From Candidatus Dasytiphilus stammeri (GTDB lineage Bacteria > Pseudomonadota > Gammaproteobacteria > Enterobacterales > Enterobacteriaceae): a DNA stretch of 64,000 nt. A model generated the notes under the pieces. That model was not told where the DNA came from and ran no database searches. It worked only from the letters and a program-made list of their open reading frames with translations. Within the stretch, counting starts at the first letter, position 1. The number at the start of each line of letters is the position of its first letter. Position numbers and translations under genes: made by a program. The stretch covers positions 171,752 through 235,751 of the forward strand of contig CP145873.1 of NCBI GenBank assembly GCA_041941865.1, given 5' to 3'. This document shows, one piece after another, positions 1 to 64,000 of this stretch.

Positions 1-941
1 GAAAATATTATGATCCATTTAATGGAATTAATGACATTTTTCAACGAAAACTTCGTCATATTTCCAATTCTTTTAGTGAAGATCCATTACGAGTATTACG
101 AGTAGCACGTTTTGCAGCCTGTTATAACTATCTAAATTTTCAAATAGATCCTGAAACAATTAAGATTATGAGTTATATGTCAAAAAATGGAGAGTTAAAT
201 TCTTTATCAGCAGAAAGAATTTGGAAAGAAACAGAAATTGCTTTATGTTCTCGTAATCCTATTTTATATTTTCAGATATTAAAACAATGTCATGCTTTAT
301 CCTGTTTGTTTCCTGAAATAGATAATTTATATCGAATAGATATAAATAATCCTAATAAAAGTAATAATATGGTACTAACTAATAGTTATCGACCTCTTTT
401 TTCATTATCTATTGCAGTACAGATAAGTAGTCAATTAGAAGTACGTTTTGCTTGTTTATGCCATGATATAGAACAATTTTTTTGTGCGGACACATCTGTT
501 AGAAATAGCAGTAGTTTATCCTATTTAAAACATATATCAAAAAATAAATTATCAGAAAAATTCTGTAATCGATTACGCGTACCAAAATATCTGAGTAATT
601 TTTTTGATTTAGCACAGAAATGGCATTATTTAGTACATAAAATAGAGCAAGTAGAACCTAAAAGGATAATAACATTTTTTAATAAAATTGATTCCTGGCG
701 AAAACCAGATAGAATTACGAAAATTTCTGCTGTTAGCCAAGCAGTAAATTATCATCAATTAATAAAAGATCCTTCTAAATTATCATACTATCCACAAGAA
801 AAATATCTCCAAAAAATATTTTCTTTAGCAAAAAATATATCTGTCAAAAAAATTATTGAAGATGGATATCAAGGGTCCAATATTCATAAAGAATTAGATT
901 CACGGCGTTATGAAGCTATAAAATTTTGGAAAAATAAATAA
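1..941 (+). CDS. cca: tRNA CCA-adding nucleotidyltransferase Cca, C-terminal ~312 codons (5' end lies outside the window)
   Basis: The frame is open from base 3 to TAA at 941. The first 55 codons upstream of the listed ORF read [39 protein letters not shown], matching E. coli Cca ([25 protein letters not shown]). Later matches include [22 protein letters not shown], RLRVP and DSWRKP. Confidence 0.9.
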   Translation, partial: [312 protein letters not shown]

Positions 942-963
942 AAATATTTAGGATTTTAATTTT

Positions 964-1977
964 TTAAAAAACTTCAAATAAATTATTTAGGGACCAACGC
1001 GGATAAACATTAATTTTTAAATTAGAAGATTGTTGACCGTGTTTAAATCTCAAGAATCCTACATAAGCTATCATTGCTCCATTATCTGTACAAAATTCAG
1101 GTGAACCATAAAGTATTTTTTTAGCAAAACTAAAATTATTAAAATTAGATCGCAAGGTATTATTTGAACTGACTCCCCCCACAATTACTAATTGAGTTAC
1201 TTTAGTCAAATCTAGGGCTCTTTGACTTTTGATTAATAAAATATCGATAATTGCATCTTCAAAAGAACGAGCTATATCTGCCTTTGTTTGAATATCATGT
1301 TTTTCTTTATGGAATAGAGTAGTAGTATAAGTTTTTAAACCTGAAAAACTAAAATCTAAACCTGGTCGATTAATTAAAGGACGAGGAAGAATAAAACGAT
1401 TTTTTTTACCTTGACGTGCTAATTGAGACAATTTTGATCCTCCAGGATATTTTAACCCTAGTAATTGAGCAATTTTGTCAAAAGCTTCTCCTACTGCATC
1501 ATCAATAGTATGTCCCAATAATTGATATTTTCCTAATTGAATAACATTAACTAGTAATGTATTACTTCCGGAAATGATTAATGATACAAAAGGAAAAATA
1601 GGATTATTATTTTCAATAAACGGTGTAAATATATGACCTTCTAAATGATTTATCTGCAATGATGGTATATTTAAAGCAAATGCTAATGAACGTCCAAAAC
1701 TGGCACCTGTTAGCAATGATCCGGATAAACCAGGTCCGGCAGTGTAAGCTATACCATCAATTTCTCGTGGAGTTAATTTGGTCTCTTGTAAGATACATTG
1801 AATTAAGCTGCCAATTTTTTTAATATGATGTCTAGCAGCTAATTCGGGAACTACACCTCCATAATTTGCATGGAGCAACATTTGGCTATAAACTTTATTA
1901 ATTAATAAACCATTGTGTTCATCATAAATAGCAACTCCAGTTTCATCACAAGATGTTTCAATACCTAGTATTCGCAT
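964..1977 (-). CDS. tsaD: tRNA N6-threonylcarbamoyladenosine (t6A) transferase TsaD (YgjD/Kae1 family)
   Basis: 337 aa. The N-terminus MRILGIETSCDETGVAIYD and the AARHH motif match. It is divergent from rpsU, as in E. coli. Confidence 0.95.
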   Translation of the reverse strand: MRILGIETSCDETGVAIYDEHNGLLINKVYSQMLLHANYGGVVPELAARHHIKKIGSLIQCILQETKLTPREIDGIAYTAGPGLSGSLLTGASFGRSLAFALNIPSLQINHLEGHIFTPFIENNNPIFPFVSLIISGSNTLLVNVIQLGKYQLLGHTIDDAVGEAFDKIAQLLGLKYPGGSKLSQLARQGKKNRFILPRPLINRPGLDFSFSGLKTYTTTLFHKEKHDIQTKADIARSFEDAIIDILLIKSQRALDLTKVTQLVIVGGVSSNNTLRSNFNNFSFAKKILYGSPEFCTDNGAMIAYVGFLRFKHGQQSSNLKINVYPRWSLNNLFEVF

Positions 1978-2072
1978 ATTATGAAATTTCCATTAGATTA
2001 ATTTTTACTTTACAATTAACTATTTTCTAAGTATATCTATATTAGATAATAATTATATTTGAGGAAGTTAAT

Positions 2073-2300
2073 ATGCCCATTATAAAAGTTCGTGATAATG
2101 AACCATTTGATGTAGCACTTCGACGTTTTAAGCGTTCTTGCGAAAAAGCAGGTATATTATCGGAAGTTCGTCGAAGAGAATTTTATGAAAAACCTACTAC
2201 TCAACGAAAACGCGCAAAAGCATCTGCTATTAAAAGACTTTCTAAAAAATTATCACGTGAACAATCACGACGTATACGTATACATTATATTAAATCATAA
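2073..2300 (+). CDS. rpsU: 30S ribosomal protein S21
   Basis: [42 protein letters not shown] is near-identical to E. coli S21. A GAGGAAG Shine-Dalgarno sequence lies at 2061-2067. Confidence 0.97.
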
Positions 2301-2350
2301 ATATTTATTTATTAATTATGAAAAATTTTTTAATAGCGTAGAGTTAGTCA

Positions 2351-4107
2351 ATGTTTCGACATATTCCATATTCATTTATTCAAAATTTATTAAGTCATAT
2401 TGATATAGTAGAACTTATTCAATCTCATTTATCCTTACAAAAGGTAGGAAAAAATTATCGATCATGTTGTCCTTTTCATAAAGATAAAAATCCTTCCTTT
2501 ACAGTGAGTAGAGAAAAACAATTATTTTATTGTTTTGGATGTCGTGAGCATGGTAATTCTATTGATTTTATTATGCATTTTGAAAAATTAAATTTTATTG
2601 AAACAATTGAAGAATTAGCTAAGATTTATGGTTTTACAATTCCATACGAATCTAGTGATTTATTATCTAATTTTACTATTCAGCGTCGAGAATATTTTTT
2701 TAAGATGATGCAAATCATATGTGAATTGTATCAAAAATCTTTATTGCATAAAACTCTCAACGCTATTCAAGCTAGAGAATATTTGAAAAAAAGAGAGATT
2801 AATGGTAAAATTATTCAAGAATTTTCGTTAGGTTTTGCTCCTTCTAGTGGAACTACAGTAAAAAAATATTTTGAACAATATTATCCTAACGATATTCATT
2901 TGTTAAAAGAATTAGGAATTTTATCTATAAATGAAAAAAATGATTTTTTTATAAATAGGATAATGTTTCCAATTCGAGATAAAAGGGGAAGAGTTATGGG
3001 TTTTGGAGGAAGAATATTAAACGATTTTCATTCCAATACTAAATATTTAAATTCTCCTACTACAAATATTTTTAATAAAGGAAAACAATTATATGGATTA
3101 TATGAATTATATAAGAAATGTGCTAAACCTTCTAAAATTTTAGTAGTAGAAGGTTATATGGATGTAATTTCTTTGGTAAAAAATGGTATTGAGTATACAG
3201 TTTCTTCATTAGGAACATCAACATCAATAGATCATATTCAACTTTTATTTCGTAATACGGATAATGTTATTTATTGTTATGATGGAGATCATGCAGGAAG
3301 AAAAGCTGCTTGGAAAGCACTCAATATAGCATTACCATATATGGTAGACGGACGACAATTAAGTTTTATGTTTTTACCTGAAGGAGAAGATCCTGATAGT
3401 TTAATACGTAAAGAAGGAAAAAATCTTTTTGAAAAAAGAATATTACGTGCTTATTCTCTATCCGAGTTTATATTTCAATTTTTTTTACAACAGGTAAATA
3501 TTTCTACTGCTGAAGGTAAAGCTAAATTTATTACCTTAGTGCGACCCTTAATTAATAAGATTCCTAGTAAAATATTACAGTTTTCTATACAATCGGTTTT
3601 AGGTAAAAAATTAGGTTTCTTTGAGTCAAAAATATTCAAATTAATATATAATTCAACATTACCCAGACTAAAATCTTCTAATATTTTATATATAAAAAAA
3701 AAAGAAGTAAAATGCGAATACTGCTAAGTTTATTAGTACAAAATCCACATTTTTCATTATTAGTACCAGAATTAACATTTTTAAATAATTTGAAAATAAA
3801 TGGATGGAATATTTTTGTAGAACTAGTAGAACAATGTAAAGCTTGTCCTAAAATCACTACTGGATATTTATTAGAACAATACCGAAATAAAAATTTAATA
3901 AAAACTCTTGAAATATTAGCTTATTGGGACCACATGATTAATGATGAATATTTAGAAAAAACATTTCAAGATTTACTAACTAGTATCTATGAATGTGCTT
4001 TACAACAACGTCAAGAAAAACTGCTTTCTGGAGAAAGAACTCAAGGATTAACTATTGAAGATAAACATGAGTTATGGTTTTTAAATAAAACGTTAGCAAA
4101 AAAATAA
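2351..4107 (+). CDS. dnaG: DNA primase DnaG, interrupted by a frame change at an A10 tract (ORF 2351-3727 = zinc-finger/TOPRIM core; ORF 3712-4107 = DnaB-binding C-terminal domain)
   Basis: The N-terminal ORF carries CCPFHKDKNPSFTV..YCFGC and EGYMDV. The second ORF, MRILLSLLVQNPHFSLLVPEL...LWFLNKTLAKK, aligns with the E. coli DnaG C-terminus (MRTLIGLLVQNPELATLVP...LWTLNQELAKK). Together they give ~580 aa, against 581 aa in E. coli. Confidence 0.9.
3694..3703 (+). repeat. A10 homopolymer at the dnaG frame break (candidate transcriptional-slippage or -1 frameshift site)
   Basis: Sequence is tatAAAAAAAAAAgaag. The second frame is open only from 3682 and the first frame stops at 3727, so the frame switch must occur within 3682-3727. 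One extra A joins the two ORFs as IKKKRSKMRILL. Confidence 0.8.
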
Positions 4108-4225
4108 ATATTAAAAAAAATAAATATTTAAGGATATTGAAAATATTTTTACAAAAAATGATTGATGATTTATCAGAATTTTGATTATTTCTATTTTCGA
4201 TAAACTTTATGATGGATATTATCTT

Positions 4226-4375
4226 ATGAATTATAATTTTTAGTATCAATTAAAAAGTCTTGTTAGTTTCTGGAGAGAATAAGGATATTTAACATATGCG
4301 GAAATAAATAAGTATCTTTTACAGTCAAAATTCAATATCAATTATATTATAAATATAGTTCCATTCATTAATAAG
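4226..4375 (+). other. rpoD: rpoD 5' segment (sigma70 region 1.1 equivalent), in frame with the rpoD ORF but carrying two nonsense codons (TAG 4241-4243, TAA 4280-4282)
   Basis: The translation is [48 protein letters not shown]. It aligns without gaps to E. coli RpoD residues 1-50 (MEQNPQSQLKLLVTRGKEQGYLTYAEVNDHLPEDIVDSDQIEDIIQMIND). Confidence 0.75.
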
Positions 4376-6025
4376 ATGGGTATTCCAGTTATGGAAAAAA
4401 AACCAGATGAAAATATACAGTTATTGAAGAATATTTCAACTACAAAAAAAAATAAACATGTCAAAATCATTGTTGAAGATAATAATAAAAAAGATCTTAC
4501 AACAGATCCCGTTCGGATATATATGCGAGAAATGGGAAATGTAGAATTATTAACACGTGAAGGAGAAGTGGATATCGCTAAACGTATTGAAGAAGGATTT
4601 AACCAAGTTCAATCTTCATTAGGTGAATATCCTGAAGTAATTTCATCTTTTTTGTACCAATATGATCAGTTAAAAAGTAATAATCTGAATCTTAAGGATC
4701 TAATTATAGGTTTTAAAGATACTGAAATAGTAACAGTGCCTACAAAAATTAAAATGACTAATAATTTTTTAGCTAAACATAAAGATCTAGATAAAGTGCT
4801 AGATTATGAAAATAATATTGATCCAGTGGTTGCATGTAAAAAATTTACTACCTTGCGAGATCAATATGAAAAAACTTCTGCAATAATTAATAGTAAAGGT
4901 CGAGAACATAGTGATTCTGTTCAAGAAATAAAAAATCTATCAGAGATATTTAGTACATTTAGGTTAATGCCTAAAATTTTTATTCAATTAGTAAAAAATA
5001 TCCGTTCTATTATGGAGAAAATTCGTGTACAAGAACGTATAATTATGAAACTTTGTGTAGATCAATGTAATATGCCTAAAAAAATTTTTATTTTCTTATT
5101 TACTGGTAATGAAAGTAATGAAAATTGGCTCAAAAATGCCTTATTAAGAAAGGATCGTTGGGCAAAAAATTTACATAGAGTTACTACTAAAATAGTCACT
5201 AGTCTTCAAAGTTTAGTAAAAATTGAAAAAGAAACAGGTTTAAGTATTGAAAATATAAAAGATATTAATCGACGGCTGACAATTGGTGCAGCAAAAGCAG
5301 GTAGAGCAAAGAAAGAAATGATTGAAGCAAATTTACGTCTAGTCATTTCAATAGCTAAAAAATATTCCAATAGAGGACTTCAATTTTTGGATATTATTCA
5401 GGAAGGAAATATTGGATTAATAAAAGCTGTAGATAAATTTAATTATCGTCTTGGATATAAATTTTCTACGTATGCTACCTGGTGGATTCGACAAGCTATA
5501 ACTCGATCGATAGCAGATCAAGCTCGTACTATACGTATTCCAGTACATATGATCGAAACTATCAATAAATTAAATAGAATTTCTCGTAAAATGTTACAAC
5601 AAATAGGTCGAGAACCTACATCAGAAGAATTATCCGAACAAATGTTAATGAGCGAAGACAAAATTCGGAAAGTATTAAAAATTGCAAAAGAACCTATTTC
5701 GCTAGAAACTCCAATTGGAGAGAATGCTAATTCTCATTTAGGCGATTTTATTGAAGATACTAATATTAAAATGCCTTTTGAATGTGCTAGTTATGATAGC
5801 TTACGTTGTTCAACTCAGTTAGTATTAACGGGATTACCTACCAGAGAATGTCAAGTATTAAAGATGCGTTTTGGAATTAATTTGAATACAGATCATACTT
5901 TAGAAGAAGTAGGAAAAAAATTTGATGTCACACGAGAACGTATAAGACAAATAGAGGCAAAAGCATTACGAAAATTGCGGCATCCAAGTAGGGCTGATAT
6001 TCTAAAAGATTTTTTAGAAGATTAA
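4376..6025 (+). CDS. rpoD: RNA polymerase sigma-70 factor RpoD (intact ORF starts at the equivalent of E. coli Met51)
   Basis: 549 aa. Regions 1.2-4 are highly conserved: [97 protein letters not shown]. Confidence 0.93.
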
Positions 6026-6059
6026 GATTTTATAAAAGAATATTAATAATTATTAATTA

Positions 6060-6132
6060 GGCCCTTTAGCTCAGAGGTAAGAGCAGGCGACTCATAATCG
6101 CTTGGTCGCAGGTTCAAATCCTGCAAGGGCCA
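6060..6132 (+). tRNA. ileX: tRNA-Ile2 (anticodon CAU, lysidine-dependent; ileX-like)
   Basis: Cloverleaf: GGCCCTT/AAGGGCC acceptor, GCTC/GAGC D stem, CTCATAA anticodon loop, GCAGG-TTCAAAT-CCTGC T arm. It is near-identical to E. coli ileX and sits right after rpoD as in E. coli. The 3' flank is TTA, so no CCA is encoded. Confidence 0.9.
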
Positions 6133-6220
6133 TTATTAGTATATAATTATGGAATTTTTTATGTACTAATAATACTTAGTGTATATTTAATTATATTATT
6201 CCTATTTAAAAAATATTTGA

Positions 6221-6306
6221 TGCCGAAGGCCGGATTTGAACCGGCATGCTTATTTAAAAGCGATTGATTTTGAATCAATTGCGTCTACCTATTTCGCCAC
6301 TTCGGC
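6221..6306 (-). tRNA. leuX: tRNA-Leu (anticodon CAA), long variable arm
   Basis: The reverse complement GCCGAAGTGGCGAAATAGGTAGACGCAATTGATTCAAAATCAATCGC...GCCGGTTCAAATCCGGCCTTCGGCA closely resembles E. coli leuX. No CCA is encoded (the flank reads TCA). Confidence 0.9.
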
Positions 6307-6430
6307 ATTTTAAATTTATTCATATATCTATTTTAATAGTAATTAACTTGCATTAAACTAAAAATTAGTAAAGATAATTTATAATATTAGTCTAGAGATA
6401 AATATTTCACTAATTTGGAGAAAATTATAC

Positions 6431-7942
6431 ATGAAATTTCAAATTAAAACTGACAATTTAGAATTTCATCATAATGATTGTATTATCAGTGCAGTATTTG
6501 AAAATTATCAATTATCTGCTAGTGCAGAATTTTTAGATAAAATTAGTAAAGGATATATTAGTTCATTATTGAAAATAAGAGATATACAAGGAAAAATTGG
6601 TCAATCTTTATTATTATACCATATTCCTCAAGTAATGACGACGAGATTATTGCTTATTGGATGTGGTACAAAAGATGAAGTTAATGACGAAAAATATCAA
6701 AAAATAATTATGAATTACATTTCTATCCTGAAGGATAGTAATGTACATGAAGTCTTATGTTATCTTTCAGAAATAAATGTAAAAAATAGAAATATATATT
6801 GGAAAATACGTAAATTTATTGAAATAACTGAAAAAAGTTTATATGAGTTTCAACCATTTAAGACCACTTTTAAGAAAAAACAATGTAATCTACAAACAAT
6901 AATATTAAATGTACAAGAAAAAGATTATTCTATAGCTAATCTAGCAATAAAACATGGAATAGCTATATCTACAGGAGTAAAAATAACTAAAGATCTTAGT
7001 AATCTTCCGCCTAATGTATGTAATGCATTATATTTAGCTAAAAAAATTCAAGAATTAGCTAATAATTATAACAATATTAATGTTAAATTTATTAATCAAA
7101 ACGAAATGAAAAAGTTAGGTATGAATGCTTACCTAGCAGTAGGTCAAGGATCCAACAATGAATCAATAATGTCAATTATTAAATATTCAGGATTATCTCA
7201 ACAATTATCACCTATTATCTTAGTAGGGAAAGGAGTAACTTTTGATTCCGGAGGATTATCACTGAAAAATGCAAGTTCCATGATAGATATGAAATATGAT
7301 ATGTGTGGAGCAGCTGCTGTATATGGAGTGCTTCAAGTAGTAGCATCTTTAGAACTCCCTCTTAATATTATTGGTATTGTTGCAGGATGCGAAAATATGC
7401 CAGGAGGAAAATCTTTTCGTCCAGGAGACGTAATAACTACTATGTCCGGAAAAACAGTAGAAATTTTAAATACTGATGCTGAAGGTAGATTAGTATTATG
7501 TGATGTCTTAACATATATAGAAAAATTTAAACCCGCAGTGGTTATTGATATTGCTACTTTAACCGGAGCTTGTGTGGTTGCATTAGGAACTAATATAACA
7601 GGTTTAATATCTAATAATAATAAATTAGCAAAAAATTTATTAACTGCCTCAGAACAATCAGGAGATTGGGCATGGCAACTTCCTCTTTCAGAGGAATATC
7701 AACAGCAACTAATTTCTAATTGTGCAGACTTAGTAAATGTAGCTGAATTGCCAGGAGGAGCTATTACAGCGGGATGTTTTTTATCTCAATTTACTCAAAA
7801 ATATCATTGGGCTCATCTAGATATTGCAGGAACCTGCAAAACACAAGATCCTCAATCTATAATGAGTACAGCTTCGGGAAGACCTGTAACACTTATTATT
7901 CAGTACTTATTAAATATAGTTAAAGATAATACATTATATTAA
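6431..7942 (+). CDS. pepA: Leucyl aminopeptidase PepA (M17)
   Basis: 503 aa, the same length as E. coli PepA. Motifs: GKGVTFDSGG, MKYDMCGAAAV, NTDAEGRLVLCDVLTY, ATLTGAC. Confidence 0.96.
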   Translation: MKFQIKTDNLEFHHNDCIISAVFENYQLSASAEFLDKISKGYISSLLKIRDIQGKIGQSLLLYHIPQVMTTRLLLIGCGTKDEVNDEKYQKIIMNYISILKDSNVHEVLCYLSEINVKNRNIYWKIRKFIEITEKSLYEFQPFKTTFKKKQCNLQTIILNVQEKDYSIANLAIKHGIAISTGVKITKDLSNLPPNVCNALYLAKKIQELANNYNNINVKFINQNEMKKLGMNAYLAVGQGSNNESIMSIIKYSGLSQQLSPIILVGKGVTFDSGGLSLKNASSMIDMKYDMCGAAAVYGVLQVVASLELPLNIIGIVAGCENMPGGKSFRPGDVITTMSGKTVEILNTDAEGRLVLCDVLTYIEKFKPAVVIDIATLTGACVVALGTNITGLISNNNKLAKNLLTASEQSGDWAWQLPLSEEYQQQLISNCADLVNVAELPGGAITAGCFLSQFTQKYHWAHLDIAGTCKTQDPQSIMSTASGRPVTLIIQYLLNIVKDNTLY

Positions 7943-8262
7943 TTAATTAATATTACTAATATTTAGTATTATTAATAAAAATAAAAATTTTTTCTATTAT
8001 TAGATAGTAGTAAAAGTATCATATTACTGACAAATAATAAAAAATTAATCATTATTTTATCAAAATATTATTTGTTAATTTATTAATTGTTTTGATTTAA
8101 AATAACCAAATTTTTTTTTATTTAAAAATCGTAAGTTAATTTGAAAATTTTGTAAAAAACATTATTTTTTTGAATGTTTGTGATAAAAAATAAACTAATT
8201 AATATCATTAATATATCTGATATAAAAGATATTTTATAGCTCATTGGATAGTGTAAATAAGT

Positions 8263-11133
8263 ATGAAAAATAAATATTCTCCTAATAATATAGAGTTTCC
8301 TATATATAATTACTGGGAAAAAAATAAATTTTTTCAAAATAAATATAAATCTGATCAGGAAAATTTTTGCATTATGTTACCTCCTCCTAATATTACGGGT
8401 ACATTGCATATGGGACATGCTTTTCAACATACTCTGATAGATACTCTTATTCGTTATCATAGAATGCAAGGAAAAAATACTTTATGGCAGGTAGGAACGG
8501 ATCATGCAGGAATTGCAACTCAAATTATTATAGAACAGAATATCTTATTATCTACTGGTAAAAATAAAAAAGATTTAGACCAAAAAGAACTATTCAATCA
8601 AGTTTGGGAGTGGAAAAATTCATTAAATAAAAAAATATTTCAGCAAATGCGTAGACTAGGATGTTCAGCAGATTGGGAACGTGCACGTTTTACAATGGAT
8701 GAAGGTTTTACTAGAGCGGTTAATGAAGGTTTTTTACAATTATATAAAGATGGTTTAATTTATCGTGGGAAGCGGTTAGTAAACTGGGATCCAATATTAA
8801 GAACAGCTATTTCTGATCTTGAAGTGGAACATATTAAATCTCAAGGATTTATTTGGTATATACGATATCCATTAGCTGATGGAATGAAAACTTTACAAGG
8901 AACAGATTATATCCTAGTAGCTACTACGAGACCAGAAACATTATGGGGAGATACCGGAATAGCAATTAATCCCCTCGATGACCGATATAAAACATTATTA
9001 GGAAAGTTTGTTATTTTACCTTTAGTACATCGTCGTTTACCAATAGTTGCAGATAAAAGTATTAATATGTCTACTGGTTCAGGATGTATGAAAATTACTC
9101 CTGCTCATGATTTTAAAGATTATGAAATAGCGCAACGATGTAATTTACCGATGATAAATATTTTAAATTTTGATGGTACACTTCGTTCTTCAGCTCAAAT
9201 ATTTAATTCTCAAGGTAAAATTACTAATTGCAATTTACCAATAATACCAAAAGAATTTCATGGTTTATCCCGGATAGAAGCGAGAAAAAAAATTCTTTGT
9301 TCTCTTAAACAAAAATCTTTTTTGCAACATCAAGAATCATATGAATTATATCTTCCTTATGGAGAAAAAAGTAAAGCAATTATTGAACCTATGTTAACTG
9401 ATCAATGGTATTTACGTACTAGAGATTTAGCTAAAATAGCTATAGAGGCTGTCAAACAAAAAAAAATAATTTTTTTTCCACAAAAATATGAAAATATATA
9501 TTTTTCCTGGATGTCCAATATTAAGGATTGGTGTTTGTCACGACAGTTATGGTGGGGACATCGTATCCCTGCATGGTATGATGAACAAGGACAAATATAC
9601 ATAGCTAGAAATGAACAAGAAGTCCGACAACAAAATAATTTTTCTTCTAATATTATATTAACACAAGATAATGATGTTTTAGATACATGGTTTTCATCAG
9701 GTTTATGGACTTTTTGTACCTTAGGATGGCCTCAAAAAACTGATTTATTACAAATTTATCATCCTACTAGTGTTCTCGTAAGTGGTTTCGATATTATTTT
9801 TTTTTGGATATCTCGAATGATCATGCTTTCTATGTATTTTATGAAAGATAAAGATGGACAGGGACAAATTCCCTTTAAAAAAATTTATATTACAGGTTTA
9901 ATTAAGGATGAACAAGGTAATAAAATGTCTAAATCTAAAGGTAATGTAATTGATCCTTTAGATATAATAGATGGCATTTCATTAGAAGAATTAGTTCAGA
10001 AACGTACTAATCATATGTTACAACCTAAACTGGCTAACAACATTATATTACGTACAAAAAAACAATTTCCAAAAGGAATACAATCTCATGGTTCAGATGC
10101 TCTTCGTTTTACTTTAACTTCCTTATCTTGTCCTTCTCGTAATATTAATTTTGATCTAAAAAGATTAGAAGGATATCGAAAATTTTGTAATAAATTATGG
10201 AATGCAGGAAAATTTGTCCTTCAACATACAGAACAATATGTTGATATGTTAGCTTATCCTCCTTCTACAAAAAAAACATTATCCGATCGATGGATTTTAG
10301 CGGAATTCAATAATACTGTTAAAAAATATCGTAATGCTCTAGATAATTATCGCTTAGATTTAGCATCAAATATTCTTTATGAATTTACTTGGAATCAATT
10401 TTGTGATTGGTATTTAGAAATTACCAAAATTATATTAAAAAGTAATTCTCAATCATGTCAATATATATCCCGGATCACTTTAATAAAAATTTTTGAATCA
10501 TTATTACGATTAGCTCATCCCATTATACCCTTTATTACTGAATATCTTTGGTTACGTCTTCAAAAATTAATGGGAAGTAATAAATCTACTATTATGATTC
10601 AGAAAATACCTTCTTATATATCTTCAGCAGAAGATAAGTTAGCAGTAAATAAAATGGAATTAATAAAAAAAATTATTATATATATACGAAAAATTAAAAC
10701 TAAAATGAATATTAGCATGAATCAAAATATTGATTTATTGATCCGGCCATTTAATTTAAATAAAAATTATAATTTTTTTCAAGAAAATTTAGAATTATTG
10801 TATTCTTTTGCTCAAGTAAAAACACTTACTATTGTAAGTAAAAGGGATATTCTTCCTGTTATTCGGTTAACTCAAATAATTGAAGATATAGAAATTCATA
10901 TTCCTTTATCAAAAATTATAGATCCAAATATAGAATATAATAGATTATGTAACGAATTGACTAAATTATTAGAAAAAATTAATTATTTAGAAATTTTGTT
11001 ATCTAATAAACAATTTTTATCTTCTGCTCCGCAAGAAATCATTTTAACCAATCGAAGACAGCTAAAAATATTAGAAGAAAAAAAGAAAATTATTTTAATT
11101 CAACAGAATTTTTTTTCCAAAAATTCTAAATAA
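8263..11133 (+). CDS. valS: Valine--tRNA ligase
   Basis: 956 aa. It has PPPNITGTLHMGHAF (HIGH) and KMSKSKGN (KMSKS) motifs and follows pepA as in E. coli, minus holC. Confidence 0.96.
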   Translation: MKNKYSPNNIEFPIYNYWEKNKFFQNKYKSDQENFCIMLPPPNITGTLHMGHAFQHTLIDTLIRYHRMQGKNTLWQVGTDHAGIATQIIIEQNILLSTGKNKKDLDQKELFNQVWEWKNSLNKKIFQQMRRLGCSADWERARFTMDEGFTRAVNEGFLQLYKDGLIYRGKRLVNWDPILRTAISDLEVEHIKSQGFIWYIRYPLADGMKTLQGTDYILVATTRPETLWGDTGIAINPLDDRYKTLLGKFVILPLVHRRLPIVADKSINMSTGSGCMKITPAHDFKDYEIAQRCNLPMINILNFDGTLRSSAQIFNSQGKITNCNLPIIPKEFHGLSRIEARKKILCSLKQKSFLQHQESYELYLPYGEKSKAIIEPMLTDQWYLRTRDLAKIAIEAVKQKKIIFFPQKYENIYFSWMSNIKDWCLSRQLWWGHRIPAWYDEQGQIYIARNEQEVRQQNNFSSNIILTQDNDVLDTWFSSGLWTFCTLGWPQKTDLLQIYHPTSVLVSGFDIIFFWISRMIMLSMYFMKDKDGQGQIPFKKIYITGLIKDEQGNKMSKSKGNVIDPLDIIDGISLEELVQKRTNHMLQPKLANNIILRTKKQFPKGIQSHGSDALRFTLTSLSCPSRNINFDLKRLEGYRKFCNKLWNAGKFVLQHTEQYVDMLAYPPSTKKTLSDRWILAEFNNTVKKYRNALDNYRLDLASNILYEFTWNQFCDWYLEITKIILKSNSQSCQYISRITLIKIFESLLRLAHPIIPFITEYLWLRLQKLMGSNKSTIMIQKIPSYISSAEDKLAVNKMELIKKIIIYIRKIKTKMNISMNQNIDLLIRPFNLNKNYNFFQENLELLYSFAQVKTLTIVSKRDILPVIRLTQIIEDIEIHIPLSKIIDPNIEYNRLCNELTKLLEKINYLEILLSNKQFLSSAPQEIILTNRRQLKILEEKKKIILIQQNFFSKNSK

Positions 11134-11149
11134 AAGACATTAACTTTCT

Positions 11150-12175
<1,026 letters not shown>

Positions 12176-13101
12176 TCAACATCAATTATTTGATTTTTAA
12201 TATCCGTTATAATTAACTGAAATAATATTAATAATTAAATTATTTTGAATAAAAAATATTCTGAAAATATTATAGGATTAATATTAATCAAATTATAGTT
12301 ATAAAATTCATTTTTCCTTTCCAAAATATAGAAAAATTTTTTCCATCCACTGTTTGGATATCATATAATTTATAGTTTTCATACATAAGTTAAATACAAT
12401 ATTATAAATTATTTAAATTTATTGATGTTTCATCCTAATAATTCATCAATATTGGAGAAAATATGATCTCAATCATATTGATAATCATTGATTAAGCAAA
12501 AATATTTCTCAAAAGAAAAAATTTTACAAATACGTAATAATTCAATAGATTTAAGTTAGTAAAATTTTTTAGTTATCTTCTGAACAAAATTTGTGAAAAA
12601 TATTATTTAATCATTAATTAATATTTTTTTACTTTATTAGCAATAACTATTTCCTATAATAAATCTGCTGATATTACGATAAAGTAAATTAAATACTAGG
12701 ATGAACTGATTCAGTTAATTTTTGATACTGATAATTATTATCTAAAACTGATAATTTTCTATTATCCACTTTAATAGTTAGTTAATTTCTAATTGTTAGG
12801 ATGAAAGATATTATCTAATATTCAGACGTATCATATTGTATGAGTCCTAAAATAAATTTGTTATGATACTTAAGAAAATTATTAACATAACCATTGATTA
12901 CATTTGATAATTTTATCTTAAATAATTATGATTATTTTTTATAATAGTTATTTTTAGTGACAATGAAACATGATAATTACGTTATTACCATTTTGTACTG
13001 TATTTTAGTTTTTGACATTATAATTTATCTTTCACTATCGCAATAAATTCCATTTATTTGTTTTATAAAAATTTTCCATAAAAAGATTAGAGGATTCATT
13101 T

Positions 13102-13791
13102 TTGATAAACACAGATCATCTGCAGTTAATTTTACCTCCGAAAGATGAAAAAACTCTGCTCACTAGAGCTAATGTACTAGCTGGATTTACTTTAAATGAA
13201 GTAGCTGATAGTATACGTATAAAATTAAAATATCATAAGGGTTGGGTAGGTATGCTAATGGAAAAATATTTAGGAGCAGATGCGGGTAATAAATCAGAGC
13301 CAGATTTTACCAATTTAGGAATAGAATTAAAAACTATTCCAATAGATTTATATGGCAAACCATTAGAAAATACATTTATTTGCACAGTGTCATTATCATT
13401 AAAGATTATTGGAATGACTTGGAATAACTGTTCTGTCCGTAAAAAAATTAAACGAATATTATGGATTCCAATAGAAGGAAATAAAAAAATTTCCCTAGGT
13501 AGAAGAAAAATAGGTACTCCATTTTTCTGGAGTCCTACTGTTCAGCAAGAATATTATTTGCGTCTAGATTGGGAAGATTTCATGGATTCAATTACATGGG
13601 GGAATATTCACAATATTAGCGCTCGAAATGGTGAATATCTTCAAATAAAAACTAAATCATCTTCACAAAAATATTATACTCAAGGATATGATAAGAATGG
13701 ACAACGTATTCGTACCAGGACTCAAGGATTTTATTTCAAAAAAATATTTACTACGATGATATTAAAAAATCAATTTTTGAATGAATTGTAA
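13102..13791 (+). CDS. mutH: Methyl-directed mismatch repair endonuclease MutH (TTG start)
   Basis: 229 aa, the same length as E. coli MutH. KGWVGMLMEKYLGA, EPDFTNLGIELKTIP (D..E.K catalytic triad) and RILWIPIEG match. An AGGAT Shine-Dalgarno sequence lies at 13091-13095. Confidence 0.92.
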   Translation: MINTDHLQLILPPKDEKTLLTRANVLAGFTLNEVADSIRIKLKYHKGWVGMLMEKYLGADAGNKSEPDFTNLGIELKTIPIDLYGKPLENTFICTVSLSLKIIGMTWNNCSVRKKIKRILWIPIEGNKKISLGRRKIGTPFFWSPTVQQEYYLRLDWEDFMDSITWGNIHNISARNGEYLQIKTKSSSQKYYTQGYDKNGQRIRTRTQGFYFKKIFTTMILKNQFLNEL

Positions 13792-13833
13792 TTATTAGTT
13801 CTAAAAATTAGATATAAATTAAGTACCCGTAAT

Positions 13834-14562
13834 ATGTTTCACTGGATACTTGTTCCAAGTGTATGGATATCTTTAATTACTTTGATAAGTGTGGAAATTA
13901 TCCTCGGAATTGATAATATTCTTTTGATATCTTTTCAGATTTCTCATCTTCCTGATTCTCAAAAAAATCGGGTGTTAATATTTGGATTAGGAGTATCAAT
14001 GGTAATACGTATTATCTTATTAAAAATTACCACTTGGATATTAAAATTTCGGAATCCAATATTTACTCTTTTTTTGCATAATTTTTCATTACGAGAAATA
14101 ATATTTATCCTTGGAGGATTATTTTTAGTCTGGAAATGTTTTCAAGAATTACATAATACTATTTCATGCAAGTTTTATCAATCATCTTTTTTGTCGAAAA
14201 AAAAATCTTTTTCATTGAAAAAAATAGTGAGTGAAATAATTATATTAGATATACTTTTGAGCATTGATTCAATTATTACTGCTATTAGTATTTCTCAAAA
14301 TCAGTGGATAATTTTTAGTGCATTAATTATTTCAATAATATTAATGTTATTGTTTTCTAAAAATATAGGAAATTATATTAATACTAACATTTTTATAAAA
14401 ATAATAATATTATTTTTTTTAGAATTATTAGGAATTTTTCTTATCTTGGAAGGAATTTTTATCCATATTCCTCGAATATATTTATATAGTGCTTTATTTT
14501 TTTCTCTCGTTGTAGAATTTTTAAATTTTTTATATAGAAAAAATCATCTTAAATATCATTAA
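13834..14562 (+). CDS. ygdQ: TerC-family integral membrane protein (YgdQ-like)
   Basis: 242 aa and multi-pass hydrophobic. EIILGIDNILLIS, LGGLFLVWK and SIDSIITA align with E. coli YgdQ. It lies next to mutH as in E. coli. Confidence 0.85.
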   Translation: MFHWILVPSVWISLITLISVEIILGIDNILLISFQISHLPDSQKNRVLIFGLGVSMVIRIILLKITTWILKFRNPIFTLFLHNFSLREIIFILGGLFLVWKCFQELHNTISCKFYQSSFLSKKKSFSLKKIVSEIIILDILLSIDSIITAISISQNQWIIFSALIISIILMLLFSKNIGNYINTNIFIKIIILFFLELLGIFLILEGIFIHIPRIYLYSALFFSLVVEFLNFLYRKNHLKYH

Positions 14563-14615
14563 TAAAAATATCTTTTATATAAGATTAATCTTATTCACAA
14601 AATATACATTATATA

Positions 14616-15578
14616 TTAATACTCTATTACTATAGAAATAGTATCCGAATAATGACCAATATTAATATTTTTTTGTTGATTATTAACAGATACTTGATAA
14701 GTAATTATTTGAGGTCTACCTGAACCTGTAACACCTAATTTACTATTTTTATTCCAGATAATATTGGTATCAGGATGATAAATATTATATTGTATATAAT
14801 GACCTAGTCCATCAGACATTTGTCTCCATTCTCCATGAGAAAAATTACCATCATTAAACCAAATATTGAAATGTTCGTTTTTAGTACAACTTACAGTAAG
14901 TGTATTTATTAATGGTCTAACTTTATGTATCGAAGTGGTAAAGCCAAAATCAATATTATTAATATTATTTATTAAACATTCTTTTTCTACTACTCCATGT
15001 ACTTTAATAGTAGTAAATCCTGTTCCTTTCCAATTAGAAAAACATAGAAATAATGTTCCTACTCGACAAATAGAATATTCCCATTTTACTTGAAGAAAAT
15101 CTTGATAAAGACCAGAACTAACATTGAAATTAGGCTGAGTTTTTAAATATAGGGGAATTTCCCTATTAGTTGAAGCAAAAATTACTGATAATAAATTTAA
15201 TTTCTCGAAATTTATATCTTGTCCTATTTTATAAGCATACTGATAATCTTTATCAGGATATATTAAATATGGAATATATTCTTCTACCGAAGAATCTTGA
15301 TTTTTCATTTTCATATTATTTAAAGTAGAAACAATTTGAGCTTTAATAGTATTATGAGTTAATAATGTGGCATTAAATCCTGAACAAAATAAACCTGAAT
15401 TGCCTGATGATTGAATATTTCCATTTAGTATAGTAAATGAACTATTTTTTCCTAAATTTATATCTCCCGAAGAAAATGTACACTCTCCTCTGGTTATAAA
15501 AGGATAGAAAAAAATAATAATGGAAAATAATTTCAGATAATTTCTTTTGAAATATGAATTTTTAACTTTTACTGGCAT
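14616..15578 (-). CDS. Two-domain SCPU (spore-coat-protein-U) family pilus subunit, CsuE-like putative tip adhesin
   Basis: 320 aa with a signal peptide. The C-terminal half has the SCPU pattern (ECLINNINNIDFG ... LTVSCTKNE ... YIQYNIY ... GSGRPQIITYQVSV ... GHYSDTISIVIEY). It is the last gene of the operon, and its start overlaps the usher stop by 10 nt. Confidence 0.7.
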   Translation of the reverse strand: MPVKVKNSYFKRNYLKLFSIIIFFYPFITRGECTFSSGDINLGKNSSFTILNGNIQSSGNSGLFCSGFNATLLTHNTIKAQIVSTLNNMKMKNQDSSVEEYIPYLIYPDKDYQYAYKIGQDINFEKLNLLSVIFASTNREIPLYLKTQPNFNVSSGLYQDFLQVKWEYSICRVGTLFLCFSNWKGTGFTTIKVHGVVEKECLINNINNIDFGFTTSIHKVRPLINTLTVSCTKNEHFNIWFNDGNFSHGEWRQMSDGLGHYIQYNIYHPDTNIIWNKNSKLGVTGSGRPQIITYQVSVNNQQKNINIGHYSDTISIVIEY

Positions 15579-18010
15579 AGTTGTAATCCAGGTTGAAAAA
15601 TTTTATCGTGGGAGGTTTTACTAATATCCACTATTACTTTACACGTAGTACTATTATCTGATCTAGTAATAAGCAGAATATTATTATTAATAATATCTTC
15701 AATAAATACTTCTCCTTCTAACCCTACCCAAGTCATCTTAGAAGTACCTCTGATATTAACTAAACTACCTTGAGGTAAAAAATTACCATATTCATCAATT
15801 ACAGAAAAAACCGCTGATTGAGTTCTGTAGAAAGGAAATTTCACTATATAACCACTATGTTCCTTAACATTAAAAGTTTTACTTATTTCTGGTACCTTCA
15901 CTCCAAGTGGAATATTTCGATAATCAATTGTTATTGTAGATGGATACAATGAAGATACAGATGAAACTAAAAAATATCCCTTATTATTAGTTTTTCCAAT
16001 TAATCTATTTTCATAAAAAATTGGAATATTTGGATATCCATTAGTAGATACCAGTACCAACCCATCATTAATAAAAGGGGAAAAATTTATATATTTACCT
16101 ATAGCTACTACTGAACCAGTTAATTGACACCATATTTTTGAATAATTATTCATTCTATATAAACCTAAGTGACTAGAAAAATATTTATTTTTCCACAACA
16201 TTTCAGCCTGATTAAATAAATAATTATTATTATTTTTATAATAAGCAATATTCCATCCTATACCTTCATCAGAAGGAATACTTCTATTCCATGATTGACT
16301 TATAAAATAATGATTATCTTTATTAATTTCCGTTGTTAAAGATGTATTTCCAAAAATATTTAAAGGCATACTTAACATTAACTGTGCTTGATAACCATTT
16401 TGGGTACCTTTATATTTATTAATAGAAGTCCATAAATTCAAATTTTTACCTAAAGAAGTACTATAAGAAAGAGTAAATTCTTGTAATTTAGTTTTACTTT
16501 TTTCTATAGTTTGCAAAAAACTCATACTCACATTACTACATGTACTTAAATGAAGGTTACCATTTATTTGAAAAAAATGTTTACCTAAATTATACTTAGG
16601 TATAATATTAGTTTGATAATTGTATAATTCAATATAATTACCAGTACGGTAGCTATATTGAGTATTGAAACTTAATAAACTATTATAAGATGTATATCCT
16701 AAGTTGATCTGTTGTCCTGAATAGTTACAATTTAGTGATCTACATTGACCTGAATTTAGATTACTTTGTAATAAAAAATTTGTCGGTTTATTTTTTTGTG
16801 AAAAATTACTTTTACTCCATGAAAAATTAATTAATCCTAATAAAAAAAATTTTATATCACCTCCTAGTCCTAGATTATAAAAATTTTTAGTACTTTCGCC
16901 TATTATATTTACTGTCATCCATGGTAATAAACCATATCTTATATATCCACTAAGAGCCATATCAGAAGTATAATTAAAAGATTTGATTCCGTAATTAAGA
17001 CGTAAATATCCTAATGATAAACTAAAATCAGTTAACCCGACATTAAGTAAATTGGTATCTATATACAAAGGAATTTGTACACGTTTCGATCTACCTAATC
17101 TATCAGATGTTAGTATAGTAGCAATATTATACCCATTGAAATATCCTAAATTATTTACCAATGTAAATCTTCCTGGATTTATTAACCGAGAAAAAATTTT
17201 CGAATGATTAAGATATACATCTAATATACTAGGCATATTTGCATATCCTTTCATTTTAGGTAGATAATATGTAATGAAGTAAGGATGAAGACTAAATTTG
17301 CGTGATACTTTAATACCTGCCATTCTTACTGGAGAAAATCCGCTAAGAATATCTGTATTATAATCACCAATTATATAATTTAACATATGTTTTTGGTTAT
17401 TTAGACTGATTTGAGTATCATTACGAATGTAATATGATTGTATATTTGTATGTAACTGATGAATGGTTAAGATTCCAGTAGTAGAGAATACACCTATGTT
17501 ATTAAATAATCGTATTTCTGACCATAATGACGAATTTCCATTTTGATTATTATTGAATGATGTAAAATTCCAATTATAATTTAATAGTGCGCCAAAGGTG
17601 CTTTGTGCTGGTTTTTGATTTTTTATCAAATTATTTTGAAAAATTATTGTTTTTTCTGGTAACCAAAAATAAGGTACATCTAGAAATAATCTTTGCATTG
17701 GTTGATCATATTTAGTAATAAAATTTTTTACTAAATCTACAGGTAACTCATTTTTAATAAAATTTAGTTCTATTTTTTTAATTTGGTTGGAATTCAATCC
17801 TATTTTATTTAAAGATTCTCTCGCCATATAAAAATGGCGAGAATTATATTTTACTGGTAATATTTGTATACTGTCATTACCATTTATTACTAATTGTAAA
17901 TATAATTGAGTACTAGAAGATAAAAAATTTTTATTTATTTTACCTTCAACATCATTGATAAAAAAAAATACTAAAAATAGTAACCACTCAATTATTCTGG
18001 AAAATTTCAT
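15569..18010 (-). CDS. Fimbrial outer-membrane usher (CsuD-like)
   Basis: 813 aa with a signal peptide. Composition is rich in beta-strand-type Y/N/G/S residues. It lies between a PapD-like chaperone gene and pilus subunit genes, and its size is typical of ushers. Confidence 0.8.
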   Translation of the reverse strand: MKFSRIIEWLLFLVFFFINDVEGKINKNFLSSSTQLYLQLVINGNDSIQILPVKYNSRHFYMARESLNKIGLNSNQIKKIELNFIKNELPVDLVKNFITKYDQPMQRLFLDVPYFWLPEKTIIFQNNLIKNQKPAQSTFGALLNYNWNFTSFNNNQNGNSSLWSEIRLFNNIGVFSTTGILTIHQLHTNIQSYYIRNDTQISLNNQKHMLNYIIGDYNTDILSGFSPVRMAGIKVSRKFSLHPYFITYYLPKMKGYANMPSILDVYLNHSKIFSRLINPGRFTLVNNLGYFNGYNIATILTSDRLGRSKRVQIPLYIDTNLLNVGLTDFSLSLGYLRLNYGIKSFNYTSDMALSGYIRYGLLPWMTVNIIGESTKNFYNLGLGGDIKFFLLGLINFSWSKSNFSQKNKPTNFLLQSNLNSGQCRSLNCNYSGQQINLGYTSYNSLLSFNTQYSYRTGNYIELYNYQTNIIPKYNLGKHFFQINGNLHLSTCSNVSMSFLQTIEKSKTKLQEFTLSYSTSLGKNLNLWTSINKYKGTQNGYQAQLMLSMPLNIFGNTSLTTEINKDNHYFISQSWNRSIPSDEGIGWNIAYYKNNNNYLFNQAEMLWKNKYFSSHLGLYRMNNYSKIWCQLTGSVVAIGKYINFSPFINDGLVLVSTNGYPNIPIFYENRLIGKTNNKGYFLVSSVSSLYPSTITIDYRNIPLGVKVPEISKTFNVKEHSGYIVKFPFYRTQSAVFSVIDEYGNFLPQGSLVNIRGTSKMTWVGLEGEVFIEDIINNNILLITRSDNSTTCKVIVDISKTSHDKIFQPGLQLCQ

Positions 18011-18034
18011 TGTTTGATGAAAATATCTGCAAAA

Positions 18035-18829
18035 TTATTGTTGTTTAATGGAAATAAAAAATGGAATTGTTTGAATTTTTTCTTGATTATTAATTCTGGC
18101 CGTTAAAATTTCACTTCCTGTTAACGATTGAGAAATCGGAAAACTAATTTCATTGCCAGGTAGAATATAACCTAAAAATTCTTCCTTCATTAAATATTGA
18201 TTTTTCTTATCTTTAAAGTCAACTTCACTAAGTTTAGCATGCACATATCCATCATTACGAATATGTAAGTATTGTTTATTATTTTTATTAATAATGTAAT
18301 AATGTAATTTAGGAGAAAAAATACTTAAATTATTATCCAAAGGATAAATAGTATTTGATGAAGATTGAATGTTAGGTCCATATCCAAAGAAGGGGATAGA
18401 GTAACGAATTTGTAATTTTAATTTATTTTTTTGTTGATTAATATCTTTCAAATCATTTAATCGAGGAATTTCATCAATTATTATACGATATGATCTTTCT
18501 TCATATGGAAGAGGATTAATAATTTTCACTAACCGTATTAACTGTTTATGATGAGACTTAATCAATACTATCGGTGGACTTACTAATATATCATTTTGTT
18601 TTTTTAATAAAAAATTATTATTTTTTTGTTTCCAGCTATAAATTCTAATTTGTAATAAAATATCTTGTTTATCTAAATTTTCTAACCATAATGAAGTAGT
18701 ATTATCTTTATATTCAATAATAGGATCAATGGGCCAAATATTTACTGATGCAGCCGAAACTACTGTAATACAGTTTACGATAATAAATATCACTATCAAC
18801 CATAATGTTAATCTTATTTTATAATCCAT
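18035..18829 (-). CDS. Periplasmic pilus chaperone (PapD-like, CsuC-like)
   Basis: 264 aa with a signal peptide. VNIWPIDPII, LWLENLDKQDILLQIRIYSW, LVSPPIVLIKSHHKQLIRLV, ERSYRIIIDEIP and IRYSIPFF fit the chaperone N-terminal-domain pattern. Confidence 0.8.
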   Translation of the reverse strand: MDYKIRLTLWLIVIFIIVNCITVVSAASVNIWPIDPIIEYKDNTTSLWLENLDKQDILLQIRIYSWKQKNNNFLLKKQNDILVSPPIVLIKSHHKQLIRLVKIINPLPYEERSYRIIIDEIPRLNDLKDINQQKNKLKLQIRYSIPFFGYGPNIQSSSNTIYPLDNNLSIFSPKLHYYIINKNNKQYLHIRNDGYVHAKLSEVDFKDKKNQYLMKEEFLGYILPGNEISFPISQSLTGSEILTARINNQEKIQTIPFFISIKQQ

Positions 18830-18882
18830 ACACTGATTTGCTCCAGACCTATTTAATATTTGTTGAAGTTAAAAATTATTTT

Positions 18883-19386
18883 TTACCAGCTAACTGTAAT
18901 AGTTAAAATATCTAGATATTTTCCGGCACTAGGAACAGGTTGTTTAGGTACTCGACCATAAATTACTAACGGCATATTTTGTCCCGTTCCTTTTTTACTT
19001 ATAATTTCATCACTATTCCATAATAAAGAATATGCGGCATCTTTATATAAATCATATTTTATAAATTCATTTTTTTCTCCTTTCATTCTTCTTTGTGGTC
19101 CTTCAGGTTGTAATCCATTATTGACCTTGAGATGAAAAGATACTCCTTTTGTACAATTTACAGATATAATATTGACTGGTTTTGAGGTAGTAGTTGTATC
19201 TATTAAATTATTAATATTTGGATGTTCCCCAAAATCTAAATTACCAAAGGTTAATTCCTGTTCTCCAGTAATTTCACAACCATTACCTATAATCATATGA
19301 ACTCCAATATTTCCTGATATTTGTCCACTTGCATAAAGTGAGGTGGAAAAAAATAAACTAATGATCAATATTAATATTTTATTCAT
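18883..19386 (-). CDS. SCPU-domain major pilin (CsuA/B-like)
   Basis: 167 aa with a signal peptide (MNKILILIISLFFSTSLYA). GCEIT..LTFGNLDFG, ISVNCTKGVSFHL, IKYDLYKDAAY, GTGQNMPLVIYGRVP and SAGKYLDILTITVSW fit the SCPU consensus. Confidence 0.8.
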   Translation of the reverse strand: MNKILILIISLFFSTSLYASGQISGNIGVHMIIGNGCEITGEQELTFGNLDFGEHPNINNLIDTTTTSKPVNIISVNCTKGVSFHLKVNNGLQPEGPQRRMKGEKNEFIKYDLYKDAAYSLLWNSDEIISKKGTGQNMPLVIYGRVPKQPVPSAGKYLDILTITVSW

Positions 19387-19455
19387 AGATTTTTATTTTT
19401 TTTAAAAGTATATATTTAATACTAATTATAGTATTTCTTGCGCATAAAAATTATT

Positions 19456-20448
19456 TTAATTTACTTTATAACTTAAAAATGGATTCATCATATACTTTAA
19501 GAAATTCGACTGTTTTCCCCATAAAAAAATATTATTTTTACTAGAAAATCCCTTTTCATAAGCACGTAAACTTCTCAAAAAACTATAAAATTCGAAATTT
19601 TGAGAAAAATAAGTAGCATATAATTTTGTGACTATTGCATCTGCTTCTCCGCGAATTACAAGAGATTTTCTTTCTGCTTCCGATAATGTACGTATTACAT
19701 TATAATCTGCTACCGCTCGTATTTTTTCAGCCTGTTCTTTACCTTGTGATCTATGATGACGTGCATCTGCTTCTCGCTCAGCACGCATTCTATTATAAAT
19801 AGCTTCTGATACTTCTGAGGGTAAACTAATTTGTTTAATTCGTACATCAATTACTTCTATACCTAACATTGCTACACTATTTTGTTGAATATTTGCTGGA
19901 GAAGATAATATTAAATTTTTAGATGTTGTTATATTTACTTGATTTTTTTTATCATCTAAAGTTTGATGACAATTACTGCCTTGATTTAATGATCGTAAAA
20001 CAGTAGAAGTCAATTCTCCTCTCGAATCCGTTACAATATCTTTGACATTTAATCTTCCTATTTCTGAACGAAATCTATCATTAAATTTTCTTTTTAGTAA
20101 ATTTTCTGCCTGAAAAATATTTCCACCACCAGTAGTAGAATAAAAATTAGTAAAATCACTAATTCTCCACTTGATATAAGAATCAACTATTAAATCTTTC
20201 TTTTCCTTAGTAACAAAACGATCTGCTTTATTAACCATGGTTTGAATACGAGAATCAAAATATTTAATAGAATCAATAAAAGGAATTTTTAAATGTAATC
20301 CCGGTGTTAATAAAAAAGTATGATTATTATCGCGAATTACTTTGCCAAAACGTAGTAAAATTCCTCGTTGACCTTCTTCTACTGTAAATAAAGAAAAATT
20401 TAAGAAAATTAATATTCCACTGCAAATAATTATTAAATATTTGATCAT
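19456..20448 (-). CDS. hflC: FtsH protease modulator HflC
   Basis: 330 aa, SPFH/band-7 family. It aligns with E. coli HflC and lies downstream of hflK. Confidence 0.93.
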   Translation of the reverse strand: MIKYLIIICSGILIFLNFSLFTVEEGQRGILLRFGKVIRDNNHTFLLTPGLHLKIPFIDSIKYFDSRIQTMVNKADRFVTKEKKDLIVDSYIKWRISDFTNFYSTTGGGNIFQAENLLKRKFNDRFRSEIGRLNVKDIVTDSRGELTSTVLRSLNQGSNCHQTLDDKKNQVNITTSKNLILSSPANIQQNSVAMLGIEVIDVRIKQISLPSEVSEAIYNRMRAEREADARHHRSQGKEQAEKIRAVADYNVIRTLSEAERKSLVIRGEADAIVTKLYATYFSQNFEFYSFLRSLRAYEKGFSSKNNIFLWGKQSNFLKYMMNPFLSYKVN

Positions 20449-20543
20449 TTCTTATTCTCTATAAAATAATGATAATAGTAACTATCCAAGTACTAGATTT
20501 TAAAGATCTTCCATTGGAAATGAATTAATTTTAATAATGAAAA

Positions 20544-21641
20544 TTAATTTTTCATGGATAATAAGTTTTTTTCAGAATATAACTGAGTATTAAATAATTG
20601 TGGAAATGATATAATTCCTCCGTGAGGAAGATTATCATTTAAGATAAAATTATAAGTATTATTTATTATATGTTCCATTGTTTCAATATATAAACGTTCT
20701 TTAGTAACTTGAGGAGATATTTTATATTGTGATAAAATTTGAGTAAATTGAATGACTTCACCTTGAGCTTGCAAAATAGAACGTGTTTTATAAGCATAAG
20801 CATTTTCAATTATTCGTTGTGCTTGTCCATTAGCTTGAGGTTGTACTTCATTAGAATATGCTTCTGCTTCTCTTATATATTGTTGTTCATTTTCTCTGGC
20901 TGAGATTGCATCATCAAATGATGCTTTGACTTCTTCCGGTGCACGTGCTGTTTGAAAATTTACATCTAGTATGCTAATACCCATATCATATGGGTTAATA
21001 GTTTGTTCTAATTCTAGATGAGTATCACTACGTATAATAGTACGTCCTTCAGTAAGGATAGTATCCATACTATATTTTCCAATAACCCCACGTAATGCAC
21101 TATCAGTAGCTTGTCGTAAACTATCATCTGGATTAACAACTGAAAATAAATATTTTCTGGGGTTAATCACACGATACTGGACATTCATTTCAACATGTAC
21201 TACATTTTCATCAGAAGTAAGCATAATTCCTGATGCTGCTAATTCTCGTATAGTTTTTACATTAACAGTATGAACCATATCTATAAATTTCAATTTCCAA
21301 TTTAATCCTGGTTCTACGATATGATGAAATTTTCCAAAACGAGTTATCACTCCAATATCTGTTTCTTGAATAGTATAAAAACCACTAATAATCCAAATAA
21401 TTAAAGAAATAATTATTAATAAGTAATAAATTTTTTTTGATAAAAAAAATTTGTTTAAAGAATTGTGACCATTCTTACTAGAAGTATGAATTTTCCATCT
21501 GAAATTAAAATAATCATTATATATTCTGGATATAATATTTTCATTTATAAAAATTTTTTTTTCATAGCAAATATGAGGTTTGCTAAATTTGTTCAAAAAC
21601 ATCACTATATTTCGAATAATACATTGAAAACTAATCCACAT
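20544..21641 (-). CDS. hflK: FtsH protease modulator HflK (exact start uncertain)
   Basis: SGFYTIQETDIGVITRFGKFHHIVEPGLNWK and LTSDENVVHVEMNVQYRV..DDSLRQATDSALRGVIGKY are near-identical to E. coli HflK. The N-terminal ~70 aa are not conserved. Confidence 0.92.
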   Translation of the reverse strand: MWISFQCIIRNIVMFLNKFSKPHICYEKKIFINENIISRIYNDYFNFRWKIHTSSKNGHNSLNKFFLSKKIYYLLIIISLIIWIISGFYTIQETDIGVITRFGKFHHIVEPGLNWKLKFIDMVHTVNVKTIRELAASGIMLTSDENVVHVEMNVQYRVINPRKYLFSVVNPDDSLRQATDSALRGVIGKYSMDTILTEGRTIIRSDTHLELEQTINPYDMGISILDVNFQTARAPEEVKASFDDAISARENEQQYIREAEAYSNEVQPQANGQAQRIIENAYAYKTRSILQAQGEVIQFTQILSQYKISPQVTKERLYIETMEHIINNTYNFILNDNLPHGGIISFPQLFNTQLYSEKNLLSMKN

Positions 21642-21838
21642 GAGAATATATACTCCAGGAGTTATTAAAAAAAATATAATATTAATATTTTTTTTTAAAA
21701 AAAATCCAAAAAATATTTTACAAAAACCAAATAATATTAATAATCTATTTGAAGTTAGGAAATTATTACTTCTTTAAGCTAAGTTAATAAACTAACTAAT
21801 TTTTTTCTTCTATTATGACATAAATGATCTAATTATTT

Positions 21839-22807
21839 TCACTGAAAATAGTTTGGATAATAAGTTTTGATTATTTGTAATACTTTATTACAAGTTAACT
21901 CTAGATTAAATTCATTACTATCTATCCAATAAAGATTTTGTTTTGGCCATTTATTTAACCAAGTAAATTGATGTTTTGCCAAGTGTCGTGTTGCAAAAAT
22001 ACTTTGATTAATCATATCTATATAACTTATATTACCTTGAATATAAGACCACATTTGACGATAACCAACACTACGCATAGAAGGCATATTTACATTTAGA
22101 TCTCCTCTCTCAATTAATTTTTGTACTTCACCTTCAAAATTATTGTGAATAAACTTCAAAAAACGATGATCTATTCGTCTATATAAATTATCTTTACATG
22201 ACGGAGCGAGGATAAATTGAACTATTTCATATGGTAATTTTTGTCCCGATGTTTTTTTTAAGAAAGATAAAGTTTTACCAGATACTAAAAATACTTCTAA
22301 TGCTCGTGATAATCTTTGATAATCGTTAGGATGAATGAATTTTGCAGATATTGGATCTATAATTGATATTTGTTGATAAATATAATTCCAACCTTTGTGA
22401 TCAGCTTTTTGTTGAATATATTTTCTAATGAAATTATCAGCAGATGGCAAGGGAGATAATCCATTAAGTAAAGCCTTAAAATAAAGCATACTCCCTCCCA
22501 CAAGTAAAGGAACATGTTCTTGTTGATAAATTTTTTTCATTTCTATTTTAGCTTCAGAACAAAAATTAGCTACTGAATAGTATTCAGAAGGATCTTTAAT
22601 ATTTACTAAACGATGTGGAACAGAACGTAATACCTCAGGATCAGGTTTACCAGTTCCTATGTTCATATCACGATATATAAGAGCAGAATCTACACTGATA
22701 ATTTCTACTGGAAGAAATTTTCGTAAACAAATAGCTAATTTTGTTTTTCCTACCGCAGTTGGTCCCATTAAAAAAATGGCAATTTTTTTTCTGGAAATTT
22801 TATGCAT
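21839..22807 (-). CDS. miaA: tRNA dimethylallyltransferase MiaA
   Basis: 322 aa. It has the GPTAVGKT P-loop and ISVDSALIYRDMNIGTGKP, and follows mutL as in E. coli. Confidence 0.94.
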   Translation of the reverse strand: MHKISRKKIAIFLMGPTAVGKTKLAICLRKFLPVEIISVDSALIYRDMNIGTGKPDPEVLRSVPHRLVNIKDPSEYYSVANFCSEAKIEMKKIYQQEHVPLLVGGSMLYFKALLNGLSPLPSADNFIRKYIQQKADHKGWNYIYQQISIIDPISAKFIHPNDYQRLSRALEVFLVSGKTLSFLKKTSGQKLPYEIVQFILAPSCKDNLYRRIDHRFLKFIHNNFEGEVQKLIERGDLNVNMPSMRSVGYRQMWSYIQGNISYIDMINQSIFATRHLAKHQFTWLNKWPKQNLYWIDSNEFNLELTCNKVLQIIKTYYPNYFQ

Positions 22808-22812
22808 AAACT

Positions 22813-24558
22813 TTAAAAAGTAAGTTCTTGAACTATTTTGGTAAGATTTAATCGTTGTAAAAAATTCTTAGGAGAATTATGTACTAATTGAGGATATAAT
22901 GTTGCAGTATGCACTAATAAATCATTAGCTTGAATAATATCCCAATGATTATTTTTTTCTGTAATCTTATTTATAATCCAGTTGACAATTTTGTTAACAG
23001 AACAATTTGAATTCTCTGAAATAAAATCTAATAATTGTGGTATTAAGTACTTATATAGTTCTGGTTCGCATAATGGTATTGGAACTGATTTAAGTATTAG
23101 ATAATTTTGACTGAAAACTAAAACAATACCTATTTTTTTTAAAACATTACTATATAACTTTATAATTTCATGACAATTTCTTTCTATCTTGAATAAAAAA
23201 GGAAAAATTAACTGTTTAGTTTTTATTGTTTTTTTTTCTGAGTCTAAATAATATTGAAATATTAATTTTTGAGCCATGGATAATGAAATTAGCATAAGTG
23301 TATCATTATCTTCTACTACGGCTATTACTTTTTTGAAGATAGTAAGAACACGACCAAAATGGGAACTATTATTTTTAGTTTTAGTATGAGTATTTTCTTT
23401 GAAAGATAAAAAATTATCTAAAGATAAGGAGTTTTTTGGAAAAAATAAATCATTTTTTTTTGAACAATTCTCTTGTAATATCACTGGTTCAGTAGATTCA
23501 AAAGGAACCATTAATGTCTTGTTTAATTGAATTTGTTTATTTTGATTTTTTATAAGAGTATTATTTATTGCTTGGTAAATAAAATCATGTACTAATCTGT
23601 TTTGATAAAATCGAACATCACGTTTAGTAGGATGAACATTAATATCTACTTCTTCATATTTGATCTCTAGATAAAGTACAAATTTAATATTATTACTAAT
23701 AATAATATTGTTTTGTTGATTTTGATAAGCTTTTCGAATTGCATTATTCATAAGTCTATTATGTACTATTCGACCATTAACATAAAAATATTTTATCTCC
23801 CGAGAGATATGTATAATTGATAATTGTGTGATCCAACCATATAACTTGAGACCATTTGCAGTAAAATTGACATCAATTTTATGAGAATAAAATTCTCTTC
23901 CACAAATAACAGCTAATCTTTTTTTATTTTTTATATTATCTTGTATTCGATGATAGTATCGAATTAATTTTCCATTGTGGACTAGTTTAATAGAAATATC
24001 AAATCGTGATAGAGCAACACAACGTACAACTTCATCAATATAAGAAAATTCGCGTTGTTCAGTTCTTAGTAATTTTCGACGAGCTGGAGTATTATAAAAA
24101 AGATCTATAATATCTAATGTTGTACCTACAGGATGAACGGTAGGAAAAATTTTTAGATTATAACTCAACAAAACTGGACATTCTACATATGTGTAATATG
24201 CTATATCATTTTTATTTATACGAGAAGTTAAATGTAATTTCGACACAGAACATAAACTTGCTAACGCTTCTCCTCTAAAACCAAAACTATGGATATTATT
24301 TAAATCTTCTATGGTATAAATTTTACTAGTAGCATGATTGAGTAAAGCTAATTGAAAATCTTCTCTATGAAGACCACATCCGTTATCTCGAATTCGAATT
24401 AGTCTTGTTCCACCTTTTTCAATAAAAATTTCTATATTATTAGCTCCAGCATCTAAACTATTTTCTATTAATTCCTTTACAACTGATGCGGGTCTTTCTA
24501 CTATTTCACCAGCAGCAATTTGGTTAATAACTTGAGGAGATAATTGGTGTATATGCAT
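22813..24558 (-). CDS. mutL: DNA mismatch repair protein MutL
   Basis: 581 aa. It has the GHKL ATPase motifs IAAGEIVERPASVVKELIENSLDAGA and FGFRGEALASL. Confidence 0.94.
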   Translation of the reverse strand: MHIHQLSPQVINQIAAGEIVERPASVVKELIENSLDAGANNIEIFIEKGGTRLIRIRDNGCGLHREDFQLALLNHATSKIYTIEDLNNIHSFGFRGEALASLCSVSKLHLTSRINKNDIAYYTYVECPVLLSYNLKIFPTVHPVGTTLDIIDLFYNTPARRKLLRTEQREFSYIDEVVRCVALSRFDISIKLVHNGKLIRYYHRIQDNIKNKKRLAVICGREFYSHKIDVNFTANGLKLYGWITQLSIIHISREIKYFYVNGRIVHNRLMNNAIRKAYQNQQNNIIISNNIKFVLYLEIKYEEVDINVHPTKRDVRFYQNRLVHDFIYQAINNTLIKNQNKQIQLNKTLMVPFESTEPVILQENCSKKNDLFFPKNSLSLDNFLSFKENTHTKTKNNSSHFGRVLTIFKKVIAVVEDNDTLMLISLSMAQKLIFQYYLDSEKKTIKTKQLIFPFLFKIERNCHEIIKLYSNVLKKIGIVLVFSQNYLILKSVPIPLCEPELYKYLIPQLLDFISENSNCSVNKIVNWIINKITEKNNHWDIIQANDLLVHTATLYPQLVHNSPKNFLQRLNLTKIVQELTF

Positions 24559-25240
24559 ATTAAGATTAATATGTTTAATAGTTAGAAGAAATTAAATTAT
24601 TTCTAAATATTAGAGATGCATTATTCATTAATTTATTTATATCCACCAGTAAAGATTGATCATTTTGATTACATATTTTTACAAAAATTACATTTAACTA
24701 ACTAAAAATAAGTTTTTGTTTGGATATAATCCGAATAAAGTAATATATTTTAAGTTAGTCATTGATTATTTAATTTATGGTGAAACTTTTATAAAGTCAA
24801 AAATTTTTTTCATTTTAGTATTTTGCTTAATTTTTCTATTCTAATATTAATTTAGGTTTAATTGATAATATCAAAATTATATTTAACTTATAAGTAAAAA
24901 TTTATACTAATGTACCTAATTTTTCATTTTCATGTAAATTGTGAAATAATCTTCATCTCTTTCGAGATTTATACATCTAATTCATAATAATTTTTCATAT
25001 TTTCTCTGAGAGGTAAGTTTTTTATAGAAACAATTTTTTATAAGAAATATTACCTTCCAAAAAATTTTTTTATTGAAACTACTAAATTAGTATCGAAAAG
25101 AAATGAATTTCCTTTACTATATATTTTTTTTGATTATAGATTTAGGATAAAATTTTATAAAAATTTTAACTGAATAATTTGTTTTGAAAATATAAATATT
25201 ATTAACTTTTACAGTGTTAAACAACATCCAATATTTCTTA

Positions 25241-25313
25241 AGCGGGAAACGAGATTCGAACTCGCGACCCCAACCTTGGCAAGGTTGTACTCTACCAACT
25301 GAGCTATTCCCGC
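25241..25313 (-). tRNA. glyV: tRNA-Gly (anticodon GCC)
   Basis: The reverse complement GCGGGAATAGCTCAGTTGGTAGAGTACAACCTTGCCAAGGTTGGGGTCGCGAGTTCGAATCTCGTTTCCCGCT is near-identical to E. coli glyV/X/Y. It lies next to orn as in E. coli. No CCA is encoded (the flank reads TAA). Confidence 0.92.
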
Positions 25314-25365
25314 AATGTTGAAAATAGTTTAGACTAAATAATATTTTTATCAATCTTATTATACT

Positions 25366-25911
25366 TTATAATTGAAGAAAGTATTTTCGATAATATACTA
25401 GTTCAGCCACTGATCCCCGAATATCTTCAAGTGCTTGATGTTTGCATTTTTTCTTTAATCCTGCTAAGAGTTGAGGTTTCCAGCGTTTTACTAGTTCTTT
25501 TAAGGTGCTTACATCTAAATAACGATAATGAAAATAAGTTTCAAGTTTTGGCATATAATGTAATAAAAAACGACGATCTTGTCCTATACTGTTTCCACAA
25601 ATTGGCGAATAATTTTTTGGTACCCAATTTTTTAAAAATTTTAACGTAGCTTTTTCTGCAGCACGTTCATTATATTTACTAACTATAACTCGATTAATCA
25701 ATCCACTTGTAGTATGTGTTCGTATATTCCACTGGTCCATCTGTAAAAGTATGGACTGTGGTTGATAGACTGCTAATACTGGTCCTTCCGCCAAAATATT
25801 TAAACTAACATCGGTGACTAACGTTGCTATTTCAATAATTCGATTATTAATTGGATTGAGTCCTGTCATTTCTAAATCAATCCAAATTAGATTATTATGC
25901 TTAATATTCAT
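25366..25911 (-). CDS. orn: Oligoribonuclease
   Basis: 181 aa. [12 protein letters not shown] and HQALEDI are DEDDh exonuclease motifs. Confidence 0.94.
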
Positions 25912-26069
25912 TAAACTTATTCTTATCCTTAGATAATAAATGGATCCAAATTAGCTTGATATTATGAATATATTAAATAAATATTATCAATATTATATTA
26001 GTAAAAATTTTTTTTAGTTAGAAATTTTTTTTAAAAGAATATTTTTATATTTGTCACAGACAAATTCTA

Positions 26070-27053
26070 TTAACATCTATCTACGCTAAAAGCTATAACT
26101 TTACTTAATTTTTTCATTTTTAGTGCAATCATAATTAATCTATCTACTCCTAATGCTACTCCTGAACAAAATGGTAATCCCTGTTTAATAGCAGTTATCA
26201 AATTATTATCAATTGGTTGTTTTTGTTTTCCTATGAGAGTACGAATATTATTGTTATTTTCAAAACGCCTGCAGTGTTCTATACTATCTGTTAATTCATT
26301 AAAACCATTAGCTAATTCTATTCCTTGATAATATAATTCAAAACGTTCTGCTACTCGAGGATCATCAACATTAATAGTTGCTAGTGATGCTTGCGAAATT
26401 GGAAAATTATATATAAATATAGGTTGTTTAAATCCTATTATTGAACTAACCAAATGAGATAATAATAATTGTAATAATGTATCATTACTTTCGTTTATCC
26501 AATTATGCAAATCAAGGGATAGTAATTTTACTATTTTTTGTAAATCTTTTTTCTCGGCTAATAGAGGGTCAATATTGAAATATTTAATAAATAAATTTTG
26601 ATAAGATATTTTCTCCGCTATTCCACAATTAAGAATTTTATGTAATAGATCATTGACTTCATTCATTAATTTATATATATTATATTTTGGTTGATACCAT
26701 TCAAGCATAGTAAATTCTGGATTATGAATAGAACCAAATTCTCTATTACGAAAACAATGACAAATTTGATATATAGGTCCTATTCCTGCTACTAATAATC
26801 TCTTCATATGATATTCTGGACTTGTTATAAGATATAATTGTTGTTTTTTTTGTCCTCCTGGTTTCCAAAATGTTGTTTGAAAAGAATCAATATACACATC
26901 ACTAACTGTTGATTGACTAAGCGAAGGAGTATCTACTTCTAGTATATTTCGATCAGAAAAAAATTTTCTTATAGAAGAAATAATATCTGCTCTCTTGACT
27001 AAATTAATTATCGATGCATTTGGTTTCCAAGTATTCTCAATAAAATTTTGCAT
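26070..27053 (-). CDS. epmA: EF-P--(R)-beta-lysine ligase EpmA (PoxA/GenX)
   Basis: 327 aa. TSPEYHMKRLLVAGIGPIYQICHCFRN, HNPEFTMLEWY, GIELANGFNELTD and CSGVALGVDRL align with E. coli EpmA. Confidence 0.93.
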   Translation of the reverse strand: MQNFIENTWKPNASIINLVKRADIISSIRKFFSDRNILEVDTPSLSQSTVSDVYIDSFQTTFWKPGGQKKQQLYLITSPEYHMKRLLVAGIGPIYQICHCFRNREFGSIHNPEFTMLEWYQPKYNIYKLMNEVNDLLHKILNCGIAEKISYQNLFIKYFNIDPLLAEKKDLQKIVKLLSLDLHNWINESNDTLLQLLLSHLVSSIIGFKQPIFIYNFPISQASLATINVDDPRVAERFELYYQGIELANGFNELTDSIEHCRRFENNNNIRTLIGKQKQPIDNNLITAIKQGLPFCSGVALGVDRLIMIALKMKKLSKVIAFSVDRC

Positions 27054-27082
27054 AATTTATCCTTTTATTGAAGTAAAATTAT

Positions 27083-27646
27083 TTATTTAACACGTGAAAC
27101 ATATTCACTACTCCTAGTATTTATTTTTACTATATCACCTTCTTGAACAAATAAGGGAACTTTTATTATTGCTCCGGTATTTAATGTAGCTAATTTATTT
27201 CCTGCTCCTATAGAATCTCCTTTTAAAGGAGGATCAGTATATGTTATTGTTAATTCCATATAATTTGGAGGAGTTACTGCTATTGGTTTTTCATTCCACA
27301 AAGTAACTGTATAATCCACATTATTAGATAACCATTTAACAGTATTTCCTACTGCTTTTTTATCAGCAGCTATTTGTTCAAAAGTATTATTATTCATAAA
27401 ATACCAAAATATTTGATCATTATATAAATAAATTAAATTTATCTCTAAAATATCTGCTTGCTCTGCAGTATCCGTAGTTTTAAAGGTTTTATCAATAAGC
27501 TGTCCTGTTAATAAACGTCTCATTTTTACACGGACAAATGATTGTCCTTTTCCTGGTTTGACAAATTCACTGGATTCAATACAATAAGGTTCTTGATTCC
27601 AGATAATTTTTAGATCACAATAAAAATCATTAGGATAATAAATCAT
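27083..27646 (-). CDS. efp: Translation elongation factor P
   Basis: 187 aa. The loop [22 protein letters not shown] carries the modified Lys34 equivalent, and the C-terminus is EYVSRVK. Confidence 0.96.
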
Positions 27647-27698
27647 GATTAATTTCTTTAATTAATTTTATAATTTTTTAATAAAATATGGTATCAGT

Positions 27699-28706
27699 AT
27701 GAGTGCATCTCATCGAGAAGTTTGGTTACAACAACTATCGGATGTTGTAACTGAACCTAAACAATTATTACAAATATTAAAACTAGATAATAATCACTCG
27801 CTATTAGAAGTGTTAAAAGTACGAAAATTATTTCCTCTTAGAGTTCCACGAACATTTATCGCCCGTATGCGATTAAGTGACCCATCTGACCCCTTATTAT
27901 TACAAGTCTTAATCACACAGCAAGAATTAATGACAGTACCTTCGTATACTACTGATCCTTTGCAAGAAATAAATTATATAGCTTGTCCAGGGTTAATCCA
28001 TAAATATTATAATCGAGCGTTACTTTTAGTAAAAAATAGTTGTGCTGTACATTGTCGATATTGTTTTCGTCGCTATTTTCCTTATCAGCAAAATTATTTA
28101 ACCAAAAAAAATTTTTTTTCTATAGTCCAATATCTACATAAACATTCCGAAATAGAAGAAATTATTTTTTCTGGCGGTGATCCATTACTGGCAAAAGATT
28201 ATGAATTAGACAGAATTATTTCGCAATTAGAAAATATTCCTCATTTAAAAAGATTAAGAATTCATACACGTCTCCCAGTAGTTATTCCTTCTAGAATTAC
28301 TAAAAATTTATGTCAAATTTTAGCTAATACTAAATTTATAATAATTTTAGTTACTCATATTAATCATCATCAAGAAATCGATCATACTTTGCATTCGAGT
28401 ATGTATTCTTTAAAAAAAGCGGGAGTAACTCTTCTTAATCAAAGTGTTTTACTCCGTGGAATTAATGATAATAGTCATAAATTAGCAAAATTAAGTAATG
28501 CTCTTTTTAATATAGGAATATTACCATATTATTTAAATATGTTAGATAAAGTACAAGGTACTTCTCATTTTGCTGTTTCAGAAGAACAAGCTAAAGTTAT
28601 TATGCGGGATTTATTTTCACGTGTATCTGGTTATTTAGTGCCAACTCTTATACGAGAAGAAAATGGAAAAAAAAGTAAAATTCCCATTGATTTAAATTTT
28701 AAATAA
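27699..28706 (+). CDS. epmB: EF-P beta-lysylation lysine 2,3-aminomutase EpmB (YjeK)
   Basis: 335 aa. It has the radical-SAM motif CAVHCRYCFRR, IFSGGDPL and LNQSVLLRGINDN. It is divergent from efp as in E. coli. Confidence 0.94.
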   Translation: MSASHREVWLQQLSDVVTEPKQLLQILKLDNNHSLLEVLKVRKLFPLRVPRTFIARMRLSDPSDPLLLQVLITQQELMTVPSYTTDPLQEINYIACPGLIHKYYNRALLLVKNSCAVHCRYCFRRYFPYQQNYLTKKNFFSIVQYLHKHSEIEEIIFSGGDPLLAKDYELDRIISQLENIPHLKRLRIHTRLPVVIPSRITKNLCQILANTKFIIILVTHINHHQEIDHTLHSSMYSLKKAGVTLLNQSVLLRGINDNSHKLAKLSNALFNIGILPYYLNMLDKVQGTSHFAVSEEQAKVIMRDLFSRVSGYLVPTLIREENGKKSKIPIDLNFK

Positions 28707-28709
28707 TTG

Positions 28710-29600
28710 TTATTTCTCACGAATAATAATATATTTAGCCACTACCTGTAATGGTTTTGTATTAAAAGATTTTAAGCTACTTAAAGCATCTAAAGATTCT
28801 TTATATAAGTTTTGTAATTCTTTTTTTGCAGTTTTTATTCCTAACTGAGAAGGATAGGTACTTTTTTTTAAAAATTTATCTGATCCTGGTATCTTTCCTG
28901 TTAGGTTTTTATTCCCTACTACATTTAAGATATCATCCTTAACTTGAAATGCTAAACCAATAGCCTGAGCATATTTATCTAAAGCAGGCAATACTTCTAA
29001 ATATTTTTCTGAAGTTAACGCTCCTAAACGTATAGCAGCACTAATAAGTGATCCAGTTTTATAGATATGAATACGAGATACTGCTTCTTTAGTTAATTTT
29101 TTACCTGTTGATGCTAAGTCAAATGACTGTCCCATACACATCCCAGATACTCCACTCGCATTTGATAATTCTCTAATCATTTCTAATCTAGTAGCTAGAC
29201 TTACTCCCGGCATAGGACTATTAGATAAAATTGTAAATGCTAAAGTTTGCAGTGCATTACCCGCTAAAATAGCAGAAGCTTCTCCAAATTTCACATGACA
29301 TGTTGGTTGTCCTCTCCGTAATATATCATTATCCATACTTGGTAAATCATCATGAATTAATGAATAAGCATGAATGCATTCAATAGCCACCGCCGGAACA
29401 TCTAAACCATTATTATTTGTATTTAACATTTCACCAGTAGCATAAACTAAAGCTGGACGAATTCTCTTACCTTCTGTTAATAGACCATATTTCATCGCCT
29501 CAACTAATTGGGTATTTTGAAAAGGAAGATCTTTCATAAAACGTTGTAATGCAATATTACTGCGTTGATTATATGACTTTAACAATAATGTAATATTCAT
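28710..29600 (-). CDS. ispA: Farnesyl diphosphate synthase IspA
   Basis: 296 aa. It has LIHDDLPSMDNDILRRG (first DDxxD) and VKDDILN (second DDxxD), and overlaps xseB by 4 nt. Confidence 0.94.
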   Translation of the reverse strand: MNITLLLKSYNQRSNIALQRFMKDLPFQNTQLVEAMKYGLLTEGKRIRPALVYATGEMLNTNNNGLDVPAVAIECIHAYSLIHDDLPSMDNDILRRGQPTCHVKFGEASAILAGNALQTLAFTILSNSPMPGVSLATRLEMIRELSNASGVSGMCMGQSFDLASTGKKLTKEAVSRIHIYKTGSLISAAIRLGALTSEKYLEVLPALDKYAQAIGLAFQVKDDILNVVGNKNLTGKIPGSDKFLKKSTYPSQLGIKTAKKELQNLYKESLDALSSLKSFNTKPLQVVAKYIIIREK

Positions 29601-29851
29601 TTTTTCGATTGATTATCAGAGGGAAAATTTGATAATATAGGATCATTATCTTGATTGAGTAATACTTGAACTCTTTGTTCAGCTTCTTGTAATGTCTGTT
29701 GGCTTATTCGTGCTAATTGTACGCCTTTTTCAAAGGCTATTATTGCTTCTTCTAATGGTAATTCACCTTTTTCTAAAAATGACACTATTTCTTCAAGTTG
29801 TTGAAGCGCAGACTCAAAAGTTAAATTTTGATTATTCTTATCTTTAATCAT
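29597..29851 (-). CDS. xseB: Exodeoxyribonuclease VII small subunit
   Basis: 84 aa. FESALQQLEEIVSFLEKGELPLEEAIIAFEKGVQLAR matches, and the xseB-ispA order is as in E. coli. Confidence 0.92.
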   Translation of the reverse strand: MIKDKNNQNLTFESALQQLEEIVSFLEKGELPLEEAIIAFEKGVQLARISQQTLQEAEQRVQVLLNQDNDPILSNFPSDNQSKK

Positions 29852-29934
29852 AATAATTTATCTGTCGATGATTGAAATATAGATTTATTTTTCTTAGAAA
29901 AATTATAACAAATAGTAATCAACTATAAATTATA

Positions 29935-31293
29935 TTATTTTCCAATACAGAAACTAGAAAATATTTTACTTAAAAGATCTTCAGTAGTATACTCTCCAGT
30001 AATTTCATTTAATGATTGATGACACCAGCGTAATTCCTCAGCCAGTAATTCCTCACAATGAGTATTAATAAAAATTTTTTGACCGTGTTGGATATAATGA
30101 AGAGCTTTTTTTAAAGATTGTAAATGTCGATGCCTAGCAAGAAACTGACCTTCAGTTCTTCTGTAACTTACCAAATGTTTTTTGACATGATTAAATAATA
30201 ACTTTAGACCCTGTCCAGTGAGGACAGAAATACTAATTACTGTTTGTCCCATAAAATTGCTGAGTGCACATGGTTCGCCTGTTAAATCAATCTTATTGTG
30301 AACTATAGTAATAGGAATATTTTTTGAATATTCTTCAATAAAATTTTTTATTGTATGTTGAGTATGATCACTATTAATATTATCTACCATAAAAATAATA
30401 TGATCAGCTATTTTAGCTAATTTCAACGCTCTTGCAATTCCTATTTGTTCAATAACATTATTAGTTTTATGTATTCCTGCCGTATCAATAATTTGTAGAG
30501 TAATTTCCTCAAAATTAATAATTGATTGTAAAACATCTCGAGTAGTTCCGGCAATATTTGTGACAATTGCGGTATCTTTTCCAGTAAATACATTAAACAG
30601 ACTAGATTTTCCCACATTGGGCTTACCTACTATTAATAACCTCTTACTTTCTTGTATTATAGTTCCCTGAAAAGAATTATTATATACTTCGTTAATTTTC
30701 ATTATTATATTATTTAACTGATTTTTAATTTCATTACAAGTAATCTTATAAATATTGTCATTAGCAAAATCTATGCTACTTTCTAAAGTAACACGTAAAT
30801 CAGTTACTTGTTCTACTAAATTAGAAATTAAGTGGGAAAATTTTCCTTGCAAAGAATTAAAAGCAGCTCTTGCTATTTCTTTAGTACCAGCATTAATAAG
30901 ATCTTCAATAGCTTCTGCTTGTGTTAGATCTAGTTTTTGATTAAAAAATGCTCTTTCGGTAAATTCTCCTGGATTAGCTAGGCGTACCTGCGGAATATTA
31001 GTGATTATTTTTAATAAAATATCGACAATTATAGGACTACCATGACAATGAAATTCTAATACATCTTCCCCGGTAAATGAATTTGGACCAGGAAATGATA
31101 ATACAATTCCTTTATCTATAATATGATTTTTTTCATCATAAAAACAACTATAATTAACTTTTCTAGATATAGGTAAAAATCCTAATATTTTATGTGCTAC
31201 CAAAGTCGTTTGTGGTCCAGACACGCGTACAATACTTATTCCTCCACGTCCCGGTGGAGTAGCTTGAGCTACTATAGTATCATTAAATTTCAT
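29935..31293 (-). CDS. mnmE: tRNA modification GTPase MnmE (TrmE)
   Basis: 452 aa. DTIVAQATPPGRGGISIVRVSG, GKPNVGKSSLFN, DTAG and the C-terminal FCIGK match. Confidence 0.95.
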   Translation of the reverse strand: MKFNDTIVAQATPPGRGGISIVRVSGPQTTLVAHKILGFLPISRKVNYSCFYDEKNHIIDKGIVLSFPGPNSFTGEDVLEFHCHGSPIIVDILLKIITNIPQVRLANPGEFTERAFFNQKLDLTQAEAIEDLINAGTKEIARAAFNSLQGKFSHLISNLVEQVTDLRVTLESSIDFANDNIYKITCNEIKNQLNNIIMKINEVYNNSFQGTIIQESKRLLIVGKPNVGKSSLFNVFTGKDTAIVTNIAGTTRDVLQSIINFEEITLQIIDTAGIHKTNNVIEQIGIARALKLAKIADHIIFMVDNINSDHTQHTIKNFIEEYSKNIPITIVHNKIDLTGEPCALSNFMGQTVISISVLTGQGLKLLFNHVKKHLVSYRRTEGQFLARHRHLQSLKKALHYIQHGQKIFINTHCEELLAEELRWCHQSLNEITGEYTTEDLLSKIFSSFCIGK

Positions 31294-31337
31294 TGAATAC
31301 TGTTATCCTAATACTAACTAATTAGTAATATATATGA

Positions 31338-32960
31338 CTATTTTTGAGTTATTCGATCTTGTTTTTGAAAACTATTAAATATAATTTGTTGTTGTACAAG
31401 AGATAATAAATTACTTACTGTATAATATAAAACTAATCCCGATGGAAACCAAAAGAAAAAAATACTAAATATAATTGGCATATATGTAAAAATTTTTTTC
31501 TGATTAGGATCAGTAATAGTATTAGGAGACATTTTTTGGAGAAAATACATCGTAATTCCCATAATTATAGGTAAAATATAATAAGGATCATGCATTGAAA
31601 GATCATGAATCCATAATATAAATGGAGCCTGTCGTAGTTCTACTGAGTTTATCAACATATAATAAAGCGCAAGAAAAATAGGCATTTGTATAATTAAAGG
31701 TAAACAACCCCCTAAAGGATTAACTTTTTCAGATTGATATAATAACATTATTTCTTGAGATAACCGATATTTATCATTACCTATGCGATCTCGTAATTTT
31801 TGTATTTTAGGTTGTAGTTTTTGCATTTTAACCATTGATGTATACTGTAGTTTAGTCATCGGATACATAATTAATCTAACTATGAAAGTAATTAAAATAA
31901 TTGAAAATCCCCAATTTCCTATAATTTTATGGATAAATTTTAATAATTTAAATAAAGGTTGAGATATAAACCATAACCACCCATAATCAACAGTTAAATC
32001 TAAATATGGAGCTACTAAAGACATTTGATCTTGTAGTCCTGGTCCTACCCAAAGAGTAGCTGTTAAAGTATTTTGTTGATTAGGCAGTATCGTAATAGGA
32101 GAAGATTGATAACCTACACTCACTATATTTCCGTGTTCTTTCTCAGTATAAAATTTATTTATTCCTGTAGTATGTGGAATCCATGCTGTTATGAAATAAT
32201 GTTGTAACATAGCTATCCAACCTTGAGAAGTTTGAATATTGAGATTAGTATTATCTATTATTTTATTAAATTTATATTTAACATATTTTTCATTATTAGT
32301 AGAATATGCTACTCCACGGTATGTCTGTAGATTCCAGTTTTCATGATTTTTTTGATTTTTTGGTAAGTAAAGAGATTGTTTTAGTTGACCGATTAAAGAT
32401 ACTTCTATTGTTTCGTCAGAGTTATTAACTATAGAATAGTTAATATCAATTGAATATTTGTTACGATGTAAAATAAAAATTTTTTTATATATAATCCCTT
32501 TATTTTCCCAAATTAAAGGAACCTGAATTTCCTGATCTCCTTTTTTTAAAAAAAATTTATTACAACTAGTTTTATAAAGAGCATTTTGCTGATCTATAAC
32601 TAAATTTTGGTAGTCAAAATTTTTATTTTTACTCTTTACTAAAAATTGGCTCTGTGCTTGATATATAAAATTTGACGTAGTATCTAATAATTTAAGAGGA
32701 TGATGGATAACTGAATTTTCTGGAAATGCTAATAATTTAGCTTGAATTACATTTCCTCCCTTACAATCAATACTTAATTCTAAAACATCAGTTTTTATTG
32801 TAATAATTTTGTCTGATGAATATAAATGATCTATTATTTCTATTTTTTGATTTTGTTTGCATGCAATTGGATGATTTCTATATTCTACATTCCAAATTTG
32901 AAAAATTTTAAAAGATACTAGTACAAAGACCAGCAATAATAAATTTCGTTGAACATCCAT
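31338..32960 (-). CDS. yidC: Membrane protein insertase YidC
   Basis: 540 aa. NWGFSIILITFIVRLIMYP and NPLGGCLPLIIQMPIF match, and it sits in the rnpA-yidD-yidC-mnmE order. Confidence 0.95.
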   Translation of the reverse strand: MDVQRNLLLLVFVLVSFKIFQIWNVEYRNHPIACKQNQKIEIIDHLYSSDKIITIKTDVLELSIDCKGGNVIQAKLLAFPENSVIHHPLKLLDTTSNFIYQAQSQFLVKSKNKNFDYQNLVIDQQNALYKTSCNKFFLKKGDQEIQVPLIWENKGIIYKKIFILHRNKYSIDINYSIVNNSDETIEVSLIGQLKQSLYLPKNQKNHENWNLQTYRGVAYSTNNEKYVKYKFNKIIDNTNLNIQTSQGWIAMLQHYFITAWIPHTTGINKFYTEKEHGNIVSVGYQSSPITILPNQQNTLTATLWVGPGLQDQMSLVAPYLDLTVDYGWLWFISQPLFKLLKFIHKIIGNWGFSIILITFIVRLIMYPMTKLQYTSMVKMQKLQPKIQKLRDRIGNDKYRLSQEIMLLYQSEKVNPLGGCLPLIIQMPIFLALYYMLINSVELRQAPFILWIHDLSMHDPYYILPIIMGITMYFLQKMSPNTITDPNQKKIFTYMPIIFSIFFFWFPSGLVLYYTVSNLLSLVQQQIIFNSFQKQDRITQK

Positions 32961-32972
32961 TATAAAATATCT

Positions 32973-33215
32973 CTAAGGATTGTTACTTTGAGGTAAATGC
33001 TGACCACCTGTAGTCCCAGGATGGCATAGTAATATACGTTTTACTGTTAACCAACTACCTTGGATTATTCCTAATCTACTTAGTACCTCAATAGCATATT
33101 GAGAACATGTTGGTTGAAATCGACAATTAGGACCTATTAATACACTAAGAAAAAATTGATAATTCTTAATTATTAAAATTAATACTTGTAATACATAAAA
33201 AGACAATTGTTCCAT
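32973..33215 (-). CDS. yidD: Membrane protein insertion efficiency factor YidD
   Basis: 80 aa. [15 protein letters not shown] and [14 protein letters not shown] match, and it overlaps the rnpA 3' end. Confidence 0.88.
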
Positions 33216-33538
33216 AATATTTTTAATATTTTTATAATATAATGATTATTTTTGTTAATGAAATTTTGTTTTATAATGATGATAAAATCTATATTTTTTA
33301 TATAATGTTGATGTAAACGAAAACTTTCCCGGATAATTCTTTTTACTCTATTACGTTCATGTGCTTTCTTTATGACTTTTTTACTTATACATATTCCTAT
33401 ACGTGGATATTCTAAAAAATTTTTTTGATAGAAAAGAGTAATTTCTCTCATAGAGAGAGATTGGTTAATTTGAAAAATTTCTCTAAATTTTTTACTATTA
33501 TTTAACCTCAAAATTTTTGGAAATTTATATCTTTCCAT
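33179..33538 (-). CDS. rnpA: RNase P protein component
   Basis: 119 aa and basic. It contains [18 protein letters not shown] (the RNR motif) and lies downstream of rpmH. Confidence 0.9.
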
Positions 33539-33563
33539 TTTAATTTTTCAGCCAATTAACTTT

Positions 33564-33704
33564 TTAATTAGAAATACTTAAACGAGATCTTTTTTTAGCT
33601 CTGCGTCGAGCCAAAATTTTTCGACCATTTTTTGTTGACATTCTAATCCGAAAACCATGAGTACGATTTCTCTTAATTACTGAAGGTTGAAAAGTTCGTT
33701 TCAT
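33564..33704 (-). CDS. rpmH: 50S ribosomal protein L34 (below the ORF-track length cut-off)
   Basis: Manual translation gives [46 protein letters not shown], 46 aa, collinear with E. coli L34. Confidence 0.93.
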
Positions 33705-33907
33705 AATTCATTTTCTTTTTTAAATAAAAATTTAATAAAAATAAACGAGTAAATAAAATATAATTCTATTATAAAATTATTTTTTTGGAAAGAACAATTA
33801 TTTTTTCAATTTTTTATGATAAAATTTCATTTATCAAAGTAAAAAATTTTACCTACACATTCATTATTTTCTCAAATAATTACTTTTAACAATTCTTTAC
33901 AATTTTT

Positions 33908-35011
33908 ATGAAATTTACTATACAACGTGAACAATTATTAAAACCATTACAACAAACTACTAGAACTATTAGTAATAAACCATTATTACCTATTATTAAT
34001 AATATTCTACTTCAGGTAAGTCAAGGAACACTATGGTTAACTTCTACTGATCTTGAAATAGAGATGCAAACATATATTAAACTCATACAACCACATAAAG
34101 AAGGTGGAATTACTGTACCTGCCAGAAAATTATTAGAAATTTGTAAATGTTTACCATTAAATTCTAACATAATAGTGACTGTTCAAAAACAACAAATATT
34201 ATTAACTTCTGGATATAGTAAATTTTATTTATCTACATTAGCAGCAGATAATTTTCCTCATTTAGACTCCTTTGATAGTGAAATTGAATTAACTATTAAA
34301 CAAAACATAATGAAATATTTGATAGAATCAACCTATTTTTCTATGGCCCGACAAGATGTACGTTATTACCTTAATGGTCTTTTGTTAGAGATCAATGGAG
34401 TACAATTAGCTACAGTAGCTACTGATGGACATCGTTTAGCTTTTTGTAAAAGTATTGTAAGTAAAAGTTTTTCTTTAACGTCCATTATTCTTCCTAGAAA
34501 AACAGTTCTCGAAATTTTGAGATTACTAGAAAATAATGATCAATTATTAAAGCTACAAATTAGTAAAAATAATATAAGAATATATCTAAATCATTGTATA
34601 ATTACATCTAGAATTATAGATGGTAAGTTTCCTAATTATCATACGGTATTACAAAATAATTATGATAAACTAATTATCGTACAAGCAGATTTATTAAAAT
34701 TATCTTTATATAGAGCTTCTATTTTAGCTAATGAAAGATTAAATGGAGTATGTTTAGATTTACAACCAAATATGTTAAAAATTACTGCTACTAATATGGA
34801 ACAAGAAAAATCTGAAGAAATAGTTGATATTGATTATCAAGGTAAATGTTTAAGTATTATTATTAATGTAAAATACATATTAGATGTATTGAAAAATTTT
34901 AATAGTGAAAAAATTAGAATATTATTCCGAGATTCACAATCTAGTATTAAAATTGAAAGAGTCACGAGTAATTCAGATAATATGTATGTAATAATGCCAA
35001 TGCAATTATAA
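33908..35011 (+). CDS. dnaN: DNA polymerase III beta sliding clamp
   Basis: 367 aa. MKFTIQREQLLKPLQQ and ATDGHRLA match, and gyrB follows. Confidence 0.95.
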   Translation: MKFTIQREQLLKPLQQTTRTISNKPLLPIINNILLQVSQGTLWLTSTDLEIEMQTYIKLIQPHKEGGITVPARKLLEICKCLPLNSNIIVTVQKQQILLTSGYSKFYLSTLAADNFPHLDSFDSEIELTIKQNIMKYLIESTYFSMARQDVRYYLNGLLLEINGVQLATVATDGHRLAFCKSIVSKSFSLTSIILPRKTVLEILRLLENNDQLLKLQISKNNIRIYLNHCIITSRIIDGKFPNYHTVLQNNYDKLIIVQADLLKLSLYRASILANERLNGVCLDLQPNMLKITATNMEQEKSEEIVDIDYQGKCLSIIINVKYILDVLKNFNSEKIRILFRDSQSSIKIERVTSNSDNMYVIMPMQL

Positions 35012-35098
35012 TGAGACTACAGTGTAATAATTGAAAAAATTTTTCAAATATTGTTCATACTACTTAATATATTTTACAATTTTCTTTTATATTAGTGA

Positions 35099-37507
<2,409 letters not shown>

Positions 37508-37522
37508 AAAACATCAAATTTG

Positions 37523-39043
37523 TTACTTAGGACGTAAAGTAGGAAATAAAATAACATCGCGAATATTCCATGTATTAGTCAATATCATCACTAATCTATC
37601 AATTCCGATTCCCATACCCGCAGTAGGTGGCATACCATATTCTAATGCTTTAATATAATCTTCATCATAAATATGATTATATTCATCATAATTATTATTG
37701 TAATCGTTATGTTTTTGTTGTAAAAAACGACTATATTGTTCTTCAGAATCATTTAATTCTGAAAAACCATTTGCTATTTCATAACCATTAATAAATAATT
37801 CAAATCTTTCAGAAAAACAGTGCGAGTTATTATGACTACGGGATAAAGGAGATACCTCAGTAGGATAATCGGTGATAAAAGTGGGATATATTAATTTTTT
37901 TTCTACCGATAGAGAAAAAATTTCAGTAAGGATACGACCATGACCCCAATGTTTTTTGATATTAATTCCTAAATTTTTAGCAAATTTCTCGGTTAGATAA
38001 ATATCTTCTAGAACATTAAGATAAATTTTTTCGGAAGAATATTTTAATATTGCTTCTTTCATAGAAAGTTTAGTAAAAGATTTATTAAAGTCAAAAATAT
38101 AATTTCCATACTGAATGATGGAAGTACCTAATACTTTTTTAGTTAAATTTCTTAATAATTTTTCGGTAATTTGCATAAGATCTTTATAATCTGCATAAGC
38201 CATATATAGTTCCATCATAGTAAATTCCGGATTATGTCGTGGCGATATACCCTCATTTCGAAAAATTCTGCTTAATTCAAATATTCTTTCTAAACCACCT
38301 ATGACAAGACGTTTAAGATAAAGTTCAGGTGCAATTCTGAGATATAGGTCAATATCTAGAGTATTATGATGAGTAATAAAAGGACGTGCGCTTGCTCCTC
38401 CAGGAATGTTTTGCATCATAGGTGTTTCGACTTCTAGAAAATTTTCTTTATCCATAAAAAGTCTGATATAAAAGATAATTTTAGAACGTAAAATAAAATT
38501 ATTTCGTGACTGATGATTAGTAATTAGATCAAGATAACGTTGTCGATAACAAGTTTCTTTATCTACTAGTCGGTGAAATTTATCAGGTAAGGACCGAAGA
38601 GATTTAGTTAAAAGACATAATTCAGTACAATTAATTGAAAGTTCATTAGTCTTAGTTTTAAATAAAGTTCCCTTAGCACCAATAATATCTCCTAAATCCC
38701 AACTTTTAAAGTTATAATTATAAAAATCTTTATTATTATTATTATATTTTATATATAATTGTATTTTTCCTCCTCTATCCTGAAGAGTAATAAAAGAGGA
38801 TTTACCCATAGTTCGTCGTGTTATAATACGACCAGCAACACTAATAATAATATTTAAATTTTTTAAATATAAATTATTTTTATTACTAAATTTCAAATGT
38901 AGTTCTCGTGAAATACAATTAGGACGAAAATCATTGGGAAATACTATACCTTCGGTACGTAAATTATGTAATTTTTTACGTCTATTTTTACACTCATCAC
39001 TTAATTCTTTTATAGAAAACATTATTCTTGGTTGTTTAGACAT
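37523..39043 (-). CDS. lysS: Lysine--tRNA ligase
   Basis: 506 aa, class II motifs ([29 protein letters not shown]), downstream of prfB as in E. coli. Confidence 0.95.
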
Positions 39044-39053
39044 TAATTATGCC

Positions 39054-40164
39054 TCATAATTTATCTGGAAAATTTTTTTCCAGAAATAAGTCTATTTTAC
39101 CATTTAAAACATCTTGTATATTACGAGTTTCTATTCCTGTACGTAAGTCTTTAATACGTGAATCATCAAGAACATAAGATCGAATTTGTCTTCCCCATCC
39201 AATTTCTTCTTTATTGTTTTCTTCCAACTTTTTATCTGCATTTCTTTTTTTTAACTCTAAATTATATAATTTAGCTTTCATTTGTTTTAATGCTTGCTCT
39301 TTATTTTTATGCTGAGATCGATTATTTTGACATTGTGTAACTGTGCCAGTAGGAAGATGTGTAATGCGTACTGCAGATTCAGTGCGATTGACATGTTGTC
39401 CACCTGCACCGGAAGATCGATATACATCAATTCTTAAATCATTAACATTCATTTCTATTTCTATATTATCCTGAACTTCAGGATATATAAATATCGAACT
39501 AAAAGAAGTATGTCGTCTTCTACCAGAATCAAATGGACTTTTTCGAACTAATCGATGAATTCCTGTTTCAGTTCGTAACAATCCAAAAGCATATTCTCCT
39601 ACAACTCGAATGGTAGTACATTTTATTCCTGCTTTCTCTCCTACTGATTCTGATATGATTTCAGTAACAAATTTTTTTTGTTCTGCCCACCGTAAATACA
39701 TACGGCTTAACATATAAGCCCAATCTTGAGCTTCTATTCCTCCTGATCCTGATTGGATATCTATATAGCAATTTTCACGATCTTGTTTTTGATTAAACAA
39801 TTTCTTAAATTCTAATTTTCTTAATTTAACTTCTATCTTTTTAAGATCATTATATATTACATGTACTAGTTCGATATCATTTTCCATTATCGATAATTCG
39901 AGTAAATTTTTTGCGTCTTTTAATTCTGTGAATAAAGTTAATATATTATTTATATTTTGTTGTAGTAAAGATCGTTTTTTATTTAAAGATTTTACTAAAT
40001 CAATATCTTTCCAGGTTTGATGTTGAGTTAAAAGTATATTAATTTTGGTTAGCATATTTTTAGTGGATTCATAATCAAAGATTCCTCCACAAAACATTAC
40101 TACGTTTATCAAGTTGGATAATCATATCTGTTAAAAAAGCAATATCTAAATTTTGTTTTATCAT
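39054..40164 (-). CDS. prfB: Peptide chain release factor 2, requiring a programmed +1 ribosomal frameshift (frame 0: 40164-40078; +1 frame: 40076-39054)
   Basis: ATG at 40164 gives [29 protein letters not shown], followed by an in-frame TGA (40077-40075). The +1 frame continues DYESTKNM... into the 352-aa ORF, which carries the SPF-region and GGQ (SGAGGQHVN) motifs. Confidence 0.92.
40075..40088 (-). promoter_or_regulatory. prfB: prfB autoregulatory +1 frameshift cassette: internal Shine-Dalgarno-like GGAGG, 3-nt spacer, CTT TGA
   Basis: The minus strand reads GGAGG AAT CTT TGA T. The E. coli site is AGGGGG TAT CTT TGA C. Confidence 0.88.
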
Positions 40165-40445
40165 AGTAAAACTATTATTCAATTTTTCCTTAAAAAAGTA
40201 TAATATAAATATATTAAATCAATATAAATAATTCAATGAAATATTATTCAATAAAAGTATTTTAAATTATTTTTCTATTATGACATATGGATGGAAAAAT
40301 TACAGAAGATTAATCTTTTCTAAATTAATTACCTAATTTTTAGTGAAATTATTTTTTATTCTTAATAAGATTAATTGTTAATTTTTTTTCATTTCATTTA
40401 TAAATTAAAGTATATTTATCAAAATTATTTAACTTTCAGTTTTAT

Positions 40446-41450
40446 ATGAACTATATAGAATTTCCTTTAAATTTACCTATTTCATCTAGTGAATTATCGT
40501 TAACATTAATTTCTATGGAGGATTGGTGTATTATCGCTACTACAGGACAAGATTCTATTAATTATATGCAAGGACAAATTACGGCTGATATTAATCAATT
40601 ACATATAAATAATTATTATTATAGTGCTCATTGTAATGCTCAAGGAAAAATGTTAACTAACTTATTATTATTTGTATATCAAGGACAGCTCTGTTGGATA
40701 ATACGTCGTTCAGTTATTAATGTACACATAACAGCTTTAAAAAAATATGCAATATTTTCAGATATTAATATAATTGAACTTGATAATACTATAATGTTAG
40801 GTATTGCTGGATCTCAAGTTAAATCAATGCTTAAAAAAATATTTCCTATATTACCTAATATTAATTATCCTGTTGTAGAAAATATTATAAATAATATTAT
40901 ATTGATATACTTTCCCTTACCTAGAGATAGATTTATTCTCATTACTGATGTAAGTAGAGGAACTCTATTACATTATCAACTATATATTCAAAATAATTTT
41001 TTAAAATTTAATAATAGTAAACAATGGCTAGCTTTAGATATCGAAGCAGGTTATCCTATCATTGATAATGATAATTCTTCTAAATTTTTTCCACAAGATG
41101 CAAACTTACATTTTCTGAAAGCTATTAGTTGGAATAAAGGATGTTATATAGGACAAGAAGTCATATCTCGTATTAACTACCGTGGAATAAATAAACGCGG
41201 TCTTTACATCCTCATAGGATACTCGTTACAGTTACCTTCTTCTAATTCTATTATAGAAATGCAATATAACTTAAATATTTGGAAAATTTGTGGAAAAGTG
41301 CTTGCTAGTTGTTGTATGAAAAATGGACAAATATGGATACAAGGAATTATAAATAATAATCTTCCCCTTAATACTATTTTACGTATTCCCGGAAATACAG
41401 AGATTATAATTAGTAAATATTTTTCTTTTTGTAAAAGTTCTGAATTATAA
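40446..41450 (+). CDS. ygfZ: Folate-binding, GcvT-like protein YgfZ
   Basis: 334 aa. It has the KGCYIGQE signature and lies between prfB and gcvP as in E. coli. Confidence 0.85.
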   Translation: MNYIEFPLNLPISSSELSLTLISMEDWCIIATTGQDSINYMQGQITADINQLHINNYYYSAHCNAQGKMLTNLLLFVYQGQLCWIIRRSVINVHITALKKYAIFSDINIIELDNTIMLGIAGSQVKSMLKKIFPILPNINYPVVENIINNIILIYFPLPRDRFILITDVSRGTLLHYQLYIQNNFLKFNNSKQWLALDIEAGYPIIDNDNSSKFFPQDANLHFLKAISWNKGCYIGQEVISRINYRGINKRGLYILIGYSLQLPSSNSIIEMQYNLNIWKICGKVLASCCMKNGQIWIQGIINNNLPLNTILRIPGNTEIIISKYFSFCKSSEL

Positions 41451-41468
41451 AATAAATAATTATTTCTC

Positions 41469-44333
41469 TTATCTTAATGGATAAGAGGTACATAAATTTT
41501 TGTCTCCAAATATATCATTTAGTCGTTTGACAGGCGGCCAATATTTATTATTTTTTATTTTTAACGGAAAAAATGCTTGTTTTATACTATAAGCATGATT
41601 CCATTTTTCTGTAAGTTCGTCTTGAGTATGTGGTGCATTAATTAGAGGATTATCATCGAGTGGCCAGTAACCTTTTTCTATAAAATTAATTTCTTGACGT
41701 ATAGATATCATTGCTTCAAGAAAATTATCTATTTCAATTTTATTTTCTGATTCTGTTGGTTCAATCATCATTGTTCCTGGCACAGGAAAAGATATTGTAG
41801 GTGCATGAAATCCATAATCTATAAGACGTTTAGCAATATCTAATTCTCCAATACCTAGTTTAAATTTTAAAGGACGGATATCAATTATACATTCATGTCC
41901 TACAAGGTTATTACGTCCTGTATATAATATAGGATATGATGAAGTTATTTTTTTAGCAATATAATTAGCATTGAGTATTGCTATTTCACTAGATAATCTT
42001 AATCCTTTGTGACCCATCATACGAATATACATCCAACATATAGGAAAAAGTGATGCACTACCAAAAGGAGCTGCAGATACTGCACTCTGAGAATTTATTA
42101 ATCCCTTAATTTGTATTATTTTATGACCGGGTAAAAAATTAATGAGATGTTTTTTCACTCCAATAGGACCTAATCCCGGACCTCCTCCACCGTGAGGAAT
42201 ACAAAAAGTTTTATGCAGATTAAGATGAGCAACATCTGCACCAATAGTACAAGGATTAGTAATTCCTAATTGAGCATTCATATTAGCACCATCTAGATAA
42301 ACTTGTCCTCCATTATCATGAATAAGTTGACATATTTGAGGAATGTTTTCTTCGAATAGTCCATAAGTAGAGGGATAAGTTATCATTAAACAACTTAAAT
42401 TCTTTCCTGATTGCTCTATTTTACATAGTAAATCATTTAATTCAATATTACCATAATTATCACACTTAATAGGAATTACCTTCATTCCCACCATTGTTGC
42501 TGAAGCTGGATTAGTTCCATGAGCTGAATTAGGTATAAGACATATATTACGATTGTTTTCATTTCTACTTTCATGATAACGGCGAATGGTTAAAAGACCA
42601 GCATACTCTCCTTGAGCACCAGAATTAGGTTGGAGACTAAAGGCGTTATATCCAGTTAATAATTGTAACCAATTACATAACTGATGTATTAATTTGACAT
42701 AACCTTTTATTTGATTCTTAGGACAAAAAGGATGAATTTCACAAAATTCTGGCCAACTAAGTGGAATCATTTCTACGGCAGCATTGAGTTTCATAGTACA
42801 CGAACCCAATGGAATCATTGAATAATTAAGAGCGATATCTTTACATTCTAGTGTATGGAGATAACGCATCATAGCTGTTTCACTATGAAAACTATTAAAA
42901 ATAATATGAGTTAATATATCTTCAGTACGTAATAAGTCTAAAGGTAAAGATATACTTGAATTTTGTTGTTTGATATACTGATCTATTATAATTGGATCTA
43001 ATCCATGTCCATCTTCTAAAAAGATAGTAAATAATGTCATTATATCTTGCCGAGTAGTAGTTTCATCTAAAGTGATACCTACAGCGTGATTAAGATCAGA
43101 GCGTAAATTGATTCCTAATTTTAGAGCACGTAATAATATATTATTTTTATTTTCTACTTTAATAGTTAGAGTATCAAACCAAGTATGATGCAATAACTTC
43201 AATCCTCCAATTTGTAAACCTACAGCTAAAATATCTGTTAAACGATTTATGCGAGTAGCAATTTTTTGTAATCCTTTAGGACCATGATAAACCGCATAAA
43301 AACCGGCTATTATAGCTAATAAAGCCTGTGAAGTACAAATATTAGAAGTAGCTTTTTCTCGACGAATATGCTGTTCTCTAGTTTGTAGAGCCATTCGAAA
43401 AGCAATATTTCCTAATTTGTCTCGCGAAACTCCTATAATACGTCCAGGCATAGATCGTTTATATTCTTCGCGAGTAGCATAAAAAGCTGCATGAGGTCCT
43501 CCATATCCCATTGGAAGACCAAATCGTTGTGCAGAACCAAAAACTATATCTGCTCCCTGTGTTCCGGGACCTTTCAAAATAACTAAAGACATGAGATCTG
43601 CAGCTACACTAATAATAATTTGTTTCTTTTTTAGTTTAGCTATTAAAGATGTAAAGTTATGTATTTTTCCGGTCGTACCTATATATTGGAATAATATTCC
43701 AAAAATTTGATTTTGATAAATCAGAGCATTATCAGGATTATCTATAATAATGTCAATTTCTAACGTACTAGCTCTAGTTTTTATGACATCTATAGTTTGG
43801 GGGTGCACATCATTAGCTATGAAAAATTTATTATTTTTTATTTTACTAATCCGTTTTGACATAGACATAGCTTCTGCCGCTGCGGTAGCTTCATCTAATA
43901 AAGAGGCAGAAGCTATAGGTAGTCCTGTTAAATCTACAGTAATTTGCTGAAAATTAAGTAATGCTTCTAATCGTCCCTGAGAAATTTCTGGTTGATATGG
44001 AGTATAAGCAGTATACCATCCCGGATTTTCTAATACATTACGTAAAATTACTTGAGGAAGTATAGTTCCATAATAACCCATTCCAATTAAAGATTTAAAA
44101 ATTTTATTTTTTTTAGCAATCATTTTTAATTCTGATAAAGCTACATGTGCTGGTACTGCATCACACAGATTAGGAATATTTGTTAGCTGGATTTCTGGAG
44201 GAACTACAGCAGAAATTAATTCCTTAAGAGAAGACATTTTGATTGTAGATAACATAGATTTTTGTTGGTTCCCAGATGGACCAATATGTCTTAATATAAA
44301 GTTATCTTCTAGATGATTTAAAGATTTTATCAT
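41469..44333 (-). CDS. gcvP: Glycine dehydrogenase (decarboxylating), glycine cleavage P protein
   Basis: 954 aa. It has [22 protein letters not shown] and the PLP-lysine region [16 protein letters not shown]. Confidence 0.96.
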
Positions 44334-44362
44334 ATTCTGGAAATAATATTGATTATTGAAAA

Positions 44363-44752
44363 TTATTGAAGGTTTTTTTGATAATCACTTGCATTTAATA
44401 ATAAATCTAGCTCATAATCTTTCCAAGATTCGATTTTGAATATCCATCCCTGGTCATATGGATTAGTATTAACTAATTCTGGATTATTGTTTAATAAGAT
44501 ATTAATTTCTATAATTTTTCCAGTAAGTGGTGCATATATGCTACTAGCAGTTTTAACTGATTCAGCTACAGCACATTCTTCGCCAATATTAAAAATTGTA
44601 TTAACTATAGGTAATTCAATAAATACTATATCTCCGAGTAATTTTTGTGCATAATCAGTAATACCAATAATATAAATATTCGATTGCAGGGATATTCGTT
44701 GTACCCATTCATGACTGGGTCGGTATTTATAATTACTGATAATTTTGGTCAT
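44363..44752 (-). CDS. gcvH: Glycine cleavage H protein (lipoyl carrier)
   Basis: 129 aa. The lipoyl-lysine motif [15 protein letters not shown] is present. Confidence 0.95.
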
Positions 44753-44769
44753 TTTCTATTCTTCTATAA

Positions 44770-45876
44770 TTAACAATTTTTTATAACTGAACATCCATTG
44801 CGAACAAAAATAGGATTAGTAACTTCTACAGAAACCATTTTTTTAGATTGAAGATAATTAGGAAGATATACTTCAGCTGAGGTTCCAATATTGATTGGTA
44901 CTCGTGCTAAAGCTATGCTATGACCTAAAGTAGGAGAATAACTTCCACTTGTAATTATACCTAGTTGTGTATAATAATTTTTGTATCTAAAATGAACTAA
45001 AAAATTTTTTCTTAAAACTCCTTTTTCTTTCATTAATAATCCTACTAATTTAGTTTTTTGCTTTTTAATTTGTAGAGCTTTTTTTCCTATAAAATTACGT
45101 GGATATTTCCAACTAATTGTTCGTTCCATATTTGCTTCTAAAAGAAAAATACTTTCATTTATCTCATTACCATAAAGATTCATGCCAGCTTCAATTCGTA
45201 ATGTATCTCGTGCTCCTAATCCTGCAGGTATTACTCCCAAATTTTTTAATTGTTTCCAAAAATCTACTGTATTTTTTTTGGGAAGAGCAATTTCGTATCC
45301 TTTTTCTCCGGTATATCCTGTATAAGAAATAAAAAATTCATCAATTTGTACATGCGAAAATGGTAATTTTTGTACTTCTGCTAGTTGTTGTGAACTAAAA
45401 ATCTTCTGGATTTGTTTTTGTGCGTTAGGTCCTTGTATAGATATCAAAGATAAATCTGTTCTTATTTTCATAAAAACTTGAAAATAACGAGCATGATAAT
45501 TAATCCATACTAAATCTTTACTACGATTTGCTGCATTAACTATTAATCTAAAATAATTTACATCTATAAAATAAACAATTAAATCATCAATAACTCCTCC
45601 ATCTTCATTTAACATTCCAGTATATAAAGATTTTCCGGGAAATTGTAATTTAGCTATATCATTAGCTAACAGATACCGTAAAAATTTGTTTGTATTCAAA
45701 CCATATAAATCTATTATTACCATATGAGATATATCAAACATACCTGCATCATTTCGAACAGCTTTATGTTCTGTTATTTGAGAACCGTAATGTAAAGGTA
45801 AAATCCAGTTATGAAAATTTACCATTGTAGCACCACATTTTTTGTGCTGTTTGAATAAAATTGTATGTTTGATCAT
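44770..45876 (-). CDS. gcvT: Aminomethyltransferase, glycine cleavage T protein
   Basis: 368 aa. CGATMVNFHNWILPLHYGSQITEHKAVRNDAGMFDISHM matches E. coli GcvT. Confidence 0.95.
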   Translation of the reverse strand: MIKHTILFKQHKKCGATMVNFHNWILPLHYGSQITEHKAVRNDAGMFDISHMVIIDLYGLNTNKFLRYLLANDIAKLQFPGKSLYTGMLNEDGGVIDDLIVYFIDVNYFRLIVNAANRSKDLVWINYHARYFQVFMKIRTDLSLISIQGPNAQKQIQKIFSSQQLAEVQKLPFSHVQIDEFFISYTGYTGEKGYEIALPKKNTVDFWKQLKNLGVIPAGLGARDTLRIEAGMNLYGNEINESIFLLEANMERTISWKYPRNFIGKKALQIKKQKTKLVGLLMKEKGVLRKNFLVHFRYKNYYTQLGIITSGSYSPTLGHSIALARVPINIGTSAEVYLPNYLQSKKMVSVEVTNPIFVRNGCSVIKNC

Positions 45877-46255
45877 TTTAGTTTGTTTTGAAAAAAAATT
45901 TTATCATTATTTTTATAATTAATTAAAAAATCATATCTTTTATTTAAATTTGTAAATTTTATCAAAAAAAAATTTTTATAGAAAAAGTTATCTATGAATA
46001 CTAATAATTTACGTCAAATACATTCTTTACTTTATTACAATTTTCTGTTTTTTTAAAAAAAATGAACATTCTTATGTAAGATAATACTTATTAACTAGAA
46101 TTCAGTATAGTATTTTTATACTATCAATATTATTACGTTATATTATTAGTTTCATTTAATTAAAATTCATTCATTTCAAAATTAAATTTGTTTTATTTCA
46201 AACAGTGATTTTCATTATTAAAAAATTTTTCTAAAAAATTTTTATTTTCAAAAAA

Positions 46256-46924
46256 TTATATTTTGTTATGGTAAACATTCACTCCATGTAAATGACTAAT
46301 TAAAGCTATGTCTGCACTACGTCGAGCAAATAACCCTACAGTAACCACACCACTTAACATAGTAAGTTTCTCTTCTATTTCAATAGGATTAACTATACAT
46401 AAATTATATATATCAATAATAATATTTCCGTTATCTGTAATAATTCCTGGACGATATTGAGGAAAACCTCCTAACTTTACTACTTCTCGAGCAATATAGG
46501 AACGTGCCATAGGTATTACTTCTATAGGTAAAGGATGTTGTTTTCCTAAGATATTTACTAATTTACTATAATCTGCAATACAGATAAATATTTTTGCTAA
46601 TGATGAAATAACTTTTTCTTGAGTGAGAGCAGCTCCTTTTCCTTTAATTAACTGTAATTTATTATTAATTTCATCTGCACTATCAATATAAATAGGAATA
46701 TAGTCTACATCATTACAATTTAATACAGGAATTTTTAAACTTTTCAATTTAGTAGTAGAATCATTTGAACTAGATACGGTACCTTCTATTTGATTTTTAA
46801 TTGTACTTAAAGCGGTAATAAAGTAACTAACTGTACTACCCGAACCTATTCCTACTATGGAATTGGGAGTAATATACTTGATAGCTTCCCATGCTGCCAA
46901 TTGTTGTAAGTAATTTTTGTTCAT
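46256..46924 (-). CDS. rpiA: Ribose-5-phosphate isomerase A
   Basis: 222 aa. GIGSGSTV and KGKGAALTQEK motifs are present. Confidence 0.94.
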   Translation of the reverse strand: MNKNYLQQLAAWEAIKYITPNSIVGIGSGSTVSYFITALSTIKNQIEGTVSSSNDSTTKLKSLKIPVLNCNDVDYIPIYIDSADEINNKLQLIKGKGAALTQEKVISSLAKIFICIADYSKLVNILGKQHPLPIEVIPMARSYIAREVVKLGGFPQYRPGIITDNGNIIIDIYNLCIVNPIEIEEKLTMLSGVVTVGLFARRSADIALISHLHGVNVYHNKI

Positions 46925-46947
46925 GAGCTATGATCCTCCTAAATTGA

Positions 46948-47787
46948 TCATGCTTCTTTGTTATTATTTTGCTCTTGTCTAAGACTTAATTGACATTTTT
47001 CTAATAAATCCCAATAAATATTTTGTAATTCTTTTCCTCGTCCCCACCATCTTACAATAAAATTTAGATAATTAATGTGAATTTCATGTAATTTAATGAT
47101 AATTTCACGTTCTTTAATAATTCGTGAGTCTGCATATACTATCTTAGTAAGAATTTCTTTTATTTTTTTAATATCTGAATTTATAGATACTCTTATTATC
47201 ATTTCAGATCGGCGGATTGGTTCACGAGAATAATTAATAATATTTCCAGCAATCACTTTACCATTAGGAACAACAATAGTTTTTCCATCTGCTGAAAGAA
47301 GTGTAGTAGAAAATATTTGAATTTGCTGCACTATCCCATTAATTCCGCCTAAGTCTACGTATTCTCCTACTCGTAATGGTCTAAAAATTACTAATAATAC
47401 TCCCGCTGCTAAATTGGATAGAGATCCTTGTAATGATAAGCCTACTGCTAAACCTGCTGCACCTAGAACAGTTATAATAGAAGCAGTTTGTACTCCAACG
47501 CGATTTAATGCTGCTGTTACAGAAAAAGTAATAATACTATACCGTAATAGCATTGATAAAAAATCAGCAACTGTAATATCAAGATGCCGGGCTAAAAATA
47601 TTTTGTTAATATTTTTCGAAAAAGAACTAGCCAGACCCATACCAATACATATTATTGCTATTGCAGCTATTACATTAATTATGTAACTAAATAATAATGA
47701 ATGATTATGCATCATCCAAAATGCTGCATATTTAAAAATTTTTATTATATTATTATTTTCTATACGAAAATATTGTGTAAAAATCAT
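46948..47787 (-). CDS. mscS: Small-conductance mechanosensitive channel MscS
   Basis: 279 aa. GVQTASIITVLGAAGLAVGLSLQGSLSNLAAGVLLVIFRP is near-identical to E. coli MscS TM3. It lies next to fbaA as in E. coli. Confidence 0.93.
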   Translation of the reverse strand: MIFTQYFRIENNNIIKIFKYAAFWMMHNHSLLFSYIINVIAAIAIICIGMGLASSFSKNINKIFLARHLDITVADFLSMLLRYSIITFSVTAALNRVGVQTASIITVLGAAGLAVGLSLQGSLSNLAAGVLLVIFRPLRVGEYVDLGGINGIVQQIQIFSTTLLSADGKTIVVPNGKVIAGNIINYSREPIRRSEMIIRVSINSDIKKIKEILTKIVYADSRIIKEREIIIKLHEIHINYLNFIVRWWGRGKELQNIYWDLLEKCQLSLRQEQNNNKEA

Positions 47788-47822
47788 ATAATTTTATATG
47801 TCAAAATATGAAACAAATAGAA

Positions 47823-48896
47823 TTAAAAAAGATTAATGGCATTAAATTGTTGAAATAATTTTTTTAAACGTATTATGAGACTTATTTGTCCAGCTCGAAG
47901 CCAATTTCGAGGATCATAAAATTTTTTATTGGGCAAGTATTCCCCATTAGGATTACCTAATTGACTTTGTAAATATGCTTTATTTTGGTTATAATAATTT
48001 AATATTCCCTGCCAAGTAGCCCATTGAGTATCAGTATCAATATTAATTTTTACTACACCATAATTAATAGATTCTTTAATTTGATTCAGAGATGAACCTG
48101 ATCCGCCATGAAAAACAAAATTTAATGGATTAAGAGGTAATCCATGTTTTTTACTTACATAAGTTTGGCATTGTTTCAGAATACTAGGCATTAATTTCAC
48201 ATTTCCTGGTCTATATACACCATGGACATTACCAAATGAGGCAGCTATAGTAAAATTATTACTAATTATCCTAAGTTTTTCATAAGCAAAGTTAATATCT
48301 TCAGGTTTAGTATATAATTCTGTATGTACCGAATCATTATCTACACCTACCTCTTCTTCGCCTGTACATCCTAGTTCGATTTCTAGTGTCATATTTATTT
48401 TTGACATTCTGGTCAGATAATGACTACTAATAGCTATATTTTCTTTCAAAGATTGTTTTGACAAATCAATCATATGAGATGAAAATAATGGTTGTCCAGT
48501 CTTTTGAAAGTACGATTCTCCTTCCTCTAGCAGACCATCAATCCATGAAAGTAAATTTTTTGAACAGTGATCGGTATGTAAAATAACTGGCACACCATAA
48601 TATTTTGCCATTTGATGAACATGATGCGCTGCAGATATAGATCCTTGTATTGCTGTTTGTACTGTATTTTTTTTCAGTCCTTTTCCAGCAAAAAATATAG
48701 ATCCATTATATGAAAATTGTATAATAATAGGTGATTTTACTTTGCAAGCTGTTTCAAGAACTGCATTAATTGAATCTGTGCCAATACAATTAACTGCGGG
48801 TAATGCAAATTTATAATGTTTAGCAATTTCAAAGATTTTTTGTACATTACTGCCTGTTATTACACCTGGTAAAACGAAATTTAATATTTTTGACAT
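47823..48896 (-). CDS. fbaA: Fructose-bisphosphate aldolase class II
   Basis: 357 aa. PVILHTDHC, FGNVHGVY and FVFHGGSGS match. Confidence 0.96.
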   Translation of the reverse strand: MSKILNFVLPGVITGSNVQKIFEIAKHYKFALPAVNCIGTDSINAVLETACKVKSPIIIQFSYNGSIFFAGKGLKKNTVQTAIQGSISAAHHVHQMAKYYGVPVILHTDHCSKNLLSWIDGLLEEGESYFQKTGQPLFSSHMIDLSKQSLKENIAISSHYLTRMSKINMTLEIELGCTGEEEVGVDNDSVHTELYTKPEDINFAYEKLRIISNNFTIAASFGNVHGVYRPGNVKLMPSILKQCQTYVSKKHGLPLNPLNFVFHGGSGSSLNQIKESINYGVVKINIDTDTQWATWQGILNYYNQNKAYLQSQLGNPNGEYLPNKKFYDPRNWLRAGQISLIIRLKKLFQQFNAINLF

Positions 48897-48966
48897 AAAA
48901 TATTCCTTGAATAAATTAGTATATTTTTCTATTTAAGATAAAGATTAATATTTCGTTATTTTATAA

Positions 48967-50151
48967 TTAGATAATAGTCTTATTAAGATAATTTTTAGAA
49001 ATATCTTCTAGAATAGTAAGAACAGGTAATTTTTTACCTTCTACAAAGGATAAAAAAGAACCTCCTCCAGTAGAAATATAAGAAATATATTTTTTTACTC
49101 CAAATAATTCAATTGCAGCTTGAGTATCTCCTCCTCCAGCAATAGAATAAGCATTACTTTTTGTAATAGCATCTACTATCATTTTCGTTCCACTACTAAA
49201 ATTAGGAAATTCAAAAACACCTACTGGTCCATTCCAAAGAATAGTTTTAGCTTTGTTGACAATTCCAATCATAATTTGAGTAGTTTTATCCCCAAAATCC
49301 ATAATTTTTTCATTAGATTCTATTTGAGTTACTCTTTTTGATATTGACTTAGACGTTTCAGAAAATTCTAATCCTACTCGAACATCTATTGGAATAGGTA
49401 AATAATAGGTATCTCGTAATATTTTAGCGATTTCTATAAAATCTGGTTCATATAAAGATTCTCCTACTTGGTTATCAATTGCAATAAAAGTATTAGCAAT
49501 ACCACCCCCTATAATGACTTTATCAGCAACTTGACTAAGATAATTTAATATCTCAAATTTTGTCGAAATTTTTGATCCTCCTACTATAGCTACCATAGGT
49601 CTTTGTGGTTTTGTTACCGCTTGACTTAAAGCTTTTAATTCTAATTCTAATAGTGGTCCAGTACAAGCAATCGGTACAAATTTCATTACTCCATATGTAG
49701 AAGCATCTTTACGATGAGCAGCTCCGAATGCATCCATTACAAAAACATCACATAATGAGGCATATTGTTTAGCTAAAAATTCGTCATTTTGCTTTTCTCC
49801 TTTATTAAATCTTACATTCTCTAGAATAACTAATTCAGAGTTACCTATATGTAATCCTTGTAAATAATTATTTTCTAAACGAATTGAACAAGAAAAATGT
49901 TGTTGTAATATTTTGACAATAGGCATAAGAGAAAAGGATTTATGATATGTACCTTCTATAGGTCTTCCTAAATGAGACATTACAATAATTTTAGCACCTT
50001 TTTCTAGTGCTATTTTAATAGTAGGGATAAATGCATTTATTCGTGTTGCTGATATAATTCTGCCTTCTTTATTAAGAGGAACATTTAAATCAGCCCGAAT
50101 TAAAACTCTTTTTTTTGATAAATTTAAATGTATCATTTTTATGATAGACAT
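48967..50151 (-). CDS. pgk: Phosphoglycerate kinase
   Basis: 394 aa. [15 protein letters not shown] and [14 protein letters not shown] match. Confidence 0.96.
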
Positions 50152-50233
50152 AACCGATCATCTCTTAGAGAAATAAGAATAAAATTTTTCCTAAAAAATT
50201 ATATATTACTTTAATCATTTTCTTACATTATTT

Positions 50234-52258
50234 TCATGAATATTTTTTTGTGTTTTGAAGTAATTTTTTTACTGTTTGAATAATTTTTTCTACTGTTAAA
50301 CCAAAGTGGTAAAAAATTTTGTTGGCAGGACCAGATTTTCCAAAAGAATTTATTCCTAATATTGATCCATGCAAACCTATATATTTATACCAATAATCTT
50401 TAATACCTGCTTCAATAGCTATACGTACAATAACCCTTGTTGGTAAAATGATTTGTTTATAATCATCATTTTGTTTATCAAATACATCAGGTGATGGCAT
50501 CGAAACTACTTGTACTTTATATCCTTCATTAGTTAATGAAATATAAGCAGAGGTAGCTAATTGTATTTCAGAACCAGTAGCTATTAAAATTACATCAGGT
50601 CTTTCAAGAGATTTTTTTAAAATATATGCTCCTTTATTAATATAATTAATTTGTTCTAGAGATCTTTCTTGCTGATATAATATTTGACGAGATAATATTA
50701 ATGCTGTAGGACCTTCATGATTTTCTATCGCGTATTTCCAACTAACTGCAGTTTCTACTTGATCACAAGGTCTCCATGTAGTTAAATTAGGTGTCATACG
50801 TAAACTAGCTAATTGTTCTATAGGTTGATGAGTAGGTCCATCTTCACCTATTCCAATTGAGTCATGAGTATAAATGAATATTTGATGAATTTTCATTAAT
50901 GAAGCCATACGTACTGCATTACGTGCATATTCTTCAAATATTAAAAAAGTTCCTGTATAAGGTAAAAATCCTTTATGCAGAGCTATACCATTTGCTATAG
51001 CAGTCATTCCAAATTCTCGAACACCATAATGAATATAATTACCATTATTATTTTTGTGAAGAGCTTTACTTTGTGTCACAAAAGTAAGATTACTTGATGT
51101 TAAATCTGCCGATCCTCCTAAAATTTCTGGTAACATTTTTCCTAAAAAATGTAATGTTTTTTGTGAAGCTTGACGTCCGGATATATGATCTGGTTGTCTG
51201 TGAAGTTGTTTAATAAAATTTTTCACGTTTTTATGCCAATTGGATGGTAGTCTATCTTGTTGACGTCGTAAAAATTCACTTGCTAATTTAGGAAAAGATT
51301 TTTTATATTGAGAAAAATTTGTTTTCCATATTTCTTCTTTTTTGCTACCTACTTCTTTTGCATCCCATTTAGCATAAATTTCTTTAGGAATAAAAAAAGC
51401 TGGATAAAACCATTGTAAATAATTTCTAGTAATTTTTAATTCATCGGTTCCTAATGGAGATCCATGAATTTTATTTGTTCCTGCTTTATTTATTGATCCA
51501 AAACCGATAATCGTTGTACATATAATAATAGAGGGCTGAAAAATGAAATTTTTAGCTTCTTGAATAGCTTTACTTATAGAGACTGAGTCATGCCCATCTA
51601 CTTTATTTATGACATGCCAACCATAAGATTCAAATCTTTTTGCTGTATTATCTGTAAACCATCCTGAAACTGGTCCATCTATAGATATACCATTTTTATC
51701 GTAGAAAACAATTAATTTTCCTATTTTTAAAGTTCCTGCTAATGAACATACTTCATGTGAAATACCTTCCATAAGGCACCCATCACCTACAAACACATAA
51801 GTATAATGATCTACTATGATATGTTCTTTTTGATTAAATTGTGCTGCTAAAGTTTTCTCTGCTATAGCCATTCCAACAGCATTTGCTAAACCTTGACCTA
51901 AAGGTCCAGTAGTAGTTTCTACTCCAGGAGTATGTAAATACTCTGGATGACCAGGAGTTTTAGAATATAATTGCCTAAATTTTTTTATTTCGCTTAGAGG
52001 TAAATTATAACCAGTTAAATGAAGAAGGCTATAAATTAGCATTGAAGCATGTCCATTAGACAGTACGAAACGATCTCTATTACACCAAGCTGGATTATTA
52101 GGATTATGATTTAAATACTTCCTCCATAATACTTCGGCAATATCTGCCATTCCCATAGGAGCTCCAGGATGACCAGATTGAGCTTTTTCAATAGCATCTA
52201 TACTGAGGATACGAATAATATTAGCAAGTCTTTGACGAGAAGAACTTTTCTTTTTCAT
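50234..52258 (-). CDS. tktA: Transketolase
   Basis: 674 aa. [31 protein letters not shown] and [18 protein letters not shown] match. Confidence 0.96.
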
Positions 52259-52493
52259 ATAAATTTTTTTAAATTTTTTATTGAAAATAAATTATAACAT
52301 TTTCATTTTTTTTTGATTTCATAGATCAATCACATTTTTATCATTTATGTCTTGAAGATTTGTCTAAATATTTTTTTTGTAAAGATCTATTATTTAATCA
52401 TGAATGATTTATTATTACTTATTATTTTTCGAAAAAAAATTAATTTTTGGATTTATATATCAATAAAATTTTCTATAACCAAGAATCTTACTC

Positions 52494-53054
52494 TTATAAA
52501 ATAGGCCATAATTTCGGAAAAAGATTAAATCCTAAAATATTAAAAAAATATATGAGTAATAATGCTACTACTGGAGAAGAATCAAATTCTTCTATATTAG
52601 TAATATGATTACGTATAGGATCTAGAATAGGATTCGTAAGTTGAGTTAAAATATGAAGAATAGGATGATATCCTTGACTAATTACATGTATGAACCATTT
52701 TAAAAGTATTATCCATACTAGTAAATATCCAGTTATTTTAATTAAACCAAGAATAGATATGAGAAAAATATTGATAAATATCAATTCATATTGCTTTTCT
52801 ACCAGTACAAGAAGAGTAAAATATTTGAGAAATGTTAGAAAAAAAGCTATTATAAGAGAATTAATTTCTAAATTTTTATAAAAAATAGGTTGAAAAGATC
52901 GTAAAGGCTGTACTAAAGATTGAGTCATTTTTATAACTAATTGAACTAGAGGATTATAAAAATAGTCTAATACTAAAAGCATCCAACAACGCAGTAGTAA
53001 CATTATTATGTATAAATCTATAATATTTTTTATCATGTTAAATATCATTCTCAT
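52494..53054 (-). CDS. yggT: YggT-family inner-membrane protein
   Basis: IDLYIIMLLLRCWM..FYNPLVQLVIKMTQSLVQPLR aligns with E. coli YggT. The listed ORF start at 53069 is a TTG; the ATG at 53054 reproduces the E. coli N-terminal length. Confidence 0.82.
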   Translation of the reverse strand: MRMIFNMIKNIIDLYIIMLLLRCWMLLVLDYFYNPLVQLVIKMTQSLVQPLRSFQPIFYKNLEINSLIIAFFLTFLKYFTLLVLVEKQYELIFINIFLISILGLIKITGYLLVWIILLKWFIHVISQGYHPILHILTQLTNPILDPIRNHITNIEEFDSSPVVALLLIYFFNILGFNLFPKLWPIL

Positions 53055-53342
53055 TATTTTGTCCTTCAATTATTTATTAATAATAAATAACAGTCAAACA
53101 TAGGATCAGAAATGATAAGTCCTATAGTAAAAGAATATATTTCTTATTTTATTTTTTTAATCAACTAGTAATTTTCTGTTTTTTTTCTAAATTTTCGATA
53201 ATTTTTTTGAAAATTTTATTTTCGATTATTAATCTATTTTTTTGAAAATTGAAAAATTTTTACTATTTATACTTGTATATTGATTTTTCAGAGTCATTTC
53301 ATGACTAATATACTATTATTTTTATTTTGAACTATAGATAGA

Positions 53343-53768
53343 TTAATGGTTATTTATCTGCAATAAAAAACTTTCTAAAATTATTGCCGCAGAAAGAGAA
53401 TCTATATTGGATTTAGTTAAAGATTTACATCCTCTTTTTAGAAATAATTGATGACGGGCTTCAATGGTTGTTAGTCTTTCATCATGAAATTGAATAGGAA
53501 TTTTAAATCTTATTTTTATTTGATGCGCAAAATTTCTACTGTCTTGAGTTACTGATTGTTCAGTACCATCCATATTTAATGGTAGTCCTATGATAATTCT
53601 ATCTGGATTCCATTGATATATATGGATCTTAATTTGAGACCAATTGGGACAATGATTAATAGTATTAATAGATAGTAAAGGAGTTGCAGTATTAGTAATT
53701 GTTTGTCCTATAGCGACTCCAATACTTTTAGTACCAAAATCAAATGCTAAAAATGTCTGAAATTTCAT
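53343..53768 (-). CDS. ruvX: Putative pre-16S rRNA nuclease / Holliday-junction-resolvase-like protein YqgF (RuvX)
   Basis: 141 aa. LAFDFGTKSIGVAIGQ, IIIGLPLNMDGTEQ and HDERLTT match. Confidence 0.92.
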   Translation of the reverse strand: MKFQTFLAFDFGTKSIGVAIGQTITNTATPLLSINTINHCPNWSQIKIHIYQWNPDRIIIGLPLNMDGTEQSVTQDSRNFAHQIKIRFKIPIQFHDERLTTIEARHQLFLKRGCKSLTKSNIDSLSAAIILESFLLQINNH

Positions 53769-53816
53769 GAAATTCTTTATTATTAATTTTATTTTTGATC
53801 ATATCCATTATTATTT

Positions 53817-54514
53817 CTATGATAGAAAATGAACATTATTCAATTTGTTGTAGTCCAGTTTAACTAGTAATATTAATTTATCTCCAATAATATCTAAACT
53901 TACAACTACTTCATTTATTTTCCAAGTAGAACTTAAGTTCATTGCAATATTTCAATATATTTTTATAAAAATGGTACTTATTCAGATATTCCTCCCAAAA
54001 AATTATTGAGAATTTATCCTCCAGGTCAAATTCTTGCTAAGAAAAATTCATTATACTTCTTTTCCATCTTCAAGTGGAAAAATAATATCTGAATATATTC
54101 AAAAAAACTTATATAGTTTTTTGTTTGTTACTAAACTAGCAGTAATTACATGAGTTTAATAAGAATGAAATATTTATTTCATTACATTCCCGTCAACTCA
54201 GGATTTGATTAATTATTAAAGTGATTATTTTTGCGATCGTTCAAGAATATTATTTTCATAAATAAATTCTGAGTTTACAGGAAGATATTTTCGTATGAAA
54301 ATAATATTCAAATATTTAATATTATTATTACCAAAGGAATCAAATTAATATTTGAGAATAGAAATAGTTCTTCTTTCATAAGCAATTTCATGTTAGAAAT
54401 ATATGTTCTGGATTTTCATATAAATTTTTTTTAAATTTTGTCATTAATATAATCGTCAAAGAGTAAACCTAGTTTCTTTTTTTAGTTTATATTAAAATAT
54501 CTAATTTTTATCAT
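53817..54514 (-). pseudogene. gshB: Glutathione synthetase gshB pseudogene (one frameshift in an A7 run, ~17 in-frame stops, several small deletions)
   Basis: Manual minus-strand translation gives MIKIRYFNIN* (frame A), then frame B: KKETRFTL*RLY**QNLKKIYMKIQNIYF ... NIIFIRKYLPVNSEFIYENNILERSQK* ... SLVTNKKLYKFF*IYSDIIFPLEDGKEV**IF ... SSTWKINEVVVSLDIIGDKL ... *. This is collinear with E. coli GshB (MIKLGIVMDPIANINIKKDSSFAMLLEAQRRGYELHYMEMGDLYL ... DVILMRKDPPFDTEFIYATYILERAEEKG ... TLVTRNKAQLKAFWEKHSDIILKPLDGMGGASIF ... ESDWKI...GLDIIGDRL). It sits in the expected syntenic slot upstream of ruvX. Confidence 0.75.
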
Positions 54515-54800
54515 TTATTAGTATTCAATAAATGATTTTTCTTCCATATTATTTTTCATAATTATTTATTAATGTTACACTATTGTCTTCTGTATTTATT
54601 ATGAGTATTTAATGTATTTGATAAGGAGTCTCAATGAAAACTCCTCCTTTAGGTTATCTTTATTAAAAAAATAATTAAAATATTTTTAAATTTTACTCTC
54701 AATTAAACCAATATTATGAACTACCAACTTTTTCAATGAAAATTTTCTAAAATTCATTAAATTACTTTAACTAATACATTACTATGTAATATTTACGTAT

Positions 54801-55952
54801 TTAAATTTTTGATATTTCTTGAAACAAATTTATTTTGTCTGTTTTTTCCCATGGAAAATGAGATCTTCCAAAATGTCCATAACAAGCGGTATCACGATAT
54901 ATAGGTTGTAACAAGTCTAACATACTTATAATTCCATATGGTCGAAGATCAAAAAACTTACGAATCAAAGAAATTAAATGTTGATTAGATTGTTTACCTG
55001 TTCCAAAAGTTTCTACCATAATAGAAGTGGGTTCCGATATTCCAATAGCATACGATAGTTGAATTTCACATCGATCAGCTAATCCTGCTGCTACAATATT
55101 TTTTGCTATATAACGAGCTGCATATGATCCGGATCTATCCACTTTAGAAGGATCCTTCCCAGAAAATGCCCCACCTCCATGACGAGCCATCCCACCATAA
55201 GTATCTACAATAATTTTACGACCTGTTAATCCACAGTCACCCATAGGACCACCAATGACAAATCTTCCAGTAGGATTGATAAAATATTTAGTATGATTAT
55301 TTAACCAGTGAGAAGGAAATACCGGTTTAATAATTTCTTCCATAATTGCTTCCTGAAGCTGAAGATATGTTATTTCCTCACTATGTTGAGTAGAAAAAAC
55401 TATTGTGTCTACTCCCATAATTGTTCCACTATTATATTTCAAGGTTACTTGACTTTTTGCATCTGGACGTAACCAAGGAAGAATTTTCATTTTTCGTAAT
55501 TCAGATTGTCTTTTAACCAAACGATGAGCGTAAGTTAATGGAGCTGGCATCAATACATCGGTTTCATTAGTTGCATAGCCAAACATTATTCCTTGGTCTC
55601 CTGCTCCTTGTTTCCATAATTGAGAATTATTAATACCTAAATTAATGTCTGCAGATTGTTTTCCTATAGTATTAATTACTGCACATGAATTAGCATCAAA
55701 ACCCATGTCTGAGTGAATATAACCAATTTTTCGTACTGTATCCCGAACAATATCTTCTATCTCTATCCAGGCTGTAGTAGTAATTTCACCTCCTACTAAA
55801 ACCATTCCAGTTTTTACGTAGGTTTCGCAGGCGACACGTGCATGATAATCTTTTTCTATTATTGCATCTAATACTGCATCAGAAATTTGATCAGCAATTT
55901 TGTCAGGATGACCTTCAGATACAGACTCAGAAGTAAAAAAGTATTCAGACAT
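54801..55952 (-). CDS. metK: S-adenosylmethionine synthase
   Basis: 383 aa. [38 protein letters not shown] and [16 protein letters not shown] match. Confidence 0.97.
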
Positions 55953-56186
55953 TTTGTTGCATTATCCTTGTAATATTAATCTATTAAATAACAGGAAGAT
56001 AAAAAAAGTAAATAGATTATTTATAATTTAACTCAACATAAATTATAATATGGAATTAGATAAACAATTCCAAATTTAATTTAGTATTTTAAAATATTGA
56101 AGAAATTTTAACAATCAAAAAAATCACTAATAGTTTTGATAAAATCGAAAAAAATATTTTTTTTAAGAAAAATTTTTTTTGATTAA

Positions 56187-56218
56187 CCCCTTGATCAACT
56201 CAAAAGGAGCCCCACTTT
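56187..56218 (+). promoter_or_regulatory. Sigma-32 (RpoH) heat-shock promoter of dnaK-dnaJ
   Basis: CCCCTTGAT (-35, 56187-56195), a 14-nt spacer, then CCCCACTT (-10, 56210-56217). The E. coli dnaK P1 reads CCCCCTTGAT-N14-CCCCATTT. It is the only GC-rich island in an otherwise AT-only spacer, ~110 nt upstream of the dnaK ATG. Confidence 0.65.
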
Positions 56219-56327
56219 TTAAGTATTAAATTATTGAACCTTTAAAAACATTATGGGTATTTATACGAACAGCCCATTTATAAAAGGTTACAGCTATATG
56301 GACGATGAATGGAGTGGAGACGTTAAT

Positions 56328-58265
56328 ATGGGTAAAATTATTGGTATTGACTTAGGAACTACAAATTCTTGTGTGGCCCTTATGGAAGGTGGAAAACCAA
56401 GAGTGTTAGAAAATGCTGAAGGAGATCGAACTACACCTTCCATAATTGCCTTTACTCAAGAAGGCGAAACCCTAGTAGGTCAGCCGGCAAAACGTCAGGC
56501 AATAACTAATCCACAAAATACATTATTTGCTATTAAACGTCTAATTGGACGAAAATTTAAAGATGAAGAAGTTCAACGTGACGTAAATATTATGCCATAC
56601 AAAATTATAAGTGCGGACAATGGTGATGCTTGGTTAGATGTTAAAGGAAAAAAAATGGCACCTCCTCAAATTTCGGCAGAAGTTTTAAAAAAAATGAAAA
56701 AAACAGCTGAAGATTACTTAGGGGAATCTATTAGTGAAGCGGTAATTACTGTTCCTGCTTACTTTAATGATGCACAACGACAAGCTACTAAAGATGCAGG
56801 TAGAATTGCAGGACTTGATGTGAAACGTATTATTAATGAACCTACTGCAGCAGCTTTAGCTTATGGTTTAGATAAAAGAAAAGGTAATCGTACTATTGCA
56901 GTTTACGATTTAGGAGGAGGTACTTTTGATATTTCTATTATTGAAATAGATAATGTCGATGGAGAAAAAACTTTTGAAGTTCTTGCTACTAATGGAAATA
57001 CTCATTTAGGCGGAGAAGATTTCGATAGTCGTCTTATCAACTACTTAGTATCAGAATTTAAAAAGGATCAGGGAATTGATTTGCGTAATGATCCTTTAGC
57101 AATGCAGCGTTTAAAAGAATCCTCAGAAAAAGCAAAAATAGAACTTTCTTCTGCACAACAGACTGATGTTAATCTACCATATATAACTGCTGATTCTACG
57201 GGTCCAAAACATTTAAATATTAAAGTAACTAGAGCAAAATTAGAATCTTTAGTAGAAGATTTAGTTAATAAATCTATTGAACCAGTACAAATTGCATTAA
57301 AAGATGCCGGATTATCGGTGACAGAGATTAATGATGTAATATTAGTAGGCGGACAGACGAGAATGCCAATGGTACAAGCAAAAGTTGCTGCTTTTTTTGG
57401 TAAAGAAGCACGCAAAGATGTTAATCCAGATGAAGCAGTAGCAGTAGGTGCTGCAGTTCAAGGAGGAGTATTAGCTGGAGATGTGAAAGATGTATTATTA
57501 TTAGATGTTACTCCTTTATCATTAGGAATTGAAACGTTGGGAGGAGTAATGACTTCACTGATTAGTAAAAATACTACTATTCCTACTAAACATAGTCAAG
57601 TGTTTTCTACTGCAGAAGATAACCAATCTGCTGTTACTATTCATGTATTACAAGGAGAACGTAAACGTGCAACGGATAATAAATCGTTAGGTCAATTTAA
57701 TCTTGATGGAATATCTTCAGCTCCCAGGGGAATTCCACAAATTGAAGTAACTTTTGATATTGATGCTGATGGTATTTTACATGTTTCAGCAAAAGATAAG
57801 AAGAGTGGAAAAGAACAAAAAATTGTTATCAAAGCTTCATCCGGATTAAATGAATCAGAAATAAAAAATATGGTTCAAGATGCTGAAAAACATGCTGAAT
57901 CCGATCGTAAATTTGAAGAATTAGTACAATTACGAAATCAAGCAGATCATTTATCACATAGCACTGATAAACAATTGAAAGAAGTAGGAAATCAGTTACA
58001 TCCTGATGATAAGAAAAAAATTGAAATAGCATTAGAAGAATTAAATGCAGTAGTTAAAGGAGAAGATAAAACTTCAATAGAAGCTAAAATACAATCTTTA
58101 ATACAAGTCTCAAGTAAATTAATAGAAGTGCAGAACAAACAAGAAACATCACAAGATAAGTCTGTCAAAAAAGAATCAACCCAGACTAAACAACCAAAAG
58201 ATAAAGAAGTGGTAGATGCTGAATTTGAAGAAATAAAAGAAGATAAAGATAAAAATAAAAAATAA
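56328..58265 (+). CDS. dnaK: Molecular chaperone DnaK (Hsp70)
   Basis: [17 protein letters not shown] starts at ATG 56328, with a GGAGTGGAGA Shine-Dalgarno sequence at 56311-56320. The 25 extra N-terminal codons of the listed ORF (from 56253) are not conserved. The rest is >70% identical by eye to E. coli DnaK. Confidence 0.97.
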
Positions 58266-58406
58266 AAAATTTTATCTTGATTTTGCATGGATGAATACAG
58301 GATGATTATTTAACTACTAATTTTAGTAGTATAATTTAGGCATAAGTATCTAGATCTGTATTTGTAGTATCCCTTTAATTATATTAAGGATAGTAGGATA
58401 TTCGAA

Positions 58407-59543
58407 ATGGCAAAAAAAGATTATTATGAAATTTTAGGCGTTTCGAAATCAGCAGATGAACGAGAAATTAAAAAAGCCTATAAACGATTAGCTATGAGAT
58501 ATCATCCGGATCGTAATCCGGGTAATAAAGATGCAGAAAATAAGTTTAAAGAAGTGAAAGAAGCATATGAAATATTAACTGATTCTCAAAAAAGAGCGTC
58601 ATATGATCAATATGGACATGCTGCATTTGAACAAGGTCAATCAAATTATGAAACTGAATTTAGTACCTCTACTACTGATTTTAGTGAAATTTTTGGAGAA
58701 GTATTTGGAGATATTTTTGGAAGTAATCGTCGTCAACAACGCGCTGCTAGAGGTGCTGATTTACAATATAATATTAGTCTGACTTTAGAAGAAGCTGTTC
58801 GGGGGATCACAAAAGAAATCTGTGTTCCAACATTTGAACAATGTTCTTTTTGTCAAGGAAAGGGTTGTAAATTAGGAACTACTCCAGGAAAATGTTCACC
58901 TTGTCAAGGAAAAGGTAAAATTCACTTACGTCAAGGATTTTTTACTGTGCAACAAACTTGTCCCTATTGTCAAGGACAAGGTACAATTATTAAAGATCCA
59001 TGTTTATCTTGTCGAGGACAAGGAAAAATCGAAAAAAATAAAATTATCTCAGTAAAAATTCCTGCTGGAGTAGATAATGAAGATCGTATTCGGTTATCAG
59101 GAAAAGGATCAGCAGGCGAGGGTGGATCTCCATCCGGAGATTTATATGTTCAAATTGCAGTAAAAAAACATCCTATTTTTGAAAGAGATAAAAATAATCT
59201 GTATTGTGAGGTTCCCATTAGTTTTGGTATGGCTGCTCTAGGAGGAGAAATAGAAGTTCCTACTTTAGGTGGACGTATCAAAATTAAAATACCGGCAGAA
59301 ACTCAAACTGGAAAACTATTTCGGATGAGAGGAAAAGGAGTAAAATCATTACGAGGAGGATTTACAGGAGATTTATTATGTAAAATTGTAGTTGAAACTC
59401 CGGTTAATTTAAATGAGAACCAAAAAAGAATGTTACATGAATTAGAGAAAACTCTGAATTATCATTCAGGAGAACAGAATAGTCCCCGATCAAGAACTTT
59501 TTTTGAAGGTGTAAAAAAATTTTTTGATGATCTAACTCGATAA
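58407..59543 (+). CDS. dnaJ: Co-chaperone DnaJ (Hsp40)
   Basis: 378 aa. It has the J domain [35 protein letters not shown] and four CxxCxGxG zinc-finger repeats. Confidence 0.97.
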
Positions 59544-59568
59544 ATAGTCGTATTATTTATCTTTTGTT

Positions 59569-59829
59569 TTACATCTTAATAAGATGTTTCATTAAGTGAG
59601 ATTTATGACGAGCGGCTTTATTTTTATGTATTAATCCTTTGGTAGCTAGTCTATCTATAATAGATTGCATAATATTAAAAGCCTTAATAGCTGATAATTG
59701 ATTTCCTGTATTTATAGCAAAATAAACTTTTTTAATAAAAGTTCGTAACATAGAACGTTGACTAACATTATGTTGACGATTTTTTTCTGATTTAATTATT
59801 CTTTTTTTAGATGATTTTATATTAGCCAA
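59569..59829 (-). CDS. rpsT: 30S ribosomal protein S20 (TTG start codon)
   Basis: [21 protein letters not shown] and [13 protein letters not shown] match. The start codon is TTG (59829-59827), as I recall for E. coli rpsT. Confidence 0.94.
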
Positions 59830-60213
59830 GGTTGAATATCCTTAATTGTTTTTTTAAAAAAAAAAGTATGCAGTATTGTTTTAGTTTATCAATTTTCTTT
59901 TATAAGATACAATAATATTTTGATGGATAAAAATTATTATTTAATATCAGAAATACAATTATTCATAATTAGTTATATACTTTTTAGACAAAATTCTTTC
60001 AAAGACATTAAATAACTTTTTTTCCTCCAAGAGTAATTATAACTTAATCAATATTAGTAATTATTTTACATGAATTAATAATAAAATTATAGAAAATTAT
60101 TAATTTTTCTTTACACTAAAAAAATTAATAAAAATATATGTTAAGTAATATAATATTAATTATGTTAGTGTAAATAGTTCAATTTGTTTAATACAAGAGA
60201 TTATAAATTTTTC

Positions 60214-63039
60214 ATGAAAAATGATTTTAAATCAACATTAAATCTTCCTACCACTAATTTTTCAATGCGAGCAAATCTTGCTCAAAAGGAACCTAAGATA
60301 CTTCAAAAATGGGATCAAGATAATCTTTATCAATTAATTCGTTCTGCTAAAAAAGGAAAACCGTTATTTATTCTTCATGATGGTCCTCCATATGCTAATG
60401 GATCTGTTCATATGGGTCATGCAGTGAATAAAATTCTTAAAGATATTATTATTAAATCAAAAGGTTTATGTGGTTTTGATTCCCCATATATTCCTGGGTG
60501 GGATTGTCATGGATTACCTATTGAATTAAAAGTAGAACAAATTTTAGGAAAACCAGATCATAATACAGTAACAGCAGAAAATTTTAGACAAGCCTGTCGT
60601 TCATATGTAATAGAACAAGTTAATATTCAAAAACAAGATTTTATCAGAATGGGAGTAGTAGGAGATTGGAAAAATTCATATCTGACTATGGATTTTTCTA
60701 CTGAAGCTAACATAATAAGATTATTAGCAAAACTAATTTCTCAAGATTATATTCTTCGAGGTTATAAACCAGTATATTGGTGTATTAAATGTGAATCTGC
60801 ATTATCAGATGCAGAAGTAGAATATGAAGTAAAATTTTCACAGGCTATTGATGTAGTTTTTTATGTAAAAAATAGAGAAAAAATTAAATCTATATTTAAG
60901 GTAGATAATGTTATAGGTCCTATTGGATTAGTTATTTGGACTACTACTCCATGGAGTTTACCAGCTAATAAAGCAGTGGGAGTTCATCATGATGCATATT
61001 ATCAACTAATACAAATTACAGATAAGGCTATAATTATAGCCAAAAATTTAAGAGATCAATTTTTACATCGCATAAATATCCAGAACTGGAAAGTCATAGG
61101 GGAAGTTTCTGGAAATGAACTAGAATACCTTCACTTACATCATCCTTTTATGAATTATGATATTCCTATAGTATTATCCAACCATGTAAGTTTAAAAGAT
61201 GGAACTGGAATTGTGCACATAGCTCCCAGTCTTGGACTAGAAGATTATATAGTTGGATGTAATTATCAACTTAATTTAGCAAATATAATTGAACCTAATG
61301 GTACCTATAAATATAATACTTATCCTGATTTAGATGGCATTTTAATATTTCAAGCTAATCCAATTATTATAAATATTCTCCTCAAACAAAAAATTTTATT
61401 AAAAATAGAAAACATTCAGCATAGTTATCCCTATTGTTGTAGACATAAACAACCTATTATTTTTCGTACCACTAGTCAATGGTTTCTTAATATAGAACAC
61501 CAACAGCTCCGAAAAAATTTAGTAAACCAAATAAGTAAAATACAATGGCACCCCAAATGGGGAAAAAATAGAATGAGTAATTTACTGACTTCTAGACCAG
61601 ACTGGTGTCTTTCTCGACAACGTACTTGGGGGATTCCATTGCCTTTATTTATTAATCCAAATAATGGACAGTTACATCCAAATACTTTATCTATAATAGA
61701 TAAAGTAGCAAAATCAGTAGAAGATAAAGGTATTCAAGCTTGGTGGGATTTAAGTACTGCATCTTTAATAGGAGAAAATGATGCTCAAAAATACATAAAA
61801 GTATTAGATACGCTGGATGTATGGTTTGATTCTGGTTCTACTCATATAAATTTTTTAACAAAATTTTCTCACCAACCAAAAATAGAGCAGGTAGATCTTT
61901 TTTGTGAAGGGTCTGATCAATATCGAGGATGGTTTATGTCTTCCCTAATAATTTCTACCATTATAAATAATCAAGTACCTTGTAAAAATATATTAACACA
62001 TGGTTTTGTAGTAGATAGTCAGGGAAAAAAAATGTCTAAAAGTTTAGGTAATACTATTAGTCCTAAAGAGATAATGAATAAATTTGGTAGTGATATTCTT
62101 AGATTATGGATTGCGTCTACAGATTATACTCGGGAAATAGTTTATTCTCAGGAGAGTATTAATCGTTCTATAGATATTTATCGTCGTATTCGTAATACAG
62201 TACGTTTTTTATTAGCAAATATAAATGATTTTGATCCTAATATTCACCTAGTAAAATTACAAAATATGATAGGATTAGATCGATGGATGCTCGAAAAAAC
62301 ACAAATTACCCAAGATAATATTATTACTGCTTATGAAAATTATGACTTTCATAAAGTAGTTCAAAATTTAATGCAATTTTGTTCATTAGAACTTGGTTCT
62401 TTTTATCTAGATATAGTTAAAGATAGACAGTATACTAGTCAAAAAAATAGTTTATTACGACGTAGTGGTCAAACCACTATGTTCTATATACTAGAATTTA
62501 TGGTACGATGGTTAGCTCCTCTTATATCTTTTACCGTAGATGAAATCTGGGGTATGATTCCTGGAAAACGATCTAAATATGTATTTACAGAAGAATGGTT
62601 TTCTCAATTATATTTTAATCAAGATAATTTTATTGATACTTCTTTCTGGAAAGATTTAATTATTATTCGTAATGAAGTGCACAAAGTTCATGAATTAATG
62701 CGAGCTAATAACAAAATTAAGGATTTATTATCTTCAATAATTATATTATATGTATCTGACTTAATAGAAGAAAAATTAAAAAAATTAGGAGAAGAATTAA
62801 AATTTTTTTTAATGACTTCTAATACGAAAATTTTAACTTATGATCTAGCTCCAGAAGGAGCATATACAAGCGATAAAATAACAAATTTAAAGTTTATTTT
62901 ATATAATGCTCCAGGTAAAAAATGTCTGCGTTGTTGGCATTATACAAAAGATATAGGAAAACATGTTAATTTTCCTGATATATGTAGTCGATGTGTAATA
63001 AATATAATAGGACCAGGAGAAACACGTTTTTTTGTATGA
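60214..63039 (+). CDS. ileS: Isoleucine--tRNA ligase
   Basis: MKNDFKSTLNLPTTNFSMRANL starts at ATG 60214; the listed ORF begins at a TTG ten codons upstream. It has PPYANGSVHMGHA (HIGH), KMSKSLGN (KMSKS) and a C-terminal Zn-binding CxxC pair. Confidence 0.96.
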   Translation: MKNDFKSTLNLPTTNFSMRANLAQKEPKILQKWDQDNLYQLIRSAKKGKPLFILHDGPPYANGSVHMGHAVNKILKDIIIKSKGLCGFDSPYIPGWDCHGLPIELKVEQILGKPDHNTVTAENFRQACRSYVIEQVNIQKQDFIRMGVVGDWKNSYLTMDFSTEANIIRLLAKLISQDYILRGYKPVYWCIKCESALSDAEVEYEVKFSQAIDVVFYVKNREKIKSIFKVDNVIGPIGLVIWTTTPWSLPANKAVGVHHDAYYQLIQITDKAIIIAKNLRDQFLHRINIQNWKVIGEVSGNELEYLHLHHPFMNYDIPIVLSNHVSLKDGTGIVHIAPSLGLEDYIVGCNYQLNLANIIEPNGTYKYNTYPDLDGILIFQANPIIINILLKQKILLKIENIQHSYPYCCRHKQPIIFRTTSQWFLNIEHQQLRKNLVNQISKIQWHPKWGKNRMSNLLTSRPDWCLSRQRTWGIPLPLFINPNNGQLHPNTLSIIDKVAKSVEDKGIQAWWDLSTASLIGENDAQKYIKVLDTLDVWFDSGSTHINFLTKFSHQPKIEQVDLFCEGSDQYRGWFMSSLIISTIINNQVPCKNILTHGFVVDSQGKKMSKSLGNTISPKEIMNKFGSDILRLWIASTDYTREIVYSQESINRSIDIYRRIRNTVRFLLANINDFDPNIHLVKLQNMIGLDRWMLEKTQITQDNIITAYENYDFHKVVQNLMQFCSLELGSFYLDIVKDRQYTSQKNSLLRRSGQTTMFYILEFMVRWLAPLISFTVDEIWGMIPGKRSKYVFTEEWFSQLYFNQDNFIDTSFWKDLIIIRNEVHKVHELMRANNKIKDLLSSIIILYVSDLIEEKLKKLGEELKFFLMTSNTKILTYDLAPEGAYTSDKITNLKFILYNAPGKKCLRCWHYTKDIGKHVNFPDICSRCVINIIGPGETRFFV

Positions 63040-63539
63040 AAAATATTAATTTTTATTTTCCTTACTTATGGATTATATCCAGTATATTTTGTATAGATTT
63101 TTTTAGTAAACAATGGATTAAATATTATTTTAATTTGAAAGAAAAAGTATGGTTTTATCCTGAAATTAATATTTTATATACTTCTCATTATGGTAGTTTT
63201 TTTAGTTATTTAGTAGCTAAAAATAAATTTCTCTATTGGTTTTGGATAATAATTATCCTATTTATTATAATATTATTACTAATAATCATTGCTAGAAATT
63301 CCAATAACCTGGATTATTTCTGGAATAATATAGCTTTAGCACTAATAGTTGGTGGTGGATTAAGTAATTTATCTGATCGTATTATATACGGATCTGTAAT
63401 TGATTTTATTCATTGTTTTATTATGAAATGGAATTTTTTAACCTTTAATATCGCAGATATATCTATTTGTATAGGTGGATTTTTAATGATTTTATTAGAG
63501 ATAAAATTTAATCTCTATTTATTGACGAGAAGAAGTTAA
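63036..63539 (+). CDS. lspA: Lipoprotein signal peptidase II
   Basis: Start taken at ATG 63036 (an ATGA overlap with the ileS stop), giving 167 aa against 164 in E. coli. [19 protein letters not shown] and FNIADISI motifs are present. Confidence 0.9.
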
Positions 63540-64000
63540 TGCATATTTTTTTAGCAAATCCTCGAGGATTTTGTGCTGGAGTTGTAAGAGCTATAAAGAT
63601 AGTAGAACGAGTATTAGAAATATGGGGTAATCCCATTTATGTATATAATGAAATAGTACATAATACTCATGTAGTAAATTGTCTTCAAGAAAAAGGAGTT
63701 ATTTTTATAAAAAATTTATCGAAAATCCCAGAACGATCAATTTTAATATTTTCTGCTCACGGAGTTTCCAATAAAATTAGGATATTAGCAAAAAAGAAAA
63801 ATTTAATTTTATTTGATGCAACTTGTCCATTAGTGAGAAAAGTACAGAATGAAGTTACAAGAGCAAGTATAAAAGCAAAAGAAGTAATTTTTATTGGTCA
63901 TGCTGGACATCCAGAAGTAGAAGGTACTTTAGGACACTATAGTAATTCTAAAGGAGGAATCTACCTCGTCCAATCTATTAAGGACATTTATAAGTTAAAG
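63539..64000 (+). CDS. ispH: 4-hydroxy-3-methylbut-2-enyl diphosphate reductase IspH (LytB), N-terminal 154 codons (3' end lies outside the window)
   Basis: Manual translation gives [42 protein letters not shown]...FSAHGVS...FDATCPLV...[13 protein letters not shown], collinear with E. coli IspH. Its ATG overlaps the lspA TAA (TAATG). Confidence 0.93.

Follow-up and report, generated by a model that had tools for sequence, protein, structure and literature searches.

Frameshifts that fall within a long run of A and leave the gene otherwise undecayed have been described in the bacterial symbionts of ants and aphids, in both Buchnera and Blochmannia (Tamas et al., 2008, PNAS; Wernegreen et al., 2010, MBE). 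As later papers summarise them, such frameshifts are conserved across populations and species, and a mixed mRNA pool is the proposed means of rescue (PMC3017870, PMC4389277). The nearest case is dnaG of Blochmannia vafer, which has a homopolymer frameshift with no rate acceleration, and for which rescue by transcriptional slippage has been proposed (Williams and Wernegreen, 2010, PMC3017870). About 30% corrected transcripts have been measured for frameshifted but otherwise intact endosymbiont genes, these being genes other than dnaG (PMC3017870). Transcriptional insertions in Buchnera, most of which add one nucleotide in A/T runs, become sharply more frequent as the run lengthens (PMC5574713), and 9 A or T in a row are enough for efficient slippage by bacterial RNA polymerase in vivo (PMC5009743). 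Slippage on poly(A) in insect endosymbionts, to which the first-pass annotation of the present locus had appealed, is thus well precedented, and the precedents include the same gene.

Two further systems bear on the locus. The first is programmed recoding, by transcriptional slippage in Thermus thermophilus dnaX (on a 9-nt run) and Shigella mxiE, and by -1 ribosomal frameshifting in E. coli dnaX. The parallels with the locus considered here are a run of 9-10 A in a replication gene, a slippery heptamer in the zero frame, and a pair of products with and without a C-terminal domain. In dnaX of both E. coli and T. thermophilus the shift yields the shorter product, whereas for the dnaG described below it would yield the longer one. 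The second system is primase itself. The frameshift site coincides with the flexible hinge at which trypsin cuts DnaG into a p49 core and a p16 helicase-binding domain (PMC5429622). For E. coli, Geobacillus and Bacillus, p49 and p16 are fragments made in vitro, and there are no separate genes for them.

The dnaG gene of Candidatus Dasytiphilus stammeri resembles that of B. vafer in that an AT-rich obligate insect endosymbiont carries, in the same gene, one indel located within a poly(A)/poly(T) tract, the reading frame being otherwise intact. It differs in its independent origin in another symbiont lineage and in its extent, since B. vafer is one genome whereas the Dasytiphilus frameshift is found in at least five species-level lineages. 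The hosts are melyrid beetles, and the evidence is genomic, whereas the Buchnera and Blochmannia cases are backed by cDNA.

Layout of dnaG across two reading frames

In the 64-kb stretch of DNA that we analysed (the window), which very probably represents a Listrus-beetle strain of Candidatus Dasytiphilus stammeri (perhaps that of Listrus sp. 01, judging by GC content and nearest relatives), open reading frames and Pfam matches place dnaG in two frames, ORF1 followed by ORF2, between its usual neighbours (Table 1). ORF1 contains the zinc ribbon, the primase/Toprim core, the helical PF10410 subdomain and the interdomain linker, and continues past the A10 tract into a seven-residue out-of-frame tail, EVKCEYC, before its stop. 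ORF2 lies in the -1 frame relative to ORF1, covers the entire PF08278 profile (1-124 of 124), and aligns end to end with the structure of the E. coli DnaG C-terminal domain (1T3W, E = 6e-32), so that it corresponds to residues 451-581 of the crystallised domain. Its C-terminus, LWFLNKTLAKK, is matched by LWTLNQELAKK in 1T3W. The two ORFs together supply the complete set of bacterial DnaG domains, namely the zinc ribbon, the primase/Toprim core and the DnaB-binding domain. The first-pass annotation had put the primase core and linker in one frame and a complete helicase-binding domain in another, and had noted the E. coli-like ending of ORF2; the Pfam and structural alignments bear out both points.

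Table 1. Features of the dnaG locus, with positions counted from the first nucleotide of the window.
Feature	Coordinates	Strand	Remarks
rpsU (ribosomal protein S21)	2073-2300	+	Upstream neighbour in the conserved rpsU-dnaG-rpoD arrangement
dnaG ORF1, zero frame	2351-3727	+	458 aa; Zn_ribbon_DnaG, DNAG_N, Toprim, DnaB_bind PF10410 (Pfam)
Interval open in both the ORF1 and ORF2 frames	3682-3727	+	Sole such overlap
A10 tract, candidate slippage site	3694-3703	+	Zero-frame codons ATA AAA AAA AAA GAA
C-terminal DnaB-binding domain, -1 frame	3703-4107	+	From AGA (3703-3705) to TAA (4105-4107)
dnaG ORF2 (mechanical call)	3712-4107	+	131 aa; start ATG 3712 at the position of E. coli Met451
rpoD (sigma-70)	4376-6025	+	Downstream neighbour in the conserved rpsU-dnaG-rpoD arrangement

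The two frames are open together in a single interval because the ORF2 frame is closed upstream by TAA at 3679-3681 and ORF1 terminates with TAA at 3725-3727. The stop positions in both frames therefore agree with the earlier placement of the A10 tract inside this interval. The prediction that one extra A would reconstitute a full-length protein was equally sound: adding one A to the tract gives a 585-aa DnaG that reads ...ILYIKKKRSKMRILLSLLVQNP..., ends in LWFLNKTLAKK and carries no other defect. Whether an A is added to the mRNA or the ribosome slips by -1 on A_AAA_AAA, the junction would be read as ...IKKKRSKMRIL..., where the residues R-S-K-M through the tract correspond to K-R-T-T-M of E. 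coli.

We considered whether the tract length could be wrong, which the first-pass annotation had regarded as a real possibility. Homopolymers are prone to error, and the genome of the Listrus sp. 02 symbiont is a polished Nanopore assembly (PMC11191362). The remaining Dasytiphilus genomes, however, are Illumina/metaSPAdes assemblies (PMC11191362), and Logan assemblies of three independent read sets (SRR27829352, SRR27829353 and SRR27829354) are identical to the window and give A10. Logan assemblies of the reads from the other Dasytiphilus genomes yield the same shortened ORF1s, and no full-length variant of the window-strain DnaG protein was present among the database matches. Runs of A9 and T9 elsewhere in the window sit inside intact long ORFs. 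Together with the occurrence of the same frameshift in the four other genomes described below, these assemblies make it very unlikely that A10 is a homopolymer assembly error, and the earlier concern was not borne out.

The frameshift and the downstream domain in related symbionts

A scan of genome contigs returned four loci, and the relatives compared here are four other species-level Candidatus Dasytiphilus stammeri genomes from Listrus-beetle hosts (Lsp00, Lsp02, Lsp04 and Lsp06). The amino-acid identity of the frameshifted relatives is about 72%. The frameshift is kept in the same register in all five lineages, with an A10 tract in the window strain and Lsp00 and C followed by A9 in Lsp02, Lsp04 and Lsp06, and in-frame reversion by a +1 insertion has occurred in none of them. 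The zero-frame tail beyond the tract varies in sequence and is 3, 7 or 10 residues long among the relatives; because its length differs in this way, the tail is not conserved.

The symbionts of the Dasytastes clade have intact dnaG genes of 579-582 aa, as does the Psilothrix symbiont (580 aa), and in the two orthologues examined at the DNA level, those of Dasytastes sp. 01 and Psilothrix, poly(A) is absent at the junction. Since these symbionts have intact genes, the frameshift is, judged from its distribution, the derived state. The Psilothrix orthologue was found by a search of a representative library, which returned none from Danacea or from Dasytes sensu stricto. A word-indexed protein search with a profile of the C-terminal domain was insensitive and missed even known relatives. 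Many stand-alone matches to the C-terminal domain do occur in the representative library; they look like fragments at contig ends of ordinary bacteria, beginning at the conserved Met.

The part of the gene beyond the tract has evolved as a coding sequence. For the C-terminal domain, dN/dS is 0.21-0.27 between the window strain and its relatives and 0.13-0.47 among the relatives, with Fisher tests giving p = 1e-8 to 9e-7, and non-synonymous divergence immediately 3' of the tract falls as low as 0.02-0.03. Over 134 codons in the five lineages there are no stops or indels in this domain, and its coding frame contains 0 stops against 10-23 in the other two frames. Neutral simulations preserved the open frame in 1.2% of replicates when divergence was set to 10%, and in 0 of 20,000 when it was set to the synonymous divergence seen among the sequences. 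By these estimates the C-terminal domain is under purifying selection, and pseudogene decay of dnaG is ruled out by dN/dS, the Fisher tests and the simulations. In other words, dnaG is a live gene, because the break is common to four related lineages and the downstream part is still selected.

An essential replication gene has thus kept both its frameshift and its selective constraint as at least five symbiont lineages diverged. A passage of the 2024 genome paper records dnaG for all the strains that it lists, and the words frameshift and pseudogene are absent from the main text of that paper. Automatic annotation pipelines would label a gene of this kind as a pseudogene or as two genes.

A slippage model for full-length primase

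We think it likely that the Dasytiphilus gene is a functional dnaG with an old, fixed one-nucleotide frameshift, from which full-length primase would be restored by slippage. In this model AT-biased drift would have converted a Lys/Arg-rich interdomain linker (ancestrally ...K-R/H-T-T-M...) into a run of AAA codons, and replication slippage would then have deleted one A in the ancestor shared by the symbionts of the Listrus clade, the deletion being fixed by drift. Standard decoding would end after about 458 aa and give a truncated core with a short junk tail. RNA polymerase, however, would slip on the A9 or A10 run, whose length equals or exceeds that of the RNA:DNA hybrid (roughly 9 bp), and add one A in some transcripts, from which the 585-aa DnaG with its helicase-binding domain would be translated. 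A minor share of the same protein may come from -1 ribosomal slippage on A_AAA_AAA, a heptamer much less prone to ribosomal shifting than A_AAA_AAG (PMC5009743).

The conservation and selection results are in keeping with slippage on the A run, for which the literature offers precedents. As in the cases of the type described by Tamas et al. (2008), the indel lies in a tract of at least about 9 nt, the sequence downstream of it is selected, and the frameshift is conserved in relatives; a run of at least 9 A is present at the frame junction in every one of the five lineages (A10, A10, A9, A9 and A9). We infer from this pattern a heterogeneous mRNA pool and a full-length protein, with RNA-polymerase slippage probably rescuing the primase from some of the transcripts. 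Against such a rescue, the run is only A9 in three of the five lineages, at the bottom of the range over which slippage is efficient, and the selection data are equally consistent with a C-terminal domain that is translated alone. Moreover, the lack of reversion in a tract expected to be indel-prone means that the slippage reading needs the A10 and A11 alleles to be nearly equal in fitness.

The mechanism itself is not new, having already been described in ant and aphid symbionts. With its extension to dnaG of Dasytiphilus, a clade of beetle symbionts would join those of ants and aphids as systems where genome decay is buffered by homopolymer slippage, and the A10 and A9 alleles, together with the intact sister clades, form a natural test of how much slippage suffices for an essential, low-abundance enzyme.

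Alternative readings of the frameshift

We considered how the same sequences might be used if the primase were made as two polypeptides, the ORF1 core and the ORF2 DnaB-binding domain being produced separately and cooperating in trans. ORF2 would then be translated by termination-reinitiation, or by leader-independent initiation, from an ATG (3712) that overlaps the end of ORF1. All five lineages have this ATG. It precedes the ORF1 stop by 13 nt in the window strain and by 22 nt in Lsp00, Lsp04 and Lsp06, and in Lsp02 the two codons overlap in the sequence ATGA. Overlapping start/stop arrangements of this kind can permit translational coupling, the A-rich sequence 5' of the ATG is unstructured, and purifying selection on ORF2 is equally compatible with its separate synthesis. 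The Met is ancestral, however, being Met451 of E. coli and present also in the intact orthologues, so that its conservation is uninformative about initiation. The predicted Shine-Dalgarno pairing before ATG 3712 is -1.3 kcal/mol, as against a median of -2.9 kcal/mol for true starts in the window, and falls at the 43rd percentile of internal ATGs and is thus typical of them; by this comparison with the starts and internal ATGs of the window, no dedicated ribosome-binding site for ORF2 can be distinguished. If the two products were made independently, the length of the tract would be free to change, yet no further indel has been fixed in any of the five lineages. The E. coli p49 and p16 fragments reportedly fail to reconstitute DnaB-dependent priming (Tougu and Marians, in the 1990s) because the C-terminal domain must tether the primase core to the helicase. 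Reinitiation at ATG 3712, which the first-pass annotation had offered as an alternative, thus finds no specific support in the sequences, and we regard a two-polypeptide primase as unlikely.

A second alternative is that the out-of-frame state is itself selected, so that programmed recoding would maintain a fixed ratio between a core without the helicase-binding domain and the full-length enzyme. Such a primase isoform system would be akin to the tau and gamma products of dnaX with the polarity reversed, and a longer product arising from the shift is known for dnaX in some bacteria (PMC5009743). It would account for a register kept in five lineages when one +1 insertion would restore the frame, and all five carry the slippery heptamer A_AAA_AAA in the ORF1 frame. 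In addition, long all-AAA runs seem to be weakly avoided elsewhere: AAA accounts for 91% of Lys codons, but of the seven KKK triplets in long ORFs only two are all-AAA, although this deficit (binomial p = 0.012) is based on seven cases.

The signals that accompany programmed shifting point the other way. In E. coli dnaX the heptamer A_AAA_AAG is flanked by an upstream Shine-Dalgarno element and a downstream stem-loop, whereas neither was found at Dasytiphilus dnaG. Direct reading of the aligned lineages revealed no GGAGG-like motif in the 30 nt 5' of the tract, a segment that is AT-rich in the window and divergent among lineages. Folding of the five-lineage alignment gave no conserved stimulatory hairpin 3' of the tract, with no compensatory pairs and no covariation; the consensus fold reaches only -7.4 kcal/mol, and the longest predicted helix (19 of 30 pairs) begins about 24 nt downstream, within the sequence coding for the conserved LLSLLVQNP motif. 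A sliding-window scan likewise detected no excess synonymous conservation at the junction, where pS (0.4-0.6) exceeds the gene mean of 0.36. The variable zero-frame tail also argues against a selected short product, strains of the Dasytastes clade and Psilothrix manage with an ordinary intact dnaG, and frameshifts fixed by drift and tolerated through slippage account for the same pattern in Blochmannia (PMC3017870). We therefore consider programmed recoding quite improbable, and hold the same view of the broader proposal that the A9/A10 state is selected across the Listrus-clade Dasytiphilus, where it would set the ratio of a helicase-independent core to full-length primase or throttle primase dosage.

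That the tract length is wrong and the gene intact, or that dnaG is a recent pseudogene with an unused C-terminal domain, is the least probable of these readings, given a frameshift common to five lineages, the concurring assemblies, a dN/dS well below 1 and the open frame of the C-terminal domain.

The tract also stands apart within the window. A mechanical scan for genes split at homopolymers matched two other places, at 41469-44752 (ORFs of 954 and 129 aa) and 60184-63539 (951 and 182 aa), both of which are ordinary adjacent genes with no split, and dnaG alone changes frame at a homopolymer. Its tract is one of two A10 runs in the window, and the only one on the sense strand within a long ORF.

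Division of dnaG at an A10 tract

The window (27.1% GC) preserves the conserved gene order tsaD / rpsU-dnaG-rpoD, in which dnaG, as the first-pass annotation had claimed, is split between two reading frames. ORF1 carries the primase core, where Pfam identifies Zn_ribbon_DnaG, DNAG_N, the Toprim families and, as a helical subdomain, PF10410. ORF2 is shifted by -1 with respect to ORF1; it covers the complete profile of the DnaB-binding domain PF08278 (1-124 of 124) and aligns end to end with 1T3W, the structure of the E. coli DnaG C-terminal domain (E = 6e-32), an alignment in which E. coli Met451 is the counterpart of ORF2 Met1. The two frames are jointly open only at 3682-3727, between an ORF2-frame stop (3679-3681) and the ORF1 stop (3725-3727), and these stop positions confirm the earlier reading that this sole interval contains the A10 run. 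One extra A, or a -1 slip, would indeed restore a full-length DnaG, of 585 aa (...ILYIKKKRSKMRILLSLLVQNP...) with the C-terminal end LWFLNKTLAKK. The residues K-R-S-K-M, read through the tract, align with E. coli K-R-T-T-M, and the zero-frame tail past the tract comprises 3, 7 or 10 residues depending on the lineage, with no conservation.

Coordinates of dnaG and other features of the window
Feature	Position	Strand	Description
rpsU	2073-2300		S21, called 75 aa
dnaG ORF1	2351-3727	+	458 aa, primase core
A10 run at dnaG	3694-3703	+	zero-frame codons ATA AAA AAA AAA GAA
dnaG ORF2	3712-4107	+	131 aa, DnaB-binding domain
rpoD 5' region	4226-4375		upstream of rpoD ORF
rpoD in-frame stop	4241-4243		TAG
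rpoD in-frame stop	4280-4282		TAA
rpoD ORF	4376-6025		
Adjacent-ORF pair	41469-44752		954 + 129 aa; frame-change scan match, ordinary neighbours
ORF	58407-59543		378 aa; flanks second A10 run
Second A10 run	59856-59865		intergenic
ORF	60184-63039		951 aa; flanks second A10 run
Adjacent-ORF pair	60184-63539		951 + 182 aa; frame-change scan match, ordinary neighbours

The ORF2 protein was found on independently assembled Logan contigs from three runs (SRR27829352, SRR27829353 and SRR27829354), all identical to the window base for base, A10 included, which supports at assembly level the tract length that the earlier reading had left to be checked. No full-length version of this strain's DnaG was found among the database matches. 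There is also no sign of general homopolymer error in the window: six other A9/T9 runs (sense or antisense) fall within unbroken ORFs of 256-958 aa, and a mechanical search for genes that change frame at a homopolymer (7 nt or longer) returned dnaG, two pairs of adjacent ORFs and nothing else. Given the identical independent assemblies and the frameshift in relatives, an artefact is essentially excluded. The only other A10 run of the window adjoins a T7 run (TTTTTTTAAAAAAAAAAG).

Polarity and selection in related symbionts

Scanning a single genome for each GTDB species returned four loci, all from Candidatus Dasytiphilus stammeri of the beetles Listrus sp. 00, 06, 04 and 02, with about 72% amino-acid identity to the window DnaG. 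All four share the position and register of the frameshift, and comparison of tract length among these relatives, as the first-pass annotation had proposed, finds it retained with either A10 (GTA10GAAG, Listrus sp. 00) or C+A9 (GTC-A9-GAAG, the other three). Independent Logan gene calls reproduce the truncated ORF1s of relatives (466, 466 and 458 aa), and independent Logan data the C+A9 tract of Listrus sp. 04. The published Dasytiphilus genomes are Illumina/metaSPAdes assemblies, with the exception of Listrus sp. 02 (Nanopore polished with Illumina reads); the words dnaG, frameshift and pseudogene are absent from the main text of the genome paper, and the part of its supplementary gene table covered here marks dnaG as present for every strain it lists (PMC11191362).

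DnaG is intact, at 581, 582 and 579 aa, in strains with genomes of 600,652, 589,892 and 592,705 bp, respectively, which Table 1 of the same paper assigns to Dasytastes-clade hosts (PMC11191362), and, at 580 aa, in the Psilothrix symbiont (CP145869.1, 464,075 bp). Neither of the two intact orthologues examined has poly(A) at the junction, which reads TTC AAA CAT ACA ACT ATG in Dasytastes sp. 01 and ATA AAA TTA AAA TAT ACT CCA ATT in Psilothrix. This distribution shows that tract and frameshift are derived traits of the Listrus-clade symbionts. The window strain itself is probably the symbiont of Listrus sp. 01, judging by GC content, its closest relatives and the fact that it is not among the four loci.

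With the two frames joined at the tract and codons aligned across five lineages, the C-terminal part has a dN/dS of 0.21-0.27 between the window and its relatives and 0.13-0.47 between relatives, equally low as or lower than that of the N-terminal part (0.24-0.44), and synonymous differences greatly outnumber non-synonymous ones (Fisher p = 1e-8 to 9e-7). Its 134 codons contain no stops and no indels in any of the five lineages; the remaining two frames over the same DNA contain 10-23 stops. In neutral simulations using the observed third-position composition, the frame stayed open in 1.2% of replicates when divergence was set to 10% and in 0.03% at 20%; with synonymous divergence as observed, it did so in 0 of 20,000. 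Non-synonymous divergence falls to 0.02-0.03 in windows immediately past the tract. Together, these observations argue that the helicase-binding domain has been expressed and needed for as long as the frameshift has existed; selection on this part essentially excludes decay of dnaG.

Possible routes to a full-length primase

The correction required at the tract is exactly +1 A. Runs of nine A or T are sites of highly efficient slippage by bacterial RNA polymerase in vivo, and the heptamer A_AAA_AAA has a far lower tendency to shift in E. coli than A_AAA_AAG (PMC5009743); in Buchnera, transcription insertions are overwhelmingly of +1 base in A/T runs and rise steeply with run length (PMC5574713). 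On these grounds we favour transcriptional slippage as the rescue mechanism, in which RNA polymerase would add one A to a fraction of transcripts and so allow full-length DnaG to be made, with the caution that Traverse and Ochman did not see frame-restoring transcription error in Buchnera. Ribosomal -1 slippage, which would yield the same protein, may be a minor contributor. Of the signals of programmed -1 ribosomal frameshifting, the slippery heptamer A_AAA_AAA is present; the 3' structure predicted from the alignment fold is weak (-7.4 kcal/mol, no compensatory pairs), and its longest predicted helix (19 of 30 pairs) starts about 24 nt downstream, within the coding motif LLSLLVQNP, also conserved where the gene is intact. 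There is no synonymous constraint at the junction, where synonymous divergence exceeds the gene average, and no Shine-Dalgarno-like motif in the divergent 30 nt upstream of the tract.

Poly(A) frameshifts in otherwise intact genes are established in Buchnera and Blochmannia, can be shared between species and have been attributed to transcriptional-slippage rescue (Tamas et al. 2008; Wernegreen et al. 2010; as summarised in PMC3017870, PMC4389277). Each Blochmannia genome has 4-8 such genes (PMC4389277), and in Blochmannia vafer the frameshifted homopolymer lies in dnaG, the same gene as in the window, with a possible lowering of primase dosage discussed (PMC3017870). The precedents invoked earlier are borne out in the literature, and the slippage interpretation is upheld, as far as sequence analysis reaches, by conservation, selection and precedent. 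By sequence-level criteria the window dnaG belongs to this class. Mechanism and gene both have direct precedents; what is new is the melyrid-beetle symbiont clade, the number of lineages with the frameshift and the clear polarity provided by intact sister clades.

Alternatively, ORF2 might be translated on its own from ATG 3712, which overlaps the end of ORF1 (as ATGA in Listrus sp. 02). However, this Met is ancestral, Shine-Dalgarno pairing before it (-1.3 kcal/mol) is no better than before internal ATGs, and the E. coli proteolytic fragments p49 (core) and p16 (helicase-binding domain) reportedly fail to reconstitute DnaB-dependent priming. The frameshift site falls within the protease-sensitive hinge that gives rise to p49 and p16 (PMC5429622), a location that probably explains how a lysine-rich, mutable run could evolve with neither domain harmed.

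Frame-restoring reversion is seen in none of the five lineages, though one +1 insertion suffices. With transcriptional slippage, A10 and A11 alike would give a mixed transcript pool, so that selection between the alleles would be weak, and this is the simplest account. DnaG is required in few copies only. We think it improbable that the out-of-frame state is itself under selection to set isoform ratio or dosage, a reading slightly favoured by the way all-AAA lysine triplets seem to be avoided in the rest of the window. In ORFs 200 aa or longer, 91% of Lys codons are AAA, yet only two of the seven KKK triplets are all-AAA (binomial p = 0.012), one of them being the dnaG tract; sense-strand A runs of 6, 7, 8, 9 and 10 number 109, 61, 24, 6 and 1. 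This suggests, on a small sample (n = 7 KKK triplets), that long coding A runs are selected against even at 27% GC.

Neighbouring genes and stand-alone domains

The 5' region of rpoD still reads in frame as sigma-70 region 1.1, interrupted by two in-frame stops that are confirmed by a Logan contig (L005). Both positions are Gln in the Listrus-clade relatives, the second also in the Dasytastes sp. 01 symbiont. The longest rpoD ORF, starting MGIPVME near E. coli residue 52, lacks Pfam Sigma70_r1_1, which is present in the Dasytastes and Psilothrix orthologues; region 1.1 is intact in the four Listrus-clade relatives. It looks as though region 1.1 was lost in the window lineage only, through two C-to-T nonsense changes; stop-codon recoding seems unlikely because other genes end normally. 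In the symbionts of Dasytastes and Psilothrix the rpsU product has 71 aa, relative to which that of the window has a small C-terminal extension or shifted stop.

Public data contain many stand-alone proteins, about 125-136 aa long, that start exactly at the conserved DnaG C-terminal-domain Met (protein library matches P0139-P0141, P0150, P0189, P0206, P0235 and P0264). Most look like contig-end fragments of ordinary bacteria; P0139, at least, is extremely lysine-rich and may belong to a further reduced symbiont whose dnaG is truncated or split.

Follow-up and report, generated by a model that had tools for sequence, protein, structure and literature searches.

The DNA analysed here, referred to below as the window, is a stretch of 64,000 nucleotides with a G+C content of ~27% from the 440,755-bp genome of 'Candidatus Dasytiphilus stammeri', the bacteriome symbiont of dasytine beetles. 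The genes tsaD, rpsU, dnaG and rpoD, two tRNA genes, pepA and valS follow one another in this order. The order tsaD/rpsU/dnaG/rpoD/pepA/valS was the same in three Dasytiphilus genomes, and dnaG and rpoD are likewise adjacent in E. coli; this rpsU-dnaG-rpoD synteny identified the locus as the rpsU-dnaG-rpoD operon. An Rfam search across the window returned nothing beyond three tRNAs, and a promoter and terminator scan of positions 3900-4600 gave 7 promoter-like sites, compared with 6.0 ± 2.4 in shuffled sequences. The upstream genes and the open part of rpoD are arranged as follows (positions are those of the window).

2073..4107, + strand: upstream operon genes rpsU (2073-2300) and dnaG (2351-3727 and 3712-4107, split at a poly-A run).

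4376..6025, + strand: intact rpoD open reading frame (ORF), 549 aa plus stop, encoding regions 1.2, NCR, 2, 3 and 4 (from the ORF list and Pfam; predicted start).

4391..4393, + strand: a further in-frame ATG, equivalent to Met56, which could serve as the start instead.

Dasytiphilus has been described as a tyrosine-supplementing bacteriome symbiont of dasytine beetles, and genomes of 20 strains, 437-601 kb in size, are available (PMC11191362). In the gene table of that study, rpoD, rpoH, dnaG, dksA, prfA and prfB are listed for all strains, rpoE and spoT are absent, and the orthogroup table, in the portion covered, devotes a single row to rpoD and gives one gene per strain (PMC11191362). The original prediction had spoken of the sole primary sigma factor; as rpoH is listed in all Dasytiphilus strains, RpoD is not the sole sigma factor.

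The 549-aa ORF begins at ATG 4376, the equivalent of the conserved Met51 and the first ATG, GTG or TTG downstream of two in-frame stops described below. All Pfam domains of a primary sigma factor from region 1.2 to region 4 scored over their cut-offs (r1_2, 47.7 bits; ner, 172.5; r2, 77.7; r3, 95.1; r4, 62.9), and the presence of regions 1.2, 2, 3 and 4 together with the gammaproteobacterial non-conserved region places the protein in group 1 (primary) of the sigma-70 family. Region 1.2 lies at residues 44-74. Region 1.1 (PF03979) had no Pfam match in the 549-aa ORF and was found only in the stop-bearing remnant upstream of it, while the same domain was present in all 118 listed RpoD relatives except one 566-aa entry. 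The closest RpoD proteins are those of other Dasytiphilus, which are 606-612 aa long, share 68-72% identity with the protein and all carry region 1.1. A search of the protein collection with PepA homologues revealed no sister strain nearer than the 71-73% clade, and a contig search with RpoD, dominated by the universal motif HMIETINK, returned free-living relatives at ≤62% identity and no sister strain. The exact 549-aa protein was found in the Logan assemblies only.

[quoted passage not shown] In the window, the codons for these two parts lie on either side of ATG 4376.

4202..4225, + strand: original translation-initiation region before ATG 4226, 20/24 identical to the closest relative, L082.

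4226..4375, + strand: what is left of rpoD codons 1-50, which correspond to the three-helix bundle in region 1.1 of sigma-70 (from translation, Pfam PF03979 and gap-free alignment).

4241..4243, + strand: TAG at codon 6, in place of the CAG found in E. coli and the relatives (invariant Gln6).

4280..4282, + strand: TAA at codon 19, in place of the CAA found in E. coli and the relatives (invariant Gln19).

4376..4498, + strand: codons 51-91, once the acidic linker of region 1.1 and still within the ORF; now lysine-rich, net charge +3.

Translation of 4226-4375 gave 50 codons in frame with the downstream rpoD ORF, with no indel and with the two stops. When the remnant was aligned by MAFFT with nine full-length RpoD sequences, no gap was introduced, as the original prediction of a gap-free match to E. 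coli without a frameshift had it; the E. coli N-terminus given there was identical to that of the actual gene. The remnant alone, with X at the stops, matched the Sigma70_r1_1 profile (PF03979) with 23.8 bits (E=4.3e-5), above the gathering cut-off of 22.5 bits, and the score rose to 46.4 bits (E=3.8e-12) when Q was placed at the stops and the downstream residues were appended. Judged by profile and alignment, the similarity of the remnant to region 1.1 is thus far beyond chance, which disposes of the concern that the upstream likeness might not be significant. The motif GYLTYAE is kept 7/7 right after the second stop. For a long-dead sequence, 150 nt free of indels and carrying such an intact motif are somewhat unexpected.

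A direct comparison with the E. coli gene showed CAG at codon 6 and CAA at codon 19, L082 has the same two codons, and Gln6 and Gln19 are unchanged across 20 intact relatives. The two stops are accordingly where they had been predicted, each one C-to-T change away from a glutamine codon. C-to-T is the most frequent change in an AT-driven genome. The frame that begins at the ancestral ATG 4226 is thus closed by two nonsense mutations of this type, one turning CAG into TAG (codon 6) and the other CAA into TAA (codon 19), and the only frame still open runs from ATG 4376 to 6025. A frameshifted route around the stops was also considered and rejected: the ATG codons at 4210 and 4213 run into TGA within seven codons, and no route was apparent.

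To describe selection on the different parts of the gene, we compared codons 1-50, the linker (codons 51-91) and the rest. NG86 dS was saturated and unreliable in this AT-rich rpoD, and dN/dS alone was therefore not relied upon; we used dN, counts of changed conserved sites and G/C-to-A/T decay at each codon position instead. Compared with L082, codons 1-50 had a dN of 0.341, the linker one of 0.671 and the rest of the gene one of 0.150. Codons 1-50 evolved no faster than the rest of rpoD (dN) in pairs of intact genes; a comparison of these codons with the rest of the gene had been proposed as a check. At sites conserved between three Dasytiphilus relatives and five outgroups, free-living or other, the window was changed at 11/29 for codons 1-50, at 6/14 for the linker and at 34/325 for the remainder (Fisher p=2.6e-4). 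For columns invariant in the 20 intact relatives, the counts were 6/19, 3/8 and 20/272, respectively (p=0.0035). The six changed invariant residues in codons 1-50 are Q6*, S7Y, G16W, Q19*, V27I and D29K. The decay of G/C to A/T at codon positions 1, 2 and 3 was as follows.

Codons 1-50: 62/38/67%.

Linker, codons 51-91: 52/50/67%.

Conserved part, codon 92 onward: 17/11/61%.

The first-position decay in region 1.1 is close to the third-position rate, indicating that its replacement sites drifted near neutrally. Region 1.1 carries a net charge of +6 in this gene (+3 from codons 1-50 and +3 from the linker), whereas the charge is -12 to -15 in the Dasytiphilus relatives and ~-20 in free-living relatives; the linker alone carries +3 compared with -7 to -12 in relatives. 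The charge shift per residue in region 1.1 is ~ten times that in the rest of the protein. From codon 92 onward, by contrast, 252/272 invariant columns are kept. The whole of region 1.1, that is, codons 1-50 together with the retained linker, has evolved almost neutrally in the present lineage, while regions 1.2 to 4 are under strong purifying selection.

In an AlphaFold model of one relative (P0002), which is poor overall (mean pLDDT 51) and of which we used only residues 1-60 (pLDDT 60-78), helices are predicted at residues 3-19, 24-31 and 38-50, followed by disorder up to region 1.2, in agreement with the published bundle and linker (PMC4496709). Because the helices of region 1.1 fall within residues 3-50, a start at Met51 would remove the entire folded domain. 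We therefore favor, with a probability of about 75%, the reading that the cell makes a 549-aa sigma factor from Met51, or possibly Met56, that has no folded region 1.1 and carries a short basic N-terminal tail. Of the four explanations put forward in the original prediction, initiation at the Met51 equivalent without the helical part of region 1.1 is the one that fits best, with the start site deduced from the sequence. The feature itself is genuine but fairly ordinary genome decay.

The features around the two start sites bear on when the stops arose. No Shine-Dalgarno motif precedes ATG 4376, but about half of the genes in the window likewise have none, and its absence is therefore no objection to a start there. 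The predicted mRNA folding energies were -7.8 kcal/mol at ATG 4376 and -8.3 kcal/mol at ATG 4391, compared with medians of -6.8 kcal/mol at internal ATGs and -4.1 kcal/mol at real starts, of which 9% and 7% were as low as or lower than the two sites, respectively. The old start, ATG 4226, resembles real starts (-5.3 kcal/mol). Further upstream, the spacer differs from that of L082 by many indels (118 vs 172 nt). Judged from this spacer, a stretch of 150 nt should have gathered only ~two indels along the entire branch; none was observed, and the absence of indels from the remnant is therefore weak evidence.

That the frame is intact, that the old start region is conserved and that the new start looks like an internal ATG speaks mildly for a long relaxation followed by fairly late stops. 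Under this order of events, region 1.1 would first have been translated for a long phase in which its sequence no longer mattered, and frameshifts would have been purged because everything downstream is essential; the C-to-T nonsense mutations at codons 6 and 19 would have come comparatively late. The reverse order, in which an early truncation made the linker useless, would account for the equal decay of codons 1-50 and the linker. It fits less well, however, with the preservation of the old start region and with a new start that shows no adaptation.

A more extreme version of late stops is that the lesions are very recent or polymorphic and lie in a domain that was functional until now, so that the truncation would be transient and mildly deleterious. 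The lack of any indel in 150 nt, the retention of GYLTYAE, and an old start region that is 20/24 conserved and start-like next to a new start without start-like features could all be read in this way. We nevertheless consider it quite unlikely. Within codons 1-50, G/C has been lost from first positions at the near-neutral rate of third positions, 6/19 invariant residues have been replaced (including G16W and D29K), and the charge of region 1.1 is reversed. The linker, which is still translated, is equally decayed, so the relaxation of the domain is old, and assemblies of the runs SRR27829354 and SRR27829355 were identical over 5.5 kb. The suggestion of very recent lesions thus holds in part: the stops themselves may be fairly recent, but the relaxation of region 1.1 spans most of the separate history of the lineage.

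If the stops were read through by a suppressor tRNA, a near-cognate tRNA-Gln or a changed code, a full-length sigma factor would be made. Both stops replace glutamine codons, the frame is intact across 50 codons, and TAG is rare in the window, where it ends 1 of 47 ORFs. The use of stop codons in the same set (TAA 41, TGA 5, TAG 1; n=47) nevertheless shows TAA and TAG acting as real stops, and yidC, the one gene ending in TAG, reaches position 538 of the 545 in its family profile, a natural C-terminus. The search for suppressor tRNAs that had been recommended, carried out within the 64-kb window, yielded none among its three tRNAs (Met/Ile-type CAT, Leu CAA and Gly GCC), and prfA (RF1) and prfB (RF2) are listed in 20/20 Dasytiphilus strains. 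With two stops in series, moreover, two small read-through probabilities multiply. A changed code or efficient suppression is very unlikely, and the production of a full-length protein by read-through is similarly hard to credit; codons 1-50 are not under purifying selection, so even a read-through product would have no working region 1.1.

The RpsU and PepA proteins have the consecutive accessions WWO97141.1 and WWO97142.1 (both 'MAG: Candidatus Dasytiphilus stammeri'), from which the deposited NCBI annotation appears to contain no protein record for dnaG or rpoD. This apparent gap, together with in-frame stops near the 5′ end, could be taken to mean that the whole of rpoD is a dead pseudogene and that sigma function comes from elsewhere. 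This is highly improbable. Relaxation is limited to codons 1-91, whereas 252/272 invariant residues are kept downstream of codon 91, the codon-position pattern there is 17/11/61% with a dN/dS of ~0.27 (to be read with the saturation of dS in mind), Pfam regions 1.2 to 4 are all there, and the frame is uninterrupted for 549 codons despite 27% G+C. The essentiality of rpoD in Enterobacteriaceae (PMC11481867) also counts against it. The automatic annotation thus seems to treat an essential gene as a pseudogene, whereas the published gene table counts rpoD as present; the missing domain is recorded by neither.

Sequencing or assembly errors, to which the single-base difference of each stop from the ancestral codon would be open but for which we otherwise found no support, can be practically dismissed, as the Logan assemblies of SRR27829355 (88-kb contig) and SRR27829354 (28-kb contig) match the window exactly over the locus, both stops included, so that two runs and three assemblies agree, and as errors would not explain the many other lineage-specific replacements by which the surrounding codons have heavily and independently decayed.

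Region 1.1 keeps free sigma autoinhibited, acts as gatekeeper of the DNA cleft, tunes the stability of open complexes and has roles in the response to DksA and in sigma release. These roles are known mostly through engineered truncations in vitro, and no other part of the primary sigma factor is so poorly understood. In engineered E. coli sigma-70 lacking region 1.1, the free protein can bind DNA, some promoters isomerize more slowly, open complexes gain stability, and sigma binds core more tightly and is retained in elongation (PMC4496709, PMC7641759, PMC12478191). By analogy with these constructs, the 549-aa sigma factor should show corresponding changes in transcription. It would lose autoinhibition and bind promoter DNA without core, it would form stabler open complexes and isomerize more slowly at some promoters, and its binding to core RNA polymerase would be tighter and would persist through elongation. 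Such changes would be tolerable where rpoH is the one remaining alternative sigma factor and regulation is scant. They are plausibly neutral in such a symbiont, and this neutrality would explain the relaxed selection on region 1.1.

The erosion of domains of essential genes in reduced symbionts is already known, as is the existence of a primary sigma factor without region 1.1. The particular value of the present locus lies in its legible dead codons and in ~70% identical sister proteins that still bear region 1.1. It amounts to a natural experiment in which a gammaproteobacterial lineage has been stripped of a whole folded domain while the remaining sigma factor is strongly selected, which suggests that region 1.1 is dispensable under minimal regulation and sigma competition. 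It also offers a ready-made protein for comparison with the sisters that carry region 1.1.

Among known systems, the nearest likeness in a symbiont came from an exhaustive profile search with the 549-aa protein, which returned the RpoD of Ca. Annandia pinicola (WP_226798925.1; 531 aa, from a 348.6-kb genome). This protein has no Pfam r1_1 match, a lysine-rich tail of ~37 aa and region 1.2 at 38-68, and thus has the same architecture as the protein described here. The two share 49% identity and belong to independent lineages, and on the Annandia side the likeness is known from the annotated protein only; in the Dasytiphilus window the dead codons are still legible, so that the loss has been caught midway. 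An AT-rich homologue of 616 aa (P0333) is likewise without a detectable region 1.1. We speculate that loss of region 1.1 is a repeatable and possibly advantageous late step of genome reduction in enterobacterial-type insect symbionts, taken independently here and in Ca. Annandia pinicola, and that it leaves an RNA polymerase with a permanently bound sigma factor and with open complexes of unusual stability at promoters that are AT-rich and degenerate. This idea is doubtful at present, but if it were true, the Dasytiphilus genome would show the step under way.

The primary sigma factor of Bacteroidetes (sigma-ABfr) is naturally without region 1.1 (PMC6847099). That state is ancient and phylum-wide, and is accompanied by altered promoter recognition (-33/-7) and the absence of an NCR, in contrast to the recent decay seen here. 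Erosion in insect endosymbionts proceeds through AT-biased C-to-T stops and the shortening of essential genes, with remnants lingering in spacers (PMC3164680), and gene erosion is ongoing in Dasytiphilus (PMC11191362). The present case differs from this usual course in that a defined regulatory domain of the transcription machinery has been lost while the remaining gene is strongly selected. In a literature search for loss of region 1.1 in insect endosymbionts, no paper was found.

A further close counterpart is engineered E. coli sigma-70 without region 1.1, which belongs to the same family and in which the deletion includes the folded N-terminal bundle. Earlier N-terminal truncations of E. 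coli sigma-70 were reportedly made by Dombroski and colleagues. The engineered proteins are laboratory constructs that have been studied mostly in vitro, whereas the Dasytiphilus protein would be a natural truncation of the only housekeeping sigma factor of a living symbiont. Unlike the constructs, it retains part of the linker, which has turned basic.

At codons 3 (4232-4234) and 40 (4343-4345) of the rpoD remnant, the window has TAT where its relatives have CAA and CAG, respectively. Conversion of CAA or CAG to TAT takes two changes at each codon, and the intermediate is a stop codon (TAA or TAG) or else CAT. Judged from these codons, additional rpoD Gln codons may have gone through a stop state once translation of the region had ceased. 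The dead part of rpoD also contains a good Shine-Dalgarno-like AAGGA (4281-4285), 10 nt 5′ of an out-of-frame ATG at 4296 that opens an ORF of only three codons (MRK, then a stop), the whole element spanning 4281-4307. This AAGGA/ATG pair is probably meaningless, but ribosomes could be captured there before they reach the probable new rpoD start at ATG 4376.

In the same operon, the primase gene dnaG (window 2351-4107) consists of two overlapping ORFs, which divide its domains as follows:

2351-3727, ORF 1, 458 aa, zinc ribbon and Toprim
3712-4107, ORF 2, 131 aa, overlapping ORF 1, DnaB-binding domain

The break point is an A10 run (3694-3703) at the position of the linker that joins the two domains. 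There seems to be no dnaG protein in the deposited annotation. The frameshift is common to three Dasytiphilus genomes that are ~30% diverged, at the identical site and in the identical direction, in a run of A9 or A10. The runs in the matching loci of the relatives are located as follows:

L082 (closest relative), about 4416-4424, dnaG poly-A run
L083, about 4413-4422, dnaG poly-A run
L084, about 4417-4425, dnaG poly-A run

Because of this identity across diverged genomes, the poly-A frameshift looks maintained. Conserved poly(A) frameshifts are already known from endosymbionts (PMC5009743, PMC3017870). The two frames would be joined if the mRNA gained one additional A or if ribosomes slipped by -1 on A AAA AAA. 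The halves might instead be produced as separate proteins, which is conceivable because ATG 3712 corresponds to the conserved Met of KR..MRIL.

Further loci of the window are as follows:

6060-6132, + strand, tRNA-Met (anticodon CAT; ARAGORN call), directly after rpoD
12158-13101, stretch of about 1 kb
53769-54800, stretch of about 1 kb
60184-63039, ileS
62991-63539, lspA

Neither of the two stretches of about 1 kb contains an ORF of at least 60 aa or an Rfam match in this otherwise densely packed genome, and both are probably decayed pseudogene remnants. ileS and lspA overlap by 49 nt (62991-63039) in different frames; their interpretation as one split gene was rejected, and they are two separate genes.

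The tRNA is probably not a Met tRNA but tRNA-Ile2 carrying the lysidine modification. Escherichia coli carries a tRNA-Ile at the equivalent place, shortly 3′ of rpoD and mug; unlike in E. coli, mug is absent at the window's rpoD locus. Among RpoD homologues outside the window, region 1.1 was not detectable in P0333, an AT-rich homologue of 616 aa, and is likewise absent from the annotated 531-aa RpoD of Ca. Annandia pinicola (P0303, WP_226798925.1), which has a lysine-rich N-terminal tail and region 1.2 at residues 38-68. The Ca. Annandia pinicola protein is an independent case of a sigma-70 lacking region 1.1, from a different insect symbiont that is also reduced.

Follow-up and report, generated by a model that had tools for sequence, protein, structure and literature searches.

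A chaperone-usher operon in a reduced symbiont genome

'Ca. Dasytiphilus stammeri' is a bacteriome symbiont of dasytine beetles with a genome of ~440 kb (440,755 bp). To our knowledge, obligate insect endosymbionts with genomes below 0.5 Mb normally shed their surface appendages, and their attachment to and entry into host tissue are almost unstudied. Why, then, does this genome hold four intact pilus genes? They lie on the minus strand at 14616-19386 of the 64,000-nucleotide stretch analysed here (the window); their products are a pilin of the SCPU family, a chaperone resembling CsuC, a full-length usher and a two-domain tip adhesin resembling CsuE (Table 1). The genes are already annotated in GenBank (proteins WWO97147-97150); in the 2024 genome paper they are found in a supplementary table and are not mentioned in the text. 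We estimate at about three in four the probability that they form a functional, vertically inherited archaic chaperone-usher pilus operon.

The coordinates and lengths given for the four genes in the original prediction were exact, as was the 69-bp gap to the hflC stop codon. The 10-nt overlap between usher and tip was found as described and recurs in most relatives (L002, L003, L004, L005, L008 and L009). Genes said to be missing at their expected sites are indeed absent: dnaA and recF around rnpA|dnaN-gyrB, hfq (together with hflX) between miaA and hflK, and holC between pepA and valS. The signal peptides predicted on all four proteins can be read from the sequence, and the predicted cleavage sites coincide with the starts of the alignments to mature PDB chains (CsuC residue 3 at query residue 29, 8CIO residue 2 at residue 21 and CsuE residue 6 at residue 36).

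Table 1. Features of the pilus locus, in window coordinates.
Feature	Position	Strand	Evidence
Major pilin, SCPU-fold subunit, 167 aa	18883..19386	-	Pfam SCPU 1.2e-27; PDB 8cio match
Periplasmic PapD-like chaperone, CsuC type, 264 aa	18035..18829	-	Pfam PapD_N 2.2e-15; PDB CsuC 3e-36
Outer-membrane usher, 813 aa	15569..18010	-	Pfam Usher 2.9e-27; AlphaFold model vs FimD
Two-domain tip adhesin, CsuE/CupE6 type, 320 aa	14616..15578	-	PDB CsuE 4.8e-12; Foldseek top match CsuE
Usher stop/tip start 10-nt overlap, ATGCCAGTAA	15569..15578	-	Read from sequence
hflC-pilin spacer, 69 bp	19387..19455	-	Sequence

The subunits and assembly proteins are of the archaic type

Judged by its protein families, the operon is an archaic (sigma-clade, Csu/CupE-type) chaperone-usher pilus system, a kind that is already well known. 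The proposed SCPU/Csu-type identity was borne out by profile-HMM matches to SCPU, PapD_N and Usher together with the matches to CsuC, CsuE and 8cio. Classical (type 1 or P) chaperone-usher fimbriae were considered and rejected, as no Pfam family other than SCPU, and thus no fimbrial family, matched the pilin or the tip, and FimH, PapG and CfaE were only distant fold matches, far behind CsuE.

The signal peptide of the pilin ends in SLYA and its N-terminal donor strand is SGQISGNIGVHMIIG; the mature N-terminus SGQISGNIGVHMIIGNGC aligned with GTLIGQVGVQMVIGAGC of 8cio, deposited as an 'SCPU domain-containing protein' (E 1.3e-22), and CsuA/B was also matched (5.6e-7). A cysteine pair (GNGCEI/NCTK) is invariant across 10 strains, across which the chaperone also keeps the motifs IWPIDP, YRIIIDEIP and MRYSIP. 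CsuC was the sole PDB match of the chaperone, over residues 29-246. For the usher, Pfam and an AlphaFold model outlined a plugged barrel between an N-terminal domain and C-terminal domains; PapC_N was undetected in the Pfam search, and PapC_C matched weakly, below its cut-off by sequence. The model (pLDDT 77.4) aligned with full-length FimD (3rfz_B) over 827 columns (E 5.9e-44, TM 0.61-0.63). The nearest non-symbiont ushers are those of Yersinia (33-34% identity; 32-34% with the Serratia operon included), and a Pseudomonas 'CsuD' shares ~30%.

The tip protein consists of an N-terminal binding domain (residues ~32-190) and a C-terminal pilin domain (~191-320), in line with two SCPU stretches in Pfam (8.4e-35). 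That it is a CsuE-type adhesin, as first suggested from its size and position, is supported by CsuE (6fjy_B) being its sole match among PDB sequences, over the full length (query residues 36-319), and the top Foldseek match of its AlphaFold model (E 2.4e-16 over 316 columns), a model of moderate confidence (pLDDT 70.7) built on a nine-sequence alignment. A search at E<1e-3 gave 344 relatives, and many of these are full-length (~310-340 aa). The hydrophobic finger loops of CsuE-type tips have been defined (PMC6003481), and putative equivalents of two were located: CSGFNATLLT (residues 65-74) for finger 1 and a cysteine-bracketed loop, C171-RVGTLFL-C179, for finger 2. Both are alignable and conserved across strains, are here only partly hydrophobic (FNATLL; RVGTLFL), less so than in CsuE or Serratia, and coincide with low-confidence, probably flexible segments of the model (69-72 and 174-177).

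Comparison with known systems

Compared with the prototype, the csuA/B-A-B-C-D-E operon of Acinetobacter baumannii, the protein families and gene order are alike and fingers 1 and 2 can be aligned, but identity is only ~20-30% and there are four genes instead of six, the minor pilins of the csuA and csuB positions being missing here and present in sister strains. Finger 3 of CsuE, described as Acinetobacter-specific in the CsuE paper, is absent, and two cysteines close finger 2 into a short loop. The hosts of the two operons differ as well, a 440-kb intracellular insect symbiont versus a free-living opportunist.

CupE of Pseudomonas aeruginosa is also an archaic pilus, and its two-domain tip CupE6 bears fingers 1 and 2 (PMC6003481). 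The best solved-structure match of the pilin was 8cio (1.3e-22), which we take to be the CupE1 filament; CupE, however, has several pilin genes (CupE1/2/3/6 in KEGG) where the window has one. CupE is under two-component regulation; no regulator gene is visible beside the operon in the window.

The closest non-symbiont relatives are six-gene operons of Yersinia spp. and Serratia sp. AKBS12 (L010, L013 and L016; Serratia tip, 2e-79). They share the cysteine-bracketed finger-2 loop with the window tip, but have the full set of three pilins, a normal GC content and another genomic neighbourhood. We know of no functional characterisation of these operons.

Among reduced genomes, the bacteriocyte-bound Serratia symbiotica strains STs (0.65 Mb) and SCc retain an intact four-gene pilin/chaperone/usher/adhesin system, which was taken to be required for life inside host cells (PMC4898801). 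It was called type-1 fimbriae-like, and our comparison is by description, not sequence. The view that such an operon is unusual for a genome of this kind was only partly right, as the similar system of STs had been reported in 2016 (PMC4898801). For S. symbiotica, retention was shown in only two genomes, with neither a selection analysis nor a multi-clade history.

The four-gene layout is the end of a stepwise loss

The canonical six-gene csu-type operon is not present in the window, where both minor pilins are missing between the major pilin and the chaperone. The gap there is 53 bp, and tblastn found no minor-pilin remnant in the window. The operon of the D. niger symbiont has six genes with three pilins, including both minor types; five strains have five genes with two pilins, one minor type in each. 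The minor pilins of Dasytiphilus match the second and third pilins of the Yersinia/Serratia operons (~E 1e-33). From this comparison of gene content, the four-gene layout is derived, the end of a stepwise loss from the canonical six-gene operon. The minimal architecture noted in the original prediction thus stands as a count of four genes and not as an independent design, given the six genes in the D. niger symbiont, Yersinia and Serratia. With both minor pilins lost, the major pilin has to connect to the tip without an adaptor, and the series of six, five and four genes in sister strains amounts to a natural deletion experiment on the minimal archaic pilus.

The operon is old and probably vertically inherited

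In each of the 10 other Dasytiphilus genomes compared, the operon occupied the same hflC | ygdQ-mutH junction and its ORFs were open; nine of these loci are complete (L002-L009 and L015) and one is partial (L001, usher and tip adjoining ygdQ-mutH). The order in the nine complete loci is mutL-miaA-hflK-hflC-pilin(s)-chaperone-usher-tip-...-ygdQ-mutH. These genomes come from three host clades, including Dasytastes, the first-branching symbiotic clade, so the operon predates their common ancestor; the window strain itself is probably a member of the Listrus clade. A horizontally acquired genomic island was ruled out by this fixed locus in 11 genomes, by matching GC (0.22-0.27 in the operon, 0.27 in the window), by the distance to the nearest tRNA of the window (at 25241) and by the flanks, where a repeat search returned only low-complexity AT chance matches. 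The operon is thus the old resident it had been taken for, as AT-rich as its surroundings.

In the orthogroup table of the 2024 genome paper, the pilus genes are present in 16-17 of the 20 strains. According to that table, the operon was lost from the two Danacea nigritarsis symbiont genomes and from that of the D. lineellus symbiont. As these symbionts persist without it, the operon is not indispensable for the symbiosis and is dispensable in some hosts.

All four genes are under purifying selection

Values of dN/dS, calculated by NG86, which is crude in a 27% GC genome, were 0.1-0.5 for the pilin, usher and tip and up to 0.69 for the chaperone, resembling those of neighbouring housekeeping genes. 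By gene, they were 0.11-0.22 for the pilin (within the Listrus clade), 0.27-0.69 for the chaperone and 0.36-0.45 for the usher. In the tip, the N-terminal domain (0.11-0.33) gave lower values than the C-terminal domain (0.17-0.48), making the binding domain the more constrained half. In four independent strain pairs, the bootstrapped confidence intervals of every pilus gene stayed under 1, apart from a single case in the chaperone.

Neutral simulation at 0.28 substitutions per site predicted ~34 new stop codons in the usher, and none of 300 simulations left any of the four genes intact (P = 0 for each). Pilus conservation equals that of the neighbours hflC and miaA. Identity of the window to the Listrus clade and to other clades was 80/50% for the pilin (79-81% to Listrus-clade orthologues), 72/50% for the tip, 77/60% for hflC and 67/46% for mutL, and the genomes with open pilus ORFs are separated by dS > 1. 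The operon is under purifying selection, as had been argued from its open frames, and the orthologous loci are open, not pseudogenised. Decay at this site is fast, since sppA, a neighbouring non-essential gene, has vanished without trace from the same strain.

A model for assembly and possible roles in the host

In the proposed mechanism, the four precursors would cross the inner membrane by Sec and be cleaved by signal peptidase, with DsbA closing the conserved cysteine pairs. The CsuC-like chaperone would keep each subunit by donor-strand complementation, and the outer-membrane usher would be primed by the chaperone-tip complex. Copies of the single pilin may then be added by donor-strand exchange via its N-terminal strand, giving a thin fibre whose end would be the CsuE-like adhesin with its two partly hydrophobic finger loops. 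Fibre growth at the outer membrane should proceed without an energy source, as secretion of archaic pili is self-driven (PMC9452303). The ancestor had the canonical six genes, for the pilin, two minor pilins, chaperone, usher and tip. In the published table, secY, lepB and bamA are present in 20 of 20 strains and dsbA in all except Danacea. Counted against a functional pilus are the surA orthologue, which is without a KEGG (KO) assignment in most strains, the loss of sppA, the less hydrophobic fingers and the missing CsuA and CsuB counterparts; all Csu subunits including these two were reported to be needed for functional pili in A. baumannii (PMC6003481).

What would the pilus be used for? 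Dasytiphilus has never been observed in ovaries and was observed once in the gut (PMC11191362), and Wierz et al. (2024) proposed an extracellular transmission route as a hypothesis. The role that we tentatively place first is attachment to host surfaces (gut, egg surface, nascent bacteriome) during such transmission. A more specific version, and a more doubtful one, would make the pilus a colonisation device with which a symbiont otherwise restricted to the bacteriome survives outside host cells on its way from gut lumen to egg surface, larval gut and new bacteriome, the tip fingers sticking to hydrophobic host surfaces. If true, no molecular factor would have been identified earlier for a route of this kind, and assembly and tipping of an archaic pilus would be possible in the absence of the CsuA/CsuB-type adaptors that A. 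baumannii requires. An adhesin system selected throughout codiversification, in three host clades where an extracellular transmission step is suspected, makes the published hypothesis accessible at the molecular level. Natural controls without the pilus are available in the symbionts of Danacea and D. lineellus; if their beetles transmit symbionts likewise, the transmission role cannot be obligatory.

Purifying selection would fit equally well with a pilus that works inside the host, joining symbiont cells to each other or to host-derived membrane in a biofilm-like packing in bacteriocytes. Dasytiphilus is packed densely in these cells and has almost never been observed elsewhere, a like idea was proposed for the four-gene system of S. 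symbiotica STs and SCc (PMC4898801), and antiparallel stacking of Csu pili is described as giving biofilms their three-dimensional architecture (PMC12996565). We nevertheless consider this rather unlikely, as stacking of rods alone would not be expected to leave the binding domain more constrained than the pilin domain, pili are lacking altogether in most obligate bacteriome symbionts, and Danacea symbionts occupy similar bacteriomes without the operon.

Archaic chaperone-usher systems also secrete the SCPU subunits of the Myxococcus spore coat. The subunits studied here belong to the same 'spore coat protein U' family and could form a protective surface layer instead of an adhesive fibre, useful in an exposed transmission stage or in peptidoglycan-less strains. 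The operon is kept by the D. aeratus strain (L009), which lacks peptidoglycan synthesis, and likewise, per the published table, by those of D. plumbeus, D. virens and P. viridicoerulea, and the loss of adaptor pilins might matter less to a coat than to a tipped fibre. A coat, however, would need neither a CsuE-type two-domain tip with conserved fingers nor a strongly constrained binding domain, and the strains reported to be without peptidoglycan do not include the window lineage if, as assumed, this is of the Listrus clade. We therefore regard this explanation as improbable.

An undecayed relic without current function, which loss in at least two lineages and the stepwise loss of minor pilins might suggest, is close to refuted by four ORFs open in 11 genomes (L001 partial) that are dS > 1 apart, by the dN/dS intervals and the simulated usher stop codons, and by conservation equal to that of hflC and miaA.

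The spacer upstream of the pilin gene

No terminator-like hairpin was found in the 69-bp hflC-pilin spacer, and a generic promoter scan was uninformative (72 sites found, 75 expected). The window retains a candidate -10 box, TATAAT, at 19425-19430, ~38 nt before the pilin ATG, common to three Listrus-clade strains, and a promoter-like site, TTGACA-N16-TACAAT/TACACT, is found in the spacer of six larger-genome strains. Because such a site is conserved in the relatives and TATAAT is kept in the window, a dedicated pilus promoter appears at least as likely as co-transcription with hflKC.

Gene content and protein families

Reading of the window for open frames recovered the four minus-strand genes of the operon with exactly the coordinates and sizes claimed in the original prediction, and the SCPU, PapD_N and Usher families expected of them were all matched in Pfam. 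Further matches in NCBIfam were weak and were to chaperone and usher subfamilies alone. The finer layout was also as described: the usher stop and the tip start overlap by 10 nt, sharing ATGCCAGTAA, the spacer between hflC and the operon measures 69 bp, and the predicted signal peptide cleavage sites are the start points of the alignments to mature PDB chains. The operon had been held to resemble its surroundings and to lack flanking tRNAs and repeats, and its GC content (0.22-0.27, window mean 0.27), the position of the closest tRNAs (6.1-6.3 kb and 25.2 kb in the window) and a repeat search returning AT-rich chance matches alone all agree with this. A genomic island was ruled out on these grounds and by the presence of the same locus in 11 genomes.

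Coordinates of the features discussed. L numbers are homologous loci of other Dasytiphilus genomes (L009, D. aeratus symbiont); for the promoter-like sites, the position is that of the whole spacer in which the site lies
Feature	Sequence	Position	Strand	Remarks
Pilin	Window	18883-19386	minus	167 aa, ORF; Pfam SCPU 1.2e-27
Chaperone	Window	18035-18829	minus	264 aa, ORF; Pfam PapD_N 2.2e-15
Usher	Window	15569-18010	minus	813 aa, ORF; Pfam Usher 2.9e-27, sub-threshold PapC_C
Tip	Window	14616-15578	minus	320 aa, ORF; Pfam double SCPU 8.4e-35
rnpA to dnaN-gyrB	Window	33179-37507		369-bp gap after rnpA; dnaN to gyrB 96 bp
Spacer promoter-like site	L005	5914-5992		hflC-pilin spacer
Spacer promoter-like site	L006	5907-5973		hflC-pilin spacer
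Spacer promoter-like site	L007	5891-5944		hflC-pilin spacer
Spacer promoter-like site	L015	5937-6022		hflC-pilin spacer
Spacer promoter-like site	L008	5385-5476		hflC-pilin spacer
Spacer promoter-like site	L009	5866-5975		hflC-pilin spacer
lysA-like gene	L005	11284-12543		419-aa PLP-dependent decarboxylase, between tip gene and ygdQ
lysA-like gene	L006	11357-12616		419-aa PLP-dependent decarboxylase, between tip gene and ygdQ
lysA-like gene	L007	11355-12614		419-aa PLP-dependent decarboxylase, between tip gene and ygdQ
lysA-like gene	L015	11315-12574		419-aa PLP-dependent decarboxylase, between tip gene and ygdQ

Against PDB sequences, the sole match of the chaperone was CsuC (3e-36) and that of the 320-aa tip protein was CsuE (4.8e-12), over its full length (query 36-319). 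The pilin matched 8cio (1.3e-22), which we take to be an SCPU filament subunit, and CsuA/B (5.6e-7). No PDB sequence matched the usher, for which an AlphaFold model was built from an alignment of 37 homologues (pLDDT 77.4). This model spans full-length FimD (827 columns, E 5.9e-44, TM 0.61-0.63), so that none of the N-terminal, pore/plug and C-terminal domains is missing.

The model of the tip protein (pLDDT 70.7) rests on a nine-sequence alignment because a word-indexed homologue search returned Dasytiphilus proteins alone. As the original prediction had proposed, CsuE was the top fold match (2.4e-16, 316 columns), classical adhesins being far weaker. An exhaustive profile-free search uncovered 344 relatives, many of them full-length (~310-340 aa) at 25-33% identity. 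Among the two-domain adhesins of archaic pili, the tip is unexceptional. In CsuE, hydrophobic finger 1 is L40ALA43, finger 2 is I140VGIGV145 and finger 3 is Acinetobacter-specific (PMC6003481). Multiple alignment of the tips placed the equivalent of finger 1 at CSG[FL][NS][AML]T[LVF]LT (FNATLL in the window) and that of finger 2 in a short loop bracketed by an invariant pair of cysteines (C171-RVGTLFL-C179 in the window, ICGLGLLGIC in Serratia, ICKVAAAGIC in Yersinia), while finger 3 was absent from it. Both loops of the window tip are less hydrophobic than those of CsuE, and they fall in low-confidence segments of the model (69-72 and 174-177), as expected of flexible loops.

Distribution and gene-number history

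All six proteins looked up matched GenBank entries WWO97145-97151 exactly ('Candidatus Dasytiphilus stammeri' MAG, 440,755-bp contig). This organism lives as a symbiont in the bacteriomes of dasytine soft-winged flower beetles, and Wierz et al. (2024) described 20 of its genomes, of 437-601 kb (PMC11191362). Divergence, the four-gene layout and genome size point tentatively to the symbiont of Listrus sp. 01 as the strain of the window. The main text of that paper makes no mention of pilus, fimbria, usher or adhesion. Its Supplementary File 02, in which the yes/no column means "KO assigned" and not "functional", lists orthogroups cupE (SCPU), usher and fimC-type chaperone in 16-17 of 20 strains, and has none for both Danacea nigritarsis symbionts and the Dasytes lineellus symbiont (PMC11191362). 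The genes have thus been annotated and tabulated without interpretation, and the system is a reduced member of a well-known kind. For the Listrus sp. 07 symbiont the usher and tip genes are missing from a low-coverage draft genome (<10x, 90 contigs; PMC11191362), so the gap in its operon probably stems from the assembly and not from a loss.

A scan of species-representative genomes found 10 other Dasytiphilus loci, from the host clades Listrus, Dasytastes and Dasytes. The predicted intactness extends to these relatives, every pilus ORF being open in the nine complete loci, which share the order mutL-miaA-hflK-hflC-pilin(s)-chaperone-usher-tip-(lysA, Dasytastes clade)-ygdQ-mutH-sppA-gapA. The tenth (L001) ends at a contig edge, with usher and tip adjoining ygdQ-mutH. 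Dasytastes is the first branch among the symbiotic host clades and has the operon. The operon therefore dates back to the ancestor shared by the known Dasytiphilus strains, and its absences in the Danacea and D. lineellus symbionts are secondary losses.

The D. niger symbiont has three pilin genes and five strains have two; the Listrus clade and the window have a single one. The extra pilins are of two types (~160 aa and ~188 aa), both SCPU. Their matches are the second and third pilins of Yersinia and Serratia, whose operons, of the canonical six-gene form, are the closest among free-living bacteria. The four-gene layout is hence the end point of stepwise loss. The original prediction had set a minimal architecture of one pilin plus one tip against the six-gene paradigm; that composition stands, as a product of loss and not as a separate design. 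A tblastn search found no minor-pilin remnants in the window, where the pilin-chaperone spacer is 53 bp. In the D. aeratus symbiont, the spacer between the major pilin and the remaining minor pilin (L009 6480-6622) may hold a decayed remnant, judged by its weak similarity in tblastn (55% over 20 aa, E 0.002) to the D. niger symbiont's other minor-pilin type.

The lysA-like gene is carried by Dasytastes-clade strains (L005, L006, L007 and L015); at the tip-ygdQ position it is absent from the window and the Listrus clade, and likewise from the D. niger and D. aeratus symbionts. Its Pfam domains (Orn_Arg_deC_N and Orn_DAP_Arg_deC) are consistent with lysA.

Selection on the operon

Purifying selection had been claimed from the open frames, and the dN/dS ratios bear this out: in four independent strain pairs the bootstrapped 95% interval of every gene stayed clear of 1, except that of the chaperone for Lsp06 and Lsp02, which are very close (0.40-1.24). 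NG86 is a rough method for DNA of 27% GC; the comparison with neighbor genes is nevertheless internal and fair.

Identity and dN/dS of pilus and neighbor genes (Nei-Gojobori, NG86; Listrus clade and window)
Gene	Identity, Listrus-clade strains	Identity, other clades	dN/dS
Pilin	79-81%	~50%	0.11-0.22
Tip	71-74%	~50%	0.19-0.41
Chaperone	~64%	~42%	0.39-0.69
Usher	~59%	37-41%	0.36-0.45
hflC	76-79%	56-63%	0.27-0.31
miaA	~77%	~58%	
mutL	~67%	~46%	0.36-0.46
gapA	~84%	65-69%	0.13-0.20

Constraint on the tip is stronger in its N-terminal domain (0.11-0.33) than in its C-terminal pilin domain (0.17-0.48). The ratios gave no sign of general relaxation in the clade without minor pilins, the chaperone ratio being somewhat higher there. 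In a simple neutral simulation (300 runs) with the base composition of the window and the lineage's synonymous divergence of 0.28 substitutions per site, the usher gained ~34 stop codons and the ORF stayed intact in 0/300 runs for each of the four genes.

Expression signals and support machinery

The promoter scan of the window gave 72 promoter-like sites where chance alone predicts 75, and is uninformative in such AT-rich DNA; the terminator scan found no minus-strand terminator. Alignment of the hflC-pilin spacers revealed a near-consensus TTGACA-N16-TACAAT/TACACT common to the strains with larger genomes, namely the symbionts of the Dasytastes clade, D. niger and D. aeratus, the latter two having the TACACT version, and a TATAAT (window 19425-19430) common to the window and the Listrus strains. 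Going by these motifs, a promoter of its own is probable for the operon and at least as likely as read-through from hflKC. The -10 box of the Dasytastes-clade strains falls within a perfect 7-bp inverted repeat, ATCTATT-TTAC-AATAGAT, that could be an operator.

In the published table, secY, lepB and bamA are entered for 20/20 strains and dsbA for all but the two Danacea nigritarsis symbionts (PMC11191362). As these are two of the three genomes without the pilus operon, there is a weak co-occurrence of dsbA and pilus.

Possible role of the pilus

The best-supported reading of the sequence is that the operon encodes a working archaic chaperone-usher pilus. Subunits would be exported via Sec, undergo disulfide formation and be captured by the chaperone; the tip would prime the usher and the single pilin would be added by donor-strand exchange, giving a thin, self-secreting fiber with a finger-bearing tip. 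Self-secretion of archaic pili has been described (PMC9452303). Against function here, the Csu pili of A. baumannii need adaptor subunits (PMC6003481), whereas the window operon is without them.

A generic adhesin, for hydrophobic or host surfaces, would be well suited to the extracellular route proposed in the genome paper, from bacteriome to gut, egg surface, larval gut and bacteriome, the symbionts having never been observed in ovaries and once in the gut (PMC11191362). Speaking against a role in transmission, however, two lineages (the Danacea and D. lineellus symbionts) persist without the operon. A pilus that lets the symbionts adhere or pack together within bacteriocytes is an unlikely but reasonable alternative; the same was proposed for Serratia symbiotica, where retention of a chaperone-usher system described as type-1-like in a small symbiont genome was already published (PMC4898801). 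It is quite improbable that the SCPU subunits are secreted as a surface coat, and a non-functional relic is the least credible reading, since the selection data leave it next to no room. The value of the system lies in the strong multi-clade evidence of selection, the natural 6-5-4 gene series across strains and the direct tie to a testable question, how a bacteriome symbiont is transmitted.

Missing genes around the operon

Of the gene losses noted in the window, those of dnaA, recF, hfq and holC were borne out at their expected sites. Neither dnaA nor recF lies between rnpA and dnaN-gyrB, valS directly follows pepA in place of holC, and hflK directly follows miaA (21642-21838), with hflX gone as well as hfq. 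The latter two are also absent between miaA and hflK in the nine relatives covering this region (L002-L009 and L015). Between gapA and mutH, 944 bp (12158-13101, GC 0.195) hold no ORF. All other Dasytiphilus loci fetched have sppA (signal peptide peptidase, ~600-650 aa) at this spot; tblastn gave no remnant in the window stretch, so the gene has been deleted or fully eroded in this strain, which has kept the adjacent pilus operon.
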